A stretch of DNA of 64,000 bases, taken from positions 1,410,672-1,474,671 of the forward strand of contig NW_003314268.1 of assembly GCF_000143415.4 (NCBI RefSeq), given 5' to 3'. This stretch comes from Selaginella moellendorffii (Eukaryota > Plantae > Lycopodiophyta). Position numbers and translations under genes: made by a program. Shown one piece after another: positions 1 to 64,000 of the stretch (position 1 is the stretch's first letter; every line of letters starts with the position of its first letter). The notes beneath the pieces were generated by a model. The model was not told the origin of the DNA. It searched no databases and worked only from the letters and a program-made list of their open reading frames with translations.

Positions 1-512
1 GCTCACTGCTTGTACCAAGCTCGGTGCTCTGGAAGAAGGGAAACTTATCCAGGATCGTCTAGCAGGAACCCAGCTCGAGCTCGATATTGGTGTGCGCAAC
101 CTCACGATCAACATGTACGTGAAGTGTGGTTGCCTAGATGGAGCAGTGCAAACTTTCGCGAGGATGAAGCGACGGGATGTGGTCTCCTGGACTGTGATGA
201 TCGGAGCTTACTCACAGGATGGGAAGTTCAGCCTCTCGCTCCAGCTCTTCCGGGAAATGCTGCTCGAAGGGACTGCTCCAAACAGTGTCACCTTTGTCAG
301 TATCTTGAGCGGCTGCGAAGCACCATCTTTACTCGAGCAAGGGAGGCAGATTCACGCTCTAGTGGTGGAGAGCAGTCTCGAGTCACACGTCGTTGTAGCG
401 AATTCTCTGCTGGGGATGTATAGCAGATGCCGCAGCTGGGAGGATTCGAGAAGTTTGTTCGACAGAATGAGCGTCCGAGACTCGGTTTCATGGTCGACGA
501 TCATCATGGCCT
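1..512 (+). pseudogene. Truncated PLS-class PPR fragment (copy 1; its 5' end lies outside the window)
   Basis: Near-identical to 10533-11044 of the intact PPR; identity stops at ...ATCATCATGGCCT (512), where LTR sequence begins. Confidence 0.9.
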
Positions 513-3500
513 ACGAGGAGTTTACCGGAGTTACACGAACTACGGGAATATTCCGAGAATATTCCATGGCCTAGCTCTCCTGTTCGCTTCATCGGTGATG
601 GCGGGTGAGTAAGATATTGATCTTCATGAGGAGTATGGTGTTAGTGATAATGGCCATGATGATGTGGAAGAGACTCTTAATGATGTCATTGTGTGTTAGA
701 TTTCTGAGGTTCAGAGCGACGTAACAAGTTCGTGATTACCATTGGTATGTCAAGTATGCCAAGGATTATAGTATCGTGGAATGGAAATCATCACCGGATG
801 TTTGTAATAGTCAATAGGTTGATTCTTGGTTAGAATTGTGAGAAAGTTGTTAGTCTCACAATCCTTGTGAGGATAAGGTGAAGATAGATTTCTTTGTGAT
901 GAAGTTTACGGGCTATGCTTATTCGTGGTGAAAGAACTACATTAAAGTTAATTCGAAGCCGACTTCTTAGACTGATTTGACAAAGGTTTTCTACACTTCG
1001 TTTGTCAAAAAGTTTGAAGAAGTTAATCTCGTGAACTAGCTATTAAAAATTTAACAAAGGACTTTGTCTTTGAATGCATATGCCCGCAAGTTCTATGATC
1101 TTTGCCTTAATCTCATGGGCACCTATAATGAGCTGTTAAAAGTGCAATGTTTCATCAAAAAATTGAGCTTAGTGGATATGTAGCAAAAGGTCAAAAAGGA
1201 TTTTCCTACAACATTGACTGATGCAATCACTAGGGCTCAGATCTTTTCACCCAAACTGTCAGTCAACTTAGTCAACTCTAGTCAACAGGATGGTCTATGG
1301 GGAGGTCAACGTGATAACCAAACCACCAATACTTCATCTTTAGAGAAGAAATTCCTATTATTCTATCATAGCTTGAAGAGTGGAGATGGTAATGAGGCCA
1401 AAAGACATTGTTTGGACTAATGAGAGAAGGATAAAGCAGAGGGCAATTATTTTCATTGCCATAGGGCTGAACATTAGAGCAAAAATTGTTCTGAAAGGGT
1501 CAATGAATGAATGAATGGCAACATTATCTATATGGATCAGACTTCCATGTGGATTTAGATCATCAATCTCTCTAATATTTCAGTCGACAAAAGGATCTTC
1601 GAGACCGCCTTGCTCATTGGCAAGAGTTCCTATAGGAAATGTTTGTTAAAATCCAGTACAAGTATAGAGGTGACAATAAGGTGGCTGATGTATTATCCAG
1701 GATGGTAAATTCTATCTTGTTCATAAAGTTATCCAGCGATCTCTTAGATGAGCTTAAGGAGTTTGCTGACTTCGACTCCTTTATCACTAATATTTGCGCG
1801 AAGGTTTTGTTGAGGGACGCCTCTACAAATTTGAAGGGTAACAAGTTTGCATCATTCGAAATACGAGATGGAATTCTAGTGAAGAAGGGACATGTAGTGG
1901 TTTCTCGTGTTAACAAACTCATCAAACAAATTTTGGTTGAGTGTTATGATGTGCCAAGTGTTGGGCATTCGGGGGTATTGAGAAAGTATATTTTGGTGAA
2001 GAGGCATTTCTTTTGGCCTGGGAAAGTCAGATGTTGAGAAATACATACATGGTTGTTTGACTTGCCAAGCAATCAAAAATTAATCATCAAAAGCTCGCTG
2101 GCCTCTATCATCCTTTACGTGTACCCGAGAATAAATGGGATAGCATCTCAATGGACTTTATCATTGTTTTGCCCAAAACCTTTCAAAGAAATGATGCTAT
2201 TTGGGTTGTTGTGGATCGTTTGACCAAGATGGCTCACTTCTTCCCTGTGAAAATGACGATAAAAGCTTCTGAACTTGCTCAGTTGTTTGTAGACCGGTTA
2301 TTTAGTCTCTATGGTTTGCCAGGTGACATTGTGAATGATCAGGATTCCAAGTTCACGTCCAAATTTTGGCAAACAGTCTTTGAAAAGCTAGAGACTAAGT
2401 TGAGCATGAGTAGTGGTGAGCATCCACAATCTAATGGACAGACAGAACGCATGAATCAGCTATTAGAAGATATGCTAAGGTTTTTTGTGGGAAACTTGAC
2501 TCGACAGAGAGTATGGGAGAAGTACTTACCTTTACTTCACTTTGCTCATAATAGCGCTCATCAATCAGCTATTGGCATGTCTCCCTTTATAGCAATATAT
2601 GGCTATGAGCCTAAGCCTCTTGTGAGTTTGAATTTGGCTTTGGTTTGGGTACCTCATGCTTGTGATTTTCTAGAGGATATGCAAAACAAACTTGAGTTGG
2701 CAAAGTTGAACATAAGGCAAGCTCAATAACAAGACAAAAGATTAGCTGATGAGCATCATCGTCATCAAGAGTACAAAGTTGGTAACAAGGTTTTCCTTAA
2801 GCTGTCAGATGCACAACAGTTTCTGAAAGGAGGTGGCAGTGCTAAGTTGCCTCCATAGTATTGTGGATCTTAGACAATTTTACAGCGTGTAGGGGATCTT
2901 GCATACACTTTGGACTTGCTAGTTAATTCAAAAATTCATCCAACATTCCATGTGAGTAAGCTTAAAGCGTGTTTGCACTCTGGTGATATTGTGGATCAAT
3001 CCATCATCCAAGTCCCAAAGATTGATGCAAAGAAGGTTGGTCCAACCAATATTCTTGCTCAAAGATTGGTGAAAACACGCCAGAAGACAACTAAAGAGTT
3101 GTTAGTTCAATGGAATGATTATTCCATGGACGACGCTACATGGGAAATTGAGGATGACATGAAGAGAGTGTTTCCAAGTTTTGGTTATAATTTAGATGAC
3201 ATTTTTGAGGAAGGGGAAAATTGAGTTTTATATCCGTATTGCTATATAATTTGAGCTGTTTGTTCTATTTTCATTCTTTTGTTTCTATGATTATATTGTC
3301 ATGTGAAAAAGCTATATTGCTTTCTTTCTTTCATGGCCATTTGCTGTGACATTGGTGTTGCCATTTGCACACCTTTTCTCCATGGCCATATTGCCTTTTG
3401 ACTCCCTTCATGTGAGGCTCGTTTAACTTCTTAAGGCTGCCTTATGTTGCTAGGTCATCAGAACGACACAAACCACAAGAATATTCTGAGAATATTCCAT

Positions 3501-3554
3501 GACCTCTGGGATTTAAAGCAGCTTGGGCTAGGGTTCACTCTCCTGTTCGTTTCA
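513..3554 (+). mobile_element. Degenerate Ty3/gypsy chromovirus, copy 1 (5' LTR truncated, protease/RT largely deleted)
   Basis: Stop-ridden gag with decayed CCHC knuckle near 1448-1490; integrase core MDFI...VVVDRLTKMAHF...HPQSNGQTERMN (2151-2729); chromodomain ELLVQW..YSMDDATWE (2910-3224); polypurine tract GAGGAAGGGGAAAA (3207-3220); 3' LTR TG...CA at 3222-3554; 513-591 matches the 3' end of that LTR. Confidence 0.9.
3222..3554 (+). repeat. 3' LTR of chromovirus copy 1
   Basis: Begins TG right after the PPT and ends ...CTGTTCGTTTCA; GAATATTCyGAGAATATTCCATG and CTCCTGTTCG are shared with the 5' LTR remnant at 513-591. Confidence 0.75.
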
Positions 3555-3986
3555 ATGACAGATGAGGTAAATAGGACCAACACGCTTCCAAATCTTCGAT
3601 AATCTTTCTCTATCATTTCATAGGCTCCAGTTCAAAAGCAAGTGGTCTCTCTTTCCAATTCCCTGAGCTGCTTAGAGCTGAGAAAATGCATCAAAGAAAA
3701 AGTCCCTCACGTCCTGTTAGACGTCCGTGACGAGCACCAGTACGCCATCAGCGCGCTGCCACAGTCGACAAACATTCCTCTCTCGCAACTCCAGAAGAAC
3801 AGCCAAGAGCTCCGCGATATCATACTCGACGACGAGAAGATGCCAGTCTTTGTCATCTGCTGGAGGGGGAATAGCTCTCAGGAAGCTGTGGAGCTGCTCA
3901 GAAACTCTGGAGTTAACGCCTTGGATGTCACAGGAGGACTTGAGGCGTGGTCCAGAGAGGTAGACTCCAAGTTTCCTTTGTACTAA
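3555..3986 (+). pseudogene. CNX5: Orphan 3' exons of MOCS3/CNX5 (UBA4-like) adenylyltransferase-sulfurtransferase, rhodanese domain, copy 1
   Basis: Exon remnant ATGACAGATGAG (3555-3566), GT-AG intron 3567-3623, last exon 3624-3986 encoding HVLLDVR...NIPL...VICWRGNSSQ...DVTGGLEAW...VDSKFPLY, the typical MOCS3 C-terminus. The active-site loop is CWRG instead of CRRG, and the 5' part is replaced by the LTR. Confidence 0.85.
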
Positions 3987-4230
3987 ATCGTTTTTTCTCT
4001 ACAGGAAAGCTCAAGGTCTTGGTTTTCTTAGAAACAAAGCACTTTTTCTTTCGAGAATCATCAAAAGTTTCGCCGTTAGGTAAAGAGTTTTGCTTGAGAA
4101 AGACTACAATGGAAGAAAAGTTCAAGCCAACCAATGGCTAGAACCAACGTATTTTCCCACAGGGAGTTTGATCTATCAAAAACACCATGGCGGTTGTATA
4201 TAAATCTAAGCTGCATCGTCGTCTTGGGCG

Positions 4231-4631
4231 CTAGAAGCAAGCGCCTAGCAAACAACAGCAACACAAGGCCCCCAAACTGGAAGAAAAAAAAGGATCAACA
4301 AATGCAAAAAAAAAGGGAAGAGCTTCGAGCGAAGCGAGGCTCCAGAGATTTTGGAACTATAAATTTACCATCCCTGGATGAACGACGGGCCTTTGTTGTT
4401 CTGATGATTCTCCTCCTGCTTATATCCCGGCTGTTGGACTGGATAGCCCGCTGGAGGATAGCCTTGCGGAGGACATCCCTGGGGAGGATAGCCTTGCGGA
4501 GGATACGCTGAAACACCCCAGATCTCTCAGATATCCAGGCAAAGATCTCGCGATTTCTCGCGGCGCTTACCTTGACCATAGCCTTGCGGCGGCGGCGCTT
4601 GCACTGGCGGCTTCTGATCGTAGTAGCTCAT
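4231..4631 (-). CDS. CYSTM cysteine-rich transmembrane-module protein, 81 aa, 3 exons (4631-4571, 4507-4369, 4276-4231), copy 1
   Basis: Hand splice with GT-AG introns gives MSYYDQKPPVQAPPPQGYGQAYPPQGYPPQGCPPQGYPPAGYPVQQPGYKQEENHQNNKGPSFIQGCLGALCCCCLLGACF*, i.e. YPPQG repeats plus the CYSTM C-terminus. Confidence 0.9.
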
Positions 4632-4860
4632 CCTCTCCTGACTCGTTCGTTTTGCTTTCGATCGTGGTGCGTGTACCCGTTATAAAGGAGGCCATAAACG
4701 CGGAATGATATTTCCTAGGCTTGACGGACGGTCACTGCTTCGATAGCAATGGCTGATGGAGCGTGGTCAAGACGGCTTCGGCAGTGCAAGGGTTTATGGG
4801 GTTTAGGGCTGACGATGCCCCCTGTTTTTAAGGGTTCTTGAGGATGAGGAAGCTCTGGCG

Positions 4861-5932
4861 ATGGCGACGCGCCAGCTTGCGCCAGGTTCGTGCTCGATTT
4901 GTCGCGGATTTTGATTGATTCTCGTGTTTTCAGGGAGAATGCCGTGGCGCGGGTTGTTTGTTTCGAGCATATCGACGCAATGCGGGTCTTCCAGTGATTT
5001 GTTCGATGTCTCGGCATTGCTGCGGCTAGGAGGAGCAAAGGCGGCGCTGGATTATCTCGATTCCAGGCAAGGTCGAGATGGTTTCTTGGATTCTTCCACG
5101 CTCGCGAGGTTGCTGCTGGATTGTGGAAGATCCAGCGCTCTCGCGGAGGGCCGGCGCGTCCACGAGTACGTTGTGAGATCCAGGTTTGTCCGCGACGCGT
5201 TCCTTGGCAATCACCTCGTCCATATGTATCTCAAGTGCCAGAGCTTCGACGAGGCCGAGAGGGTTTTCCAGAGCGCTGCTTGTGAGAGCTTTGATGTTGC
5301 AACGTGGACAGCAGTGATCGTCGCTAGAGCGGGGCTCGGGAAATGGAAGTTGGTGTTTGGTCAGCTGGATGAGATGGATCGGAGAGGGATTCCACCGGAC
5401 AGGGTCATGATCAAGACGTTGTTCACTGCTTGTACCAAGCTCGGTGCTCTGGAAGAAGGGAAACTTATCCAGGATCGTCTAGCAGGAACCCAGCTCGAGC
5501 TCGATATTGGTGTGCTCAACCTCACGATCAACATGTACGTGAAGTGTGGTTGCCTAGATGGAGCAGTGCAAACTTTCGCGAGGATGAAGCGACGGGATGT
5601 GGTCTCCTGGACTGTGATGATCGGAGCTTACTCACAGGATGGAAAGTTCAGCCTCTCGATCCAGCTCTTCCGGGAAATGCTGCTCGAAGGGACTGCTCCA
5701 AACAGTGTCACCTTTGTCAGTATCTTGAGCGGCTGCGAAGCACCATCTTTACTCGAGCAAGGGAGGCAGATTCACGCTCTAGTGGTGGAGAGCAGTCTCG
5801 AGTCACACGTCGTTGTAGCGAATTCTCTGCTGGGGATGTATAGCAGATGCCGCAGCTGGGAGGATTCGAGAAGTTTGTTCGACAGAATGAGCATCCGAAA
5901 CTCAGTTTCATGGTCGACGATCATCATGGCCT
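4861..5932 (+). pseudogene. Truncated PLS-class PPR (copy 2) reading into the LTR (chimeric ORF ends 6039)
   Basis: Near-identical to the 5' third of the PPR at 9973-12780; same breakpoint as copy 1. Confidence 0.88.
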
Positions 5933-8683
5933 ACGAGGAGTTTACCGGAGTTACACGAACTACGGGAATATTCCGAGAATATTCCATGGCCTGGCTTTCC
6001 TGTTCGATTCATTGGTATTGGAACAGCACGTTCTTTTAGGGATGGCGGGTGAGTAAGATATTGATCTTGATGAGGAGTATGGTGTTAGTGATAATGGCCA
6101 TGATGATGTGGAAGAGACTCTTAATGATGTTATTGTGTGCTAGATTTCTGAGGTTCAGAGTGACATAACAAGTTTGTGATTATCATTGGTACGTCAAGCA
6201 TGCCAAGGATTATAATATCGTGGAATGGAAATCATCACCAAATGTTTGTAATAGTCAATAGGTTGATTCTTGGTTGGAATTGTGGGAAAGTTGTTAGTCT
6301 CACAATCCTTGTGAAGATAAGGTGAAGATAGATTTCTTTGTGATGAAGTTTATGGGCTATGTTTATTCGTGGTGGAAGAATTACATTAAAGTTAATCCGA
6401 AGCCGACTTCTTAGACTGATTTGACAAAGGTTTTCTACACTTTGTTTGTCAAAAAGTTTGAAGAAGTTAATCTCGTGAACTAGCTATTAAAAATCTAACA
6501 AAGGACTTTGTCTTTGAATGCATATGCCCGCAAGTTCTATGATCTTTGCCTTAATCTCATGGGCACCTATAATGAGCTGTTAAAAGTGCAATGTTTCATC
6601 AAAAAATGAATGAATTGTTCTGAAAGGGTCAATGAATGAATGAATGGCAACATTATCTATATGGATCAGATTTCCATGTGGATTTAGATCATCAATCTCT
6701 CTAATATTTCAGTCGACAAAAGGATCTTCGAGATCGCCTTGCTCATTGGCAAGAGTTCCTATAGGAAATGTTTGTTAAAATCCAGTACAAGCATGGAGGT
6801 GACAATAAGGTGGCTAATGTATTATCCAGGATGGTAAATTCTATGTTGTTCATAAAGTTATCCAGCGATCTCTTGGATGAGCTTAAGGAGTTTGCTGACT
6901 TCGACTCCTTTATCACTAATATTTGCGCGAAGGTTTTGTTGAGGGACGCCTCTACAAATTTGAAGGGTAACAAGTTTGCATCATTCGAAATACAAGATGG
7001 AATTCTGGTGAAGAAGGGACATGTAGTGGTTTCTCGTGTTAACAAACTCATCAAACAAATTTTGGTTGAGTGTTATGATATGCCAAGTGTTGGGCATTCG
7101 GGGGTATTGAGAAAGTATATTTTGGTGAAGAGGCATTTCTTTTGGCTTGGGAAAGTCAGATGTTGAGAAATACATGCATGGTTGTTTGACCTGCCAAGCA
7201 ATCAAAAATTAATCATCAAAAGCTCGCTGGCCTCTATCATCCTTTACGTGTACCCGAGAATAAATGGGATAGCATCTCAATGGACTTTATTATTGGTTTG
7301 CCCAAAACCTTTCAAGGAAATGATGTTATTTGGGTTGTTGTGGATCGTTTGACCAAGATGGCTCACTTCTTCCCTGTGAAAACGACGATAAAAGCTTCTG
7401 AACTTGCTCAGTTGTTTGTAGACCGGTTATTTAGTCTCTATGGTTTGCCAGGTGACATTGTGAATGATCAGGATTCCAAGTTCACGTCCAAATTTTGGCA
7501 AACAGTATTTGAGAAGCTAGAGACTAAGTTGAGCATGAGTAGTGGTGAGCATCCACAATCTAATGGACAGACAGAGCGCATGAATCAACTATTAGAAGAT
7601 ATGCTAAGGTTTTTTGTGGGAAACTTGACTCGACAGAGAGTATGGGAGAAGTACTTACCTTTGCTTCACTTTGCTCATAATAGCGCTCATCAATCAGCTA
7701 TTGGCATGTCTCCCTTTATAGCAATATATGGCTATGAGCCTAAGCCTCTTGTGAGTTTGAATTTGGCTTTGGTTTGGGTACCTCATGCTTGTGATTTTCT
7801 AGAGGATATGCAAAACAAACTTGAGTTGGCAAAGTTGAACATAAGGCAAGCTCAATAACAAGACAAAAGATTAGTTGATGAGCATCGTCGTCATCAAGAG
7901 TACAAAGTTGGTAACAAGGTTTTCCTTAAGCTGTCAGATGCACAACAGTTTCTAAAAGGAGGTGGCAATGCTAAGTTGCCTCCATAGTATTGTGGATCTT
8001 GGACAATTTTACAGCGTGTAGGGGATCTTGCATACACTTTGGACTTGCTAGTTAGTTCGAAAATTCATCCAACATTCCATGTGAGTAAGCTTAAAGCGTG
8101 TTTGCACTCTAGTGATATTGTGGATCAATCCATCATCCAAGTCCCAAAGATTGATGCAAAGAAGGCTGGTCCAACCAATATTCTTGCTCAAAGATTGGTG
8201 AAAACATGCCGAAAGACAACTAAAGAGTTGTTAGTTCAATGGAATGATTATTCCATGGACAACGCTATATGGGAAATTAAGGATGACATGAAGAGAGTGT
8301 TTCCAAGTTTTGGTTATAATTTAGATGACATTTTTGAGGAAGGGGAAAATTGAGTTCTATATCCGTATTGCTATATAATTTGAGCTGTTTGTTCTATTCT
8401 CATTCTCTTATTTCTATGATTATTTTGTCATGTGAAAAAGTTATATTGCTTTCTTTCTTTCATGGCCATTTACTGTGACATTGGTGTTGCCATTTGCACA
8501 CCTTTTCTCCATGGCCATATTGCCTTTTGACTCCCTTCATGTGAGGCTCGTTTAACTTCTTAAGATTGCCTTATGTTGCTAGGTCATGAGAACAACACAA
8601 ACCACAAGAATATTCTAAGAATATTCTATGACCTCTGGGATTTAAAGCAGGTTGGCCTAGGGTTCACTCTCCTGTTCGTTTCA
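5933..8683 (+). mobile_element. Degenerate Ty3/gypsy chromovirus, copy 2
   Basis: Same structure as 513-3554. Retains PBS-like TGGTATTGGAAC (6013-6024) after the LTR end ...TTCA; extra ~320-bp gag deletion near 6607; integrase 7280-7858; chromodomain 8039-8353; 3' LTR 8351-8683. Confidence 0.9.
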
Positions 8684-9115
8684 ATGACAGATGAGGTAAA
8701 TAGGACCAACACGCTTTCAAATCTTCGATAATCTTTCTCTATCATTTCGTAGGCTCCAGTTCGAAAGCAAGTGGTCTCTCTTTCCAATTCCCTGAGCTGC
8801 TTAGAGCTGAGAAAATGCATCGAAGAAAAAGTCCCTCACGTCCTGTTAGACGTCCGTGACGAGCACCAGTACGCCATCAGCGCGCTGCCACAGTCGACAA
8901 ACATTCCTCTCTCGCAACTCCAGAAGAACAGCCAAGAGCTCCGCGATATCATACTCGACGACGAGAAGATGCCAGTCTTTGTCATCTGCCGGAGGGGGAA
9001 TAGCTCTCAGGAAGCCGTGGAGCTGCTCAGAAACTCTGGAGTTAACGCCTTGGATGTCACGGGAGGACTTGAGGCGTGGTCCAGAGAGGTAGACTCCAAG
9101 TTTCCTTTGTACTAA
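8684..9115 (+). pseudogene. CNX5: Orphan 3' exons of MOCS3/CNX5 rhodanese domain, copy 2
   Basis: Same as 3555-3986 but keeps the CRRGN active-site loop. Confidence 0.85.
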
Positions 9116-9359
9116 ATCGTTTTTTCTCTACAGGAAAGCTCAAGGTCTTGGTTTTCTTAGAAACAAAGCACTTTTTCTTTCGAGAATCATCAAAAGTTTC
9201 GCCGTTAGGTAAAGAGTTTTGCTTGAGAAAGACTACAATGGAAGAAAAGTTCAAGCCAACCAATGGCTAGAACCAACGTATTTTCCCACAGGGAGTTTGA
9301 TCTATCAAAAACACCATGGCGGTTGTATATAAATCTAAGCTACATCGTCGTCTTGGGCG

Positions 9360-9760
9360 CTAGAAGCAAGCGCCTAGCAAACAACAGCAACACAAGGCCC
9401 CCAAACTGGAAGAAAAAAAAGGATCAACAAATGCAAAAAAAAAGGGAAGAGCTTCGAGCGAAGCGAGGCTCCAGAGATTTTGGAACTATAAATTTACCAT
9501 CCCTGGATGAACGACGGGCCTTTGTTGTTCTGATGATTCTCCTCCTGCTTATATCCCGGCTGTTGGACTGGATAGCCCGCTGGAGGATAGCCTTGCGGAG
9601 GACATCCCTGGGGAGGATAGCCTTGCGGAGGATACGCTGAAACACCCCAGATCTCTCAGATATCCAGGCAAAGATCTCGCGATTTCTCGCGGCGCTTACC
9701 TTGACCATAGCCTTGCGGCGGCGGCGCTTGCACTGGCGGCTTCTGATCGTAGTAGCTCAT
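9360..9760 (-). CDS. CYSTM protein, copy 2 (3 exons)
   Basis: Offset +5129 from copy 1; the exons and splice sites appear identical. Confidence 0.9.
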
Positions 9761-9972
9761 CCTCTCCTGACTCGTTCGTTTTGCTTTCGATCGTGGTGCG
9801 TGTACCCGTTATAAAGGAGGCCATAAACGCGGAATGATATTTCCTAGGCTTGACGGCAATGGCTGATGGAGCGTGGTCAAGACGGCTTCGGCAGTGCAAG
9901 GGTTTATGGTGGGTTTAGGGCTGACGATGCCCCCTGTTTTTAAGGGTTCTTGAGGATGAGGAAGCTCTGGCG

Positions 9973-12780
9973 ATGGCGACGCGCCAGCTTGCGCCAGGTT
10001 CGTGCTCGATTTGTCGCGGATTTTGATTGATTCTCGTGTTTTCAGGGAGAATGCCGTGGCGCGGGTTGTTTGTTTCGAGCATATCGACGCAATGCGGGTC
10101 TTCCAGTGATTTGTTCGGTGTCTCGGCATTGCTGCGGCTAGGAGGAGCAAAGGCGGCGCTGGATTATCTCGATTCCAGGCAAGGTCGAGATGGTTTCTTG
10201 GATTCTTCCACGCTCGCGAGGTTGCTGCTGGATTGTGGAAGATCCAGCGCTCTCGCGGAGGGCCGGCGCGTCCACGAGTACGTTGTGAGATCCAGGTTTG
10301 TCCGCGACGCGTTCCTTGGCAATCACCTCGTCCATATGTATCTCAAGTGCCAGAGCTTCGACGAGGCCGAGAGGGTTTTCCAGAGCGCTGCTTGTGAGAG
10401 CTTTGATGTTGCAACGTGGACAGCAGTGATCGTCGCTAGAGCGGGGCTCGGGAAATGGAAGTTGGTGTTTGGTCAGCTGGATGAGATGGATCGGAGAGGG
10501 ATTCCACCGGACAGGGTCATGATCAAGACGTTGTTCACTGCTTGTACCAAGCTCGGTGCTCTGGAAGAAGGGAAACTTATCCAGGATCGTCTAGCAGGAA
10601 CCCAGCTCGAGCTCGATATTGGTGTGCTCAACCTCACGATCAACATGTACGTGAAGTGTGGTTGCCTAGATGGAGCAGTGCAAACTTTCGCGAGGATGAA
10701 GCGACGGGATGTGGTCTCCTGGACTGTGATGATCGGAGCTTACTCACAGGATGGGAAGTTCAGCCTCTCGCTCCAGCTCTTCCGGGAAATGCTGCTCGAA
10801 GGGACTGCTCCAAACAGTGTCACCTTTGTCAGTATCTTGAGCGGCTGCGAAGCACCATCTTTACTCGAGCAAGGGAGGCAGATTCACGCTCTAGTGGTGG
10901 AGAGCAGTCTCGAGTCACACGTCGTTGTAGCGAATTCTCTGCTGGGGATGTATAGCAGATGCCGCAGCTGGGAGGATTCGAGAAGTTTGTTCGACAGAAT
11001 GAGCGTCCGAGACTCGGTTTCATGGTCGACGATCATCATGGCCTGCTCTCGGGAGGATTCCCACTGCAGGGATGCTCTCCCGCTTTACCGCTCCATGCTC
11101 CACGAAGGTGTGATGCCGAAGACGTTAGCTTTGTCGATGGTGCTCGAAGCTTGCGGGAGCTTGGCGGAACTTAAGGGTGGCAAGCTCGTCCATGCACACG
11201 TTATAGAGAGCGGCTTAGAGGGCGACCTTGTGGGGATATCACTCGTCAACATGTACGCGAAGTGCGGTACCGTGGGGGAAGCTCGCAAAGTTTTTGATAG
11301 GATCAACAACCGGAGCCGGATTCTCTGGAACTCGATGATCACAGCATACCAAGAAAAGGATCCTCACGAAGCTCTCCATCTCTTCCGAGAAATGCAGCCG
11401 GAAGGCGTCAGTCCGGACAGGATCACCTTCATGACGGTGCTCAACGCGTGCGTCAACGCAGCGGATTTGGAGAACGGGAGGACGATCCACACCAGGATAG
11501 TCGACAGTGGATTCGCAGCGGACGTTCGCGTTGCGACGGCTCTCTTCAACATGTATGCAAAGTGTGGAAGCTTGGGAGAAGCTCGAGGGGTTTTCGACAG
11601 CATGGTATTTCGGGACGTTGTGTCGTGGAACAACATGATTGCTGCCTACGTCCAGGGCCGCGATGGAGAGGGCGCGATCTCACTCTGCTGGGCAATGCAG
11701 CTCGAAGGTATGCGACCAGACAAAGCAACTTTTACTAGCCTGCTCAACGCTTGTTCGGATCCTAATCGTCTCGTCGATGGCCGACAGATTCATTCGTGGA
11801 TCGCGGAGAGCCGGCTGGAGAATGATATAGTCATGGTGACGGGACTCATCACCATGTACGCCAACTGTGGGAGCCTGAACAACGCGAGAGAAATCTTTGA
11901 CAACATCTTCTCCAACAGTCGGCAGCACCACCGGGACTTATTCCTCTGGACGTCGATGATTACTGCCTACGAGCAGCACGGCGAGTACAGGAAAGCTCTC
12001 GAGCTCTACGAGCAGATGCACTCTAGACAGGTCGAAGCGGACAGGGTGACTTTCATCTCGGTTCTCAACGCCTGTGCGCATCTCTCCGACTTACGCCAAG
12101 GCCAGGCCATCCACGCTCGTGTCATGCGAAGAGGGCTCGCGACAGACGTAGCAGTGGCGAATTCCATCGTATTCATGTATGGGAAGTGTGGGAGCTTCGA
12201 CGAGGCCAGCATAGTCTTCGAGAAGACGAAGCACAAGGACATCTCCTTGTGGACTGCCTTGATAGCGTCCTACGCTCGTCACGGTCACGGTGAACAGGCT
12301 CTCTGGATCTTTCGAAGGTTGAGGCAGGATGGCATCGAGCTCAGCAACTTAACGTTCGTCGCCATGCTTTCCGCGTGTAGTCACGTCGGTCTCATCGAGG
12401 AAGGCTGCGAGTTCTTCGCCTCCATGGCCGAGCTCGGGATTGAGCCGAATATGGAGCACCACAGCTGCTTGGTGGACTTGCTCGCAAGGGCCGGGCATCT
12501 ACACACCGCGGAGGAGTTCCTCTCGAGAATGCCGGTGGCAGCCAACACCATAGTTCTCACAGCCTTGCTCGCTGCTTGCCGAGTTCACGGTGACGTCGAG
12601 AGAGCTCGTCGTGTTGCGGAAAAGCTCGAGGCCTTGGACCCGGAGAGTGAAGCACCATACGTGACTCTCTCGAACATTGAGATGGTACTTAGATTTTTTT
12701 TTCTTGGCTTGTCCTTACCTTCTTTGTTCCTTCCTCTTTTTTTTTGCAGGGTGATCATTCCATCTGCTACCTTTGAGTGA
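9973..12780 (+). CDS. PLS-class PPR protein ending in a partial E domain (no DYW); likely organellar RNA-editing specificity factor
   Basis: Repeated MYxKCG/VVSW/PDxxTF motifs and terminal HHSCLVDLLARAG...YVTLSNI. Probable short first exon 9973-9997 (MATRQLAP) with intron 9998-10045 in frame; alternative start ATG 10051; possible terminal intron ~12685-12749. Confidence 0.9.
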
Positions 12781-13034
12781 CTTACACCTGACAATGAGCG
12801 TTGGATAAGATGCCTTTTCTATCTTAAGAGGACTAAATCTGTGTCCTTGCGTTAAGGGTAAGTAGCTGTTTAAATAGATTCTAAGCCTTGTAGTTCCGTC
12901 GTGATTCTTCTTCTCTTTCGTCAACATAGTTCCTTGTCGGTATCGATTATTCAGCCTGACCCTCAACATTTTTTTCTCATGTTGTGAAGTATCTTGGCAA
13001 CTAAAAGTCTCGAGAGAAAGAGGGGCAGCGCGCC

Positions 13035-14504
13035 ATGGAGGTCGATGGCGGAGCTTCCAAAGAGCGGCGATGGCTTCCAAATTCCTACGTTATGAAGCTC
13101 ACGCTGGCGGCCGGATTGGGTGGGCTTCTTTTCGGCTATGACACTGGTAAGCGAGCTTCCTGATCTCTTTTCTCCTTCTTCTCTAATGGAATTGAGCCGC
13201 AGGGGTCATTTCTGGAGCGCTTCTTTACATCCGTGATGACTTCCCGGAGGTGGACCGAAGCACGGTCCTTCAGGTGATGCAAAGAACGAACATTGAATTG
13301 GTTTCTCACTCGATGGACACCAGGAAACGATTGTTAGCATGGCCATTGCTGGAGCGATCCTGGGAGCTGCCATTGGTGGAAAGATGAGCGATCGTTTTGG
13401 AAGGCGGCCCGTGCTGATTGTGGCGGATGCTTTGTTCGTAGTTGGGGCGGTGCTCATGGCAGCAGCAACAAGTGCCACGTTATTGATCGTGGGTCGAGTC
13501 TTCGTTGGACTTGGAGTTGGAGTTGCGTCTATGACAGCTCCTCTCTATATCGCCGAGGCTTCTCCCGCGAGTAAGCGCGGGGGACTCGTGAGCTTGAACG
13601 TTCTCATGATCACCGGAGGACAGTTCATATCTTACGTTATAAATTTTGCTTTCAGCAAGGTACTTCCTTCTCTCTCCTATATTCGATGTACTGAGCTGAT
13701 GCTATTTTGGATACAGCTGCCTGGAACTTGGCGATGGATGTTGGGAGTAGCGTGCGTGCCTGCCCTTCTCCAGGCATTTCTCATGTTCTTTCTTCCGGAG
13801 TCTCCTCGGTGGCTCTTCAGACAGGTAAAAAACTCTTGAAAATGTTTTTTAACTCACGCGAATGACCAGGGACGAGTCGACGAGGCTGTTGTCGTGCTGA
13901 CCAAAATCTACCCCGGGGATCAACTGAAAAAAGAAATGGGCGAGCTTCAGGCTTCCGTGGATGCCGAGAAAGAAAACAAGGCTTCGATAAAAGAACTTAT
14001 TAAATCCAGAGAAATCAGGCTTGCTCTACGAGCTGGCGTTGGTCTCCAGGTACTCTAGAAACTTTTTCCTGAAACTTTGGTGATATATCTTTTCCCACAG
14101 ATTTTCCAGCAGTTCGTGGGGATCAACACGGTCATGTACTACAGCCCCTCCATCGTGGAGCAAGCCGGCTTCGCATCACACCAGACCGCGCTGCTACTCT
14201 CCATGATCGTTGCCGGCATGAACGCTCTGGGAACAATCGCAGGGATAGTCCTCATCGACAAGTTTGGGAGGCGTCGCTTGTCCATGAGCAGCCTCGTCGG
14301 CGTCATCCTCGCTCTGGGACTCCTCACGGCCGCGTTCCAGATTACAGCCAGCGACGCTCCAGCGGTGGACATCACCTCCTCGTTCGCCTCTCCATACACT
14401 TGCCCGGACTTCTCCAGGAACTCCGCTCGCTGGGACTGCATGTCGTGCTTAAAGCACGACTGTGGTTTCTGTGGAGCCGAATCCAATCAGGCAAGCATAA
14501 GCAT

Positions 14505-14540
<36 letters not shown>

Positions 14541-15059
14541 GAGTCTCTCAGCTTCTAAGACTTGTTCTTCTCCTCGTAGATGTTTGCCGGGAGCTGTTTC
14601 ATCTCGAACAGAACCGTGGGTGACTTTTGTGGCGACAACCATCGACCGTGGTTCACAAAAGGCTGTCCAAGTCACTACGGGTGGCTGGCTCTCATCGGCC
14701 TGGGAGCTTACATCGCAGCGTTCTCTCCAGGTATGGGGCCAGTGCCTTGGGCCGTCAACTCGGAGATCTATCCTCTCAAGTACCGGGGGGTCTGTGGGGG
14801 GATCGCAGCCACCGCAAACTGGGTGTCCAACCTCATCGTCGCGCAGAGCTTCCTCTCGCTCACCAAGGCCATTGGAACGTCGTGGACGTTTCTACTGTTT
14901 GGAGGGATCTCGGTGGCGGCGCTGCTCTTCGTCTTCTTTTGGGTTCCTGAGACCAAGGGCCTGTCGTTTGAGGAGATCGAGAGGCTGTGGCAGGGGGAGA
15001 ATCGGCAGCAGCAGCCGCGGGGCATCGAATCCAAAGAAGCCGCCGTTGAGAATGCGTGA
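13035..15059 (+). CDS. INT: Inositol transporter (MFS sugar porter, INT2/INT4-like with Cys-rich PSI loop), multi-exon
   Basis: [56 protein letters not shown] loop, [18 protein letters not shown]. Confidence 0.93.
14508..14539. repeat. (CT)n microsatellite inside an INT intron
   Basis: Directly visible dinucleotide run. Confidence 0.95.
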
Positions 15060-17015
15060 GACAGAGAGATCAAAATGGTTTGTGACAAGTTCCAACTCTT
15101 TCATGCTGTGATTGATCAAGAAAGTGTATATGTTTTTCTAGTGTATGAGAGATGTGTGACCCATGGGGTGTTTGTTGGTCATCAAATTCTTGCTGCACCA
15201 ACTTTCCAAAGTTGGTGAATGTGTGTGAATTGAATGCTTAGGATGCTTTCATATATATCTCTTTATGCTCTATTTCTAGAGCTTGGACCACAGAGCAAAC
15301 ACCAACTATGACCAACACCCCCATCAAGTCAGCAATCATGTGAATTTTGTGTTTCTCGCTTTTTATTTTTTTTATTTTTATTTTTATTTTTTTTCTCTTT
15401 TTTTTGCTTTTCAGTGATGCAAGCCCTGCACCAACACACAAGGATCAGTGCTGCCAGGACAAAATTTCAAGGAAATCAGGGAGAGTTTGATGAACAAGCA
15501 ATGCCAACCAGTCACCAGGAACCAAGTGTTGCCAGGTTTTGTCCATATGATGTAAGTTGGAACAAGAAAAAACAGCAAGAGGGCAAGAAAGGTGGCAGGC
15601 AGTTTGTGATAAAAGAGAATTTGATGGTCTCCATTTTGATGATGATATGTATATATATATATAATCTTCATTTTGTAAAACAAAATGGAAGAAAAGGATC
15701 ACTCCTGGGAAGAAATGTTATGATCCATCCAATCAATCCAGCAATCCAATGCCCTTTCAACCTGTGGCTATGGTGACAAACAACAATCTCACCAGAGAAT
15801 CCATAACGGATTCTTCTCTGCAGACTGCTCCCGTCCTTGCACTGTCTCGCTGCACAGCAATTAAATTCCAAAAACCATGACAGGGATTCTTCTTGGGGTA
15901 AAACAAACTCTTTGTCTGTCTTTTTTTTTTTTTTTTTTTTCCTGAGTTGTTCTTCCTTTTATCGATCATGTGGGTTTCTTGCTTGCGATGTTCTCCCATT
16001 TTTCGTAATTTTTTTCGACTCCAGAAGATGGAACTTTGGATGGAATTTCTTTGGTGGGTTTGCCAGAGATCCGCAAAAGGACGCCCCAGTTGCTCGTCAA
16101 CAGGCTTTCAGGCGGCAGTCAGGAGCAACGTGTCTGCGTGAAAGCTGAAAGCTACCAACACCAAGGCGTGCGGTGACTCACTCACTCACTCACTCTACAC
16201 TGTGAGAAGAAAAGAAAATCTCACTTCCTCGGCATTTGCGCATAGGAAACTCACCACTAGATTCCCATTCTTGCTTATCTTATGGCTGTAGATCGAAGAA
16301 AACAACTCCATGATCGATCGATCCATCGCCAAGCTAGCTAGGAAGGACGAAAGCTCCTAAGAAAATGGAAGCTTTGGTAGAGATGGCGGCACGGGTTATT
16401 GTGAGTACGAGCGAGCGAGCAAGAAAAAAGGAGAGGGATCAAAGAAACAAGCAGTGAAAAGCGAGAGATTCGCTGGCATGCCCTGTCCGTTATCGCGGAG
16501 CGGAGGTTTTTCTTCTCTTTCTTTTTTCTCCCTTTTTTTCTTCGTCTCAGTTCTCACTTAGCCGAACTATAGAACTATAGCCTTAGAAAAATCTCGCACA
16601 GCGATCAAAGAAGTGCGTCGAAAGGATCGATTAAAATGGTTTTCTTCTTCTTTGGTCTTGTTCTTCCTCGGCAACCTCACCGACCCTCTGAGAGGAGGAG
16701 CGATCCTAGCTAGGATCGCAGCATTTGGGCTCGCGGATCGAGCCAGGAAACGATCTGGGTCGTGGTCATTCCATCCCACCAGCGCCGAATCCCAGATGGG
16801 TCTCCTGGCACTGCTCCTGTGCTGCGAGAGGAAGCTCATCTTCTTCCACAGATCTTCATCGCGGGGCTCCAGGCGATTCCGGTGGGAGGAGGCCAATTCG
16901 TGGTGGATCTCGGGATGGATCGCGCCTCAGGTATGGTGGTAGCATTTGCTCGTGTGGAGGTGGAGTAGGATCATAGATTATACAGCATAGATGATAGATC
17001 TCCCACTTTAAATCC

Positions 17016-18977
17016 ATGGGCTCCAAGAAGGAAGGAAGCTTTGCGGGATGGCTCCAGAGAGTCCGCAAGACAGGCGAGCACAGCGATCTCACAGTCAAGA
17101 TCCAAGGCCAGGAATTCAAGCTCCATATCCTCCCGCTCGTCAACGAATCCACTTACTTCCAATCCATCAACTCCGCCACCTCCAATTCCAATCCGGATTC
17201 TTCCACCACCGCCACCACCTCCAGCTCCAGCTCTTCCGGCGGAGAAGCATCCACCGCCAAGCTCGATCATCAAGATAAAAGAAAACACCACCGCCACCAT
17301 CGCCACCACCACCACCACCAACAGATCAAAGAGGTGGCCATCGACGAGCTCCCTGGCGGTGCCGCCGCCTTCTCCATCGCCGCCGACTTCTGCTACATCA
17401 TCCGGCCCAGCTTCACCACCGCCAACGTTGCCGCCGTGCGCGCCGCCGCCGAGTTCCTGGGCATGGCCGATCTCATCGACAGCACCAAGAAGTTCCTCTA
17501 CTCCAACGTCTTCTTGAGCTGGAAGTCGTGCGTCACCTTTCTCCGCGAGTACCAACCGATCTATCCCTCCACCGACGAGTATATCGAATTGCGAGCTCTC
17601 AAGGTGGTGACCGCGGCATGCACGAAGGCGTTCCTCGACACCAAGCACGTCTCAGTGCCGATCTCCTCGCTCGCCATCGCCGCCAGCGCCAGCGCCTCCA
17701 CCACCTGGCACAGCTCCCCCAGCGCCAACCTCAAGGACGCTTTGATCGCGGTGGCGCAGCTCCCCGATCGCTACTCCATGCAGCTCCTCGATCAGCTCGT
17801 TGCCTCGGATACCAACTTGAACATCAAGTGCCGCCAGTCGAGGAGCGTCCGGGAGTGGATCGACTATCTCCTCCGGAGCGAGTGCAAGAGGATCAAGCCC
17901 CGGATCTGGATTGTGCTGTGCCTGGCCAGGATGCTGCTCAAGAACGCTCCCAGGAAGCGGCCATGGCTGGAGCTCTCGTCGCAGTACTGGTGTAGCTTGC
18001 TGGAGCACGCGGCGGGATTGATGGCGCAGACGGACGATCCGGCGGCGAGGGCGAGCTTGGCGGCGGTGAAGGCGTCGCTCCAGCGGCGGATTGGAGCGAG
18101 CTTGCACGAGCTCGATGATTACATCCAGGCGTACAGCTTCGAGCCGGAGACGCTGCTCGCGCTGGTGAGGCACTTCATGGCCGGGAGGAGGAGGAGGAGG
18201 AGAGGTAGAATTAGCTCGTCGAGCCATGCAGCGATGGAGGACGAGGAGATGGAGGACCTGGACGACAATCCGGAGGAGGAGGAAGAGGTTGATCGTGAAG
18301 AAGTTGATGTGGAGCAAGGGGAGGGCGAGATCGAGGCGGTGGCGAGCGAGGTTGACGGGTGCTTGTGGGGATACGCCGAGAGCGGCGTGATCTCGTGCGA
18401 GACTTTTGTGGCGCTGGAGCGGGCATTTCCTCCGGGATCGCGCGGGAACCACGACATGCTCTACTCGGCGGTGGAGAAGATGATCGCCAAGAACAGGCTC
18501 GGTGGCGACGAGATCCACAAGCTGTGGAGCTTCGTGGATTGCTCCAAGCTCAGCTCGGGTGTGTATGACAAGGCGATGAGGAACGCCTCGTATCTCTGCC
18601 AGCCCCATGTCCTCGAGTGTGTGCTGCGAAGGCACAGCGAGGAGCTCGATGGCGATCACGGTGGCCACCATGCTTCGTCCATCGACTTTCGGGATGTCAT
18701 GCACAAGGTGATCAAGGCGAGCCTGAAGCTGCTCGAGGAGAACTCGCGGAGGTCGAAAGAGATCAAGGAGCTGCAAAAGCAGTACGCGGGGCTCGTGAGC
18801 TCCGGGTTCAAGGTTTATCCGGCTGGGGAGGACGATGGTGGTGATGGTGGCCATGGCCGGGGCGAGGATGATAGTGTTGACGATAGTAACAGCACTGGGG
18901 ATGATGATAACTACGTTGTTATTCCTCCGGTTCCACCTCGCAGTGAGATCACAGAGATCAAAGCTGAGAGAACTTAG
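17016..18977 (+). CDS. Divergent BTB/POZ NPH3/RPT2-like (NRL) protein, single exon, 653 aa
   Basis: SDLTVKIQGQEFKLHILPL and LPGGAAAFSIAADFCY...NVAAVRAAAEFLGM (NRL-type BTB); R.NHDMLYSAVE...VDCSKLS resembles the NPH3 C-terminal HDGLYRAID...DCxKLS; C-terminal coiled coil. Confidence 0.8.
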   Translation: MGSKKEGSFAGWLQRVRKTGEHSDLTVKIQGQEFKLHILPLVNESTYFQSINSATSNSNPDSSTTATTSSSSSSGGEASTAKLDHQDKRKHHRHHRHHHHHQQIKEVAIDELPGGAAAFSIAADFCYIIRPSFTTANVAAVRAAAEFLGMADLIDSTKKFLYSNVFLSWKSCVTFLREYQPIYPSTDEYIELRALKVVTAACTKAFLDTKHVSVPISSLAIAASASASTTWHSSPSANLKDALIAVAQLPDRYSMQLLDQLVASDTNLNIKCRQSRSVREWIDYLLRSECKRIKPRIWIVLCLARMLLKNAPRKRPWLELSSQYWCSLLEHAAGLMAQTDDPAARASLAAVKASLQRRIGASLHELDDYIQAYSFEPETLLALVRHFMAGRRRRRRGRISSSSHAAMEDEEMEDLDDNPEEEEEVDREEVDVEQGEGEIEAVASEVDGCLWGYAESGVISCETFVALERAFPPGSRGNHDMLYSAVEKMIAKNRLGGDEIHKLWSFVDCSKLSSGVYDKAMRNASYLCQPHVLECVLRRHSEELDGDHGGHHASSIDFRDVMHKVIKASLKLLEENSRRSKEIKELQKQYAGLVSSGFKVYPAGEDDGGDGGHGRGEDDSVDDSNSTGDDDNYVVIPPVPPRSEITEIKAERT

Positions 18978-20823
18978 ATGGTTTGGGTGGCGGCATTTTT
19001 TGTGTAGATACTAGAAAGGTTAAAAGACAGATTCTTCAAAACTTTCTGTTCTCCAGATAGTGGATTCTGCCGCCGTTGCCCTGTATGGGCAAATGCAGAA
19101 GTGGAGGTCTGTGACACTCTTTAAGTACCACATTTTGGCGAGGTGATAGTGCTTAAATATATGTGTTTTTCACTGTTTTTACTTTGCTAGATACCGCATT
19201 TTCATGGTTTTGGCATTTTGTTTCTTGGAATTCTACCTTTTTATGTTTAAGAGGGGATTGCATAGAGCTCCTCTTGTCTTTGCTCGTATGTATGCTTGTA
19301 TAAAAGCTTTTGAATTTGCACATGCCCACCACAGATCATAGGAGAAACTAGGGTCACTGCGAAATCATGTTGAAGAGAGAGTTTCTACTTATAAGTGGGG
19401 ATTATCAATGTAAGGCAGTGTGTCATGTAACCCAGCAGCAAAGCACATGGCTACAATGCCCTGGGATTCTTAATTCCTCTCGGAGTCACTTTCACAACAG
19501 CACACAATGCTACTACTTGAGGAGGAGAAAAGGGAAAAAAGAAGAAAAACCCATGCACTCACAAACAACAAGAAGGAATGAATTTCTAGACAGCTCTTCC
19601 CGTAAACTCTATGGTTTCCTTCTCTTTTTCTGAAGGGGAAGGAGGCTTGGCTGCTTCTCCCAATCCAGTTGTCAATTATTGTTTCCTGTTTGTCCATCCT
19701 TTCACTTTCATTTGCTATGCTGCTATCTGCAGCTGGGTGAAGAGCACTTGGCATGCACGCAGCAGAGCAATGCTACAATGCAGTCATGCAGCAACATCAC
19801 TGCAACAGTTGAACATCAACACACAAGAAACGAATACCCACCACCAACCCTCTCCAACTTGAGGCTCCAACACACCCTCACAGAAAAAAAAGGAAAAAAA
19901 AAAGAGACATAATGTTCAGAAGGAAGAGAGGCCCCTTTTCTTGAAGACAAAGACCCAAGAATTCATAGTTTTCTCACCTTGAAACCTGTGAATTCCTGCC
20001 TCATACCATGAAGCATAAGAAATGTTGCTGCAAACCGCATTAAATGGGAAGGTGAGACAAACCAAACTACCAGATGATGGAGAAAGTGAAATCTCCACAC
20101 CATCTTCTGATCCCTCTCAGCCAGCCAAAGGGCCAAGCAAGGCAAGCCAGCTACAATCCAAGACAGACAACAGGACTGGCATGTACATCTTGCAGCGGCC
20201 CAATTAACAAATACAAGAGAGGAAATTGTGGCCTCTTTGCTGGACTTGGTCCCCATGCAGACGCTCTAAACAACTTTCATGGCCCTGAAATCACTCATCT
20301 AGTCTCTAAAATCACACTTATCTTAGAAAAGATGGTGGTTTTTATATGAACAAGTTGATTATACAAGGGTGGCAGGGAGAAAGGAAGTTATATAGTATAG
20401 ATATATGTATATATGTATAAAAGTATATGGCATAACAAGCCAATCCAGCTTTTTATTGGCAAAGCTCACTCAAACACAGCAGCTGCTGGAGGAAGAAAAA
20501 AAAATTTAAAAGCACACAAAAACAAGACCACACTGAGATGGAAATAAGAAAGACTCCAAATGCACAGAGACCCTTGCGGGATTCTTCAAAAGCTTGCACA
20601 CCAACATCAAGAAGAAAGAGAGAAAGAGATCAGAAAGTCCACGGGGGAGTTCGTGACAAAAGTTCACGAAGATCAAACGAAGATCAAACCAAAGAACTCT
20701 CACAAAAGAACTCTCAGAAGCAAAGAATATAAAAACCAAAGAACGAAAATGGAGGGGGGAGAAAAAAAAAACAGTGGGATCAAAGTTTTTTTTCTTCTTT
20801 TTTTCTTCCTTTTTTTTTCCTCT

Positions 20824-22889
20824 CTATGCCTGAGCCTTGTCCCGTGGAGCTGCAGGCCACACACAAAACCATCCGTCAGCTTCGCTGTGTATAACATCAA
20901 CCCGAAAAACCACTCCTCTCGATCTCTCTCGCGCTCGCTCGCTCGCTCGCTCGAGCTCGCTCTCTCTCGCTACAAGCAAAGAAATCCACACAAAAGAGTT
21001 TCTTTCTTTTGATCTTCGCAAGATCATGAGAATCCCAGGAAGAGGGCCAGAAGGATTGAGCGTGCCTTCTCAGCGGCAGAGTTCTTCCCTGCCTTTCTCT
21101 CTATGTAAAAGTATAATGCAGTGTGTGACTGTGACTGTCTGTGTGGTATCATCTCTGGGTGTGTGCTTCTCAAGGGGGAAGATGGTTTCTATCACTTACC
21201 AAGGCCAATCGCCTCGGAGCCTTTCATGATACGAAGCCTCTTCACAGTTCCAGTGAACATCCTGAAAGATCCAAGAGGAAGAGCTTTCGGTAAGCACGGA
21301 GAAGAAGAAACAAGTGTAAGCACACTTACCCCCAAGGAACATCACCCACGAGCATCAGATCCCCGTCTTTGTCCTCGTAAGTCAGCACAAAGTCGGAGCT
21401 CTGGAGAAAGTTGAGCTTCTTCTCGCCGGGATCACGGATAGACGAGACCTCTGGAGTGCCATTCTGGCCTGTTTAGACACCAGAGGGCCAGCTCAGCTCG
21501 GGAATCTCACGAGCAAACCAAAAGATGCAAACTTACCAGTGATGAATCGGAGAAACATGTCCTCGAGAACGGTAGACAGCTTGTCGTAGCTGTTGTTGGC
21601 CTTGAGATCCACCTTCCGGCCGATGGGAACGCCATCCATGTACACTTTGACAAACAAGGGACTGGCAGTAGCAGCGTTCGCAGCAGCAGGAGCCGGAGCT
21701 GGAGCAGAAGTGTTGCTGCTAACACCATTCTTGGTGGTGGTCTCCGTAGACTTGTGCTGTGGAGGTGGAGGATGAGCCACCAAGTTCTTCCTGAAAGACT
21801 GCACTGGGGGCCAGCCCACAACCGGTGGACTGCAAAGACGAAAACACCCAGCATGAGAAAACAAGCTAAGAACTTGGAGGCTAAACAAACAAAGAGGAAA
21901 AGAACACACCTTGCCGAAGGAACAGCCTCCTCGGTAGCGTCTTCCTTGTTGTGCGAAGTGAGGCCCGAGCTATTTGGACTCCCGCTGTTGCTATTGTTGT
22001 TGTCGACATCGCCCATCTTGGGTGCCATGCGAGACGACGAAGGGAAGGGGCCAAACGAGCTCTTGGACTGCTCCAGACCCATCCTCCACGCCGCTGGAAG
22101 CTGCTTGGAGCTGTTCCATGGGTACATGGAAGACGGCATGAGCGGCGGAGCAGTGGCGCTAGCCTTGCCATTGCTGGGCTGCGATGGCGCTGGAGCCACT
22201 GGAACTCCAGGATTCGAGGAAGAAGCTCCGCCATTGCCAGTGCCCGGGTTGCTGGGAGAGCCCGCCACCACAATGCCGGGGGGATTGGGCATCACGGACC
22301 GCCCCTCCACGAACTGCCCATTGCTGCCAATCGCCTCGGAGAAGACCCTCTTGTTCTTGTTGGCAGCCATGGCCGCGGTGGATGCCACATTGCAGTAGGC
22401 GGTATGGCTCATCTCCTGGTGCGCCGCTGGCGATGGCGCCTGGACCTCCTGCGGGATCATCCGCGCTGCTGCCTGCCAGAAAACGTTGCCCCCGGACAGA
22501 TCTGGCTCGTTGCTCTTCTCGCTCTTGGGCTGCTCGACCTTCTCGTGCTGCCATTTGGGGGCTTCGCCGGCCGCGACATTGTTCTTGGCTGGCTCCTTGC
22601 TCTTGGGAGGGCCGAGGCGGAGCTCGGTCTCTCCCAGATTTAGATCCGGCAGCGGCTTGCTGCCGCTATCCGGCTTGAGAGGCATCGATGTTACCTCCGA
22701 TAGGCCGATGTAGTCGTGCGCCTTGAGCGTGCTGCCGCTGTCGCCGCTGCTCTCCTGGACTATGCACGATGCTTCATCCCTCACCACCGCTCCTCCTCCT
22801 GGCGCGATTCCTCCTCCTCCCGCCGCCGCTGCCGCTACTCCTGCCGCCTCCGCGAATCCTTTCCCTGCCGGCTGCTCCACAAACGACAT
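20824..22889 (-). CDS. IAA: Aux/IAA auxin co-receptor/repressor with long N-terminus, multi-exon
   Basis: TELRLGPP (domain I), [15 protein letters not shown] degron, PB1 [17 protein letters not shown]...[18 protein letters not shown]...[14 protein letters not shown], and last exon APRDKAQA* (20849-20824). Confidence 0.93.
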
Positions 22890-23826
22890 TGACAAGATCA
22901 GCGCTCGCTCCAACACCCGATATTTCGACGCGCGCTCCTCGTCCTGACCCTATCAGCGCTCGAGAATCACTGCCGCCACTCCCAGGCCCCCAGGCGAATG
23001 CAGATTATCGCGAGCTCCGGGCCACATCGCTCGCCGCGCCTCCTCTCTCGATCGATTCTAGCTATGGAAGCCGCGATCCCTTCCCGTGCCTTGTGAAGCT
23101 CTAGCTATGGCGCCCGAGAAGCAAGAACAACAAGTTTAGAGCTCTAGGCTAGAAGGAATGGCCCCCGCCCACATTCATATGCTGCCCAAGGACACCCGGC
23201 CTTTACACATAACCCCCTAAGGACAGTGAGCCGGATTGGAATCCGCGTCTGGCGTCCGCGAGGTTGCGGTAAATCGCATTGAGTCCCTCGTGCTCAGGTC
23301 CGCCGGCCGACCGGCAGCCACTTCCGTCGCCGGGAATGGTATCCGGTCGGCCGTCCGGCCGTCTTTTAATACAATTTTGCCACCCTCTTTTTACCATTTG
23401 TGTAGATTTGCTCCTTTTATCTCCCCGTTTTACCTTTACGAAGAAATTCTCCTCGCCCGTTAGTCTGCGGCACCTTGATGTTTGGGGACGTACATAAAAT
23501 CGGCGATGAATGCCCTATAAATTTCGTGGGTGGTGGTCATTGTAGTGTAATATAATCCGATTCTCTCCATAAAGTTTAGGGCTCTTGAGATCTCTCTCTC
23601 TCTCGTTGGTTGGTTTGGGGGTGTTTTCAAACCACAATGCGTTCCCAACCTACGGAAATTAGGGCATCTCTGCAGCTGGCAATTCGTAACAGCGACAGAC
23701 AACGCGGAGGAAGTGTGAGGGCTTTGCAATCCAAGCTACCAACCTGTGGCATTTTTTAAAAGCCCTAGCCGAATATTCTACTCGCTCTCGCGAACATGCT
23801 CGGTTGGCGCTGTGGTGAGTTGCCTG

Positions 23827-24659
23827 GGGACATCACCCACAAAACAATGCAAATGATTTGGAGATTAGGGAAGTTGGTTGGGCTATGAAATCTCGAGACA
23901 ATGGCAAGGAGGGTTATTCCATTTTTCTAAGCTTTGGGCGCATAGATTTTGACTTTGCAAGGTACGCTTTGCCTTGGTTGATGCCATTATTGATGCCCCC
24001 AATCCAGCTTTTTAACACTAGTTTTTGGGGAACCACAAGTTGCCCCCACAAGCACAAGGGGCGCAAGCGCATAATCTAATCAGGAACTTGTGCCAGTTTC
24101 CATGATTATGCCCGGGAGAACATGGATCCACTGTAGCTGTGAAACAACCCAGGGTGGGGTGACAGGTTTTTTAAGGGATTTCACAAGGTGGCGGCCACAA
24201 GCGAGGTGAAATTCTTTGTCTTTTGTACCTTATAACAATCCCAAACCCCGACAATTGTCGCTGGCAATCAGTTGGGCGATAGAGTTTTAAAGCCTATTAG
24301 GAAAATGGTGCTGCTTGATGATCATGCTTTCTCGCCCTCGCCGCCAAAATCCCGCCCCCCATAAAACTGGCTGCAATTTCGCCACGAAGTTGACCCACCG
24401 GTGGACATGTTTGCGCTTTGCTCGATTCACAGTGAATGGATGGATGGAGTGGATTGGGGTGGATGGATTCATCTTTAAAAAGATGAATGGGGCCATTGTC
24501 ATGTCAAGCAAAAGCCAAATTCTCCGGAAAAAGAAAGCGATGGGAGCCCTAGCTATCAAGAGTCGTAGCATGGGAAAAAGATCAACACAAACGGAAAAGA
24601 AAAAAAAAAAAAAAGGTGGCGGAAACCCGTTGAAGAACATTCTAAACAAATTTTGTCTC
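23827..24659. promoter_or_regulatory. Candidate auxin response elements upstream of the Aux/IAA
   Basis: GGGACA 23827, GAGACA 23895, CCGACA-AT-TGTCGC 24248-24261, TGTCTC 24654. Hexamers occur by chance, so support is weak. Confidence 0.35.
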
Positions 24660-26835
24660 GCAAATGCCCTCACCCCTTTTCCGAAAGTGGGGTCGTAGAA
24701 TCACACAGCATTTCGATGCGATCAAAAGATACATAGTAAACTAACAATACGGACATCTGTACGAAATGGTATAAGTAGTGGCCCACCCACCGGGTCAAAG
24801 CCGTCGGCCCCGCATCCGGAGATCGGTCGGTCGTCGCGCGGTTTGAACGGTCAGATCTTAATTAGGGTTCATGCGGTCGCCCAACAACCCAACCCCTTCT
24901 CGTGCGCTCCCATGTGTTACCCATAACCAAAAATTCTTCTCGCCCTCGCAATTGGGTGTTTGATCGAATCGAATACACTTGCAGTAGTGTTTCTCATTCT
25001 CCCTTTTTCTTTTTCTTTGACTGAGTATATGGGTGAAATGTAAGATCATCAAATTTATACCACGAGTCGGTTTTCTGAGAGCTCGCCACCGCCCTATTCT
25101 CTTCATCATCATCCCGCTCGTCATGATCAAAGTTGTTTTGCTCCTCTTCTTTTCTGGAACCGAGAGCTCGTTGGCCTCTCCACTTTGGAGACCAAAGATT
25201 TGAGTAAAGTGCGTAGGCACTTTAGAAAGCACGCGGCTCTGCGAGTTTGTCCTGATCCAAAGGCTCGATCTATCCATGCATTAGCCCTAAAACACGATTC
25301 AAGCGCTGGTTTGACAAACACACTTTGGAGGGGGAGAGAGAAGATGGCAGTGCGCCACCAAAGCAGCAAAACATTGACGTTCTTTTTCCTCTCCAAATGT
25401 CATAAGAGGGACACTGGCAAAGTCCCCATCACCTTTGCATGGCCAGCCACAGGGCCCTGTTCCCGGTCTTAAGGACAATGCGACACTGGCCCTCCAAAGA
25501 GGGGGGGCCATGCCTCGGTTGCTTTCCCAGCTATTACTCCCTCTTATCGCCATCGCCACCTCATTCATTCCAAGGAGAGAGAAAAGGTGGCGGTGGGTTT
25601 AGTTCAAGATTCCACGTAAAAACATGCATGAAAAGTTGGTGCCAGGAAGACTACAGAAGGGATGGATCGATATGGGCAAGCGAGCGGTGATCTAACCAAA
25701 TGACAACCACACGAGGCCTTGTAATAATCGGGCGACAGGCCCAGCTCAACCAACATCGGCCCGCCTTAAGTTTTCGGAATCCAACAAGCAACCAAACCTT
25801 GTCTGCCTGATCGATCGCCTCTCTTCTTTGAAAAGCTGGTCTACGCGAGAAAACATCCACATCTCGCTACGTGGGGGCAAAATTGATGGAATCGCAAAAG
25901 CTGGCAAGGGAACAACAAAGCATGGATTGCTTGATTCATCCCGTGGGCTTTGATTTTGGTCGAATGATCGATTGGATAGATTGAGTTGGGGGCGACGAGG
26001 AGCAACGTCGGCCACTCGATCCGTGTGGATGGATCTGAATCTCTCAAGTGCAATGGACCAGTCATACACACATAGCTTTTGTTTTGCCAAAAGTTTGGGG
26101 CATAAGAATTGGGCGCTGACACACACAACTATTCGCAACACGAGCTCTCCAGATGGATCAGAGAGACAACATCAATCAATTCATACAATAGCTCATTTCA
26201 GTGAGAAATCAATAAAAAAGGCTACACTGTTCCGCTGATTTTCGCATGGCTGGTGTTGAGGTTTCTATATCGGTTGCAGTGCTGAATTCCTGCGCCAAGC
26301 ACATATTCGGATATGGAAGGGTTTGGTTGGCGCGAAGGGATTTCAGGACGAGTGTCGCAAAACACATGGCGCGCAGAGCGGGCTGACGTGGCCGATCTGC
26401 CACGCTGGAACCTTCAAATTTTTAAAAAGTGGCAGAATATGCGCCGGGAACGGCGCGAATATTCTCGGAGTTATGGGAACCACGCGGGCTTTGTCACCCA
26501 TCGCCTGGACAATGCAAAGGCTCAGCACTTGCTCGTGTCGAGAGTTTCCACCACTCGGAACTTCTCTCTCGTTTTTTTGGTGTTTTTTTTTTCTACTCTT
26601 GAGAGCTTCTCTCTCGTTTCTTTTTTGGTGTGTGTGTGTGTGTTTTTTTTTCTGCTCTTGATCGTGAAGCTCGAGGAAGCTCGTAAGACGCGATTCTCGT
26701 GAAGATTTGGTGTGTGTGTGTATGTTTTTTGGAGCATTACCTCTGGAAGCGACATGTCGGGCTTACGACTTACGCAAGAACAGACGCGGGGCGGGCTTGC
26801 AACTTGTTCATCTGTAGCTCGCGGAATTTGACTGG

Positions 26836-26840
<5 letters not shown>

Positions 26841-26868
<28 letters not shown>
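26841..26868. repeat. (AG)n microsatellite
   Basis: Directly visible dinucleotide run. Confidence 0.9.
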
Positions 26869-26871
<3 letters not shown>

Positions 26872-27172
26872 AGAGTTTGAGTTTAGTCCGCAACATCGAC
26901 GTGAGAGCTTGAGTGACAGACAGGAGGAGAGAGCGAGTTACCCGGGTGTTAAGAAGCACACTGTTCCTGTGGATGAGTTTTTTTAAGTACCTGTTAGATT
27001 TCTTTTGGCTTTTTTTTTTTCTTTCTTTTTTTTTTGGCTTCCAGGAATCGCGTCGCGTCCTCTTCACTGGAAAGCAAGAGCCTCGATTAGCGGCACAATG
27101 ACTATTTCTCCGGTAGCAAAAGAAAAGAATATCACGTACCCGGGGAATTTTGGCAGTGGAACACGGCGAGAA

Positions 27173-28182
27173 TCAGTGCACTTTAGCTCGGGGAATTCTG
27201 GAGGGGAGAGATTTGGCGTCGACTTGTTTGGCTCTTGAGATGCGCGGTAACGATCTCCAGGTACTTATCAATGCCATCCTCGTATTTGTCATAGATGAGG
27301 GGTAGCGTGTGAGCGAGTACCACCGCTGGGAAATACAAGAGGAGAGACAAAGCACGTTTTTTAGCTTTGCAACTTTCGTGCACAGCGCAAGGATTTGCGT
27401 ACGAAAAAAGCTGGAAGGAAAAGGAGAGGAATGGAATACATTACCAAAATAAAGGAGCGTCAGGAAATGGCACCAGCCACCGACAAGAGAGAAGATCCAC
27501 AGGCCCGCTATAACCTGTAGACAGTGGATTGAGATTTGGAGCGCAACTTGATCCAAAAAGAGAGAAAGCGAAAATACTATAGTATATGGAAGAAGAAAGA
27601 GAAAGAGAAAAAAAAGGGGAGAGAGAGAGAAGGATTTACCTCGACACAGAGCATGAAATCTTTTCCCAGGGCGATCATATGAATTATTCCAAGTGCTCGG
27701 TTTAATTCCAGACGAAGAGTCTGAGCGATGTTCTCGACCATCTCCTCCGAGAGTTGTATCTCTGGAATCGGTGGTGGCGGCCTGGAAGAACGAAAGAATG
27801 AAGAGCACAGTGGAAGGAAAAGGCTCACTTGTCGAGCAAGGCCGCGAGATTCGACCAAGTAAACAGGATCAAGACGAGGAAGAGGAGCGCATTTGAAGCG
27901 ATGGAGAGAAGTGTGTAGCCGCACCACTCAAACAGGACGTAAGAAACAGTGGCTCCAAGCAAAATCCCGCCAGTGACATGCTTCTTCTTCCACATGAGAA
28001 CATCGGCATCTGAAACAACACATATAGCAGGGGGGAAAAAGAAACACTCACTCACATTTGCCACCTCCAAGAATCTCGTGAACGCTCCTTTGCGTTCCCA
28101 AGGGGTGGGGCACTGCCGCCGCTACCAATGCTGGAGGCGCTGGCGATGGTGGTTGATGCTCCCCCGCTGGATGCTCGGCCAT
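27173..28182 (-). CDS. Reticulon-like protein (RTNLB), 5 exons; C-terminus possibly frameshifted (in-frame stop at 27183)
   Basis: QRSVHEILGGGK/ADVLMWKKK...YTLLSIASNALL..., PPPPIPEIQLSEE, IALGKD, LWIFSLVGGW.HFLTLLY, HTLPLIYDKYED.ID. Confidence 0.88.
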
Positions 28183-29156
28183 GGCATCTTTAGGTCAAGA
28201 AAGCAAAAGAAATTCCAAGCGGTTGTAAACTCGTTTGTAATCAATAGAAAGTTCTTAAATTTCATTTAAATTATATTATCATTATGAATGGAAGGTGAAA
28301 GAGGAAGGATTGCTACAAACTAGGGATCCTAAACAGGACTTCGTGATAAAATGCTCTTAGAGTCATATAAAAAAGCCAATGTATCCCTTTGATCTATAAG
28401 ATGATTAAAACTTATAGATTTTTTTAATTATTTAGTATAAGTTTGGCAATCTCAAATTGGTATTTTAAATATACAAATTTAAAAAATTTCAAATAAAAGA
28501 GCACTAGAAAATATAAATGCCTGTTAAGTAAACTTGGTTGAAATAAAAGTTTAATAATTCAAGTGCTCTCAAAATAAATAAAGGTCAAACTCTTAAATTT
28601 AAATTTGATAAAAAAAATAGCGGGTTTATAAGATTTGGCCTTATCTACTTCAGATTTGGAACAATTAAAATATAAATATAATCTTTTTTAATAATTAAAT
28701 TAAGTTAAATGAACCTTAAATAGTTTATACAATTTAGAAATTAAAAGCTATTGTTATTATAGTTTGATAGAAAATTAATACTGTGAGTGGAACTTAGACC
28801 TCACAATATAATATATTCTAAATTCAAAGCTCAAATATTATTTTGAGTTTATATAAATTCCTTTTGCTTCACAAACGAGAATTCCTCAAACCTCCAAAAC
28901 TGCCAAAAGCCAAAAATAAATGAAATGCCTTAAATAATGGTTATTACTTGTGAACAATTTAAATTAAACCATTAAGTAATATTTTTTAGAATTTTAGGAG
29001 GTGTTTGAAAGAAGTTTATGGAGGATTAATGGAGAACTCATCCATTCAGTGAGGACACTGCTCTACGTGATGCAACAAAATCTACTGTTTGACGATGTAC
29101 ATGGATGTTTCAAAAATATTTTTATCGCCTGGATCTTTACGGTATACACTTAGTAC

Positions 29157-32100
29157 TTACCAAAATTCTCCACAAGAGCACGCTCCATCTCTAAACACAT
29201 GAAACCGACTCGAGTCTCTACACACGATGGTCCGTCGCTCCAGCTTGGAGATCACAGCCGTCGCCCTGTGACAATCCTCGCAAACCCGGAGATTCTTAGA
29301 GATCCTTATGTCCGTCCCGGCCACCGAGTTGACAAGCGCGCAAGCTATGGCGAGCCTCTCGCTGTGTCCACATAGTGCCGACTCTTTCTCCTCCTCGGAT
29401 ATGTCGTGCACGACGCTCTTCGTGTCTGGAACGTATCCCCCCTCCTCCTTCATCCTCAAAGTCACTGCTTTGAGCCTCGCGGAGATCTCTTCCGCCTGAG
29501 GATGGCTCGAGTCTCCCGCCGAGAACCTGTGCACTGTCCCAGCTCCATCGATCCACCAGCTTTGCCCCGGCTTCTTCCAAGCTCGAGCAGCCCTTCTCAA
29601 GCTCCGGATCTCGCCACTCTCCTCCCACATCCCCGCGCTCGCGTAGATGCTTGCCATGAGCGAGTAGGCTCCAGCGTCTTTGTCGTCCAGGCTCACCACC
29701 GAGTCGAAAGCAAGCCTCCCAACTCTCACGTTGCTCCACTTCCGGCTCGCGGCGAGCACGGACATCCACACCGTCGTGTCCGGCTTGAAAGGCATCGTCT
29801 CCAGCATCTCCACGGCCTTGTCCAGCTGATTGGCTCGACCCAGGAGATCCACCATGCAGGTGTAGTGTTCCAGCAGCGGAGCTATCGAGAACTCCCGGCT
29901 CATCATCTCAAAGTAGAGCTTGCCTTCGTCGACCAGGCCGGCATGGCTGCAGAGTGATAGGAGGTGGACGAAAGTGATCGCGTCCGGCCTCACGTTTTCC
30001 CTTCGCATCCTCTCGAACAGCTCAAAAGCCTGCTTTGCGTCGCATTGGTGGCTGTATCCGGCCATGAGAGTGCTCCAAGTTACCAAGTCTCTTGCCGTGG
30101 AAGAGTCGAAAACTTGCTGCGCTTCCACCATGCTTCCACACCTCCCGTAGAAAGCCACGAGAGAATTCACCACAAGCCGATCGTTCTCGAGGCCGGCCTT
30201 GCGAATCTCGTCGTGGACGTTCTTCCCGGCCTCCAAGTCCGGCAAACTTCCACAGGCCTTGACCGCTGCTACGAAAATTGGAGGCGTAACTGGAACCAGC
30301 TTCTCCTCTCGGATGCGAGCGTAGTACTGGAGAGCCAAGTCGGCCTCTCCACTCTGAGCACACCCCCAAATCATCGTCGTCCACGAAACGACGTCTCGGA
30401 GCTTCATCCTCTCAAACAGCTGCCGAGCATCGGGCACGCTTCCGCACTTCACGTACATGTCGAGAAGATTGTTGGCGACGATCATGTCGGATTCATAGCC
30501 AGCTTTGCGAAGTTGGGTGTGGATCTCCAGTCCCTTCTTCAAACTCTCAGCTTTTACTATTCTTCCGTCAACCTGCTTGCCAGTTTCCTTGGCCGCTAGA
30601 CTCGTGCAAGCGTTCACTGCCGTGACGTAAGTTCTCCCGTCGGGAACAAAGCCTTCCTCTTGCATTCGAGCAAACGAGGAGAGAGCAAAGTCGCCATCTC
30701 CACTCTCAGCATGCCCCCAGATCATTGCTGTCCAGGAAACTAAGTCGTGCCGAGGCATCCTGTTGAAAACCTTGCCCGCATCTTCCATGCTTCGACACTT
30801 CGCATACATGTCGACGAGGCTGCTCGCCACGAACATATCCAGTTCGCAGCTGCTCTTCGAAACCTGCGAGTGGATTCTCCGGGCTCTTTCTAAACTCTCT
30901 GCCTTGACATGCCTTCCTCCCACTTCCCTGGCTTCTTCTCTGGCTGCTATAGCCGTGCAAGCGTTGATGGCAGCGACAAAAGTTCTTGAGTCGGGCACCA
31001 GTCCTGCTTGGTCTTGCATCGTAGTGAAGAGCCGGAGAGCACTCTCTCCATCTCCACAAGCTGCGTATCCCATGATAATCGAGTTCCAAGTCACCAAGTC
31101 CCGCTTTTCCATGCAGTCGAATACTCTCCTTGCCTCACGAACGCTGCCACACTTGGCATACATGTCCAGCAGCGTGTTAGCGACAAAGATGTCATGCTCG
31201 TATCCGCTACTCGAGAGCTGAGCGTGGATGGCTCGGCCTCTCTCCAGGCAAATCTCTCGTAGCTTTGTTCTCGGATCCGCCGCTGCTAAGGTCGAGCATG
31301 CGTTGAGTGCAGCGACATAAGTTCTCGCGTCGGGCTGGAAGCCTCTTTCCTGCATGGCAGAGAAGAGATTAAAAGCCTCATTGGCATCTCCAGATTGTGC
31401 GTACCCGGTGATGATCGCGTTCCATGACACAACGTCGTGCCTTTGCATTCGATCGAAGACCCTCTTCGTCTGGACCATGCTGCCACACTTGGAGTACATG
31501 TCCACCAGTGTGCTTGAAACGTAGATGTTGGTTTCGTGGCCTCGGCTGGCGAGCTCGGAGTGTAAAGCCGCTCCTCTCTTCAAACTTTCCACCTTGACGA
31601 GATTTCCATCCACCTGCTTGGCTTGCTCCTTGAGAGCCAGGCTCGTGCAGGCTTTCAAAGCCGCGACGAACGTCCGAGGGTCTGGAACGAAGCCTTTCTC
31701 TTGCATCTCGGCGAAGAACTCGAGAGCCAACTCCCCTTGATCGGCCTGGACAAATCCCATAATCATCGTGTTCCACGACGAGACTGTGCGATTCGGCATC
31801 TTCTCGAAGAACTCGCGAGCGCGATCCAGACTACCGCACTTGGCGAACATGTCTAGCACCGTGTTGGCCACAAAGATGTGCAAGCCTTTCTTCTCTTCTC
31901 CATTCCCATCGCTGCCGTGCTCTTCCAGAATCTCGCCCAAGATCCTGATCCCTGTGGCCAAATCCCTGGCGCTGGTACACGCCTTCAACGCCGCAAGAAC
32001 CACGGCATTGCTGGCCATGATTCCATCGCCGCGGAGCTGATCGTAGACCCCGATCGGGTCCTGCTGCCCTGACGCACCCTGATTGCGCCGCCCAACGGCA

Positions 32101-32180
32101 TTCTTCCTCCTCACACCTCCTACCTCGCGCAAGCTGGGAATCGTCCTGTATCGCCTGAGAAGAGCGCGCCGCAAGAGCAT
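29157..32180 (-). CDS. PLS-class PPR-DYW cytidine deaminase of the DYW:WW subtype (ends EFW), single exon
   Basis: PLS arrays, E domain, KKPGQSWWIDGAG.VH PG-box with WW, HSERLA, CEDCH, RDSSRFHVFRDGACSCGEFW. First ATG 32180 followed by an Arg-rich targeting-like peptide. Confidence 0.95.
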   Translation of the reverse strand: MLLRRALLRRYRTIPSLREVGGVRRKNAVGRRNQGASGQQDPIGVYDQLRGDGIMASNAVVLAALKACTSARDLATGIRILGEILEEHGSDGNGEEKKGLHIFVANTVLDMFAKCGSLDRAREFFEKMPNRTVSSWNTMIMGFVQADQGELALEFFAEMQEKGFVPDPRTFVAALKACTSLALKEQAKQVDGNLVKVESLKRGAALHSELASRGHETNIYVSSTLVDMYSKCGSMVQTKRVFDRMQRHDVVSWNAIITGYAQSGDANEAFNLFSAMQERGFQPDARTYVAALNACSTLAAADPRTKLREICLERGRAIHAQLSSSGYEHDIFVANTLLDMYAKCGSVREARRVFDCMEKRDLVTWNSIIMGYAACGDGESALRLFTTMQDQAGLVPDSRTFVAAINACTAIAAREEAREVGGRHVKAESLERARRIHSQVSKSSCELDMFVASSLVDMYAKCRSMEDAGKVFNRMPRHDLVSWTAMIWGHAESGDGDFALSSFARMQEEGFVPDGRTYVTAVNACTSLAAKETGKQVDGRIVKAESLKKGLEIHTQLRKAGYESDMIVANNLLDMYVKCGSVPDARQLFERMKLRDVVSWTTMIWGCAQSGEADLALQYYARIREEKLVPVTPPIFVAAVKACGSLPDLEAGKNVHDEIRKAGLENDRLVVNSLVAFYGRCGSMVEAQQVFDSSTARDLVTWSTLMAGYSHQCDAKQAFELFERMRRENVRPDAITFVHLLSLCSHAGLVDEGKLYFEMMSREFSIAPLLEHYTCMVDLLGRANQLDKAVEMLETMPFKPDTTVWMSVLAASRKWSNVRVGRLAFDSVVSLDDKDAGAYSLMASIYASAGMWEESGEIRSLRRAARAWKKPGQSWWIDGAGTVHRFSAGDSSHPQAEEISARLKAVTLRMKEEGGYVPDTKSVVHDISEEEKESALCGHSERLAIACALVNSVAGTDIRISKNLRVCEDCHRATAVISKLERRTIVCRDSSRFHVFRDGACSCGEFW

Positions 32181-32505
32181 GGAGCCTGGCGCTCCAAGCT
32201 CCAAGAACCCTAAAACCAAGTAACCCTAAAGTCCACAAATTTAAAACTTGGCGCGCAAAAGTGTTTTAATTTTAGGGTTCTTGGCGCGCGCTAAACATTC
32301 CCTTCCTTTATAAAACTGCTATAACTAATCCGGCGAGGCGGCGCATCTTGCTTTCACAATCTCCCCACTGTGGCGAGCGTTTCGTTACCGTTTAACACCC
32401 TCCCATGCTCTCCATGCAACGGAAATTCCGGCTGGCCACCATTTAAATCCAGCGCGATGGCATCTCAGCCCACCATTCCAAAGATCATACCACTATTCTC
32501 CTTCC
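32181..32505. promoter_or_regulatory. Short divergent promoter between DYW-PPR and CLE gene
   Basis: 325 bp between head-to-head ATGs; telo-box-like AACCCTAA/TTAGGGTT copies near 32205-32280; TATAAAA near 32308 on the + strand. Confidence 0.5.
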
Positions 32506-33321
32506 ATGGCGCTAGAGCTCCAATCGCTCATCCTTTTCTTCTTCATGGCTTTGCTATGCTGCTACGCACTGGAATCTCGAGGTAAGCAGCAGCTCCCTCC
32601 ACTCTCGATCGCCCAGTATCGATCTTAACTTTCGTTGGTTTTTTCGTTGCCAGATCCAGGAACTTCGCGTAAACTTCTTCTCCGCGATCGCGAGGAACAG
32701 CCGGAGAGGCTCATTCCTTCCGGCCCCTCGGATCCAAAGCAGTACCAAAACTCGATCAGTCAGGCGGCTTGCCGCAAAGAATTCGGCATCGGGATCCCTG
32801 CGCCACCCTCCGGCAATCACCACCTCGAGCGAGAAGTTCCCACTGGACCGGAAGATCCATTCCAGCGCCTCAAGGACTTCGTTGCGTGCTGGAACTCGGC
32901 CGTCGGCAAGCCTCACCACGATGTCTTGACGCATCGATCTCAATCCATCCCAGTAACTTCATCTTCTTCCAAGGACTCTATCCCAGTTCCACCAGCAGCT
33001 TCTTCTTCCAAGAATTCTATCCCAGTTCCAGGAGCAGCTTCTTTTTCCAAGGATCCTATCCCAGTTCCAGCAGCAGCTTTTTCGTCCAAGGATTCTATCC
33101 CAGTTCCTTCTTCCAAGGATTCTATCTCAGTTCCAGTAGCAACGGATTCTTCTCAATCTGGTCCAGCAACTTCTTCCATAAATGCTATCCCAGCAGCTCG
33201 TTCTATCCCACCTCCAACTTTCAAGGACGATCCTTCCAGCAAGCAGCTCAATGCCATCCAACCCGAGAGGCAAGTTCCCTCTGGAGCCGATCCGATCCAT
33301 CACAAATCCCTGGAACCCTGA
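32506..33321 (+). CDS. CLE: Secreted CLE peptide precursor, 247 aa, 2 exons (32506-32581, 32654-33321), with one canonical and two variant CLE motifs
   Basis: Exon 1 encodes signal peptide MALELQSLILFFFMALLCCYALESR, then GTAAG...CAG phase-1 intron. C-terminal RQVPSGADPIHH (33268-33303) fits the CLE consensus RxVPSGPDPxHH; further motifs RLIPSGPSDPKQY and REVPTGPEDPFQR. Confidence 0.88.
32944..33200 (+). repeat. Coding 39-bp minisatellite (SSSKDSIPVPxAA), about 5-6 degenerate units
   Basis: Units such as TCTTCTTCCAAGGACTCTATCCCAGTTCCACCAGCAGCT at 32962, 33001, 33040, 33079 and shorter copies after. Confidence 0.9.
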
Positions 33322-33524
33322 CACTCTAGCTGACACTTTTTCTATCCTCTCCCTTTGTTTTCCTGTCGCCGAGCCAAAGTTTTGCTACAGAGACTAGCTT
33401 GGCCTGTAAAAATTTCTCTAATCATTAGAGAAGGAAAAGAATACGAGAAAGACGTACCTTGTCAATCTCAAACCGAGGACGTGCATCTGTTGGAGAAAAT
33501 ATAAATTTCGTCTCCATTGGATAG

Positions 33525-35843
33525 TTAGCTCCTAAGAGGTGCGCTACTGTAGCCCGGATGTTGCTGCGAGCGTAGAATCATTCCAGTCATGGAAGGCGTC
33601 TGATAGTCTCGATTGTATGAGTATCCTCTCGTCGTGGCTCGCTGTGAGAAATGCGAGCTTTGAGCCGAGAGAATGTACGCTCGACCACTTCTCTCGTAGA
33701 GCTGCCTGTTTCCAATCCTCTCCTGAATTTCTCCAAGCTCGGACTCAAGCGCCTTGGAGAGTTTGTCACCACCTTGCCACGAAAGCGAGGCTTGGATTAG
33801 CTGCTGAGTTGCTCGAAGACACGTCTGAGCTGCCTCGATGTCACCGGAATCTGCCAAAAAACCAGCCTCGGAGATCGTCTTTGCTGCCAGCAGCCGGTTC
33901 CTTTGTCGATCAACTTCCACGCTAACATGTTGCCGGTTGGCGCTCACGAAATCCGGACGAGCGATCGAGAGCTTCCGGGACGCAGTGTGAAGCTTCTCTC
34001 CACGTACTGGATCGGTGAAAGAGCACCTAGCTTCGAGGATAAACTGTTCCTTGAGGCTGAAGTTGAGTGCCGGGAGCTTAATCTCCAGAAGAACGTCTCG
34101 TTCCTCGTCGGCATAGAGATCCCCCAGCTTCACGGTTGCTCGTGACGAATCCTCCACGACCGAGCTTCTGTAGCTGCCAGCATGAACGCTCGTTATCCGA
34201 GACCCTCCGGCCTCACATCCTCCAAAGACTACCAGCTGAACGTCCTGGACGACAACGCTTAGAAGTCCCCCGACGCACTGAGCAAAAGCGTCCTGGACGC
34301 CACCTTCTGCCTGGATAAACGAGAAGGTTCCTCCCGAGACTTGAGAAATGGAGTGCATGGTCGCAGCGTCGTGATCAGCTCCGAATCCGAAAGTGTGGAC
34401 TGGAATGCGTGGCGATATCTGTCCGCTGTTGCTCAACCGTCGTGACAGTAGCTTGTGACGGTTGAAGCTGGAGCTTGGAGAGGAGTTGAAAACCTGGCCC
34501 CGAGTTCCCAGCGAGTAAGTGTCATGTCCGTCGGAGAGCAGCATTATACTCGCGACTGGATTCTTGTGCTGCCTCTCTTCCAAAACTTTCGATCCTTTGC
34601 GCAGCCCCTCGGCAATGTTCGTTCCTCCGGTGCAAACCAACGTCTCCACTGCTCGCAGCGCGAACTGCCGGCCTTCCTCCACCATAGTCTTGAGCGGGAA
34701 GAGCCTCTTTGCTGACGAGGAAAACACCACCACCGAGAGACGGTCCCGGGAGCTTAAGTTGCGGATCACAAACGCCATTGCTCGCTTGAGGAGCAAGAGC
34801 TTTGTCCCTGCCATGCTTCCGCTCACGTCCAGGACTGTCACTAGATCGATCGGCGCTCGATCCAAGACTGCTGGTTCTGTCCCGGAATCGAGAAGCTCCG
34901 GAGCTTTGACGTGAACCAGGACGTTGAAACTGTTCCGCTGCTCCGAGAATGACACGCTGCCAACTTCTGCGTAAGCGCTGAGCTCGAGCTTGGATCTTTG
35001 CTCGGACGAAGTCACATTTTCTGGAAACTCATCGTCGCAAGAGCCTTGGTTGGCGAGAGCTTCGTCATCGTCGTAAACGAGAGGTTCTATGGCTTGATGC
35101 TGCTGCTGCTGTTGCCTCGAGGGTGGCGACGCTCGACTGATTTCTTGAGTGGCATTGGCGTTTGCGATCGACTCGTCAATGATTCGTATGACGGGGTCCT
35201 GTTCCTCGTGTTGTTGTTGTTGTTCTTGGCGGAGAAGCTCATTGAAACTTGGCAGCGACGATGGTGGTGGGATGACGAGTGGCGGTGGCGGGGTCGAGGA
35301 TCTCTTGGGCTTGTTCGTGTCTGGAAGAGGGCCGTGCCATGGAACTTCCTTCCACCGGGATCGACACACGGGACACACCATGTTGCCGTGCTTCACGTTG
35401 GACGCAATGCACGAGAAGTGGAAGGTGTGCGAGCACTCGGCTGTGAAGAGGGCCTGTCCAACCCCGGTTTTGATAGCTTCCAGGCAGATCGGGCAAGAAC
35501 TCTGCAAGGAATCACACAAAGAACGATCAAAGATCGCGAAAAAAGAGAAGAGAGAGAGACAAGTAAGAACGCTACCCACAGCTAGACTCGACTAGAAAGA
35601 AGAAAACTATGATAAATATATCTTCTCGATCGAAAAGGAGGAATGCTTCTAATCCAGAGGAGAGCTTTGGATCTAGAGGTCTAAGAAGCATACCTTGATG
35701 GATGATCGTGCCGGCGTTGCCGGCCGGCCTTGGAAATCCCATTCTTCGTCGGATGGAAAGCCCTCGGAATCGGCCGGGAATGTCCAAGAACACATGCGCA
35801 ATCCAAGAACGCTCCTGGCGACGCTCCAGACCTTCTTCCCCAT
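33525..35843 (-). CDS. RING-finger + vWA + Vwaint protein (E3 ligase, At5g60710/WAV3-related family), 2 exons
   Basis: Exon 1 MGKKVWSVARSVLGLRMC...; CPICL...TAECSHTFHFSCI...CPVCR RING; DLVTVLDVSGSM MIDAS; LLSDG; C-terminal HFSQRATT...YQTPSM. Confidence 0.92.
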
Positions 35844-37032
35844 TTTTCTTTCCCTGCTCGAGCCGCTTGAGCCGCTCTCTCGCAACCGATGCTCCTAGCC
35901 TATCACTCGTCAGGAGAAATCCCCGGCATTGCCGCTGGAAGATCACAGGAAGCGATCAAGAAGAAGGAGAGGAAGCGATCGATCCATGACGCGCAAGAAT
36001 GCCGGTAGCTGGAATGTCAAAGCTGGATATTCGGGCCGCGCAGTGCGCCCTGTTGACGATGATCGTGCGTAGATAGCTGAAACACGATCGAAAGAGCAAC
36101 GAAGAAGAACAGTAGCTCTCTCCCTCTCGCCTCTCTTTGGTCAAACCTAGGCCCCAGAGCCAGAGAGATCACACGTGGCACTACACGCAGAGTAAAGATA
36201 TCTACGTGTCTGCCATCGTGGCAAGTGGTATATTCTAAGCTGACTTAGGGCAAAATCTTACGTTACACTAAATAGTTTTTAAAAGAGATACTTATTTACT
36301 CCGACGTAGGGCAGGTTTTTGAGAGCGTGGCTCCATGTCATGACCAATTGTTCTTCTTCCATCTTCGCCCTCTCCAACACCGGATGTTTCAAGCCACGAT
36401 ATCGTGCTTGGTCATGGCGATTCACCCTTGCGAGGTCTCTGTCTTGGATCAAACAAGTCGCTACTGGGGCGAGAAGGTGAGACAAATGTAGTCGCTCTAG
36501 GATTCTAACGATTGTTTTGCCTTGGTTGAACGATCGTGAGCTTCTAGGCTATATACTTCAAAGTGTTCATCTTTCTGATCCTAGAACAGGAAACAAAGAA
36601 AGTTGCCTTTAAGAAATTCCATAGAACGTTTTCTAAACATTTTAAGTTGTATTATTTCTGGGAGAACTCGATAATGCTAACAAGAAGTTTATTTCTCATC
36701 TTGCCTCAAATCAGCAGCTTTGAATCTAAAATCAGCTGGTTATTTCCTGGTTTTTGACTGTCCTCTCAAATATATGACTGAGATGAAACACTTTATGCCT
36801 TGTGTCTTAAACTATTATAATGCCAATACAATGGAGGAGAGTCAAAGATTTGAAGATAGAAGAAGACTTTAGAAAGAACAGTTTGTAACAGGTATTGTTG
36901 GTTCTCGTTGTCACAGATCAGACAATTTATGTAATTTTAAATGGGAACACTGTTGAGTTTTTAATTTTCTTTTTATATAATTTTCTTGTTATATTTTTTT
37001 TACTTATAAATACAATTAGCAACAATTATCAT

Positions 37033-38883
<1,851 letters not shown>

Positions 38884-38906
38884 TTACCATCTTTTAAAAC
38901 CATGTA

Positions 38907-41804
38907 TCAAGAAGCTTGAGTCTGTGTGTAGATGTTGGACAAAACAACGTAAGCAGCCGGGATGGATGGATCCAGCAGCGTGATCCGACGAGCAGCACGC
39001 TTCCCCCTCTCCGGATTCCCATGCATCCGGCACGCTGCAAGCAAAGTCATCCAGACTTTGCTATCCGACCGAGACGGGAGACGATCCACGAGCTTCTCGG
39101 CGAGATCCAAATGCCCAGCTCGTCCCAGCACGTCGATGATGCAGTTATAGTGCTCCAGCCGGGGACTGATGCCATAGTCATCGATCATGGAGACGAAGTA
39201 CTTGCACCCCTCCTCGAGGAGGCCCGAGTGGTCGCAGCCCGAGAGGATGCTCAAGAACACAACGTCGTCGACTTTCACTCCATCCTGTTCCATGATCTTC
39301 ACCAGCTTGAGCGCCTGCTCGATCTCGCTGTGCTGCGCGTAGGCCACGATCAAGCTCGTCCAAGTCACCACGTCCCTGTGAAGCATCTCGTCGAAGATCT
39401 TCCGCGCTTCTTGGAGGCTGCCACACTTTCCATACATGTTGACGAGCGCCGTGGCTGCTACCGTGTCGAGCCGGTTGGAGAAGCCGTGATCGAGCATGTA
39501 GCCGTGGATGAGTTTGCCGTGAGCGAGGCCTCCCGCGAGGCCGGAGCACGCGTCTAGAGCAGCAACGTACGTGACTTTGTCTCGAGCCACGTCCATCTTC
39601 CAAAACATCTCCACCGCGTCCCGGTTGAGGCCCTTCTCAACGTAAGCCGCGAGGATGGTGTTCCAGGAGACGGTGTTCCTCTCGGCCATGGCGTCAAAGA
39701 CGTTTCTCGCTGCTTCGTGGTCGCCAAGCTTCGCGTACATGAAGATGAGCGCGTTTGCAACGCCGGTCCTCTTGTCGAAGCCGCTCTCCACGACCATCTG
39801 GTGGATGCTGCTCCCTTCTTTGGCGTTTGCTTGCTTCGTGCAAGCGTCGAGCATGCTGATGCACGTAACTTCGTCTGGTCTCGAGCCTTCCAGCTTCATC
39901 CTCTGAAAGAATTTGTGAGCGTCGGCATAGCAGCCGTGCTGAATCGCGGCCGATATCAGTGAGTTCCACGACACGCTGTTCCGTGACGGCATCCCCTCGA
40001 ACATCTTTCGTGCGGCGTCCAGGGATCCACACTTTGCGTACATCGCTGTGAGAGAGTTGTGGACGATGATGGACTCGAATCCAAGCTGGGAGATCCAGTC
40101 GTGCAGCAGGATCCCCTGAGCCAAGTGTGCTGGACTGCTGCAAGTCCCAAGCATGAGTACGAACGTTACCGCGTCTGCCTTGACGCCTTGTAGCTGCATC
40201 TGCTGGAAGCTCCGCAAAGCCTGGAAGTGATCGCTGTACCGAGCATAGGCTCCGATTATTGTGTTCCAGGCGATGGTGTTCCTCTCGTGAACTTCACAGG
40301 AACTTCGCTTCACGTCTTCAAGGCTGCCACACTTTCCATACATCCCCAGCAGGAAACTCTTGACAACCTCGTCCCGGTCGAGTCCCATGTCGACAACGCT
40401 GCGATGGATAGACTTGCCTTCGCCCAAGTCTTCTCCGCTCGAGCACGCGTTGAGCAACGTAGCGTAAGTCACCTTGGTTGGCGAAAGCCCATCTTGCTGC
40501 ATTCGCCAAAGGCATCTCAGTCCTTCCTTGCAGTCTCCACTCTGAGCATACCCCGATATCATAATGTTCCAGGAAATCACGTCCCGCTTGGGCATCTCAC
40601 GGAGCACTAAATCGGCTTCGTCAACATCCCCGGTCTTGCAGTACATGTCCACCAGAGCATTTCCCAGCGAGGTATCCAAACTCATTCCAGCTTCCAACAC
40701 ATAGCCATGGACCTGTCTCCCATCTGTTAAGTTGCAAGCTCTCAGCACGGCCACCATGGTGATCAAGTTCGGACGAATCCCTTCGAGCTCCATCTTCCGG
40801 AACAGTAACACGGACTCTCTTCCCAGATGACCATACTGCGCAAAGTTCCCGATGACGGACGTCCAGGAAACCACGTTTGGACTCTCCATCCTGCTGAAGA
40901 GCTGGAAGGCGTCTTCGGGGCTTCTACACTTTCCATACATGTTGATGAGAGCATTTGCCGCATAAATGTCGGTCTCCAGCCCCGACTCGCGTATATAAGC
41001 GTGCACTTTTCTGCCATCGTCCAATGCCCCCTCGACAGTGCAGGCTCTGAGACAGGTGACAAACGTAACGCTGTCCGGACGAACACCTTCCAGCTGCATT
41101 CTCTTGTAGAGTTCCAAAGCCTGCACAGCGTCGTTTTCAGAGTTAGCATAAGCTCCAAGCAACGCAGACCAGGCCGCTACATGCAAAGGATCGAGCTTAC
41201 CAAAGACTTCTGAGGCAGCGTCCAAGTCCCCGCATTTTCCATACATGTTTACGAGCGCACTGCCCACCCTGCCGTTGCTTTCCAGTCCATATTCCACCAA
41301 GTTAGCGTGGATTTGCTTCCCATCTGCGAGAGATCCGCAAGTAGTACACGCACCGAGAGCTGTGACGAAGGCCACCCTGTCGACTTGGAAACCACGTAGC
41401 TGCATCTCTCTGAGTAACCGGATAGCTTCTTTGCAGTAACCATGCTGTGAGAAAGCTGCCATGTTCACGGTCCAAGTTACTACTGTCTGCTCTTGCATAC
41501 TGTAGAGTGTTCGTCGAGCATCAGCTACAGAACCACACTTGAGATACATCTCAATGAGCCTGTTGCCCAGAAATGTGCCTCCGTCCAATCCTTGCCGCGA
41601 TATATGTGCGTGAACCAGCTTTCCCTGTTGAAGGGCTCTGTGTCGGCCACATTCGCTTATGATATCGGCAAGAGTGGCTGGAGAAGCATCGTCAAGACGG
41701 GCAAGAAACTTACACTGCCACTCAGAGCGAGAAGAACTTCCATGACAGCGTAGAAAGATTCCTGGTTTTTGGAAAGCAATGTGCTTGCCCCTCAGCGGTC
41801 TCAT
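38907..41804 (-). CDS. PLS-class PPR protein ending in a partial E domain (no DYW)
   Basis: 970-aa ORF with PLS motifs ending HYNCIIDVLGRAG...YVVLSNIY; first ATG at 41804. Confidence 0.92.
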   Translation of the reverse strand: MRPLRGKHIAFQKPGIFLRCHGSSSRSEWQCKFLARLDDASPATLADIISECGRHRALQQGKLVHAHISRQGLDGGTFLGNRLIEMYLKCGSVADARRTLYSMQEQTVVTWTVNMAAFSQHGYCKEAIRLLREMQLRGFQVDRVAFVTALGACTTCGSLADGKQIHANLVEYGLESNGRVGSALVNMYGKCGDLDAASEVFGKLDPLHVAAWSALLGAYANSENDAVQALELYKRMQLEGVRPDSVTFVTCLRACTVEGALDDGRKVHAYIRESGLETDIYAANALINMYGKCRSPEDAFQLFSRMESPNVVSWTSVIGNFAQYGHLGRESVLLFRKMELEGIRPNLITMVAVLRACNLTDGRQVHGYVLEAGMSLDTSLGNALVDMYCKTGDVDEADLVLREMPKRDVISWNIMISGYAQSGDCKEGLRCLWRMQQDGLSPTKVTYATLLNACSSGEDLGEGKSIHRSVVDMGLDRDEVVKSFLLGMYGKCGSLEDVKRSSCEVHERNTIAWNTIIGAYARYSDHFQALRSFQQMQLQGVKADAVTFVLMLGTCSSPAHLAQGILLHDWISQLGFESIIVHNSLTAMYAKCGSLDAARKMFEGMPSRNSVSWNSLISAAIQHGCYADAHKFFQRMKLEGSRPDEVTCISMLDACTKQANAKEGSSIHQMVVESGFDKRTGVANALIFMYAKLGDHEAARNVFDAMAERNTVSWNTILAAYVEKGLNRDAVEMFWKMDVARDKVTYVAALDACSGLAGGLAHGKLIHGYMLDHGFSNRLDTVAATALVNMYGKCGSLQEARKIFDEMLHRDVVTWTSLIVAYAQHSEIEQALKLVKIMEQDGVKVDDVVFLSILSGCDHSGLLEEGCKYFVSMIDDYGISPRLEHYNCIIDVLGRAGHLDLAEKLVDRLPSRSDSKVWMTLLAACRMHGNPERGKRAARRITLLDPSIPAAYVVLSNIYTQTQAS

Positions 41805-41860
41805 ATAAACAAGAATCACTAGCCGGGAAGCATCTCAGCGTCCCAGAATCAATGCAAACA

Positions 41861-42789
41861 CTAGTCAATAAATTCTTCCAAGAGACCCTGCAGAATAAAA
41901 AATCTATTGAGGATCAAAGAATCTAAAGGCATAAGAGTCTTACCTGGGAAATCAATGGTTCTGCTTCTGATCGTTTAATCAAATGTATCGAGTTCCGAAG
42001 CAGCGACGTTGACTGATCGTCTAAGTACACATTTCCGACGTTCTCCAAAACTTTCACTTGAATGTAAGGATCTTTTGGTGGTGACAAATCCTGCATACGA
42101 TAAATGAAATAGTAAGAAAAAGGTTTCCAGATAAACATGAAAAAACATACCACTGAAAGATCAAGATCGATGCTCGACATATAAACCCCCAGAGAATCTG
42201 AATACTGCTTGAAATAATTCTTTTCCGAGTAGCTCAGCTTGCTCTGGATATCATCTGGAAGCACAGCACCAAGTTGCCATCGTAGTCTCTGAACCGTTTG
42301 AGCTCGATGGTAGCTGAAAAAAATAAAATGGAAGACAATTTAGGACTCAAGAACGAAAAAGAAACCAAGAAAAAAAAAAAAAAACGGAGAGAGAAGCACA
42401 AACATGTAAGCTAGAAGGCATCGCTTATTACGAAGAATGCTCGTGTGATGCGTTAATCCTCCATAAAAGTCCGCATTTTTGGTGGTTTGAGCGTCCAATC
42501 CTTCTTCATGCATTTTCCTGTCTAAATTCTCACAGATCAGACAATAGAGGAATCGAGAGGCAAACGCGAAATGCCAGAAAATCGCCTCACTTACGTCAAT
42601 CTGGCCTCGAGCTGCTCGAAATGCTCGCTCGTCTCGTTCAAAACCTGCTCGAAGAGATCATTCTGCAAGAATGCCAGTATAAACAGAGAAAATCTAGGCC
42701 ATCTAGAAGCTCACATTGAACCGCGACAGCTGATCTTCCTCCGTGTGCAAGAGCTCGACGCACAGCTGTGCTCCTTTCCTCCCAAACAT
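41861..42789 (-). CDS. PSF1: GINS complex subunit PSF1, multi-exon
   Basis: MFGRKGAQL..., HHTSILRNKRCLLAY, LPDDIQSKLSYSEKNYFKQYS, PPKDPYIQVKVL, RSEAEPLISQ/GLLEEFID*. Confidence 0.92.
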
Positions 42790-42903
42790 TCCCTTGGAAA
42801 TAGGAACCCTAATTGTGCCCTAAACCGGTATGAAGGGTAAAGTCCCAATAAATGCCTATGAAAAGAAGGTTTAGACAATGGAGGAACAGAAAGTTTGCAA
42901 TCT

Positions 42904-42911
42904 TTTGGCGG
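42904..42911 (+). promoter_or_regulatory. E2F-like site TTTGGCGG upstream of PSF1
   Basis: Matches the TTTSSCGS consensus about 115 bp upstream of the ATG of a replication gene. Confidence 0.5.
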
Positions 42912-43499
42912 ATTGAGAGTCCGCTGTTCATCTGAATGAGTTTTAGCCGTTTTAAAACATTGTGCTGAATCAAGTTGAAAGCTGAATGGTATGGAGAAGT
43001 ATAAGACTCTATGAATGCAATGCAATTGAGCCTCTGCCTCCCTCCACGCTCCAGTTACTCCCCAGGTACTCAGCTCGCTCAATCCCCAGCTCAAGTCGCT
43101 CAAGCTTGAAGAGTTTCAAGTCTCAGAAGATGCGGGACGTGATTCCAGGTTCCACGCTCCCAAGACTTGGTGTCATGTCGAGACGACATGTTAATACGGC
43201 TCTTGAGTTCGAGTGCCAAATCCGCACCAAAGTGCACAACCGGTCCTGGATTGCCCCGATCGAGTTTCGCGACAGCCCGATCCTTTCAACATCTGACAAG
43301 GGGAAGCGTCAAGTTGCATGTCACTCCATTTTGGACGGTCAACTATCGAAGTGTATGCATAGAGAACCACCAGCGTTGACGATGACGTCTCGGGGTGACA
43401 AATCACAACCTTGTCAAACCGTCGAGGATACTTTCTACAAAACATATGTACACTTTTGGAGAAATTAAAAAAACACCAAAAAATCTTTTCTCGTAAAGA

Positions 43500-44769
43500 C
43501 TATTTTAGAAGAGAATATCTGTGTGTCGCCCAACGCTATGTACGATCCGACTGGGACCTCCGCATCCCAGCCAATACTGACTTGGAGTGACCATGTAGAA
43601 CTCAACACTGTCAGCTCCAAACTTCTGCATCACTTTGAGTTGGACGAGATGGAAAACCTGTAAAACTGCCACCACCTTTCATTCTGTGTACACCCAGTGT
43701 CAATGGGATTCTCTAGCGCATCGTATCTGGAATTCTTCGACTTCGCCAGGTTGAGCAAGGCACGGTATCTGGACGACCTGAAAGTGGATCAAATGCCGGA
43801 CACAACCTTTCTTCACAAGCTGAGCCACCCTTGCCCCCAAACACCTCAGGATTCTTGATCTTCCGACGACAGGTCCTATGTCGACCGCCTGAAATGCTCT
43901 CTCACCACTCCAGTCTTCAGATCTTCAAAGCTGTGTTTCTAGCACATAACAAAACCTTGGAGCAGCTGATGCCCATGCAGTTTCGTGAAGATCAGCCACC
44001 TCTGGCCGTCTTGTAACCGGAGACACGTACTGGAGACACTGATGTACTGGAGGCACTCGTGTAGCTCCTCAGTATCACGTCTCCCACCCAATTGGTGATG
44101 GACTCCAAGGTTCCACCGACAAAAGACTTCTCTCGGATTGCCTCCCTAGTGCCAGTACCTGCGTCTTGAGGCGTCCAGATCTTTGTCCGGGAGGACTTCT
44201 TTCTGGAGAGGGCTCAGCTCGTTGCTCGACCACATGGGGAGATAGAAAGTCCTGCATTTCGTGTCCTTTTGGTAGTCCTTGTAGTTTTCTCTCATTGGGC
44301 TGCTTACCAAGAGTGCCTTGCTGATGAAAAGAGGGACGTTTTTCAGCTCCACGTCCGCCAAGAAACATATATCTGGATCTGCCTCAAGTTCCACTTCCAC
44401 ATACGTCCTGATAGTCTTACAAGACTCTGTAGCTTCCATTACCATCTGGCAGGAAGTAATAGAGAGATCCCCCTCTGGTCAGCAGCAGTACCTTCTGCTT
44501 TTCCTTGAGCAGCAGCGCCAGAACGTAGAGGACGAAACCAGGTTCCCAAGCACCAAAGCAGCCTGTCTTCCTTCACACTGGAAAAGGCTCCACCTTGAGC
44601 TTCCACACATCCCTGAAGCATTCTTGCTTGATGATCTTTGAGTCTTCCGAATCCCAAATGGACTCAATCATTGGATTGTCATCCAAGTCAAGCATCTGCA
44701 GTACCATGGAGTCCCATGTGTTCAACAAGATGCCATCCGTTTCTTTCCGTGGAAGTGAAGATTAAACTC
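43500..44769 (-). pseudogene. Crinkler/RHS-like P-loop NTPase (CR-type effector) pseudogene, copy A
   Basis: Frameshifted pieces: ALVLGN(PG...)..LYVLALLLKEK (Walker A region partly deleted), DPDICFLAD, LLVSSP.RENYKDYQK, FYLPMWSSNEL, RYWH*GGNPREV. These match the CRN/RHS NTPase motif order. Confidence 0.65.
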
Positions 44770-44961
44770 TGGGGGCAGAAGGAGACGACCACAATTCCTA
44801 ACATGCTGCATAAAGTTTTAAATAAACTGAAGGAAAAGTTCTCATATTCAAATAGTCTCAAATATATATTTGCAAAAGAAATATAAAAAATAAATGAAAA
44901 ATTATAAAGTAATAATAATTACCTTAGCTTTGTAATTTTTAAACAGGAATAACAAAACATT

Positions 44962-45817
44962 TTAGTTTTATAACACTCTTTTAATCTGCTCTATGAATTC
45001 CCTAGCAACGAGAGTATGTTTGCTTTGTGGGATGTATCATATCCCAAAAGACATAATCAGTTGAATTTTTGCACAGACCGCTCAATGTATTTTTATGTGA
45101 GAGGCAATTAGGGCAACAACCTCCTGCAGTTCTTCACAAAAGATTTAATTGGTGAGTAACCATCTATGAATGCACTTCTCATCCCTGGTAATCTTTCTGC
45201 TGCCCTTAGAAAAATCCCCCGAGCCTGTGTGTTGAATTGCTCTACCAAATTATTGATTTCAAATTTCCACCTGAAGTAACAATAGGTGAGCATCCTAGCG
45301 GCCCAACACTCCATATTCGTAAAGTTGTTGCAAACGTTTCTCTAATGACATTAACATCCCTTCCAAGTCCACATCCATAATGTTTTGAAGATTTGCTGCG
45401 ATATCATTTCCACCAGAAGAGATCACAACAATGAGATTCTTCTTGGAGATCTTCATGGAGAATTCCCTGATTTGTTTTAGCTGCTCACTAAATGGCACGA
45501 CACCCCAGTCCGAATGAGTCGAGTTGAGTAATCCACTACCATCAGATGCAAAGTTGATACTAGGAAAAACTTGGTCCTCAACTTTCAAACCCAGGAATGG
45601 CCTGGAAAAGGGCAAACCCAGGGCCTTGTTTATCAGATCTGGGATGATGAATCCATCACTGCACCTCCCAGATGGTTTGGCATACCGTGTTTCCCCATAA
45701 GTATTTGTTAGTTCCCACATCAAAGATTGAATCTCCCATATAGATGGTCCTAAGCTGAGGAATTGACCATCCAAACACGCAAGCCAAGATCGCATGCACG
45801 AACACTAAAATCCTCAT
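44962..45817 (-). pseudogene. GDSL esterase/lipase pseudogene (copy A)
   Basis: Paralog of 54795-55751 with several deletions and frameshifts, e.g. loss of VKNSVSRCDFVP after TNKY. Confidence 0.9.
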
Positions 45818-45986
45818 CTCGCCAAAAACCTTTGTTGGCATGTTTATAAAAGGAAAAGGTTACTACTAACTAAACTCGAAAACCTAAAGTTTAAATGGTA
45901 AAGATAAAGATTTTCTATCTTCTTTTTTTTTTCTTTTTTTATCCAATGATCATTTGAACTCCACAAAGGTCCATTCTTAGGAATTG

Positions 45987-48319
45987 TTACGTTGTAGTTT
46001 CTCTTAATCTCGCGGCACACCTCATTTCTAGTTCCTTCATCATCTCCCATCTCTCCCTCGTCAAGCTTCGTTCGCTATAGCTCAAGGATAACAGGCGAGC
46101 CATTGTTAACCATCTACGCACAAAGAGAAACAAGGATTTTGTTAGTCTTGACTCGGAGTAAGGAGCGCTATACCTGTGAAACGTTTCAGATCCGAGAGTT
46201 CTATCGTTCTGGCGTGCGGCCACAAGATCTTCCTCCACAATCTGGCAGCCAACAGTTAGAACTCGGGAAGGAGAAAGACACTAGAGAAAAGAATACCTTC
46301 TGCATTGAAGGCTCGATAACGTGGTCGGCCTCCCGCGCACTGCTCAAATAAATACGCCATTTCGACAAGTCCGATGCTTCTGCATGGATACGTGCCGCTT
46401 CCGCGCTGCACCTTAAAGGTACGAGCGCATCAGCTGGTAAAATCCTCGATTTGCCGCAAGAAACCACCAACACGGGCAAATCTGTCGGCATTTCCATCTG
46501 ATAATACTGGAAATCGTAGTCGACTTTTTGAACAATCGAAAACATCAGCATACCACGTAAGAGATGAGCAAGACAAGACTTACTTTCTGAGACTCCATGA
46601 CGCTCTTCAAGCTCTGCAAATTCCTGACACGGGTTTCGTTCAGCCTTCCTGTGTTCAAAGCAGTCTCGTCTAACGTAAGATGGGTGCCGCTTGCTAGTTG
46701 TAAACCACCGGTAACCAATCTATACATGAAACTATAGCAAGTGAGACCGGAATGAAAAGAGAAAACGAAAGAAGCGTACCGATTGGTGGCATAATCTTTT
46801 CGTGGAGCGATCAGACAGGATCGAGTGACAGCGGCACTGTAAACAGGAAGAAGTACTGATATCGCGTGCCCAACTGCAGAGGCAACGAGTGATACGGAAC
46901 CATCGGCACCAGCTTGACACCCGCTAAAGTTGAGAGAAAACTTCCCAACAGCCAAGGGCTCTACACGGCTATAAACCTGAGCATCACAGTCAGAATAACA
47001 TCCAGAAAAAAACGACGAGAATTGTGCATACCTTTGACAGAAGATGCAAGAGTAAATATTCCGCGGCGAGCCTGTCCTCACCGAGAACAGATTGTAATTT
47101 ACAAACAAGAGATTCCCTCACGGAGCATATATCCGCCAAAGCACCCGGCTGACTAGGAATACTGTAAGCTGAAAGTTTTCTCATGGTAATACAGTGAAGT
47201 CGAGGAACCTTGAGATATCAAAGTCGGAGAGGTAATGGAAGTGAGCTTCTTACCGTGCTGGATGGTAACTGCAAGGAGGTGTCATCTTCCATCAAGGATT
47301 CAGCCAGAGCTGATGAATCAGAAGCCGAGCTAGAAACCAGTTCCAATTCTTTCCATACGATACCAACAAACTCTGCGATGTCATTCAACTTCAAGTCCGC
47401 ATCGTTTCCATCGTAAATCTGGCAGAAAAAAGGCAGTGGTTAAGTCTCAGAAACAAAAAGCGGAATTCTCGACCTTGACGAGGCACGAGTTGTGCTCTTT
47501 CGTTGGAGAGTCACAGTCCATGCTCTGCAAAAAGAAAAACATGATAAGAAGATCCATTTAAACACATAAAAAGCTTTCACCTCCACAGTCGCTGGAATAT
47601 CCTCCCGTTTGCGCTTCAAGCTCTGACTAGTTGCATCCGGTTGTACAGCATTTGAATGCCATGTATTTTTCATCCATTGATTTTCACCAGGAATCTACAA
47701 ACACTCGAAGAAAAGTTGTAAACCCTGAGAAAGTGAAAACTTACTGGAACGCAATAAAACAGCCGTCGATCCCAGATTTGCTGCTCGGTATCTTGCGGAA
47801 CTGGGCTGTCGGTGTACTTGTTTGTTTGCCAAGTATTGCAATCCTGTAACATAAATCACGATAGAGGACCTTGAAAAACAAAAAACTCAAGAGAAAGCGC
47901 AATACCTTGTAAGCGCCAACATAGTATTCCACATCGAACATATCTTGGATCTGTAAGAAACATAGATAAAAACTTGTTTGCAAACAATTTTTTTTAAAGA
48001 GAACACAACGGAAAAATGTACCATTCCCCGGAAGCGAACCAGCGAGCCAGAAGGAATAGAATCGTGCGCCAAATCGTCAATGTGAGGAACCTAGCAGTGG
48101 CATTCAATTCCAGCCCGGTTAAGAAGTAAAAAGAAGAAAGCAAACCTGAGCAATGGCGCCTTCTTCATACAAGAACTTGTCGAAGACTCCCTTGATGCCC
48201 CAGTCGCCTCCCGAGAGCTCCAAAGTTGCGGCTGGAGCAGGAGAAGCGACCATGGCTGCAATGGAGAAGAGGCCTCGCACGGCGCCCAGTGGATTCCGCA
48301 GCAAATCCACCGCCGGCAT
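45987..48319 (-). CDS. ETG1: MCM-binding protein (ETG1), copy A; frame restored by compensating deletions, may be degenerating
   Basis: GSLVRFRGM/IQDM, LGEDRLAAEYLLLHLLS, GKFSLN, LVTGGLQLASGTHLTLDET, KVDYDFQYY, WLTMARLLSLSY. Confidence 0.8.
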
Positions 48320-48337
48320 CGCCCTTACGTTAAGAAA

Positions 48338-48346
48338 TTTCCCGCC
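48338..48346 (+). promoter_or_regulatory. Canonical E2F site TTTCCCGCC just upstream of MCM-BP copy A
   Basis: Exact plant E2F consensus 19 bp from the ATG; Arabidopsis ETG1 is an established E2F target. Confidence 0.75.
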
Positions 48347-48468
48347 ATAATGAATATACTCTCTATTGAGTAGAATATACCAAAAGACAGGTGCCATGTT
48401 TTAAAGACATTCACTATTACATGATCAAATTGCTAACATCATCGCATTAATGTATAACGAAATATTTT

Positions 48469-50034
48469 CTATTCAGTCGACTGGAGAGTGATGTATGCAC
48501 TTTCGTGGAGCCTGGGAGTGATCCTGGCTTTGAGAGTGTGTGCCATGAAGTTTACGATACCCATAGCTTCACCCATGGGTTGATCTTTCGGACTGCCAGG
48601 AAACTCCCACTCGAATCCATGAAGAAGATTGGAAAGAACAAGCTGGACGTTCCTAAGACCCAGAGAAAGCCCTGGGCAAGACCGCTTTCCAGATCCGAAT
48701 GGAAGTAGCTCAAAGTCTTGGCCGTTAACACCGATGTTGCTGCCAATGAATCTCTGAGGTTGGAACTCCAGAGGATCACTCCAGACTTGAGGGTCTCTTC
48801 CAATTGCATAGACGTTCACAAGCAGCGTTGCGTTCTTGGGGATGTCATAGCCGGCAACTTTCTGGGCCTCAATGGATGCGTGTGGTACGAGCAAAGCAAC
48901 GGGAGGGTGGAGACGAAACGTTTCTTTGATGATGGCATTCAAAACCTCGAGCTTGGATATGTCTCCCTCTTCGACCATGCGTGTGTGTCCAGCAACGCTC
49001 TCGATCTCTTGCTGGGCTTTGACCATCCAATCTGGATGATGAAGAAGTTCCGCTAGAGCCCATTCGGTCACTGTGGATGATGTTTCAGATCCACCAAGCA
49101 ATAGATCCTATCAAGATCACAAAAGAATCAAGCAAGTTCCACGGACGGAGAAAACCAAACTTACCATGAGCAGAGCTCTGAGATTGACCACATCGTTTCC
49201 AATGTGATTCCTTGTGATCTCCACGAAATCGGGAACCTCGCCCTGGCGTTGCTCTTCCAAAACCTTTTGCAAGAAGCCATTCATCTTATCCCCGGCCATC
49301 TTAGCACGGCGGGCGACCAAGTCGAGCCAGCTCAAGTAGGGGAAATAGTCAGTGATCGAGAATGCTGCTGCCACCTTGAGGTTCTCATCAATCATCGCTA
49401 TGAAATTGGAGGCCTCCTTCGCAATGGCGGGATCGCTAGAGGCCTTGGATCCAAAGTAAATCTTCTTCATCAGGATGCGAGTCATAACGTTGAAGCTGAG
49501 CGCCCTCAAATGTGATCTCACTCCCACAACGTGGCCAGCCTTGGAAGCTCTCAAGAACTCGCGACTGACCTCCCACAGCTCGTCCCGGATGATGTGCGTG
49601 TTCATGCTCACCCTCTTAGCCGTGAAGAGCTCCGTGGCGCAGAGCTTCCTCAGCTTCTTCCAGTAGTCTCCATACGGCGAGAAAGACATGCTCCTGCAAT
49701 TCATGACAATGGAGGCCACATTGTTTCGAGGCCTATACGCGAATTCCGTGTCGTTGTTCTTGAGAAACTCCTTGGCCATTGCTGGACTGGCGACCACGAA
49801 CACAGGGACGGATCCCAGGCGTAAGTGGAAGAGCGGGCCAAATTTTTTGGAGAGCTGCTGGAGTGAGATGTGTGGGAGCCTGCCCAGGAGATGGAAGTGG
49901 CCGATGAGTGGCAATCCTCTTGGGCCTGGCGGAAGATTGAGAGATTTGCTGGAGAGCCATTGCTTGAGAATGAAAGCTGTGATGAGGAAAAGTGCGACTG
50001 CCCAAAGCATTGCTACTTTCTGCCCCTCGATCAT
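48469..50034 (-). CDS. Cytochrome P450, CYP71 clan (A-type), 2 exons (intron 49108-49164), copy A
   Basis: LPPGPRGLPLIGH, I-helix LLGGSETSS, KETFRLHPP, FQPQRF, PFGSGKRSCPG heme motif. Confidence 0.93.
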
Positions 50035-50089
50035 TGAAGCCCCTCTTTTTGTATTCTTCGTTAACTTAATGTAAGAGTTAAGATTCGTA

Positions 50090-50568
50090 TTTAAGAAATC
50101 AGAAGCTTTGACTCTTTAAGCCATATCCCAGATTTTCAGCCTTGAGACTTGTCAGATGAGCCACGAACACACCTTGAAGAAGGTGCAGGAGCTCAAAGCC
50201 GAATAGTCAGCAAACCCTTTGAGGAATTTCCAGCCTTTGTCCCTGCTGCTGTGAAGAGATATGCGGAAGCTGTGATGGACAAAGATGACTCTTGGATAGT
50301 CCAATATCTATATATACATGATTGAGAGACACTGCCTCTAGCTTACACCTGGATTAATGAAGTGGCACTACTGCCACCTAGGACATAGAGAGCATATACC
50401 TCAATAGCCTACTTCTCTTTCACTTGCTTTCAGTGTCACCTTCGTCCTCCAGAATCACCAGTGGTGAGAAGTCTTCGAGCTTGGCAGCCTTTTGCTTGGC
50501 GAGCATGACTACACATTGTGGAAATGCCAAAGCTCTGGTCACAAGGGCCATCTTCAACCTGGGAAAGA
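50090..50568 (-). pseudogene. MSH2: MSH2 3'-end fragment (copy A)
   Basis: Paralogous to 60100-60591 (VEDGPCDQSFGI..., AELEDFSP); cut at the duplication boundary. Confidence 0.75.
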
Positions 50569-52539
50569 GATTTGGCATCTAAACTTTAGAATATCAGCCC
50601 AAGAGAAGAAGCCACATCTTTTATCACGTGGATGTAGACAAAAAAAAAAAAACTTATTCCCAAGGTTCTTCTCAAAATATGAGAGAAGAATTTACATTTT
50701 ACTACTGCCATATGCACACATTCTCACTTTGTGGGTTATTAAAGATTGCTTAAGCTTGCATTCACCACCTTGATTTGTAGAATGCAGTGGTGATGATTTG
50801 CACTTTGAGGTTTTGATCTCCAAGCCTTCCATTGAGATCTATATCAGCAAAATCCCTAAACAAAGCAAACCATATATGTAGGTATCTTTGTTTTGTCTAA
50901 GTCCTTTTTTCCTTGCTCATAAACAAGTTTTCATAAATCCTTATGCTTGTAAGGAGGCTCGCGTGGAGCCTCCATCTTGTGGATATTGTCATGTGGCAGC
51001 TCCACCTCCTCGCTTGTAACCACTATGCAGCAAAGAGCATTCACCTCACCAGTTGGAACATCCTCCTCATCACGTGGATCCATTGGCTCATTGGCTGGGG
51101 GAACCTCAACTAAAGCCTCGTCCTCTACTTTGCTTTAAACATCCAATATAGCCTTGTCATATGAAATACACACTTGTGAGCTTGGGCTGTCCACTTCATA
51201 AGGAGGCTCAAAGGCCTCCTCCCCATCACCTCACACCTATGTGAAGGGTCTTCCTTTATAATATTATGAGGAGGGTCTTCTGCCACCTTGTGTTCATGGA
51301 TGACCTCATGTTCAACCACCAGCTCACATTTGTCCACCAATTCATGCCATGCAATGTAAAATTATGTTGCAGGCTGTGCGGCAGCAGCCCTTCAAAGAAA
51401 AAAAATCCAAAAAGAAGCAAAGAATATATAGTAGTATTCAATACAAAACTTATATATATTATAAATGATCATTGCACCATCTATATCGACATAAACTTCA
51501 TCAAGTGTGGCATTTTACACTTGTAAAGTTGCTTCCTCTACATTCTCAAGATCCATCACTACTTCTTCTACAATCTCCATGACAACATGATGCTCCCTCT
51601 TCACCTTCCTCCACAACATCATCCACTTGTGCTGCTGGCTCTATGACTTGCACACACATACACCCAAAAAGAGGACGACATGGTCTCTAATCTCAAGCCT
51701 ACACCCCAGCAAGTACAGCTGTCAAGCTACACTTGAGAATTCCTAGTGCCCAATCCAATAAAGCATGAATCTTTCTCCTGGAAAGAAAAAAAACACACAA
51801 ACACAAAAGCATAAACATGCGGAGGTATTTAAACAACAATATAAACATACTAGCTCCAATCTTCAGATCTTCAAAGCCATGTCTCTAGCACATAATGAGA
51901 CATTGGAGTAACGATGATGGTTTTCTTGACTTCAATTTTATACAATGGGCTTTTCAAAAAAATAAAAAATCTTTCTTTTCACTAACCAGGTGAATCAGCA
52001 TTTTTGTTTCTTCGTGTCTTGACTCAAAGAGGCAATGCACTAGTCGGCATTGATGCTTTGTTTTTCATTTCCACTTTTTTTTGCAATGGACAAACATTTG
52101 CCTTTTTGCACAAACAAAAAGAACTAAAATTACTATAGCAATGTGACATATACTTGGTGCTGCCAGAACTGGAGCCTTGGATTGCTGCACCACTATGGCT
52201 GCTGGAAAATCCTTGATAATCCCTAGCATGCATTCCTTCAATGTTCCAATAGTTCAATTAAATTTGAACTTGCAGACTAATCTGTTTTTTTCTTTTATGA
52301 CCCTTTTTAGTTATAAAACTTGAGTTCATATATATCGTCTTATCATAAACTCAATCCTCAAACATTCTCTAAAAACTGGATTGCCTCATCCATAATTTGC
52401 TAATCAATGTCACAATCACACTCCATATTAACGAAAAATGGTAGAACACCAAGAATAGGATAAACTGTATAATCATGTCTCATAAAAGTTGGAGATAACA
52501 ACACACCAAAGATGGGTGCAACACCAATATGATCACACC

Positions 52540-52960
52540 CTATACCACTAAAAGTTCAATTTAACAAAACAACATTAGTAGCCTCAAGTGATATACTCCT
52601 TAATTGATGACAACATGATATGGTAGAAGAAGAGAATGCAATAAAGATTAAAAGAAAGAGTAAATCTAAACACAATGATAACTAAAATTCTAGATCTTGA
52701 AAAAGTTAATATAAATCTAGATATAAAAGAAAATGAAGAAATAAGAACAAAAATCACAATCCCAAATATTAGAATAAAGCACTGCCAAAAACTTTACCCT
52801 TCAAGAACAAATTGCAATACCCCTTATCTCCATTAATATAAGTGCTCGAGATATAAGAATAAATATATTAATTAGGGTTTACACCCTTACTTATATACAA
52901 GAATTAATGAACCAAATTCAATTATGCTATAATACTATAATTAATATATTACCACTATGA
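52540..52960 (-). mobile_element. Possible LTR remnant with PBS-like TGGTAT on the minus strand
   Basis: AT-rich; minus strand reads TGTATATAAGTAAGGGTGTAAACCCTAAT (LTR-promoter-like) and later TGGTATAGGG near 52540-52550. No partner LTR seen. Confidence 0.3.
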
Positions 52961-53456
52961 TCCTAATCACTAGCTTGCATAGAACACACACCTCCTCTTA
53001 GCAATATGAAGCTCCAACAATGTTCTTGGACCACCCCAAGGCACTGCTTTTGGTCAGCTTGTCATCCATAAACTTGATATCAATACTAGCAGCGATCCAT
53101 TCTTGAAGTTGTTTGGCCATTGTCATCACATCCTGCTAGAAAACTCGTGAGATTCCAAAAGTAGACAAATGATTCTCCAACCTTGAAGCTCGGCCCTGGT
53201 GGAGGAATCCCCTCCGCCTCTAGATAAACTGGTGGAGGAACGAAGAATTCTAGCAGTTGGGACGAAATCCAGAAAAAGCACGAGCTCCTATGACGATCAC
53301 CTGCAAGTAATTTATCAAGCTCACTTTCCCGTGTCCAAAAAAGTTTAAACGCACACGCACACGCACAAAGAGATAAAACCGAAGTTCCACGAAAAAATCA
53401 CACACACTTTTGGAGAAAGTATAATACACCGTAAACCTTTTCTCGGAAAGACTATT

Positions 53457-54660
53457 TTAGAAAAGAATATCTGTGTGTCGACCAACGCTATCTATGATCC
53501 GACTGGGACCTCCGCATCCCAGCCAATACTGAGTGACCATGTAGAACTCAACACTGTCAGCTCCAAACTTCTGCATCATGGAAAACCTGTAAAACTGCCA
53601 CCACCTTTCATTCTGTGTACATCCAGTGTCAATGGGATTCTCTAGCGCATCGTATCCGGACCCCACTAGGTTGAGCAAGGCATGGTATCTGGACGACCTG
53701 AAAGTGGATCAAATGCCGGACACAACCTTTCTTCACATGATCTTCCGATGACAGGTCCTATGGCGACTGCCTGAAATGCTCTCTCACCAGTCTTCAGATC
53801 TTCAAAGCCATGTCTCTGGCACATAACAAAACCTTGGAGCAACGGATGCCCATGCAGTTTTGTGAAGATCAGCCGCCTCTACCGGAGACATGTACTAGAG
53901 ACACTGATGTATTGGAGGCACTCGTGTGAAACATCCTGTATACTAGCTCTTCAGCATCACGTCTCCCAATTGGTGATAGACTCCAAGGTTCCCGTGACGG
54001 AAGACTTCTCTCAGATTGCCTCCCTAGTGCCAGTACCTGTGTCTTGAGGCCTCCAGATCTTTGTCTGGGAGGACTTCTTTCTGGAGAGGGCTCAGCTCAT
54101 TGCTCAACCACACGGGGAGATAGAAAGTCCTGCAATTTGTGTCCTTTTGGTAGTCCTTGTAGTTTTCTCTCGTTGGGCTGCTTACCAAGAGTGCGTTGCT
54201 GATGAAAAGAGGGACGTTTTTCAGCTCCACGTCCGCCAAGAAACATATATCCGGATCTACCTCAAGTTCCACTTCCATATACGTCTTGATAGTCTTGCAA
54301 GACTCTGCAGCTTCCATTACCATCCGGCAGGAAGTAATAGAGAGATCCCCCTGTGGTCAGCAGCAGTACCTTTTGCTTTTCCTTGAGCAGCAGCGCCAGA
54401 ATGTAGAGGAGGAAACCAGGTTCCCAAGCACCAAAGCAGCCTGTCTTCCCTCACACCGGAAAAGGCTCCACCTTGAGCTTCCACATGTCCCTGAAGCATT
54501 CTTCCTCGATGATCTTTGAATCTTCCGAATCCCGAATGGACTCAGTCGTTGGATTGTCATCCAAGTCAAGCATCTGCAGTACCTTGGAGTCCCACGCATT
54601 CAACAAGATGCAGCATCCAATCGATCATCAGTTTCTTTCTGTGGAAGTGGAGATCAAACT
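53457..54660 (-). pseudogene. Crinkler/RHS-like P-loop NTPase pseudogene, copy B
   Basis: KIIEEECFRDMW, AALVLGN/PGFLLYILALLLKEKQKVLL, LLVSSPTRENYKDYQK...FYLPVWLSNEL...RYWH*GGNLREVF across frameshifts. Confidence 0.65.
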
Positions 54661-54794
54661 CTGGGGGCAGAAGGAGACGACCACAATTGCACAAAACTTT
54701 AGATAAACTGAAAGAAAAATATTCATTTATAAGAAACCATATTTAGGTCCTTGACCTGTAATTTTTAAACAGAAGAAAAAACATTTTAGTTTTG

Positions 54795-55751
54795 TTAATT
54801 GACTCTTTTAATCTGCTCTATGAATTCCTTGGCAATGAGAGTGTATGTGTGCTCTGTGGGATGTATCATATCCCAAAAGACATAATCACTTGGATTCTTG
54901 CACAGACCGCTCAATGTATTTTTATGTGAGAGGCAATTAGGGCAACAACCTCCTGCGTTCTTGAATCCAAATTGGATTGGGTTCTCCACAAAAGATTTAA
55001 TTGGTGAGTAGCCATCTACGAATGCACTTCTCATCCCTGGTAATCTTTCTGCTGCCCTTAGAACAATCTCCCGAGCCTGTGTGTTGAATTGCTCTACCAA
55101 ATTATCGATTTCACTCACGCAATTTCCTCCTGAAGTAACAATAGGTGAGCATCCTAGCGGCCCGACACTTGAATAGATGATCTTCCTAAAACCATATTTG
55201 TAAAGTTGTTGCAAACCTTTCTCTAATGACAGTAACATCCCTTCCAAGTCCACATCCATAATGTTTTGAAGATTTGCTGCGATATCATTTCCACCAGAAG
55301 AGATCACAACAACAAAGTCATTGAGATTCTTCTTGGAGATCTTCATGGAGAATTCCCTGAGTTGTTTTAGCTGCTCACTAAATGGCACGACACCCCAGTC
55401 CGAATGAGTCGAGTCGAGTAATCCACTACCATCAGATGCAAAGTTGATACTAGGAAAAACTTGGCTCTCAGCTTTCAAACCCAGGAATGGCCTGGAAAAG
55501 GGCAAACCCAGGGCCTTGTTTATCATATCTGGGATGATGAATCCATCACTGCACCTCCCAGATGGTTTGGCATACCGTGTTTCCCCATACGGAACGAAAT
55601 CACAACGCGAAACTGAGTTTTTCACGTATTTGTTAGTTCCCACATCAAAGATTGAATCTCCCATATAGATGGTCCTAAGCTGAGGAATTGACCTTCCAAA
55701 AACGCACGCGCAGAGAGCCAAGATCGCAAGCACGAACACTAAAATCCTCAT
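54795..55751 (-). CDS. Secreted GDSL/SGNH esterase-lipase, intronless, 318 aa (copy B, intact)
   Basis: Signal peptide, GDSIFDVGTN block I, GRCSDG, GGND, PLGCSP, FWDMIHPT block V. Confidence 0.93.
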   Translation of the reverse strand: MRILVFVLAILALCACVFGRSIPQLRTIYMGDSIFDVGTNKYVKNSVSRCDFVPYGETRYAKPSGRCSDGFIIPDMINKALGLPFSRPFLGLKAESQVFPSINFASDGSGLLDSTHSDWGVVPFSEQLKQLREFSMKISKKNLNDFVVVISSGGNDIAANLQNIMDVDLEGMLLSLEKGLQQLYKYGFRKIIYSSVGPLGCSPIVTSGGNCVSEIDNLVEQFNTQAREIVLRAAERLPGMRSAFVDGYSPIKSFVENPIQFGFKNAGGCCPNCLSHKNTLSGLCKNPSDYVFWDMIHPTEHTYTLIAKEFIEQIKRVN

Positions 55752-55946
55752 CTCGCCAAAAACCTTTGTGGCAAGACCTATGCATAAGCTTGTTTATATA
55801 GAAGAGGGAAAAGGAAAAGGTTACTGCTAACTAAACTCGAAAACCTAAATTTTAAATGGTAAAGATAAAGATTCTATCTTTTTCTTTTTTTATCTAATTG
55901 AGCTCATGATCATTTGAACTCCACAAAGGTCCATTCTTAGGAATTG

Positions 55947-58301
55947 TTACGTCGTAGTTTCTCTTAATCTCGCGGCACACCTCATTTCTAGTTCCTTCAT
56001 CATCTCCCATCTCTCCCTCGTCAAGCTTCGTTCGCCATAGCTCAAGGATAACAGGCGAGCCATTGTTAACCACCTACGCACAAAGAGAAACAAGGATTTT
56101 GTTACTCTCGACTCGGAGTAAGGAGCGCTATACCTGTGAAACGTTTCAGATCCTACAGTTCTATCCTTCTGGCGTGCGGCCACAAGATCTTCCTCCACAA
56201 TCTGGCAGCCAACAGTTAGAACTCGGGAAGGAGAAAGACACTAGAGAAAAGAATACCTTCTGCATTGAAGGCTCGATAACGTGGTCGGCCTCCCGCGCAC
56301 TGCTCAAATAAATACGCCATTTCGACAAGTCCGATGCTTCTGCATGGATACGTGCCGCTTCCGCGCTGCACCTTAAAGGTACGAGCGCATCAGCTGGTAA
56401 AATCCTCGATTTGCCGCAAGAAACCACCAACACGGGCAAATCTGTCGGCATTTCCATCTGATAATACTGGAAATCGTAGTCGACCTTTTGAAACAAACGA
56501 AAACATCAGCATACCACGTAAGAGATGAGCAAGACAAGACGTACTTTCTGAGACTCCATGACGCTCTTCAAGCTCTGCAAATTCTTGACACCGGTTTCGT
56601 TCAGCCTTCCTGTGTTCAAAGCAGTCTCGTCTAACGTAAGATGGGTGCCGCTTGCTAATTGTAAACCACCGGTAACCAATCTATACATGAAACTATAGCA
56701 AGTGAGACCGGAATGAAAAGAGAAAACGAAAGAAGCGTACCGATTGGTGGCATAATCTTTTCGTGGAGCGATCAGACAGGAGTTCAAGTCCTCGAGTGAC
56801 AGCGGCACCACTTGTGAACAGGGAAGAAGTACTGATATCGCGTGCCCGACTGCAGAGGCAACGAGTGATACGGAACCATCGGCACCAGCTTGACACCCGC
56901 TAAAGTTGAGGGAAAACTTCCCAACAGCCAAAGGCTCTACACGGCTATAAACCTGAGCATCACAGTCAGAATAACACCAAGAAAAAAACGACGAGAATTG
57001 TGCATACCTTTGACAGAAGATGCAAGAGTAAATATTCCGCGGCGAGCCTGTCCTCACCGAGAACAGATTGTAAGGTACAAACAAGAGATTCCCTCACGGA
57101 GCATATATCCGCCAAAGCACCCGGCTGACTAGGAATACTGTAAGCTGAAAGTTTTCTCATGGTAATACAGTGTAGTCGTGGAACCTTGAGATATCAAAGT
57201 CAGAGAGGTAATGGAAATGAGCTTCTTACCGTGCTGGACGGTAACTGCAAGGAGGTGTCATCTTCCATCAAGGATTCAGCCAGCGCTGATGAATCAGAAG
57301 CCGAGATAGAAACCAGTTCCGATTCTTTCCATACGATACCAACAAACTCTGCGATGTCATTCAACTTCAAGTCCGCATCGTTTCCATCGTAAATCTGGCA
57401 GAAAAAAGGCAGTGGTTAAGTCTCAGAAACAAAAAGCGGAATTCTCGACCTTGACGAGGCACGAGTTGTGCTCTTTCGTTGGAGAGTCACAGTCCATGCT
57501 CTGCAAAAAGAAAAACATGATAAGAAGATCCATTTAAACACATAAAAAGCTTTCACCTCCACAGTCGCTGGAATATCCTCCCGTTTGCGCTTCAAGCTCT
57601 GACTAGTTGCATCCGGTTGTACAGCATTTGAATGCCATGTATTTTTCATCCATTGATTTTCACCAGGAATCTACAAACACTCGAAGAAAAGTTGTAAACC
57701 CTGAGAAAGTGAAAACTTACTGGAACGCAATAAAACAGCCGTCGATCCCAGATTTGCTGCTCGGTATCTTGCGGAACTGGGCTGTCGGTGTACTTGTTTG
57801 TTTGCCAAGTATTGCAATCCTGTAACATAAATCACGATAGAGGACCTTGAAAAACAAAAAACTCAAGAGAAAGAGCAATACCTTGTAAGCGCCAACATAG
57901 TATTCCACATCGAACATATCTTGGATCTGTAAGAAACATAGATAAAAACTTGTTTGCAAACAATTTTTTTTAAAGAGAACACAACGGAAAAATGTACCAT
58001 TCCCCGGAAGCGAACCAGCGAGCCAGAAGGAATAGAATCGTGCGCCAAATCGTCAATGTGAGGAACCTAGCAGTGGCATTCAATTCCAGCCCGGTTAAGA
58101 AGTAAAAAGAAGAAAGCAAACCTGAGCAATGGCGCCTTCTTCATACAAGAACTTGTCGAAGACTCCCTTGATGCCCCAGTCGCCTCCCGAGAGCTCCAAA
58201 GTTGCGGCTGGAGCAGGAGAAGCGACCATGGCTGCAATGGAGAAGAGGCCTCGCACGGCGCCCAGTGGATTCCGCAGCAAATCCACCGCCGGCGCGACCA
58301 T
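55947..58301 (-). CDS. ETG1: MCM-binding protein (ETG1), copy B
   Basis: MVAPAVDLLRNPLGAVR start; same motifs as copy A with intact LLPCSQVVPLSLEDLN...PRKDY. Confidence 0.9.
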
Positions 58302-58325
58302 CGCTCCCGCCCTTAGGTTAAGAAA

Positions 58326-58334
58326 TTTCCCGCC
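58326..58334 (+). promoter_or_regulatory. E2F site TTTCCCGCC upstream of MCM-BP copy B
   Basis: Conserved in both copies although the flanking sequence differs. Confidence 0.75.
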
Positions 58335-58464
58335 ATAATGAATATACTCTGTATTGAGTAGAATGTACCAAAAGACTTTTAGGTGCCACGTCATTCTAAA
58401 GACATTCACTGTTTTGTAGGTCATATTGCTAACATCATAACATTAATTTATAACGAAATATTTT

Positions 58465-60030
58465 CTATTCAGTCAACTGGAGAGTAGTGTAAGCACTTTC
58501 GTGGAGCCTGGGAGTGATCCGGGCTTTGAGAGTGTGTGCCATGAAGTTTACAATACCCATAGCTTCACCCATGGGCTGATCTTTCGGACTGCCAGGAAAC
58601 TCCCACTCGAATCCATGAAGAAGATTGGAAAGAACAAGCTGGACGTTCCTAAGACCCAGAGCAAGCCCTGGGCAAGACCGCTTTCCAGATCCGAATGGAA
58701 GTAGCTCAAAGTCATGGCCGTTGACACCGATGTTGCTGCCAATGAATCTCTGAGGTTGGAACTCCAGAGGATCACTCCAGACTTGAGGGTCTCTTCCAAT
58801 TGCGTAGACGTTCACAAGCAGCGTTGTGTTCTTGGGGATGTCATAGCCGGCAACTTTCTGGGCCTCAATGGATGCGTGTGGTACGAGCAAAGCAATGGGA
58901 GGGTGGAGACGAAAGCTTTCCTTGATGATGGCATTCAAAACCTCGAGCTTGGATATGTCTCCCTCTTCGACCATGCGTGTGTGTCCAACAACGCTCTCGA
59001 TCTCTTGCTGGGCTTTGACCATCCAATCTGGATGATGAAGAAGTTCCGCTAGAGCCCATTCGGTCACTGTGGATGATGTTTCAGATCCACCAAGCAATAG
59101 ATCCTATCAAGATCACAAAAGAATCAAGCAAGTTCCACGGACGGAGAAAACCAAACTTACCATGAGCAGAGCTCTGAGATTGACCACATCGTTTCCAATG
59201 TGATTCCTTGTGATCTCCACGAAATCGGGAACCTCGCCTGGGCGTTGCTCGTCCAAAACCTTTAGCAAGAAGCCATTCATCTTATCCCCGGCCATCTTTG
59301 CACGGCGGGGGACCAAGTCGAGCCAGCTCAAGTAGGGGAAATAGTCAGTGATCGAGAATGCTGCTACCACCTCGAGGATCTCATCAATCATCGCTATGAA
59401 ATTCGAGGCCTCCTTCGCAATAGCGGGATCGCCCGAGGCCTTGGATCCAAAGTACGTCTTCTTCATCAGAATGCGAGTCATGACGTTGAAGCTGAGCGCC
59501 CTCAAATGTGATCTCACTCCCACAACTTGGCCAGCCTTGGAAGCTCTCAAGAACTCGCGACTGAGCTCCCACAGCTCGTCCCGGATGATGTGCGTGTTCA
59601 TGCTCACCCTCTTAGCCGTGAAGAGCTCCGTGGCGCAGAGCTTCCTCAGCTTCTTCCAGTAGTCTCCATATGGCGCGAAAGATATGCCCTTGCAATTCAC
59701 GACAATGGAGGCCACATTGTTTCGAGGCCTATACGCGAATTCCGTGTCGTGGTTCTTGAGAAACTCCTTGGCCATTGCTGGACTGGCGACCACGAACACA
59801 GGGACGGATCCCAGGCGTAAGTGGAAGAGCGGGCCAAATTTTTTGGAGAGCTGCTGGAGTGAGATGTGTGGGAGCCTGCCCAGGAGATGGAAGTGGCCGA
59901 TGAGGGGCAATCCTCTTGGGCCTGGCGGAAGATTGAAAGATTTGCTGGAGAGCCATTGCTTGAGAATGAAAGCTGTGATGAGGAAGAGCGCGACTGCCCA
60001 AAGCATTGCTACTTTCTGCCCCTCGATCAT
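58465..60030 (-). CDS. Cytochrome P450, CYP71 clan, 2 exons, copy B
   Basis: Same motifs as copy A; intact ORFs 59113-60030 and 58465-59097. Confidence 0.93.
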
Positions 60031-60099
60031 TGAAGCCCCTCTTTTTGTATTCTTCGTTAACTTCCTTTCCGATGGTGAACGACAATGTATCGTATTTAA

Positions 60100-62130
60100 A
60101 AAATCAGAAGCTTTGACTCTTTAAACCATATCCCAGATTTTCAGCCTTGAGACTTGTAAATTGCGCGTCGCCGCTAGATCAGATGAGCCACGAACACACC
60201 TTGAAGAAGGTGCAGGAGCTCAAAGCCAAATAGTCAGCAAACCCTTTGAGGAATTTCCAGCCTTTGTCCCCACTGCTGTGAAGAGATATGTGGAAGCTGC
60301 GATGGACAAGGATGACTCTTGGACAGTCCAATATAATGTCATAGCTATATATACATGATCGAGAGACACTGCCTCTAGCCTACACCTGGATCAATGAAGT
60401 GGCACTACTGCCATGTCATAGAGAGCCAACAGCCTTTCTCTTTCGCTTGCTTCCAGCGTCGCCTTCGTCCTCCGGAATCACCAGTGGCGAGAAGTCTTCG
60501 AGCTCGGCAGTCTTTTGCATGGCGAGCGCGACGACGCATTGTGGAAATGCCGAAGCTCTGGTCGCAAGGGCCATCTTCAACCTGGGAAAGAACTCACGGA
60601 AGAAATGCGAGTACCTTGTAAAGCATTGTGAGCTTTGGGAACTGGGATTTATGTGCACGCTCACGTGAAAGTTGGGGATTCCTACAGGAGGACCTTTGCT
60701 GGCTGATGGACCTTGACAACCGTGAGCTCGTGCGTTGCAAATAGTCTAGTCACATCCACTCAGAGATTGCCCAAGCCAGACCTGCCATTGCTTACAGAGC
60801 GTTAGAGAGAACCAGAAAGTCTTGCAGTTAGCAAACTCGAACCAAATCCATCGTAAGTTGAGGTACCCCGGCCGAGTTCGTCAATAATTATTAGATTTTA
60901 ATATCACCGAGGTTTCGAGCATCTCTGCCATAAACGTTGAAACACCACGCAGCTGCAGGAAAAGTTTTTATTCCTAGAACTTGAAGACGTAGTCGAGTTA
61001 CCTGGCAGTCTCCTGCTCCAACCCGGGCAAAGATACAACTTCGTGTGCTGAATTCAGCACGATCGCAGGGCAGTAAGCAGCCGACTTGAGCCATCAAGAT
61101 ATTCACACCAATCTAAATAAAATAAACTTGTATCAGAGTAAGAAGCAATAAACACTAAGCTTCACCTGACGCATATATGTTGATTTGCCTCCCATGTTTG
61201 GGCCAATGATGATTTGAAACCAGCTCTTGCCTCGAATCTGCATTGTAAAAGAACATAGACATCGAAGAGGTCTAAGAACAAATACCAGGCGACAATCATT
61301 TGGGATGAAGTTCACCTCATCTTGAGCTTCTAAGCAGGGATGCCTGCTTCCCTCCAAGATAATATCATCCTCATTCTAGTAAAATGAATGAAACTTCTTA
61401 GTATAGGTTTTTAGCAAGCTTGCAGCAAGTACCTGTCCAGTGATAATAGGCCTTACAGGACTGCCTACAGCCAGATCCACAAAGCTTAACAAGACATCCA
61501 GTTCCGCCAGTAGGTTTGCCACACCATTAAAAATCTGCAGTAAGTCAAAACGTATAAAATCAACAACGCAGAAGAATCGACGAGCATACCTCAACATATA
61601 GCTCTGTGAAACCTGAAGCAGCCTCTTAGCAAGATCCCTTTGAGTATTGGTGTAATTTTCTGTCAGGTTCCCATACCTTTCGCTAAGCCTTCGAAGCTTG
61701 GAAGTCGTTGAACTTTATGCCATCCTTTCGAGTTTCCAAGGTGATGTATTGCACTGCAAGTTCCATGTGACCTTTAGGCTCCTCCTTCGTGATCCTGAAT
61801 ACGTGCCCGTCGTTTTGTCCAGCTTCAATGACTTATTAGCAGAAAGATCCAAATCGTTCACAGATCTCTTCCTCCACGGCATTACGGTCAGCTTTGATGA
61901 TTTTTAAGCTGCTGTCATATGGTGCCGAAATGATGTACTTGCCATTCTTGATTTGATCCAGGTCGATCGCTTTAAATCAGTGCGTCATATCTTTCGAGAT
62001 GTTCAGCAAGCGTCCACTCTCTCCTGAACGACATACCAATCCTCAATGGCGGATGTGCCTTCAATAACGTTCAAGAGCATCTTTGATGATGGAGAGACAA
62101 TCACTTACCTGTATACCAATGATCAGAGCA
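60100..62130 (-). pseudogene. MSH2: MSH2 mismatch-repair pseudogene (3' half only)
   Basis: [46 protein letters not shown]...[27 protein letters not shown]. Many frameshifts and deletions; no recognisable N-terminal half upstream. Confidence 0.88.
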
Positions 62131-64000
62131 CTTACAGTAAGCAAGGTGTTCAGAAACTATGAACCTGATAAATCAATTTAGAATTGTTTCTTTGTCAAAT
62201 TCTAATTAAGCTTGGACACCCTGAGGCCCGGACCCAGTCAATGCATGCTCGTCACGTTCACCATACATTCACTGCCCTGACCACGACCAAAATGAGGAGA
62301 TAAACTGGATTACTGGATCAGCCAACTACGAGCAGGCACGGATGTTGTGTCATTGTCTCATGCTCAACAAGAAACTCCTACACCTCATCCAATGCCCCTA
62401 GGTTCAAAGCAATCGTCTTCGTGAAGATAAAGATGTAAACACAAGCTGAAATATGCCATTACCTCTTGACCAGATTTCTGGTTCTTCAGAAGGGAAGGAA
62501 ATTCTTATCATTACAAACCTCCCTTAGAGCTCTTTCTTTAACTGATTTCTAGAATAGCTTCTTTGCTTGTTTATTTGTTGCAACAAAAACAATGATATTC
62601 TCTCTTGACTTTAAAGTGAATTTTATTTTTAATAGTTGCCTTTTTCGCCCAAAAATTACAAACAAATTTCAATTACACTAGATTGAAAGTAAATTGTTTT
62701 GAAATTCCACTTTATTAAAGTCCATGTATTTGAACACTTCATAGTGACATTGGACCAGTTTTTTCTTGGTCAAAGTACAAGTGATTTGCATGGCTCAATC
62801 TTTCTTCCTCTTTTTCGCTTGCTTGTAGAGTGAAGGCTGTAGGATCCAATCTTCATAAACAGGCTACTATTATCATGTAAGCATCATAGCCAGCCTTGAG
62901 CTTACTTGCAAGTTTGGATCTTCCAATCTCAACTTGGGCTACTTTTTCATGTTCGTGCTGCCTTTCCAAAGCATTTTTCATCACTACTGCACTATGGCAT
63001 GCATGGAGGGTTGTCATGAATGTGACTTCGGGTATCGAAAGATACTTGTTAGCCAGTCCTTACAGACACTTTTTTTTTATTGCCACGACAGCAGGAAGTC
63101 GGTATTGCTAGACTTATTATTAGTTCCCACTTGAGCTAGTTGAGAAACTGGTCAATGAGCATGCACTTAGATTGGATAAATATAAGGTAGGAACCCTATG
63201 TGTTTCTTGCTAAATATACTCGGCCTGATTTGAGAAACTTGTGTCATTGGCTTGCACTTGCTAATATCAAGAACCCCCGCAATATTGAGATTGATCCCTC
63301 AATATTTGCTAAATGATAGTTTACCGTGTCTGCCAAACACATTTCAATTTGGTCTCAAATGCTATTTATGGAAAGTGTCTAGATTTGGTCATTTAGCATG
63401 TCTATAGAATGTAGAGATTTGCCTAAACACAATGGTGTTCGTCCCATGTCCAAATTCACATTCTAGCACCATTCCATATTTAGTAAGTTTTGAGCTTGTT
63501 ATAAAGACTAACTCCTGATACTAAGGGAGGCTTGGGGTGAAAGCCCAAAGCGTGTGTTCTTCACGGGGGGGGGGGGGGGGCATGTGGGGGGTTCCAAATG
63601 TATAGTAAGGATAGTGAGTAGGTTGGGCATGGCCAACTAACCTAAGGCATAATTTAGCTCTTGCTTGTGTGCTTGTCCTTATTCTGCATCCGACTTGGGT
63701 CTAAACCCAAGTTCCATTCCATACTAGCAGTACCTATGTCCTGCGTTTAGGCCACTAATATGCCAAAATAGAGCCAAATAGACTCCATTTGGCTCTATTT
63801 AGCATGTTGGTCCTGGCAATAAGATGCTGGTTGCTCTAGGATTGTTCCAAGTTGCTTTGGGCTCTTGTCCTTTTGCTCCTTGGGTTGTATGCTTGAGAGT
63901 TGCTCTGTGGTTCAATTCCATCATTCTTTGGCCCTATGCTTGGGAGTTTGGCATCGTTCCTTCGTTCAGTGGCCCAAAGCCCTAAACCTCGGGTTCCACA

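What the first reader, a model, noticed from the sequence alone, without database searches (positions are those of the whole stretch)
32506..33321. Multi-motif CLE precursor: one canonical CLE plus two atypical 13-residue CLE-like peptides
Seen: splicing a signal-peptide exon that the ORF track missed onto ORF 32635 gives a 247-aa secreted protein. It carries canonical RQVPSGADPIHH at the C-terminus and two related motifs, RLIPSGPSDPKQY (32707-32745) and REVPTGPEDPFQR (32830-32868). All three follow an acidic residue (QPER, LER, QPER). Both variants have one extra residue between GP and DP and lack the terminal H/N. Established: CLE peptides are 12-13 aa, are cut before the Arg, and need the C-terminal H/N for receptor binding; multi-CLE precursors exist but are uncommon. 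Inference: the gene may co-produce an agonist and structurally distinct peptides (antagonists or ligands for other LRR-RLKs), or it may be an intermediate in the birth of a new peptide family.
Basis: partly seen in the sequence, partly recalled or inferred. Interest (0 to 1): 0.85.

Follow-up and report, generated by a model that had tools for sequence, protein, structure and literature searches.

The report
Spikemoss CLE7 precursor with conserved variant motifs
This is the known spikemoss peptide-hormone gene SmCLE7; its two odd 13-residue CLE-like motifs are real and are kept by selection, because a second secreted protein without a normal CLE peptide carries them too, but no sense transcript was found and their function is untested.

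Summary
Exon 1 (32506-32581) joined to exon 2 (32654-33321) gives a 247-aa protein: signal peptide, RLIPSGPSDPKQY, REVPTGPEDPFQR, a Ser/Pro-rich repeat and C-terminal RQVPSGADPIHH.

The gene is not new. It is Selaginella moellendorffii SmCLE7 (GenBank BAH56538.1, same splice junction, start at Met14) and JGI Sm86322.

What I did not find described:
- The two variant motifs, plus SRKL, two Cys and CW..KPH, recur in a 113-aa secreted paralog, LOC112346529. That protein ends without a canonical CLE and lies 1.5 kb from the CLE gene Sm411648.
- Between the paralogs, synonymous sites are saturated. The motifs have dN 0.22; the rest has dN 0.97.
- The one-residue insertion and the missing terminal H/N are therefore selected features of a CLE-derived module, not decay.

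Expression is unsupported. In one stranded RNA-seq run every read over the locus is antisense, from the long 3'UTR of the convergent RING/vWA gene. No 32581/32654 junction was seen.

No relative was found outside this species, in databases that may hold few other lycophyte proteins. Whether the variants are released as peptides or act within a two-Cys module is open.

The scan noted what is probably the allelic copy before (s1-420840).

The parts
32506..32581 (+). Exon 1: MALELQSLILFFFMALLCCYALESR plus 1 nt; signal peptide with the 15-residue hydrophobic core LILFFFMALLCCYAL. GenBank SmCLE7 starts at the second Met (32545).
   Evidence: The ATG and both splice sites are identical in the other haplotype. 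The exon resembles the signal-peptide exon of CLE gene Sm411648.
32582..32653 (+). 72-nt phase-1 GT..AG intron directly after the signal peptide.
   Evidence: The intron has the same position and phase in the paralog P0008 (exon 1 of 88 nt) and in Sm411648 (79 nt). No junction read was seen.
32654..33321 (+). Exon 2: 222 codons without any Met, up to stop 33319-33321.
   Evidence: Between haplotypes, exons plus intron (32506-33321) show 7 substitutions in 816 nt and only 3n indels, against 26 in 608 nt of flank (Fisher p=2e-5).
32665..32676 (+). SRKL motif just after the signal peptide. It is shared with P0008 (SRKL), Sm411648 (ARKL) and Sm409888 (SRKL).
32701..32745 (+). Variant motif 1 with its flank: PE-RLIPSGPSDPKQY. 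The paralog has PE-REAPSGPDDPEQY.
   Evidence: 9/13 identical, with synonymous changes at the conserved P, E, R, P, P and P codons.
32770..32772 (+). Conserved Cys 1, the ninth residue after motif 1 in both paralogs.
32827..32868 (+). Variant motif 2 with its flank: E-REVPTGPEDPFQR. The paralog has D-RDVPNGPEDPYSS.
   Evidence: 8/13 identical.
32887..32916 (+). Conserved Cys 2-Trp, then KPH (CWNSAVGKPH here, CWKPH in the paralog). This is the end of the shared module.
32962..33155 (+). In-frame minisatellite (39 nt x 3.7 and 27 nt x 2-2.6) encoding SSKDSIPVP-type Ser/Pro-rich repeats. It is length-polymorphic between haplotypes (+6 and +9 nt).
   Evidence: It is the source of all low-complexity hits.
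33259..33318 (+). QPE-RQVPSGADPIHH-KSLEP: canonical R-type, HH-ending CLE dodecapeptide (33268-33303) with the same QPER flank as motif 1.
   Evidence: listed as the CLE motif of Sm86322, Group 5B; SmCLE7.
32280..33524 (-). Antisense transcript: 3'UTR of the convergent RING/vWA gene (CDS 33525-35579, minus strand), with a 54-nt GT..AG intron at about 33404-33457. It covers the whole CLE gene.
   Evidence: all 198 reads have the first mate on plus, as over the RING CDS. There is a CT..AC joint 33402>33457. A 3001-nt contig joins 32280-33402 and 33457-33700.

Best explanation
The locus is SmCLE7 (Sm86322), a two-exon CLE precursor gene of Selaginella moellendorffii. The product has four parts: a signal peptide; an N-terminal module; a polymorphic Ser/Pro-rich repeat linker; and a C-terminal canonical CLE dodecapeptide, RQVPSGADPIHH. 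The module is SRKL, then two CLE-derived motifs of the form [P][ED]-R-x-[VIA]-P-[STN]-G-P-x-D-P, each followed by a conserved Cys, and it ends in CW..KPH. It is an old, selected offshoot of the CLE motif. It also exists alone as the 113-aa secreted protein LOC112346529/LOC112342690, next to the canonical CLE gene Sm411648. Shown here: the anatomy, the homology, purifying selection on the motifs, coding-like conservation between haplotypes, and the shared intron position and phase. Inferred mechanism: the pre-pro-protein enters the secretory pathway and is cut in front of each Arg of the shared acidic-Arg sites, probably by the same kind of subtilase. This would release the canonical CLE, a ligand for CLV1/BAM-type receptors, together with CLE-derived peptides. 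Those peptides have an extra residue after Gly-Pro and no terminal His/Asn, so they should not dock like a CLE and would serve another receptor or modulate binding. The gene is probably expressed weakly or in few cells and lies under an antisense 3'UTR.
For: Gene identity: P0011, 'CLAVATA3/endosperm surrounding region 7', has the same junction. Sm86322 is listed with RQVPSGADPIHH in the PMC7552357 supplement. Module homology: phmmer over 1.84 billion representatives gives P0008 as the only hit that is neither the allele nor in the repeat region (E 6e-4 library-wide). Pairwise BLASTP gives 4e-12 over 91 residues. The alignment has 34 invariant columns that include both motifs, both Cys, SRKL and CW/KPH. 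Selection: motifs dN 0.22 and dS 1.9; the rest dN 0.97 and dS 1.14. CLE ancestry: the P-[ED]-R flank is shared with the canonical motifs of SmCLE7 and Sm411648. The three genes also share a signal-peptide exon, a phase-1 intron and [S/A]RKL. P0008 lies 1.5 kb downstream of Sm411648. Haplotypes: the ORF is 5 times less diverged than its flanks and has only 3n indels, although the 3' flank lies in the same antisense UTR. AlphaFold gives mostly low-confidence, largely unstructured models, as expected of a propeptide. CLE peptides characteristically end in HN or HH (PMC8462819).
Against: There is no sense transcript and no 32581/32654 junction in one stranded RNA-seq run. Three contig sets retain the intron. 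There are no orthologs outside S. moellendorffii, so selection rests on a single paralog pair plus alleles. The conserved Cys lie outside the 13-mers, which suggests a larger functional unit. The C-terminal ends of the putative variant peptides are unknown. No peptide, processing or receptor data exist. The signal peptide was judged by eye, not with SignalP.
Confidence: 0.55

Rival explanations
1. The N-terminal module works as one piece and is not cut into 13-mers. It would be a roughly 70-80-residue element with a Cys-Cys bridge, acting either as a ligand in its own right or as a prodomain that steers folding, trafficking or processing of the CLE. The GPxDP motifs would be turns or helix caps.
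For: Both Cys are invariant, with nearly fixed spacing after each motif, and CW..KPH is conserved. The module exists alone as a complete secreted protein. AlphaFold places a helix right after each DP in SmCLE7, each holding the Cys, with pLDDT up to 75 in one block.
Against: Both models have low confidence (mean pLDDT 53 and 56). The first helix is not reproduced well in P0008, where the Cys sits in SGCGG. Outside the motifs, dN/dS is near 1, with no conserved hydrophobic core. The [ED]-R flank typical of Selaginella CLE cleavage sites is kept at both motifs.
Confidence: 0.27
2. The two variants are decaying relics of an old internal CLE duplication inside the fast-evolving variable domain. 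They have no function of their own, and only the C-terminal CLE matters.
For: They lack the terminal H/N and the canonical spacing. CLE variable domains are generally unconstrained. No ortholog is available to confirm long-term conservation.
Against: With synonymous sites saturated between paralogs, the motifs keep 17 of 26 residues, and both keep the same one-residue insertion. A paralog that lost the canonical CLE kept both motifs.
Confidence: 0.08
3. The locus is no longer an active CLE gene. It would be a silent or dying copy whose DNA now serves only as the 3'UTR of the RING/vWA gene.
For: All RNA seen is antisense and unspliced at the CLE intron. NCBI and JGI pipelines produced only partial or wrong models.
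Against: The ORF is intact in both haplotypes, with only 3n indels and 0.35% (module) and 0% (CLE end) divergence, against 4.4% in the adjoining part of the same UTR. Splice sites and the ATG are conserved. CLE genes are often expressed in very few cells (my own knowledge).
Confidence: 0.1

Closest known systems
Canonical single-motif CLE precursors (CLV3/ESR-related; here SmCLE7 = Sm86322, neighbour family member Sm411648)
   Same: Signal peptide, variable domain, C-terminal 12-residue R-x-V-P-S-G-x-D-P-x-H-H motif with a short tail. The gene is already catalogued as a CLE.
   Different: The variable domain is not free-evolving. It holds a conserved double motif with two Cys that also exists as a separate gene. 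Position 7 of the canonical motif is Ala, not Pro.
Multi-CLE-domain precursors of rice, wheat, Medicago and cyst nematodes (Oelkers et al. 2008, as reviewed in PMC2841256)
   Same: Several CLE-type motifs in one secreted precursor. The review suggests this amplifies or diversifies the signal.
   Different: Those proteins repeat canonical 12-residue motifs. Here only one motif is canonical. The other two share a derived one-residue insertion, lack H/N, are each followed by a Cys, and are not tandem copies of a unit that includes the canonical motif.
IDA/IDL peptides (PSGPS...RHN core; PSGP is shared between IDA and some CLEs, PMC8462819 Figure 8 legend)
   Same: Motif 1 contains IPSGPS, as in the IDA/IDL core.
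   Different: There is no [KR]HN end, and motif 2 has no second Ser. The paralog has PSGPD in place of PSGPS, so the IDA-like Ser is not conserved.
Small Cys-containing secreted peptides (EPF, RALF type; my own knowledge)
   Same: Secreted, with an even number of conserved Cys.
   Different: Only two Cys, no predicted compact fold, and clear CLE ancestry.

Membership tests
CLE (CLV3/ESR-related) precursor: whole gene | N-terminal secretion signal | tested here: met
   A 15-residue uninterrupted hydrophobic core and a small residue at a possible -1 site (CYA|L), judged by eye. It resembles the signal peptide of Sm411648, whose row in the PMC7552357 supplement table carries two unlabelled scores, 0.75 and 0.85 (presumably signal-peptide scores), and the label Extracellular. 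SignalP itself was not available.
CLE (CLV3/ESR-related) precursor: whole gene | 12-13-residue Pro-rich motif near the C-terminus ending in HN or HH | tested here: met
   RQVPSGADPIHH at 33268-33303, 5 residues before the stop. It is listed as a CLE motif in the PMC7552357 supplement. Definition from PMC8462819.
CLE (CLV3/ESR-related) precursor: whole gene | Catalogued as a CLE by others | tested here: met
   BAH56538.1 / C0STN5, 'CLAVATA3/endosperm surrounding region 7'; Sm86322, Group 5B.
CLE (CLV3/ESR-related) precursor: whole gene | Spliced sense mRNA exists | tested here: inconclusive
   One stranded run shows only antisense reads and no junction. Contigs from three other runs retain the intron. 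The tissues are unknown.
CLE peptide: the two variant motifs | C-terminal His/Asn at positions 11-12 | tested here: not met
   The motifs end in KQY and FQR here, and in EQY and YSS in the paralog.
CLE peptide: the two variant motifs | Core spacing P4-[ST]5-G6-P7-[DN]8-P9 | tested here: not met
   There is one extra residue between P7 and D in both motifs and in both paralogs.
CLE peptide: the two variant motifs | Arg (or His) at position 1 after the precursor's cleavage context | tested here: met
   [P][ED]-R precedes all variant and canonical motifs in SmCLE7, P0008 and Sm411648. Cleavage itself was not tested.
Multi-CLE-domain precursor | Two or more canonical CLE motifs in one protein | tested here: not met
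   Only one motif is canonical.
IDA/IDL | PS[GA]PS-x-[KR]HN at the C-terminal end | tested here: not met
   Motif 1 has PSGPS but then DPKQY. The Ser is Asp in the paralog. A second IDA-like string, IPAPPSGNHH (32794-32823), is not conserved in the paralog.
Cys-stabilised secreted mini-protein | Conserved Cys pairs in a predicted compact fold | tested here: inconclusive
   Two invariant Cys, but AlphaFold mean pLDDT is 53 and 56 with pTM 0.32 and 0.21 from very shallow alignments.

The most novel reading that the evidence does not exclude
The GPxDP motifs define a lycophyte-specific class of CLE-derived secreted signals. They have a one-residue insertion and no terminal His/Asn, and each is tethered to a Cys. 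They are made alone (LOC112346529) or together with a canonical CLE from one precursor (SmCLE7). This would be a living example of a new ligand family splitting off from CLE, possibly with its own receptor among the 14 subfamily-XI LRR kinases of Selaginella.
Probability: 0.3. Interest if true: 0.75.

Novelty: new variant of a known kind. Interest (0 to 1): 0.5.

Why it matters
How plant peptide-hormone families diversify, and how CLE relates to other PSGP-type peptides, is an open question (PMC8462819). Lycophyte data are explicitly called for (PMC12605765). In this case a CLE motif has changed its length and lost the receptor-anchoring end, yet it stays under selection, both fused to a canonical CLE and as a free-standing gene. 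This gives concrete peptides to synthesise and test against Selaginella receptors. It also corrects the public models of SmCLE7: the JGI model has a spurious 5' exon, the NCBI model is partial, and the GenBank model starts 13 residues too late for a signal peptide.

Tried and rejected
- Pfam gave no hit for the exon-2 product, the module, P0008 or the Sm411648 C-terminus.
- Three word-indexed searches found only alleles or the query itself: the exon-2 product, P0008, and a profile of both.
- The exhaustive phmmer search otherwise returned only low-complexity matches to the SSKDSIPVP repeats.
- No extra copies of the module lie in the window or within 10 kb of P0008.
- Full-text searches for the motif strings and for SmCLE7 returned nothing relevant.
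- Miwa et al. 2009, which named SmCLE1-15, is not held. I therefore cannot say whether it mentions the extra motifs.
- The IDA-like reading of IPAPPSGNHH was rejected because the string is not conserved in the paralog.
- A compact folded domain was not supported, but also not excluded, by two low-confidence AlphaFold runs. I ran no fold searches on such models.
- The JGI Sm86322 N-terminus was traced to 30350-30450(+), antisense inside the PPR gene, and rejected as a real exon.
- Orthologs in other lycophytes could not be sought, because no plant genome collection is available to the locus-finding tools.

Full report
**Observation.**
- An ATG at 32506 opens a 76-nt exon encoding MALELQSLILFFFMALLCCYALESR. 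A near-consensus donor (CGAG|GTAAGC) follows, then a 72-nt intron with a pyrimidine-rich acceptor (TTGCCAG|).
- Exon 2 (32654-33321) continues in phase. The joined product is 247 aa.
- It carries RLIPSGPSDPKQY (32707-32745), REVPTGPEDPFQR (32830-32868) and RQVPSGADPIHH (33268-33303). Each follows an acidic residue.
- A CLE-core pattern scanned over all six frames of the window hits only these three places.
- The 222-residue exon-2 product has no Met, so any translation of the CLE motif needs an upstream ATG exon.

**Identity.** The window is Selaginella moellendorffii. The other haplotype is on GL377618.1 and is 96% identical in protein. NCBI names it 'flocculation protein FLO11-like, partial'; that model starts inside the intron.
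- The 90% cluster of that protein also holds BAH56538.1 / C0STN5, 'CLAVATA3/endosperm surrounding region 7', i.e. SmCLE7. It is 239 aa and reads MALLCCYALESR|DPGTSRK. So it uses the same exon junction but starts at the second in-frame Met.
- The gene is also Sm86322 in the CLE catalogue of PMC7552357 (Group 5B, motif RQVPSGADPIHH). That JGI model has no Met. Its first 35 residues map to 30350-30450(+), antisense inside the neighbouring DYW-type PPR gene. The exon is spurious, and the model skips the region with the variant motifs.
- The canonical CLE is therefore already known.

**A conserved module.** An exhaustive phmmer search of 1.84 billion representatives returned the allele, six low-complexity matches to the Ser/Pro repeat, and P0008.
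- P0008 is a 113-aa S. moellendorffii protein, LOC112346529. Its allele is LOC112342690. Pairwise BLASTP gives E 4e-12 over 91 residues.
- P0008 has a signal peptide, then SRKL, PE-REAPSGPDDPEQY, a Cys nine residues later, D-RDVPNGPEDPYSS, and CWKPHAR, followed by the stop. It has no canonical CLE.
- The alignment has 34 invariant columns: SRKL, both motifs with the same one-residue insertion, both Cys, CW and KPH.
That is 17/26 against 17/54, Fisher p=0.007.
- At codon level, synonymous sites are saturated (pS 0.6-0.7). The motifs with their flanks have dN 0.22. The rest has dN 0.97, close to neutral.
- Motif 1 resembles motif 1 of the paralog more than it resembles motif 2 of its own protein (9/13 against 7/13). 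So the internal duplication predates the gene duplication.
- The variants are therefore old, selected features and not decay.

**CLE ancestry of the module.** Three things link it to CLE genes.
- The P-[ED]-R flank precedes the variant motifs and also the canonical motifs of SmCLE7 (QPER) and Sm411648 (HPDR).
- SmCLE7, P0008 and Sm411648 all have a signal-peptide exon, a phase-1 intron and then [S/A]RKL. The SmCLE7 signal exon resembles that of Sm411648 at DNA level.
- P0008 lies 1.5 kb downstream of Sm411648 on the same strand.

I cannot tell whether SmCLE7 keeps an ancestral arrangement (module plus CLE) or is a fusion.

**Is the gene alive?** Comparison of the two haplotypes argues for constraint.
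- Exons plus intron (32506-33321) have 7 substitutions in 816 nt and two indels of 6 and 9 nt. The module has 0.35% divergence and the CLE end 0%.
- The flanks have 26 substitutions in 608 nt and indels that are mostly not multiples of three. Fisher p=2e-5.
- The diverged 3' flank (33322-33524) lies in the same antisense UTR, so that UTR does not explain the constraint.

Expression evidence is negative.
- In the one stranded RNA-seq run laid on the locus, all 198 reads have the first mate on the plus strand. The same holds over the minus-strand RING/vWA coding region.
- The only joint (33402>33457) has CT..AC ends, i.e. a GT..AG intron on the minus strand.
- A 3001-nt contig from another run joins 32280-33402 to 33457-33700.
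- The RNA over the CLE gene is therefore the 1.2-kb 3'UTR of the convergent RING/vWA gene. No 32581/32654 junction was seen, and all contigs retain the CLE intron.

**Structure.** AlphaFold on the module (3 rows) and on P0008 (2 rows) gave mean pLDDT 53 and 56.
- Short helices are predicted right after each DP, and each holds the Cys.
- The helices are weak and not well reproduced between the paralogs. Only the signal-peptide helix is confident.
- This fits a disordered propeptide. A disulfide-bridged element is not excluded.

**Mechanism and comparison.**
- Most likely (0.55) this is a multi-product CLE-family precursor. It would be cut before each Arg of the shared acidic-Arg sites, releasing the canonical CLE and CLE-derived peptides.
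- CLE peptides characteristically end in HN or HH (PMC8462819). From my own knowledge of receptor complexes, that end and the Gly6-Pro7 kink anchor the ligand. The inserted residue and the missing H/N therefore argue against CLE-type docking.
- The main rival (0.27) is that the module acts uncut as a Cys-bridged unit or prodomain. The relic and dead-gene readings are less likely.
- It differs from known multi-CLE precursors, which repeat canonical motifs (PMC2841256). It fails the IDA definition.
- The variant motif strings appear in no searchable paper. P0008 and GPxDP motifs are absent from the PMC7552357 lists. Miwa et al. 2009 could not be read.

**Scan context.**
- Note s1-420840 (831 letters: one CLE, two 13-residue variants and an IDA-like motif) is probably the allelic copy. 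The other haplotype is 15 nt longer than the 816-nt gene, which makes 831.
- Its IDA-like string, presumably IPAPPSGNHH, is not conserved in the paralog.
- Note s1-351364 describes a canonical CLE clustered with precursors that share an elongated CLE variant. This matches what I found around P0008, although I cannot confirm it is the same locus.

**Verdict.** The conserved variant module is a new variant of a known kind. Function and expression remain open.

Noticed in passing
window 32280-33524 (-), intron about 33404-33457: The convergent RING/vWA gene (CDS 33525-35579, minus strand) has a 3'UTR of about 1.2 kb with a 54-nt GT..AG intron. The UTR runs antisense across the entire SmCLE7 gene and ends near 32280. 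This makes a natural antisense pair that could affect CLE expression.
   Followed up: partly
window 30350-30450 (+): The first 35 residues of the published JGI model Sm86322 are encoded here, antisense inside the DYW-type PPR gene (ORF 29157-32219, minus strand). This is a spurious 5' exon in a model used in a CLE catalogue.
   Followed up: yes
window 32794-32823 (+): IPAPPSGNHH, between the two variant motifs, looks IDA/CLE-like. The paralog has APSSNDPPAVVAK at this place, so it is not conserved and is probably chance.
   Followed up: yes
window 32962-33155 (+): An in-frame 39-nt and 27-nt minisatellite encodes SSKDSIPVP-type repeats. The haplotypes differ in length by 6 and 9 nt. The repeats may be a Hyp-glycosylated linker.
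   Followed up: partly
window 32200-32292: A 15-nt inverted repeat, CCAAGAACCCTAAAA / TTTTAGGGTTCTTGG, contains telo-box-like AACCCTAA. Each arm is followed by TTGGCGCGC. It lies between the start of the PPR gene and the end of the antisense transcript and is probably made of promoter elements.
   Followed up: no
L003 7855-8451 and 10001-10440 (GL377580.1): The canonical CLE gene Sm411648 (RYVPGGPDPLHH) and the module-only gene LOC112346529 lie 1.5 kb apart on the same strand. Sm411648 has FPRNVPNF in its variable region, a possible relic of the DRDVPNG motif.
   Followed up: partly
window 32370-32585 (+) and 32405-32446: There are upstream ATGs and short ORFs in other frames ahead of the 32506 ATG. 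If the transcript starts near the TATAAAA at about 32309, they would act as uORFs. The stretch 32283-32472 is nearly identical between the haplotypes, while 32473-32496 is rich in indels.
   Followed up: no
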